IMG/VR virus record: IMGVR_UViG_3300020041_000017
Span: 1 to 5,961 of that record
Length of the DNA: 5,961 nucleotides
From: a virus
Strand: one strand, 5' to 3'
In this document: positions 1 to 5,961 of the stretch, piece by piece
Numbering within the stretch: position 1 is the first letter of the stretch
Layout of the letters: every line of letters starts with the position of its first letter
Position numbers and translations under genes: made by a program
Notes under the pieces: generated by a model
Told to the model about the DNA's origin: nothing
The model's input: only the letters and a program-made list of their open reading frames with translations
Databases searched by the model: none

Positions 1-49
1 CAGATACGAATTTTCGCGTATAACGGCGATGTTGGAGGAGGCAAGATAA
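1..49. repeat. Left copy of the 49-nt terminal direct repeat, which is an assembly overlap of a circular genome
   Basis: CAGATACGAATTTTCGCGTATAACGGCGATGTTGGAGGAGGCAAGATAA at 1-49 is identical to 5913-5961. Confidence 0.97.
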
Positions 50-664
50 AGGTGTAAGTTTTCCATCTACAGTAACATATTTATCCGAAATTTCTTCGGG
101 ATTAAACTCAATTTGTTTAGTAACATACTTGACACAATATCGAGCACGCTTGTGGGTAGCTTTCGATAACCAGACAAAGCCGAGGTCTCGAACGGCGGCG
201 CGAATAGTATTATAGAGAACATTTGTGCCAAACAAAAAGCCGTGAAAGTGCAAGCGAGGTTCATTTCCCATCTCTGGATGTGTGCCAAACTCCTGGAAAA
301 AAGCGTGCTTAAACGAATGGCCGAGCTTATGACGCAAACGCTCATTGAAACGGCGGATGAATCGAGAAGGATCGAGCAACGCCTCATTGTAATATCTCGG
401 GGCAATCGTTATTGTGACAAAAATAGCCTGCTGATTATCAGCCTTGCAACGAGAAAGCTCGCGCTCTAAACGCACGAACCAGTCATTACGCTGACGACGC
501 AGACAGTCTTCACACTTGCCGCACGGAACCATCAGCCATTGGCGCGCCACATCCCAAGGTCGAAAAGCCAAGGCAGACTTAGCGACGTCAGAACCATCAC
601 GACAAGGGTTCTTCTTATCGAAATAGCGCCGATTGCGTATCCATATGGGAGATGAACAGGGCAT
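1..664 (-). CDS. VP4: Replication initiation protein (rolling-circle HUH endonuclease, Microviridae VP4 / phiX A-like), N-terminal 221 codons plus the first base of codon 222. It continues at 5912.
   Basis: I translated the minus strand by hand in the frame with codon first bases at 664, 661 ... 1. The ATG is at 664-662, preceded by an in-frame TAA at 679-677. The translation reads MPCSSPIWIRNRRYFDKKNPC...LMVPCGKCEDCLRRQRNDWF, with the PCGKCEDC segment at 526-503. It continues with AIFVTITIAP, PRLHFHGFLFG (H-F-H at 250-242) and ARYCVKYVTKQ (Y-x-x-K-Y-V-x-K at 139-116). There is no stop before base 1. These are the hallmark motifs of Microviridae initiators, and the phiX174 A active site is Y-V-A-K-Y-V-N-K. 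The ORF is absent from the track because it has no in-window stop. Confidence 0.93.
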   Translation of the reverse strand, partial: MPCSSPIWIRNRRYFDKKNPCRDGSDVAKSALAFRPWDVARQWLMVPCGKCEDCLRRQRNDWFVRLERELSRCKADNQQAIFVTITIAPRYYNEALLDPSRFIRRFNERLRHKLGHSFKHAFFQEFGTHPEMGNEPRLHFHGFLFGTNVLYNTIRAAVRDLGFVWLSKATHKRARYCVKYVTKQIEFNPEEISDKYVTVDGKLTPLSCLLQHRRYTRKFVS

Positions 665-864
665 TAGAAAAGACTCTTAAGGCAATCAAACTTAATATAA
701 GGGTTAGTGCGACGACAGCGGTCAAGATAATCGTTCGCGGGAGCCTCGTCGATAAACCAAGCAACAACAACTCGCCTTCGGCCACGATACGCGCCAACCG
801 AATAGCGATGAGGTGCACTATTAATAACGGGAGAGTACCTAGGTCTGAAATCGAAATGATCCAT
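664..864 (-). CDS. Hypothetical Arg-rich 66-aa protein, translationally coupled to Rep. It is a possible DNA-binding or packaging protein.
   Basis: The product is MDHFDFRPRYSPVINSAPHRYSVGAYRGRRRVVVAWFIDEAPANDYLDRCRRTNPYIKFDCLKSLF, with 10 Arg and 2 Lys against 7 acidic residues. T dominates the codon third positions, as in VP1. Its TAA (666-664) overlaps the Rep ATG (664-662) as TAATG. The competing 116-aa ORF (615-965) is its +1-frame hydrophobic shadow. Confidence 0.62.
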   Translation of the reverse strand: MDHFDFRPRYSPVINSAPHRYSVGAYRGRRRVVVAWFIDEAPANDYLDRCRRTNPYIKFDCLKSLF

Positions 865-894
865 AATTTAAAAATTAGAGTATAACGGTAATAG

Positions 895-939
895 GCAAAT
901 AAAAGCGAACCCTCAGGGGAAGCATATCCCCTGGGGTTC
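895..939 (-). terminator. GC-rich stem-loop followed by a T-tract. It is an intrinsic-terminator-like element, or alternatively an ssDNA origin or structural hairpin.
   Basis: The plus strand reads GAACCC(T)CAGGGGA-agcata-TCCCCTGGGGTTC at 907-939. That is 13 bp (9 G:C), one bulged base (913) and a 6-nt loop. On the coding strand the stem is followed by GCTTTTATTTGCC (906-894). It lies in the 118-nt gap between ORF107 and ORF66. Confidence 0.6.
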
Positions 940-982
940 AACGAGTTAAAGAACTCTTCCACCAAGCGGGCGGGTCACCACT

Positions 983-1306
983 TTAGTGCCCTTTCCCTTC
1001 TTCTTTCGACGTGCTTTCATCGTGAGTCAAATCAGCATTAAACATAAGGACTAGTGTATTGTCGAAGAAATCAATCGAAAAATCAGGATACGCGATCAAA
1101 GCCTCTACGAGACTGGGGATATGACCGTGGTCAATATAGGGCGAAACTGAAATAGTAGAATGTTCTACATAGTCAGAGATGGGAGTGCGTGCAAGAGCAT
1201 CAAGATGAAGTGCTTCAAACTGACCATCTTTGATGTAGCCTACCTGTACAAAATCAACCTTGAGAGCCGGATTGACGCGACGAATAACAACATGAACATG
1301 TGTCAT
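983..1306 (-). CDS. Hypothetical acidic, His-rich 107-aa protein
   Basis: The ORF starts 21 nt after the ORF102 stop, has T-ending codon bias, and has the conserved TTTAAATT-NN-ACTACT-ATG start context. It has about 16 D/E, 7 K/R and 8 His. I recognise no family. Confidence 0.75.
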   Translation of the reverse strand: MTHVHVVIRRVNPALKVDFVQVGYIKDGQFEALHLDALARTPISDYVEHSTISVSPYIDHGHIPSLVEALIAYPDFSIDFFDNTLVLMFNADLTHDESTSKEEGKGH

Positions 1307-1327
1307 AGTAGTGTAATTTAAATGTTT

Positions 1328-1636
1328 TTAGAAAAAGCTAGCGTAAAAACGCGCCCAAGCCTCAGAGTGCTTGATCCAAAATTTGCAACCCTCGGGAGTC
1401 GAGGTAAACAAGAAAGCAGAAGAGATGAGAGAGGCGGGGCTGAGGCTAGAATGACCAAGAAGGTATTGGATTTGCTCGCGCAAACAGTCTCGGAAGGGTT
1501 TTGAGGACCCGAAGGCACGATCATAATTCGCCCGAAAAGCGGGATACACCTTTCGACGAATAAGCCACTCGACGAACATATAATCTATGACGTCGACCAG
1601 CAATTTAGCATCTTTAGAGCTTTTGTTCTTTTTCAT
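1328..1636 (-). CDS. Hypothetical basic 102-aa protein
   Basis: The ORF has T-ending codon bias and lies 26 nt downstream of the TATATTTG promoter element. It has a Lys-rich N-terminus (MKKNKSSKDAK) and about 16 K/R against 9 D/E. The C-terminal FLFTSTPEGCKFWIKHSEAW is a T-P-E-G-x-x-F-W type motif. I believe this recurs in small phage and Bacteroidota hypothetical proteins, but I cannot verify that here. Confidence 0.75.
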   Translation of the reverse strand: MKKNKSSKDAKLLVDVIDYMFVEWLIRRKVYPAFRANYDRAFGSSKPFRDCLREQIQYLLGHSSLSPASLISSAFLFTSTPEGCKFWIKHSEAWARFYASFF

Positions 1637-1662
1637 AAGAATACGGTTATTGGTTTACACTG

Positions 1663-1693
1663 CAAATATAACAACGAAAATCTAAAATGCAAA
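1663..1693 (-). promoter_or_regulatory. Bacteroides/Bacteroidota-type promoter with -33 TTTG and -7 TAnnTTTG
   Basis: The minus strand reads TTTG (1693-1690), then 19 nt, then TATATTTG (1670-1663), then 26 nt, then the ATG of ORF102 (1636). It matches the published Bacteroides consensus TTTG-N19-21-TAnnTTTG exactly and sits in a 72-nt intergenic spacer. Confidence 0.65.
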
Positions 1694-1708
1694 AAAAAAT
1701 CAAGAATC

Positions 1709-3076
1709 CTAACGATATTTACGGGTAGTACCATACGTGCTCGAGTAACCACTGCGATTCATTTCCGTTTTCGCGTAACCAACAAGGTTTCCTTTCGAAT
1801 CATAACGAGTTGTTAGCGAAGAGCCTGTGGAATTGTTAGTACCGCCACCAGCTGAAACAGTTTTAGCTGCACGGGACATGCCTCCACGGATTATGCCCGC
1901 GCCAGCGATACTAGCAGCCGCACCAACCAAAGCCTTAGAAATCTCAACATACGGATCAACCTTTGCGTTACGAAGAGCAATACGAGCCTGCTCAGGGAGA
2001 AAATCAGAAGCGTTTGCTTCATTCACAATAGTTTTATCATAAAAGTCCTTGAGCGACATCGAAACTTTGAAAGACTTAGGGCCAGGATTTCCACGAGTAA
2101 TAGGATTCTTACTTCTGAGATTTTCAGAGTACTGAGGATTCGGAATTTCGACCTCGAACCGCTTATCCCAATTACGTACAAGTTCGTTAGCAGCATCAAG
2201 ATTATCCAAACGCAAAGACTCTATAACCTCACGAGCTTGCTCACCAAGGATCTGATTAAGAACGGCCTGAGTTTTCATCATAAAAGCCTGCGCCGACATC
2301 ACAGCTCCTAAATTCTCGTTCTCGATATTCAGCCGGCGAACTTCCGCGGCAACAAGAGCAGCCTGAGTCTTTTTTTCGTCAATAGAACTCAAAAGAGTAG
2401 AGTCAGAGATAAAGAGGGCGTTCTTCTCAATGCTTTCCTGCACTTTAAGAACATCCGCAACGGCCAAATTATGCTTAGTAGCAGCCTGATCTAAAGCTAC
2501 ACGAGTCTGTGCCATAAGAGTGTACAACTGCTTACCTACATTTTGATCATTAATTGATTGAGCTTGAGCGTTATCGAGGTTAGCAGCAGCATCATTGCGA
2601 CTCACCGTTGATTGGGCAACCATATTCTGCGCAATGGCAGTAGGGTCGCCAGCGGAAAAAGCGCCAGGACTAACGGGAGCACCGCCGGAAGGCCCAGAGG
2701 CAGAGGGCATAGCAGCAGAACCTCCTGACATGGTGGCATTTACGCCAACGCCGGAAGAACCTAAAACCGCGGCAGGTGTCACACCAGCCTTCAAATAACG
2801 ATCAAAAACCTTCGAAGGGTCATTATAGGCGTTCTCGTAATCAAACTGTTTCTGCCAATTAGCGTAAGAAAGTTCAGATTGCTTCTGCATCTGCTCCAAA
2901 GCGTACTGCTGTTGAAGCTTCATCTGCTTTTGCTGAAAACGCCATTGGCGACGAGCATTCATGCCACCGAAAAGCTGACCAAGAGCGCCAGAGATTAGAC
3001 CGGTAGCGCCTGTAGAAGCGGCAGACTGGCCGAGAGCTTGACCAAAGGATGCGGCGGCGGCGACAGGAGTAGGCAT
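1709..3076 (-). CDS. VP2: DNA pilot / minor capsid protein (Microviridae VP2, phiX H-like), 455 aa
   Basis: The termini are Gly/Ala/Ser-rich (MPTPVAAAASFGQALGQSAASTGATGLISGALGQLFGG... and ...GAAASIAGAGIIRGG). A Q-rich helical segment is followed by YNDPSKVFDRYLKAGVTPAAVLG, which resembles the conserved N-P-x...AG-L/V-N/T-P block of VP2 proteins. The central region is long and predicted helical. It occupies the canonical position after VP1. Confidence 0.88.
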   Translation of the reverse strand: MPTPVAAAASFGQALGQSAASTGATGLISGALGQLFGGMNARRQWRFQQKQMKLQQQYALEQMQKQSELSYANWQKQFDYENAYNDPSKVFDRYLKAGVTPAAVLGSSGVGVNATMSGGSAAMPSASGPSGGAPVSPGAFSAGDPTAIAQNMVAQSTVSRNDAAANLDNAQAQSINDQNVGKQLYTLMAQTRVALDQAATKHNLAVADVLKVQESIEKNALFISDSTLLSSIDEKKTQAALVAAEVRRLNIENENLGAVMSAQAFMMKTQAVLNQILGEQAREVIESLRLDNLDAANELVRNWDKRFEVEIPNPQYSENLRSKNPITRGNPGPKSFKVSMSLKDFYDKTIVNEANASDFLPEQARIALRNAKVDPYVEISKALVGAAASIAGAGIIRGGMSRAAKTVSAGGGTNNSTGSSLTTRYDSKGNLVGYAKTEMNRSGYSSTYGTTRKYR

Positions 3077-3077
3077 A

Positions 3078-3269
3078 CTACATGTGAGTTAAGTTGTTAG
3101 AACGAATAATGTAATCGACACGCACAGTGTCAATATGAACGCCACTACGCTGCATTCTGGCCTGAGCTGAACAAGAGGCGAGAAAAAAAGCAGCTAAAGC
3201 AGCAACGATAGAAGAGATAAGCGTCCAAAACGCCTTCGACTTATAGAACGGTTGTTTAGTATCAGACAT
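3078..3269 (-). CDS. Small predicted lipoprotein, 63-aa precursor. It has a signal peptide with lipobox L-A-S-C (Cys33) and a 31-aa mature peptide.
   Basis: From the ATG at 3269 the product is MSDTKQPFYKSKAFW-TLISSIVAALAAFFLAS-C-SAQARMQRSGVHIDTVRVDYIIRSNNLTHM. This gives a Lys-containing n-region, a 17-residue hydrophobic core, and LASC at 3182-3171 matching [LVI][ASTVI][GAS]C. The TAG stop at 3080-3078 lies 1 nt before the VP2 ATG. I prefer the 3269 start to the upstream ATG at 3380 (100-aa form). The 3269 ATG carries the same TTTAAATT-NN-ACTACT-ATG context as ORF107. Confidence 0.7.
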   Translation of the reverse strand: MSDTKQPFYKSKAFWTLISSIVAALAAFFLASCSAQARMQRSGVHIDTVRVDYIIRSNNLTHM

Positions 3270-3402
3270 AGTAGTAGAATTTAAAGAACGATAGAAAAAT
3301 GCGCGGCCTCTCCTGCAGTCGTTACCAATAACCTTCAGCAATTCACGAACTCTTGCAAAAGGGGTCCGCGCACGTAGCATATATCGTCAAGTAAAGAATA
3401 CG

Positions 3403-3699
3403 CTATTTTTCTTCAGAATCGGCAAATTTAGAAGTAAGCTTCGATCTATCCAGCTCTGAATCAATAAGCTCCTGACCAACCTCAAGACCGTCAAACTTGT
3501 CCATACGAGAGAAGGAGTTAGGGTCGAAGTCGATTTCAGGATTGTAACTCTCGCCCTTATCAAAATCAGAAGGCTCTGCCGTCACGTCTGGACGGCCAGG
3601 AAGAATGTCAACAGATCCGGAACCATTAAGAACGGAGAGAATGCGTTGACCGCGAGAGACATAAGCGGGAGCGTCTTCAAGTAACCAATCAAGTGCCAT
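3403..3699 (-). CDS. Hypothetical highly acidic 98-aa protein. It is a possible internal scaffolding protein (VP3-like role), and that function is not established.
   Basis: The ORF starts 12 nt after the VP1 stop on the same strand and has T-ending codon bias. By my count it has about 22 D/E against 10 K/R. Its position beside the capsid gene fits a morphogenetic accessory protein. I recognise no family motif. Confidence 0.72.
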   Translation of the reverse strand: MALDWLLEDAPAYVSRGQRILSVLNGSGSVDILPGRPDVTAEPSDFDKGESYNPEIDFDPNSFSRMDKFDGLEVGQELIDSELDRSKLTSKFADSEEK

Positions 3700-3711
3700 A
3701 GGATTAATACA

Positions 3712-5502
3712 TTAGCGATTAGACAAACGGGTTGCAAACGTTTTATTAACCAAATTCTTCTTCTGAACGGAATACGAGAGATTAATAAAGAAATTATCTT
3801 CCTTCTTGGAGGCGAATGGCGAATTTACCTGATCGATGTCTACAAACAGAAGGGAATAGTACTGATTATAGCTCGCCGACAAAACGCGCTGCTGAACCCA
3901 ATAGGAATAGAGGGGTATAGCGTCAGCAGCGCCCTGGAACCGAGACAACTGACCGAGGACCTCATCGTAGGAAGATCGAAACTCGTTAAAGCAAGGCTCA
4001 TAGGCCACAGTTTCCGTAGAAGACGTAGTTCCGAAACCAAATTGAAATCCAGGAACATCCTGATATCCAATATCATTATAAATCGGATTGAAATAGTCAG
4101 AGCCGGTGTAATGAAGATAATCAGGGTAAATACCAGCCCAATAGTAGACAGGACGAATACTCAACATGTCAATCATATAGCCGGGCTCGCGAAAATAATA
4201 AGATTGACGACGACCAAGACGCTCGTTAAAAGCGATAGTACCGCCCTGCTGGCCGAGAGGACCATTGACGCTCGGACCGCTGAAATTATTTTGCCCCGCT
4301 TGATTCATAACAATCTGCACATTAACAGTCTGTGAAGCGCTAAAAAGCAGCTTAGGCCTATCAACGTGATCAATCTTCGACGCAAAAAAAGTTTCCAACC
4401 AATCACTATAACGGGAACCTCCAGCGCCAAGCAAGTCTTTATATTCTTGAAGCCGCGAAGCGATAGCCAACTGTGGTATAGTAGAAACGCCAGACATGGA
4501 AACACCTTCAGAGCTACCAACGGGAAGCAGACGACTATAACGGTCAGGGTTCGAAGGTATAACAGCCATCGGATGAGATACGAGGAATGCGCCAAGCGTA
4601 GTAACAGTTGTAGTACTAGGGCCAGTAGCAAACTGATTCGCGGGACCCGCAGCGGTCAGCGAGGTACTTCCAGGGTAAACAGTAGAAACTGGGTAACCAT
4701 TCTTAGAAGCGGTAATCGTAGCGCCAAGGTCTGAAAGCAATATCTGAGAAAAAAGGTTTCCTCTATTGTACGTATTGTTCGACGACGACACAGCCGAAGG
4801 ATAGAATTGGCTCTCAAAATAAGCATCCAAAAATTCAAGATTTCCGAATCTTTGCGAAAAGAACGTCTGGTTTTCACTGAACTGAAGAACATTATACGCG
4901 GCGCCAGTGCTGTTGGGAATGAAATACCAACTACCAGGCCAAGCGAAAGAGTAGAGACCCCACTGAGAGTAACCATAGTAATTACGAACGATATCCCAAT
5001 AAGCGAGATAAGAGTCGGCGGTGCACCAACCTAAAGGGTATCCCAATTGAGCGGTCGAAAGGTTGGCCGACATAGGGACATTGCTAGAAGTCGTCGATGG
5101 GATAGAAGCCGGAAGAACACGCAACCAACGGAGCAATGAATTGGAATAAGGATAATTGTTGGTAGTGAACGGATAGGATGCGGTCGACGAGGCGGCGATG
5201 AAATTCAAGCTCAAATCGTTCATATCAAACTTACTGCTGTTCGTTCTCATCTCAGGGTGATACAACTGAAGCGGTACCCAAAAACGATGAAGTCGGACGG
5301 TGTAAGGGTTGAACGTCGGGACAGCGAGAGGGTTACTGCGAACATCAATGCCTTGCTCAATAGACACACGATCTCGAGCATTAATAAAATCGATCCGCAC
5401 TGGGTACAAAATGCCCGGCGTGCATGTAAAGGCCTTACTCTCAGGAACATCGTAGCGAGAGTAGCCGTTTACAACATGTGAGATAAAAGGTTGTTTTCCC
5501 AT
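3712..5502 (-). CDS. VP1: Major capsid protein (Microviridae F/VP1 family), 596 aa
   Basis: This is the longest ORF. The N-terminal block FTCTPGILYPVRIDF...VRLHRFWVPLQLY and the central block GAGGSRYSDWLETFFASKIDHVDRPKLL correspond to conserved VP1 blocks. Gokushovirus VP1 has G-x-RY-x-E...F-G-V...RLQRPE, which I cite from memory. The codon third position is strongly T-biased. The ATG is 3 nt downstream of the Rep stop. Confidence 0.95.
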   Translation of the reverse strand: MGKQPFISHVVNGYSRYDVPESKAFTCTPGILYPVRIDFINARDRVSIEQGIDVRSNPLAVPTFNPYTVRLHRFWVPLQLYHPEMRTNSSKFDMNDLSLNFIAASSTASYPFTTNNYPYSNSLLRWLRVLPASIPSTTSSNVPMSANLSTAQLGYPLGWCTADSYLAYWDIVRNYYGYSQWGLYSFAWPGSWYFIPNSTGAAYNVLQFSENQTFFSQRFGNLEFLDAYFESQFYPSAVSSSNNTYNRGNLFSQILLSDLGATITASKNGYPVSTVYPGSTSLTAAGPANQFATGPSTTTVTTLGAFLVSHPMAVIPSNPDRYSRLLPVGSSEGVSMSGVSTIPQLAIASRLQEYKDLLGAGGSRYSDWLETFFASKIDHVDRPKLLFSASQTVNVQIVMNQAGQNNFSGPSVNGPLGQQGGTIAFNERLGRRQSYYFREPGYMIDMLSIRPVYYWAGIYPDYLHYTGSDYFNPIYNDIGYQDVPGFQFGFGTTSSTETVAYEPCFNEFRSSYDEVLGQLSRFQGAADAIPLYSYWVQQRVLSASYNQYYSLLFVDIDQVNSPFASKKEDNFFINLSYSVQKKNLVNKTFATRLSNR

Positions 5503-5505
5503 AAA

Positions 5506-5912
5506 TTAAGTAATTAGTTGAAGTTTATAATGATCTCGCCAAAAGCGAAGGATATCTAGGTCTAGCCAAGAAGGAGGGTCAAAGTCAGGCATCTTCCGCG
5601 AGGACGCAGAGAAGCGCATTATTTGCTTTTGTTCCCACGCATACGACGCTCTACAGGATACGGCGGAATTGAGATTGAACCGCTCAACGCACAAAGACAC
5701 AATACGCTTAACCAAAGGAGACTTGCTAAAATGTGCATAAGCATCAGCAGCAGCAATCGAACGCATAACTTCGTCTTCCGGTTTAAGATACTTAAGATAG
5801 TATCGAGGAATCGAGTAATTGTAATTGATACGCTTCTCACAATCAAAATAAGACCACGACGAAACACGAGCAGAAGGGCGAGGCATATAACCAAGAAAAT
5901 CACCAACGCCAG
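5506..5912 (-). CDS. VP4: Replication initiation protein, C-terminal part. It continues the ORF that leaves the window at base 1, and the total is 356 aa.
   Basis: The junction codon GCT is made of base 1 plus bases 5912 and 5911. The frame then reads GVGDFLGY and runs into the listed 126-aa ORF (MPRPSARV...KLQLIT), ending with TAA at 5508-5506. 664 + 407 nt = 1,071 nt = 356 codons plus stop. The same frame also stays open through the duplicated 5913-5961. Confidence 0.9.
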
Positions 5913-5961
5913 CAGATACGAATTTTCGCGTATAACGGCGATGTTGGAGGAGGCAAGATAA
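5913..5961. repeat. Right copy of the 49-nt terminal direct repeat, redundant with 1-49
   Basis: Base-for-base identity with 1-49, read directly from the sequence. Confidence 0.97.

What the first reader, a model, noticed from the sequence alone, without database searches (positions are those of the whole stretch)
895..1693. Promoter-to-hairpin two-gene accessory cassette (basic ORF102 plus acidic His-rich ORF107) between VP2 and Rep
The only full bipartite Bacteroides-type promoter I can find (1693-1663) sits immediately upstream of ORF102. ORF107 follows after 21 nt. The strongest hairpin plus T-tract in the genome (939-895) follows ORF107 after 43 nt. The two unknown genes therefore look like a self-contained transcription unit inserted between the pilot gene and the replication module. 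Small phages tend to carry host-interaction cargo in such positions. The products have opposite charge, roughly +7 and -9 net, which would suit an interacting pair. ORF102 ends in FTSTPEGCKFWIKHSEAW, a T-P-E-G-x-x-F-W-like motif that I recall from other small phage proteins of unknown role. ORF107 has 8 His in 107 residues, including MTHVHV, HGH and a C-terminal GKGH. Neither resembles VP3, VP5 or VP8 as far as I can tell.
Basis: inference. Interest (0 to 1): 0.66.

Follow-up and report, generated by a model that had tools for sequence, protein, structure and literature searches.

The report
Conserved promoter-proximal two-gene unit of microvirus
In this small circular single-stranded-DNA gut phage, two fast-evolving genes of unknown function lie between a conserved Bacteroides-type promoter and a conserved terminator hairpin; about 90 related phages share this layout, so it is a fixed part of the lineage and not inserted cargo.

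Summary
On the minus strand there is a TTTG-N19-TATATTTG promoter motif (1693-1663). ORF102 (1636-1328) follows, then ORF107 (1306-983) after 21 nt. After another 43 nt comes the most stable hairpin of the genome (939-907, dG -23.9) with a T-tract.

The window is a complete 5912-nt circular microvirus. In about 90 related genomes the same two genes, the -7 box and a covarying hairpin plus T-run sit at the same positions, so this is ancestral to the clade, not a variable insert. These are also the only two sizeable non-coding regions in the genome. The promoter is therefore probably the main promoter, and the hairpin a leaky terminator that yields a short ORF102-ORF107 mRNA.

Both genes are under purifying selection (dN/dS about 0.3) but evolve about three times faster than Rep.

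ORF102 folds as a five-helix protein. It belongs to a wide phage small-domain family absent from Pfam and NCBIfam (FxWxxTPEGxxFW), also found in what look like tailed-phage small-gene arrays. It is missing from a few relatives.

ORF107 is an acidic alpha/beta protein seen only on microvirus-sized contigs and present in every relative. It has no known structural neighbour.

Function remains unknown. The His-richness is not conserved, and the two proteins are not an obligate pair.

The parts
1663..1693 (-). Sigma-ABfr-type promoter: -33 TTTG (1693-1690), 19-nt spacer, -7 TATATTTG (1670-1663)
   Evidence: It is the only full match in the window. The -7 box is present after VP2 in 75 of 82 related loci, and 50 of those read TATATTTG. 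The full bipartite motif is in 43, 37 of them with a 19-nt spacer. The box is kept in L004 and L007, which lack ORF102. The consensus is taken from PMC7366714.
1637..1662 (-). Predicted 5' leader without a Shine-Dalgarno sequence, holding the conserved block GTAAACCAATAAC (1658-1646)
   Evidence: The block is present in 67 of 82 loci. No Shine-Dalgarno-like sequence precedes any gene. The leader is 26 nt from the -7 box to the ATG, so about 20 nt if transcription starts a few bases after the box; that is close to the 23-nt modal Bacteroides 5' UTR. The start site itself is inferred, not mapped.
1328..1636 (-). ORF102: basic (+7) protein with five predicted helices and the C-terminal signature SAFLFTSTPEGCKFW...W
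   Evidence: It has 154 homologue clusters and dN/dS 0.29. The AlphaFold2 model has pLDDT 90.9 and no PDB neighbour. hhalign against distant small phage proteins gives 99.6% probability. The gene is absent in L004 and L007.
983..1306 (-). ORF107: acidic (-9) alpha/beta protein with a conserved N-terminus and a conserved disordered tail (SKEEGKG)
   Evidence: It has 575 to 939 homologue clusters, nearly all with longest contigs of about 6 kb or less, and dN/dS 0.30. The AlphaFold2 model has pLDDT 89.3. There is no significant PDB neighbour. BFVD returns only uncharacterized microvirus proteins. No member matches any PHROG.
945..975 (-). Conserved non-coding block ACCCGCCCGCTTGGTGGAAGAGTTCTTTAAC between the ORF107 stop and the hairpin
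   Evidence: The sequence is conserved across relatives, including L006 and L012, which lack the hairpin. Its function is unknown.
907..939 (-). Terminator-like hairpin: 13 bp with one bulge and a hexaloop
   Evidence: dG is -23.9, the strongest on the coding strand. A hairpin sits at the same offset in about 82 of 85 loci. There are 53 distinct sequences, all with dG between -17.5 and -25.4. There are 19 different inner helices: a genome's own arms pair at 7 of 7 positions, while arms swapped between genomes pair at 4.67 of 7 on average. Four of six RNAalifold pairs show compensatory changes.
895..906 (-). T-tract after the hairpin (GCTTTTATTTGC)
   Evidence: Seven of the first 10 bases are T. 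A T-rich tail follows the stem in most relatives.

Best explanation
This is the promoter-proximal transcription unit of a complete 5912-nt circular microvirus. The virus probably infects a member of the Bacteroidota, but that is an inference from the promoter type and the lack of Shine-Dalgarno sequences.

A sigma-ABfr-type promoter at 1693-1663 most likely starts transcription about 20 nt upstream of ORF102. ORF102 and ORF107 are translated from this mRNA. The GC-rich hairpin plus T-tract at 939-895 then stops a fraction of transcripts.

All genes face the same way. The two regions that flank the pair are the only non-coding stretches longer than 22 nt, and no second strict promoter is conserved. 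The promoter is therefore most likely the main promoter of the whole genome, and the hairpin a leaky terminator or attenuator. That arrangement would give a short, abundant ORF102-ORF107 transcript and less read-through into ORF66, Rep, VP1, ORF98, ORF100 and VP2. It is formally like the nested transcripts of phiX174.

Shown here: the anatomy, its conservation, stem covariation, purifying selection on both genes and their family relationships.

Inferred: initiation, termination, leakiness and relative expression.

The unit is ancestral to the clade, not an insert. ORF102 is a basic five-helix member of a broad small-domain family absent from Pfam and NCBIfam (FxWxxTPEGxxFW...W). Relatives of that family sit in arrays of tiny co-directional genes that look like tailed-phage early or accessory blocks. 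ORF102 can be lost, so I infer it is a host-directed accessory factor. ORF107 is an acidic protein seen only in microvirus-type contexts and present in every relative, with a conserved disordered tail. I infer it is a lineage-specific non-structural protein needed in every infection, in replication or packaging control or in host interaction. The biochemical activities of both proteins remain unknown.
For: Genome: there is a 49-nt terminal repeat, Rep spans the junction, and all genes are on one strand. VP1, VP2 and Rep match the PHROG families for major head protein, pilot protein and replication initiation protein.

Promoter: it is the only full match in the window. The -7 box is conserved in 75 of 82 loci, and it is kept in genomes without ORF102.

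Terminator: it is the strongest hairpin on the coding strand and has a T-tail. Its position is conserved while the stem sequence varies.

Genome layout: only two sizeable intergenic regions exist, and there is no strict second promoter upstream of ORF66.

Synteny and presence of both genes.

Selection: dN/dS is 0.29 for ORF102 and 0.30 for ORF107, against 0.11 for Rep and 0.08 for ORF98.

ORF102 family: with genomic context.

ORF107 family.

Literature: the sigma-ABfr consensus, the 23-nt modal UTR and the absence of Shine-Dalgarno sequences come from PMC7366714.
Against: No transcript data exist, so initiation and termination are inferred from motifs and conservation only.

The promoter motif alone is not statistically significant in one genome (44 of 200 shuffles reach it).

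The -33 element is at the right spacing in only 43 of 82 relatives.

The T-tract is interrupted (GCTTTTATTT), and the generic scanner did not call this terminator.

In many relatives the loop holds nested mini-hairpins typical of ssDNA priming sites, which points to a DNA-level role.

L006 and L012 have no hairpin at all.

A T-rich box resembling a weak -7 element lies about 12 nt before the ORF66 ATG in 46 of 70 loci. Non-consensus promoters for the remaining genes therefore cannot be excluded.

The protein functions rest on context alone. No homologue with a known function was found.
Confidence: 0.6

Rival explanations
1. The hairpin region is mainly a DNA element of the packaged single strand, which has the same sense as the mRNA. 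It would serve as the origin or priming signal for complementary-strand synthesis and would not be a transcription terminator. The ORF102-ORF107 boundary would then be set by replication needs, not by transcription.
For: In about 12 relatives the loop is expanded into a three-way junction holding CCGAAGG and GCGAAGC mini-hairpins. Many others carry an extra structured module of 100-130 nt, with GACGCGNAGCGTC hairpins, just after it. Such mini-hairpins mark ssDNA priming sites in phage G4 and in RSF1010 ssiA (PMC13037366). A microvirus must have such a site, and this is one of only two non-coding regions in the genome.
Against: The window itself has a plain hexaloop and none of the mini-hairpins. 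The feature conserved across nearly all genomes is a GC-rich stem followed directly by a T-run, which is specific to intrinsic terminators. The two roles do not exclude each other.
Confidence: 0.3
2. One reading: a self-contained host-interaction or anti-defence cassette encoding a basic and an acidic protein that act as an interacting pair.
For: ORF102 and ORF107, together with VP2, are the least constrained genes (dN/dS about 0.3; identity of 33-44% and 27-55% to the 12 GenBank relatives where Rep keeps 65-83%). ORF102 is dispensable in some lineages. Its domain family also occurs in arrays of small accessory-type genes that look like tailed-phage blocks. The opposite charges are conserved. 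Pairwise identities of the two genes correlate moderately (rho 0.52). The VP2-VP4 interval is a known insertion site for accessory genes in Alpavirinae (PMC3394797).
Against: The pair is fixed at one site in roughly 90 relatives, so it is not variable cargo. ORF107 exists without ORF102 in L004, L007 and L095. Recombinants uncouple the two genes. There are no PADLOC hits and no homologue with a known function. The heterodimer could not be modelled here.
Confidence: 0.2
3. ORF107, and possibly ORF102, is an unrecognisably diverged core microvirus protein. It would be the functional equivalent of phiX174 protein C or gokushovirus VP5 (the switch to ssDNA synthesis and packaging), or a scaffolding protein.
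For: ORF107 is present in every relative and sits at the same locus in more distant microviruses. No C/VP5-like gene is otherwise identifiable in this genome. The gene lies next to ORF66 and Rep. A conserved disordered acidic tail is typical of partner-binding peptides; that last point is from my own knowledge.
Against: Pfam, PHROG, NCBIfam and PDB sequence searches give no match, and there is no fold match to any characterised protein. dN/dS is about three times that of Rep or ORF98. ORF98, which is acidic, highly conserved and directly follows VP1, is the better scaffold candidate.
Confidence: 0.25
4. The promoter motif and the hairpin are chance features, and the ORFs are simply part of one long genome transcript.
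For: The bipartite motif occurs by chance in 22% of shuffles. The terminator-like counts for the window do not exceed those of the shuffles (8 found against 6.9 expected).
Against: Both signals are conserved in position across about 80 diverged genomes, while the flanking genes have diverged to 30-55% identity. The stem covaries. It is the most stable hairpin in the genome.
Confidence: 0.05

Closest known systems
phiX174-type transcription organisation: a few promoters and inefficient intrinsic terminators on a unidirectional circular genome, giving nested transcripts
   Same: The genome is small, circular and ssDNA, with all genes on one strand. A hairpin plus T-run lies between gene blocks. 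The likely result is a short abundant mRNA plus read-through.
   Different: The promoter is of the Bacteroidota sigma-ABfr type (TTTG / TAnnTTTG), not the sigma-70 type. Only one consensus promoter and one terminator are detectable. The promoter-proximal genes are two unknown proteins, not D, J, F, G and H. The phiX174 comparison rests on my own knowledge and was not tested here.
Hypothetical proteins annotated between VP2 and VP4 in faecal Microviridae (for example MG945455, MG945813, bajarodmic viruses, Tortoise microvirus 102)
   Same: The two ORFs are direct homologues (33-44% and 27-55% identity), with the same order and the same flanking signals.
   Different: Those records give no function, and the family relationships and regulatory signals are not annotated. 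The window's closest relatives are unannotated metagenome contigs (ORF107 up to 94% identity; the best ORF102 homologue 82%).
PHROG families 16354, 10949, 25460, 20568, 30073 and 38635 (small phage proteins of unknown function with the motif FxWxxTxEGxxFW)
   Same: They share the C-terminal signature and a helical domain of about 75-100 aa. hhalign between the ORF102 family and 30 distant small proteins gives 99.6% probability.
   Different: ORF102 itself reaches these PHROGs only weakly (E = 0.015). The microvirus subgroup is basic and carries an extra N-terminal helix. No member has a known function, and the family is not in Pfam or NCBIfam.
ssDNA priming signals with GCGNAGC or CCGAAGG mini-hairpins (phage G4 complementary-strand origin, RSF1010 ssiA)
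   Same: Relatives carry exactly these mini-hairpins nested in the loop of the homologous hairpin.
   Different: The window's hairpin has a plain TATGCT loop and lacks them.

Membership tests
Bacteroidota sigma-ABfr promoter | -7 element TAnnTTTG | tested here: met
   TATATTTG lies at 1670-1663. The element is conserved in 75 of 82 related loci. The consensus is taken from PMC7366714.
Bacteroidota sigma-ABfr promoter | -33 element TTTG about 19-21 nt upstream of the -7 element | tested here: met
   TTTG lies at 1693-1690 with a 19-nt spacer. It is present at a suitable spacing in 43 of 82 relatives. The literature notes that the -33 element is the weaker of the two.
Bacteroidota sigma-ABfr promoter | A mapped transcription start just downstream of the -7 box | not testable with these tools
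Intrinsic (Rho-independent) terminator | GC-rich stem-loop on the transcribed strand | tested here: met
   The stem has 13 bp, 9 of them G-C, with dG -23.9, the strongest on the coding strand.
Intrinsic (Rho-independent) terminator | U-tract directly 3' of the stem | tested here: met
   The tail GCTTTTATTT has 7 T in 10 bases. It starts 2 nt after the stem and is interrupted by one A. The simple scanner did not report it, probably because the stem has a bulge. T-rich tails follow the stem in most relatives.
Intrinsic (Rho-independent) terminator | Structure conserved through compensatory change | tested here: met
   There are 53 distinct hairpins at the same offset and 19 different inner helices. 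A genome's own arms pair at 7 of 7 positions, and arms swapped between genomes at 4.67 of 7. Four of six RNAalifold pairs show double changes. My anchoring from the loop is fitted to the structure, so it leans towards it.
Intrinsic (Rho-independent) terminator | Transcript 3' ends at the T-tract in vivo | not testable with these tools
   This needs Term-seq or 3' RACE.
Known microvirus small core proteins (the Pfam and PHROG families for phiX174 B, C, D, J, K and E and for gokushovirus VP3, VP5 and VP8) | Sequence match to a family model | tested here: not met
   ORF102 and ORF107 match no Pfam family at E <= 1. They reach only unknown-function PHROGs, above E = 0.01. None of 12 ORF107 homologues matches any PHROG.
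Known microvirus small core proteins (the Pfam and PHROG families for phiX174 B, C, D, J, K and E and for gokushovirus VP3, VP5 and VP8) | Fold match to a characterised microvirus protein | tested here: not met
   ORF107 has no PDB hit at E <= 0.001, and its BFVD hits are only uncharacterized microvirus proteins.
TPEG-FW small phage domain family (PHROGs 16354, 10949, 25460 and others) | C-terminal signature [SA]F.[WF]..T.EG..[FY]W......W | tested here: met
   ORF102 carries SAFLFTSTPEGCKFWIKHSEAW. F75, E82, G83, W87 and W94 are invariant in 120 homologues, and the same columns are conserved in the distant set.
TPEG-FW small phage domain family (PHROGs 16354, 10949, 25460 and others) | Profile-level homology over the whole domain | tested here: met
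   hhalign of A3 against A6 gives 99.6% probability and E = 1.5e-23 over 76 columns. The exhaustive profile search finds single-domain and tandem-repeat members.
Obligate two-protein module (interacting pair or toxin-antitoxin-like) | Strict co-occurrence of the two genes | tested here: not met
   ORF107 occurs without ORF102 in L004, L007 and L095. Recombinants with discordant identities exist.
Obligate two-protein module (interacting pair or toxin-antitoxin-like) | Physical interaction between the two proteins | not testable with these tools
ssDNA priming signal (G4 oric or ssi type) | GCGNAGC or CCGAAGG mini-hairpin in a structured intergenic region of the packaged strand | tested here: not met
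   Both motifs are absent from the window's 118-nt intergenic region. They are present in the homologous hairpin of about 12 relatives.

The most novel reading that the evidence does not exclude
The ORF102 domain (FxWxxTPEGxxFW...W) defines a large protein superfamily, absent from Pfam and NCBIfam, that is shared between ssDNA microviruses and what appear to be tailed dsDNA phages. It occurs as single small proteins and as tandem repeats of three to five copies. In the microvirus it would be the first gene expressed from the main promoter and would act as a host-takeover or anti-defence factor, perhaps together with the acidic ORF107. Gene sharing between microviruses and other phages has been reported as rare (PMC9239249).
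Probability: 0.15. Interest if true: 0.6.

Novelty: new member of a known kind. Interest (0 to 1): 0.33.

Why it matters
Gut microviruses of this group have only three recognisable genes (VP1, VP2 and VP4), and their regulation is essentially unmapped.

This analysis gives a testable transcription map for a whole clade: one conserved sigma-ABfr promoter and one conserved, covarying terminator.

It shows that the two unknown genes are real, fixed in the clade and fast-evolving.

It places ORF102 in a broad phage domain family that is missing from Pfam and NCBIfam, and it shows that the ORF107 family extends to more distant microviruses.

These results make ORF102 and ORF107 the obvious first targets for knock-outs in a synthetic-genome system. 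The biology found is otherwise ordinary for a small phage, and no function was established.

Tried and rejected
Searches that found nothing:
- Pfam, NCBIfam and PADLOC scans of both proteins gave nothing.
- PDB sequence-profile searches gave nothing usable.
- Foldseek against the PDB gave only noise. The best hit for ORF107 was GFRP at E = 0.18 with TM about 0.4. The best for ORF102 had E > 3.
- Rfam had no family for either intergenic region.
- A scan of 185,579 species genomes for prophage copies of ORF107 found none, so the host could not be fixed that way.
- tblastn of a distant TPEG-FW protein against GenBank phages gave a single weak hit.
- The listing of cluster members returned no source names for the distant ORF102-like proteins.

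Ideas tested and dropped:
- ORF102 co-evolves with VP2 and not with ORF107. This was suggested by L016 and rejected: rho is 0.27 with VP2 and 0.52 with ORF107.
- ORF107 is a metal-binding, His-rich protein. Rejected because the His residues are not conserved.
- A second strict promoter lies after the hairpin. Rejected: 2 of 70 loci.

Technical problems:
- P0390 (742 aa) in the profile search is an fn3-repeat false positive.
- The MAFFT alignment of the hairpins was out of structural register, so RNAalifold gave only a weak consensus. I replaced it with a loop-anchored count.
- One dN/dS script timed out and was rewritten.
- One hairpin scan used window lengths that skipped the 33-nt hairpin and was repeated.
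Full report
**What the window is.** The first and last 49 bases of the window are identical, so it is a 5912-nt circle with redundant ends. Every long ORF is on the minus strand. Read on that strand, the gene order is:
- Rep/VP4: 356 aa, from 664 through the junction to 5506
- VP1: 5502-3712
- ORF98: 3699-3403
- ORF100: 3380-3078
- VP2: 3076-1709
- ORF102: 1636-1328
- ORF107: 1306-983
- ORF66: 864-664, whose stop overlaps the Rep ATG

VP1, VP2 and Rep match the PHROG families for major head protein, pilot protein and replication initiation protein. The nearest GenBank records are faecal Microviridae at 70-77% nucleotide identity.

**Checking the observation.**
- TTTGCATTTTAGATTTTCGTTGTTATATTTG at 1693-1663 is the only match to TTTG-N17-23-TAnnTTTG on either strand. 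In a single genome this is not significant: 0.24 matches are expected, and 44 of 200 shuffles give at least one.
- The gap between ORF102 and ORF107 is 21 nt, and the hairpin starts 43 nt after the ORF107 stop.
- The hairpin GAACCCCAGGGGA/TATGCT/TCCCCTGAGGGTTC at 939-907 has dG -23.9 kcal/mol. It is the most stable single hairpin on the coding strand (next best -19.8) and the only top-ranked one followed by a T-rich tail, GCTTTTATTT. The surrounding 111 nt fold with z = -4.4.
- Net charges are +7 and -9, and ORF107 has 8 His.

**Comparative evidence.** I fetched 12 GenBank genomes, a more distant one and 80 IMG/VR loci.
- Gene order is the same in all 12 complete GenBank genomes, and the partial IMG/VR loci agree wherever they reach.
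- Every locus with a complete hit has an ORF107 homologue. All loci with enough upstream sequence also have an ORF102 homologue directly before it, except L004 and L007 (absent) and L047 (truncated).
- A TAnnTTTG box lies in the intergenic region after VP2 in 75 of 82 loci. In 50 of them it reads TATATTTG. The full bipartite motif is present in 43, 37 of them with the same 19-nt spacer. The box is kept in the genomes that lack ORF102, where it precedes ORF107.
- About 70 of 85 loci have a simple GC-rich hairpin of 10-16 bp that begins 41-47 nt after the ORF107 stop, usually followed by a T-run. About 12 more have a branched version at the same place.
- The 53 distinct simple hairpins all have dG between -17.5 and -25.4 and use 19 different inner helices. 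Arms taken from different genomes pair at 4.67 of 7 positions on average, against 7 of 7 for a genome's own arms. RNAalifold on a poorly registered MAFFT alignment still finds double compensatory changes in 4 of 6 pairs.

The signals are therefore selected features and not chance. The unit is ancestral to the clade and was not inserted.

**How the unit probably works.**
- The sigma-ABfr consensus of Bacteroides is TAnnTTTG at -7 and TTTG near -33. The -33 element is the weaker one. The modal 5' UTR is 23 nt, and mRNAs lack Shine-Dalgarno sequences (PMC7366714). The window fits: the leader is 26 nt from the -7 box to the ATG, so about 20 nt if transcription starts a few bases after the box, and no gene has a Shine-Dalgarno-like sequence upstream.
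- The genome has only two non-coding stretches longer than 22 nt: the 72 nt that hold the promoter and the 118 nt that hold the hairpin. All other junctions are -1 to 22 nt.
- All five TAnnTTTG boxes are on the coding strand, but only this one is intergenic and has a -33 partner.
- No strict promoter is conserved between the hairpin and ORF66 (2 of 70 loci). A T-rich box that loosely resembles one lies about 12 nt before the ATG in 46 of 70.

The simplest reading is that 1693-1663 is the main promoter of the whole unidirectional genome and that the hairpin is a leaky terminator. This would give an abundant short ORF102-ORF107 mRNA and less read-through into ORF66, Rep, VP1 and the other genes. 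It resembles the nested transcripts of phiX174, a comparison that rests on my own knowledge. All of this is inferred, because no transcript ends were available.

**A DNA-level role for the hairpin.** Microviruses package the strand that has the sense of the mRNA, so the hairpin also exists in virion DNA.
- In about 12 relatives the loop is replaced by a three-way junction containing CCGAAGG and GCGAAGC. Many others carry an extra structured module of 100-130 nt, with GACGCGNAGCGTC hairpins, just downstream.
- Such mini-hairpins are known at ssDNA priming sites of phage G4 and RSF1010 ssiA (PMC13037366).
- The window has neither feature. The common denominator of the clade is a stem plus a T-run, so I rank termination first. 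A dual role is plausible.
- Two bajarodmic genomes (L006, L012) lack the hairpin altogether.

**The proteins.** Both are real genes under purifying selection: dN/dS is 0.29 for ORF102 and 0.30 for ORF107. They are much less constrained than Rep (0.11), ORF98 (0.08), ORF100 (0.14) and ORF66 (0.17), and similar to VP2 (0.33).

*ORF102:*
- It has 154 homologue clusters at 90% identity, nearly all with longest contigs of about 6 kb or less.
- The AlphaFold2 model is confident (pLDDT 90.9) and has five helices. It has no PDB neighbour.
- An exhaustive profile search finds 113 representatives. Beyond the roughly 105-aa microvirus proteins, these include 70-85-aa single-domain proteins and proteins with three to five tandem copies, all carrying [SA]F.W..T.EG..[FY]W......W.
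- hhalign between the ORF102 family and 30 of the distant proteins gives 99.6% probability, E = 1.5e-23.
- These relatives hit PHROGs 16354, 10949, 25460, 20568, 30073 and 38635, all of unknown function. None hits Pfam or NCBIfam.
- One relative (P0414) sits in a long array of co-directional tiny genes that includes a YopX-domain gene. This is typical of early or accessory regions of tailed phages.

*ORF107:*
- It has 575 clusters with the single sequence as query and 939 with a profile.
- The model is confident (pLDDT 89.3): a compact alpha/beta domain with a disordered tail whose sequence, SKEEGKG, is nevertheless conserved.
- It has no significant PDB neighbour and matches no PHROG.
- In BFVD it matches only uncharacterized microvirus proteins, including distant ones at 19-27% identity.
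- The 101-aa protein at the same locus of Tortoise microvirus 102, which has no ORF102, matches the ORF107 profile at 94% probability. It is also followed by a branched hairpin and a T-rich tail.
- The His residues are not conserved: the family median is 4, and only H5 and H60 are invariant.

**Are they a pair?** The opposite charges are conserved, with family medians of +5 and -8. Pairwise identities of the two genes correlate moderately (rho 0.52), more than ORF102 does with VP2 (0.27). However, ORF107 occurs without ORF102 in three lineages. In a few genome pairs one gene is more than 80% identical while the other is below 50-60% (for example L016 against the window, and L078 against L084), which indicates recombination between them. 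An obligate pair is therefore unlikely. A facultative interaction cannot be excluded and could not be modelled here.

**Comparison with what is known.** The genes are already deposited as "hypothetical protein" in related GenBank records. Roux et al. found that Alpavirinae share only VP1, VP2 and VP4 with other microviruses and that the VP2-VP4 interval can hold acquired genes such as peptidases (PMC3394797). Kirchberger et al. found few accessory genes in microviruses and little exchange with other elements (PMC9239249). Against that background, sharing of the ORF102 domain with what look like tailed phages is mildly unexpected. The rest is ordinary small-phage genome organisation. I did not test which named subfamily the virus belongs to. 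The host phylum is inferred only from the promoter type and the lack of Shine-Dalgarno sequences, and no prophage copy was found in 185,579 species genomes.

**Verdict.** The "self-contained transcription unit" is supported by conservation, but it is better read as the promoter-proximal segment of the genome's main transcript. The "inserted, variable cargo" reading is not supported. The "interacting pair" reading is unproven and is not obligate. Function remains unknown. Novelty is that of a new member of a known kind, and interest is modest.

Noticed in passing
window 1-49 and 5913-5961: The two ends are an identical 49-nt repeat, so the window is a 5912-nt circular genome with redundant ends. 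Because of the redundancy, the true 356-aa Rep ORF (664 through the junction to 5506) appears as fragments in a linear ORF list.
   Followed up: yes
window 3078-3380 (-), ORF100: ORF100 has a transmembrane or signal segment ending in the lipobox-like FFLASC. In L002, L005, L008 and L009 the ORF is split, and the conserved distal 61-63 aa start at the internal Met (MSDTKQ...). It may be a small lipoprotein, possibly related to lysis.
   Followed up: partly
window 664-864 (-), ORF66: This is an Arg-rich 66-aa ORF (net +5) whose stop overlaps the Rep ATG. It is conserved in about 70 related loci (dN/dS 0.17) and has no PHROG or PADLOC match. It is a candidate DNA-binding protein like J or VP8.
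   Followed up: partly
window 945-975 (-): The non-coding block ACCCGCCCGCTTGGTGGAAGAGTTCTTTAAC follows the ORF107 stop and looks better conserved than the flanking genes. A recognisable version remains in L006, L007 and L012, where the hairpin is absent or displaced. Its function is unknown; it could be a protein-binding or origin-related site.
   Followed up: no
window 1646-1658 (-): The block GTAAACCAATAAC in the predicted 5' leader of ORF102 is conserved in 67 of 82 related loci. That is more conservation than a leader would normally need.
   Followed up: no
L001, L002, L004, L008-L011 and others (intergenic region after the ORF107 homologue); L016-L019, L024, L027 and others: Relatives have either a three-way junction with CCGAAGG and GCGAAGC mini-hairpins inside the terminator loop, or an extra structured module of 100-130 nt after the terminator. 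L003 has a 278-nt intergenic region. These are candidate ssDNA priming signals, and the window lacks all of them.
   Followed up: partly
window 418-425, 687-694, 1663-1670, 3423-3430, 5226-5233: All five TAnnTTTG boxes lie on the coding strand and none on the other strand. One of them (694-687) lies inside ORF66, 23 nt before the Rep ATG, and could be a weak internal promoter.
   Followed up: no
L016 compared with the window: The genome is a mosaic. Rep is 92% and ORF107 85% identical to the window, but VP2 is 36% and ORF102 40%. This indicates recombination with a breakpoint between ORF102 and ORF107.
   Followed up: partly
window 3403-3699 (-), ORF98: This is a very acidic (-12) 98-aa protein directly after VP1, and it is the most constrained gene in the genome (dN/dS 0.08). 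It has no family match. The literature suggests that a VP3-like scaffold is encoded at this position in Alpavirinae.
   Followed up: no

Follow-up and report, generated by a model that had tools for sequence, protein, structure and literature searches.

What does a microvirus gain from a very small lipobox protein encoded immediately beside the gene of its DNA pilot protein? A preliminary description of this locus had put the protein forward as a candidate single-gene lysis or receptor-masking factor. The window, that is, the whole stretch of 5,961 nucleotides analyzed here (IMG/VR record IMGVR_UViG_3300020041_000017), represents a complete, circular microvirus genome (5912 nt), 49 nt at the ends being an assembly duplication; all genes are on the minus strand. 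The replication gene rep (356 aa) wraps the window ends; VP1 (5502..3712) and an acidic ORF of 98 aa (orf98; 3699..3403) are separated by a non-coding stretch from the lipoprotein gene, after which come VP2, coding for the DNA pilot protein (1709..3076), and two ORFs of 102 and 107 aa (orf102 and orf107). VP1 matched the capsid family Phage_F (Pfam) and VP2 a pilot-protein PHROG, so that the microvirus context assumed in the preliminary description held, and VP2 adjoins the lipoprotein gene in the relatives as well. The nearest GenBank records are microviruses found in the feces of pig, rodent, lemur, and tortoise. When every ORF was searched against Pfam and PHROGs, no muralytic or other recognizable domain was detected in the remaining ones, in agreement with the earlier statement that the genome has no recognizable endolysin.

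A further small gene may be mentioned here. Of 103 loci, 83 have a conserved basic ORF of 24 aa (MKARRKKKGKGTKVVTRPLGGRVL; 1020..946, minus strand), and the end of orf107, which it overlaps, shows depressed synonymous diversity. Its product resembles the J DNA-packaging peptides of phiX174-like phages.

The lipoprotein gene and its upstream region

The gene (3078..3269, minus strand) is complete, including its stop codon (TAG, 3080..3078), and overlaps no other gene; it is supported by the ORF with its translation and by the purifying selection described below. All the elements of a type II signal peptide listed in the preliminary description were present. Residues 1 to 32 of the 63-aa prolipoprotein (3174..3269, minus strand) comprise an n-region, MSDTKQPFYKSK, with three lysines (K5, K10, and K12), an h-region of 17 residues, AFWTLISSIVAALAAFF, and the lipobox L-A-S-C, with L-A-S at positions -3 to -1 and the cysteine at position 33. 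The codon of Cys33 (3171..3173, minus strand), the predicted site of lipidation and LspA cleavage, is invariant in an alignment of 26 members. The stretch AALAAFFLASC satisfies a PROSITE PS51257-type lipoprotein rule, in our own implementation. This is the sole lipobox-positive ORF in the genome, and any such ORF appears in 4.5% of shuffled genomes. We consider it very probable that the gene encodes a lipoprotein.

Cleavage would leave a mature lipopeptide of 31 aa (CSAQARMQRSGVHIDTVRVDYIIRSNNLTHM; 3081..3173, minus strand), with a net charge of +2 and neither prolines nor further cysteines, for which a single amphipathic beta-hairpin is predicted. An acidic stretch marks the surface-exposed lipoproteins of Bacteroidota; here it is absent, there being no acidic residues just after the cysteine, and the mature N terminus (CSAQARMQRS) is basic. 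As had been pointed out before, the gene ends 1 nt before VP2: the TAG at 3080..3078 is followed by one spacer base (3077) and the VP2 ATG (3076). Because the lipoprotein stop is placed one base before the VP2 start, expression together with the structural genes, and thus with VP2, is presumed.

Public gene calls for this ORF are mostly 100 aa long. We rejected this version, given that the 37 extra codons show no codon periodicity and that their frame is closed by stops in approximately 20 of 66 loci; relatives also have single-base, frame-breaking indels in this extension. The 63-aa start is therefore the right one, as already preferred in the preliminary description, and the public 100-aa gene models are corrected by this analysis. 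The false extension is contained in a conserved, structured non-coding element located directly upstream of the lipoprotein gene (approximately 3280..3419, minus strand). Its median nucleotide identity was 94% over 74 loci, although nearby synonymous sites are saturated, and it was still 88 to 90% identical in diverged microviruses in which nothing is annotated under it and which have otherwise no megablast-detectable DNA similarity to the window, their proteins being only ca. 65 to 80% identical. An inner hairpin of the element showed compensatory changes in four of nine pairs, with 97% of cells paired; none of 500 shuffles was as good, and slid controls stayed near zero. This hairpin is accompanied by an outer GC stem, followed by a T-run. 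The element had no match in an Rfam search, and it probably serves as a leader, a terminator, or a single-strand DNA signal.

An AlphaFold model built with the 26-row alignment (mean pLDDT, 76) showed the signal helix at residues 12 to 32 (pLDDT of about 91) and a beta-hairpin with strands at 33 to 42 and 48 to 57. The turn of this model is occupied by an invariant G-x-H-x-D motif, here G43-V-H45-I-D47 (3129..3143, minus strand), in which G, H, and D do not vary across the type A family (see below). Judged from the sequence, the hairpin has a hydrophobic face (A35, A37, M39, V49, V51, Y53, and I55) and a polar one. For the lipoprotein, neither Foldseek against PDB nor a PDB profile search gave any match, and Foldseek against BFVD retrieved nothing but family members, under the name "Uncharacterized protein." Profile searches of Pfam, NCBIfam, and PHROGs at E values up to 10 gave only noise at the level of the signal peptide, with weak, sub-threshold matches to LPAM_1 and to the YgdI/YgdR signal region. 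One GenBank TPA record labels a homologue "lipoprotein," while UniProt and BFVD have the family as uncharacterized; our literature search found no paper on a microvirus lipoprotein, and Kirchberger et al. mention only unassigned proteins of ca. 65 aa common to microvirus families (PMC9239249). The earlier remark that a role of this kind in a Bacteroidota-type microvirus would be undescribed thus agrees with the literature found. The bare observation is not new, given the automated GenBank label, but the family-level analysis is: small lipoproteins encoded by phages are known, but none has been described for this virus family, and the hairpin motif is new.

Selection, family, and distribution

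For the study of selection, 80 related IMG/VR genomes were collected through VP2, 70 of which have the same ORF length of 63 codons. Among these 70 genomes, dN/dS was 0.06 and pS was 0.61, with synonymous sites near saturation, and nucleotide diversity at the first, second, and third codon positions was 0.09, 0.05, and 0.44, respectively; the two alternative frames had dN/dS values of ca. 2.8. These results confirmed that the 63-aa ORF is a real and strongly conserved gene. The possibility of a chance ORF or misannotation with no protein product is virtually nil. Short hydrophobic ORFs do arise easily in T-rich frames, and the above frequency of lipobox ORFs in shuffled genomes is not zero, but chance is already contradicted by the selection analysis (the low dN/dS, the saturated synonymous sites, and the contrast between the third and the other codon positions), as well as by the conservation of the gene in several lineages and in Alistipes prophages.

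Constraint was not evenly distributed along the protein. The dN/dS ratio was 0.044 for the signal peptide versus 0.078 for the mature part, and pairwise identity was 0.66 for the signal region versus 0.42 for the mature part, which is unusual for a signal peptide. Even between types with unalignable mature parts, signal peptides were 61 to 78% identical. The gene was found in one copy in 73 of the 80 IMG/VR loci, the remaining seven ending within the region, and every relative examined had exactly one such gene; six more GenBank relatives, missed by tblastn with the type A protein, all carry a 65-aa type B version at the same place. The median identity of the lipoprotein (91%) was equal to that of Rep, with 69% for VP1, 51% for orf102, and 61% for orf107. 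Membership of the gene in the core set of a clade of microviruses from the mammalian gut is near-certain.

When 1.8 billion representative proteins were searched exhaustively and without a profile, 53 relatives were recovered. In the alignment of 26 diverse members, five columns were invariant (Met1, Cys33, Gly43, His45, and Asp47), and residue -1 to the cysteine was always G, A, or S; the lipobox cysteine and the -1 pattern also hold in type B. Conservation in related microviruses, on which the preliminary description had made its proposal depend, was observed for the ORF in all loci covering the region and for its cysteine in all 26 aligned members. The family is modular, with one signal peptide (…SKKFWTLVAAIVAALxAFF…) joined to a type A hairpin, a type B hairpin, or other tails. 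Conversely, three members have the type A hairpin and the lipobox behind unrelated signal peptides, and therefore the cysteine and the hairpin are selected in their own right.

Among prokaryotes (one genome per species, scanned with a narrowed alignment), the family was found only in two Alistipes genomes, each time as part of a microvirus prophage; the cultured strain A. montrealensis kh20 carries one of these prophages. The same arrangement, flanked by bacterial genes, was seen in two metagenome contigs. Since relatives sit in Alistipes prophages, the Bacteroidota host proposed in the preliminary description is supported. In contrast, its placement of the gene between morphogenetic genes is correct for the clade of the window but not for the family, given that in the prophage lineages, the gene is located upstream of rep rather than of VP2, as the first gene after the long (attachment-side) non-coding region, and that the family is also present in other microvirus lineages with different gene orders. 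In two prophage loci, L084 and L088 (the latter in Alistipes), the gene is preceded at a distance of 38 to 46 nt by a Bacteroidota-type TAnnTTTG box; overall, a scan for this box stayed near chance level, and within the clade of the window the box is not conserved. On the coding strand of phiHBP1, the one cultured Bacteroides microvirus, there is no lipobox ORF. This phage forms plaques (PMC13064476), and therefore the lipoprotein is not a general requirement of Bacteroidota microviruses.

In a sister lineage that includes the A. montrealensis prophage, the lipoprotein ORF continues for ca. 130 codons across another conserved gene, and the resulting long form of the ORF (ca. 190 aa) ends in the same basic tail as the J-like ORF of 24 aa. 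Amino acid changes in the long form were about equally frequent in both overlapping frames (one close genome pair, compared by eye).

A second membrane protein and the possible roles of the lipoprotein

The preliminary description had argued for lysis partly by elimination, stating that no ORF resembles phiX174 E. This is correct for sequence (no PHROG or Pfam match to E was found for the lipoprotein) but not for genetic architecture, because a very hydrophobic ORF of 119 aa is overprinted in the +1 frame of rep, across rep codons 200 to 319. Its ATG stands directly after a stop, its start and end codons are the same in all 56 distinct rep sequences, and it is intact in 77 of 78 loci. Along this region (codons 196 to 315), third-position diversity in rep falls from ca. 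0.5 to 0.08 to 0.18, with one window at 0.30, and no comparable dip was seen in VP1, VP2, orf98, or orf102. Homologues are also present in type B genomes. The overprinted ORF thus encodes a second conserved membrane protein and is a second candidate for lysis, so that elimination no longer points to the lipoprotein alone.

The other proposal, receptor masking of the kind known from T5 Llp, could be judged from co-variation, with the qualification that this test is indirect, VP1 and VP2 standing in for the receptor-binding determinant of the phages. Host-range mutations of phiHBP1 map to the capsid and pilot proteins (PMC13064476). An Llp-like masking factor should co-vary with the entry proteins, and the lipoprotein does not: it is 79 to 98% identical across genomes whose VP1 and VP2 are 62 to 95% and 47 to 90% identical, respectively. 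VP1 falls into two classes, with about 68% and 91% identity, which types A and B do not follow; the VP1 of locus L024, for instance, is 91% identical to that of the window, yet its lipoprotein is type B. Instead, the types follow the Rep backbone (Rep identity to the window of 64 to 78% in type B genomes and of 77 to 96% in type A genomes). Receptor-specific masking is therefore not supported. We also rejected a match between hairpin type and the overprinted protein, since the overprinted proteins of L098 (type A) and L024 (type B) are almost identical.

Where the lipopeptide would act can be outlined from standard lipoprotein biogenesis. Sec would export the prolipoprotein, Lgt would add diacylglycerol to Cys33, and LspA would cut between Ser32 and Cys33, giving a 31-aa lipopeptide in the periplasm, anchored in either the inner membrane or the inner leaflet of the outer membrane. 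Because the acidic surface-export signal of Bacteroidota is absent, it should not reach the cell surface, and we infer from these sequence features that it faces the periplasm.

Only for one microvirus, phiX174, is a lysis mechanism known (PMC3394797). Our preferred reading of the lipoprotein, advanced tentatively, is that it is the lysis or egress effector of the phage or an essential part of one. In this scenario, a small lytic lipoprotein would accumulate with VP2 and break envelope integrity from the periplasmic side, possibly through binding of the hairpin tip to a conserved component of host envelope biogenesis; as in colicin lysis proteins, the signal peptide, which is unusually conserved, may have a share in this. 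Pointing in this direction are the retention of a single copy throughout, conserved as strongly as Rep, in a genome of 5.9 kb; inheritance with the Rep backbone, which is expected if the target is a property of the host rather than a receptor; the lack of a muralytic enzyme in any ORF (Pfam and PHROGs); the presumed co-expression with VP2; and the sequence-specific constraint on a signal peptide more conserved than the mature part. In colicin lysis proteins, the signal peptide is stable and active, which would explain its conservation here. On the other hand, the conserved hydrophobic gene overprinted in rep is a rival candidate, phiHBP1 forms plaques with no lipobox ORF on its coding strand, and colicin lysis proteins, entericidin, and Rz1 resemble the lipoprotein in neither sequence nor fold. 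Also unfavorable are the discrete mature types on one signal peptide, which are also expected for exclusion specificity classes, and the box upstream of the gene in two prophage loci, which would allow expression in a lysogen, although the match is near chance. To our knowledge, no known single-gene lysis protein is a lipoprotein.

The same features have to be weighed for exclusion, a somewhat doubtful alternative in which the lipopeptide, staying in the periplasm of an infected cell or a lysogen, would block entry by binding a conserved envelope hub instead of a specific receptor. Candidates for the hub are TonB, the plug of a TonB-dependent transporter, and the incoming VP2 conduit; later phages could then not deliver their DNA, and progeny would not be wasted on debris or vesicles. 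The logic resembles that of T5 Llp, phi80 Cor, and TP-J34 Ltp, and small periplasm-facing phage lipoproteins are a known means to this end, Llp sitting in the inner leaflet of the outer membrane, where it binds FhuA (PMC9586334). Consistent with exclusion are the relatives in Alistipes prophages and bacterial-flanked contigs, with the gene first after the attachment-side non-coding region and, in two prophage loci, the TAnnTTTG box upstream, as well as the distribution of the mature domain in discrete, internally frozen types on one signal peptide. In addition, residues 46 to 51 (I-D-T-V-R-V) resemble the TonB box VDEVVV of Bacteroides SusC (PMC7782687), and in types A and B alike, the second strand starts with a D-[TS]-hydrophobic motif; the TonB-box likeness, however, is a motif of six residues noticed after the fact and is a lead only. 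The lack of co-variation described above counts against exclusion in general, although action through a conserved hub would escape this objection. Moreover, universal, Rep-like retention in so small a genome exceeds what is usual for accessory exclusion genes, and homology to Llp or Cor was not detected.

Two other arrangements would give the lipoprotein a part in lysis or a different mode of action. In two-part lysis, the overprinted polytopic protein of 119 aa would kill at the inner membrane, while the lipoprotein would complete the disruption of the outer membrane or time or regulate the process, in the manner of a spanin or an antiholin. The same genomes, those of type B included, conserve both membrane proteins, and in phages of Gram-negative bacteria, the last step of lysis usually falls to small lipoproteins of the outer membrane. 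We nevertheless regard this arrangement as distinctly improbable, given that there is neither an endolysin nor, among coding-strand ORFs, an i-spanin-like single-pass protein with a long periplasmic domain, that the two proteins do not co-vary (the case of L098 and L024 above), and that the mature peptide, unlike Rz1, has no prolines or extra cysteines. Very improbable, in our opinion, is an unprocessed anchor, whose conserved N-terminal helix would itself be the effector on an inner-membrane enzyme, as the helix of E is on MraY, with the hairpin as a replaceable periplasmic tail. In its favor, conservation is higher in the hydrophobic segment than in the C-terminal part, types with unrelated tails have this segment in common, the C-terminal part of E is likewise replaceable, and Cys33 is near the upper limit of the usual length of lipoprotein signal peptides. 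However, the invariance of the cysteine, the restriction of position -1 to G, A, or S in every member, and the three members that retain lipobox and type A hairpin with unrelated signal peptides argue for processing. A role other than those considered here would account for the small probability that is left.

Returning to lysis by the lipoprotein, its most specific form, which we consider rather unlikely, would make the lipopeptide a phage "protein antibiotic" and the first single-gene lysis protein that is a lipoprotein, with the G-x-H-x-D tip blocking from the periplasm a defined and conserved step in the envelope biogenesis or energy coupling of Bacteroidota. The target might be a peptidoglycan, Lol/Bam, or TonB-linked component, and if so, it would be druggable, in a phylum without any such tool. 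More generally, microviruses rank with the most abundant phages in the mammalian gut, and here a whole clade keeps one predicted lipid-anchored peptide of 31 residues as tightly as its replication protein. If it acts in lysis, the peptide would represent a novel class of lysis proteins and would point to a vulnerable target in the periplasm of Bacteroidota, while an exclusion factor would be the first for microviruses and would bear on phage-phage competition in the gut. In either case, there are two conserved membrane proteins to examine, the lipoprotein and the one embedded in rep, and a cultured lysogen, Alistipes montrealensis kh20, harbors a relative.

Comparison with known lysis and exclusion proteins

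In its possible mode of working, the lipoprotein is closest to the colicin lysis proteins and to Llp/Cor, but it is a member of neither group, nor is it an entericidin, an Rz1, or an E protein. With the Rz1-type o-spanins, it would share the category of small outer-membrane lipoproteins of Gram-negative phages with a mature part of 30 to 40 residues. Rz1 showed no sequence or fold similarity to it, though; the genome has no i-spanin partner, endolysin, or holin cassette, and the peptide is not rich in proline and lacks a cysteine that could form intermolecular disulfides.

The protein E of phiX174 comes from the same virus order and is also small, membrane-targeted, and encoded in a genome without a muralytic enzyme; in both proteins, constraint is stronger on a conserved hydrophobic helix at the N terminus than elsewhere. 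E, however, is no lipoprotein, its gene is overprinted on gene D, and its action on MraY takes place on the cytoplasmic side, whereas the lipoprotein gene occupies coding space of its own and encodes an invariant lipobox. As far as genetic architecture is concerned, the ORF overprinted in rep comes closer to E.

T5 Llp and phi80-type Cor are likewise small, periplasm-facing phage lipoproteins whose gene is beside a host-entry gene (PMC9586334). Llp, however, is twice the size, folded, specific for one receptor, and paired with a matching receptor-binding protein; the lipoprotein studied here gave no profile match to Llp or Cor and no fold match to them in PDB, and does not co-vary with VP1 or VP2.

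The colicin lysis proteins (bacteriocin release proteins, Lysis_col) belong to another host phylum and act through the outer-membrane phospholipase A, releasing proteins rather than particles of 25 to 30 nm. They have no counterpart of the predicted G-x-H-x-D-tipped hairpin, and membership of the Lysis_col or entericidin profiles was not found for the microvirus protein in Pfam, NCBIfam, or PHROGs even at E values up to 10. In other respects, the likeness extends to several levels: both are very small prolipoproteins with a mature lipopeptide of ca. 30 residues, in both the gene is located beside the cargo to be released and expressed (here presumably) with it, and the signal peptide, important in the colicin lysis proteins, is unusually conserved here.

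Genome form and mosaicism

The first 49 nt of the window are repeated exactly at its end (positions 1-49 and 5913-5961), and this terminal duplication shows the window to be a genome that is circular and complete at 5912 nt. The rep gene (356 aa) is divided between the two window ends. VP2, the DNA pilot protein gene (1709-3076, minus strand), and VP1, the Phage_F capsid gene (3712-5502, minus strand), were compared with those of 80 related IMG/VR genomes (L001-L080) fetched through VP2. VP1 fell into two classes, with about 68% and 91% identity to the window, while in VP2 the first ca. 172 residues were 83 to 91% identical and the remainder was as low as <50%. The VP1 and VP2 classes assorted independently of one another and of Rep. 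The microvirus genomes compared are mosaics.

The lipoprotein gene and its upstream element

A non-coding element upstream of the lipoprotein gene (3280-3419, minus strand) is conserved, with a median nucleotide identity of 94%, and identity is still 88 to 90% in otherwise diverged microviruses. It contains an inner hairpin backed by covariation and an outer GC stem followed by a T-run. An Rfam search with the element gave no match. Its possible roles are those of a leader or terminator for the transcript that carries the lipoprotein gene and VP2, or of a signal on single-stranded DNA, for example an origin for the complementary strand. In nearly all of the public protein records for the lipoprotein (P0001-P0120; window 3078-3380, minus strand), the gene is called as 100 aa because gene finders picked the longest ORF, and residues 1 to 37 of these models are translated non-coding element.

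Within the lipoprotein, residues 46 to 51 (I-D-T-V-R-V, in the region of window positions 3129-3134) appear similar to the TonB box VDEVVV of the Bacteroides SusC transporter Bt1763 (residues 81 to 86) (PMC7782687), a resemblance noticed post hoc. A D-[TS]-hydrophobic motif, also noted post hoc, opens the second strand of the predicted hairpin in type-B proteins too, which carry another type of mature part.

In a sister lineage that takes in a prophage of Alistipes montrealensis kh20 (L083, 1512-2114; L088, an Alistipes prophage locus, 8001-8609; also L091-L096 and L099), no stop codon closes the lipoprotein ORF behind the hairpin. The ORF continues for ca. 130 codons through a conserved gene that is read in a different frame, and terminates in the J-like tail RRGGRRGK.RPKGTK.IPLGGSHL. 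This lineage may make a lipoprotein fusion of ca. 190 aa, or the J-like tail may be translated alone.

Small and overprinted ORFs

Just upstream of rep lies a 24-aa basic ORF, MKARRKKKGKGTKVVTRPLGGRVL (946-1020, minus strand), which overlaps with the last part of the 107-aa ORF and is kept in 83 of 103 loci, with K/R exchanges. Where the two overlap, synonymous diversity in the 107-aa ORF goes down to 0.06. The small ORF resembles J, the DNA-packaging peptide found in phiX174-like phages.

The +1 frame of rep holds an overprinted ORF of 119 aa that spans the join of the circular genome (1-66 plus 5619-5912, minus strand). Its start and stop were identical across all 56 distinct rep sequences (56/56), and rep synonymous diversity over the overlap was 0.08 to 0.18 (0.30 in one interval of the scan), compared with about 0.5 elsewhere. 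A search for a family match to this ORF found none. The product is very hydrophobic, containing three hydrophobic segments and ending in a basic tail. It is a candidate for a lysis or membrane protein and has its architectural analogue in phiX174 E or K.
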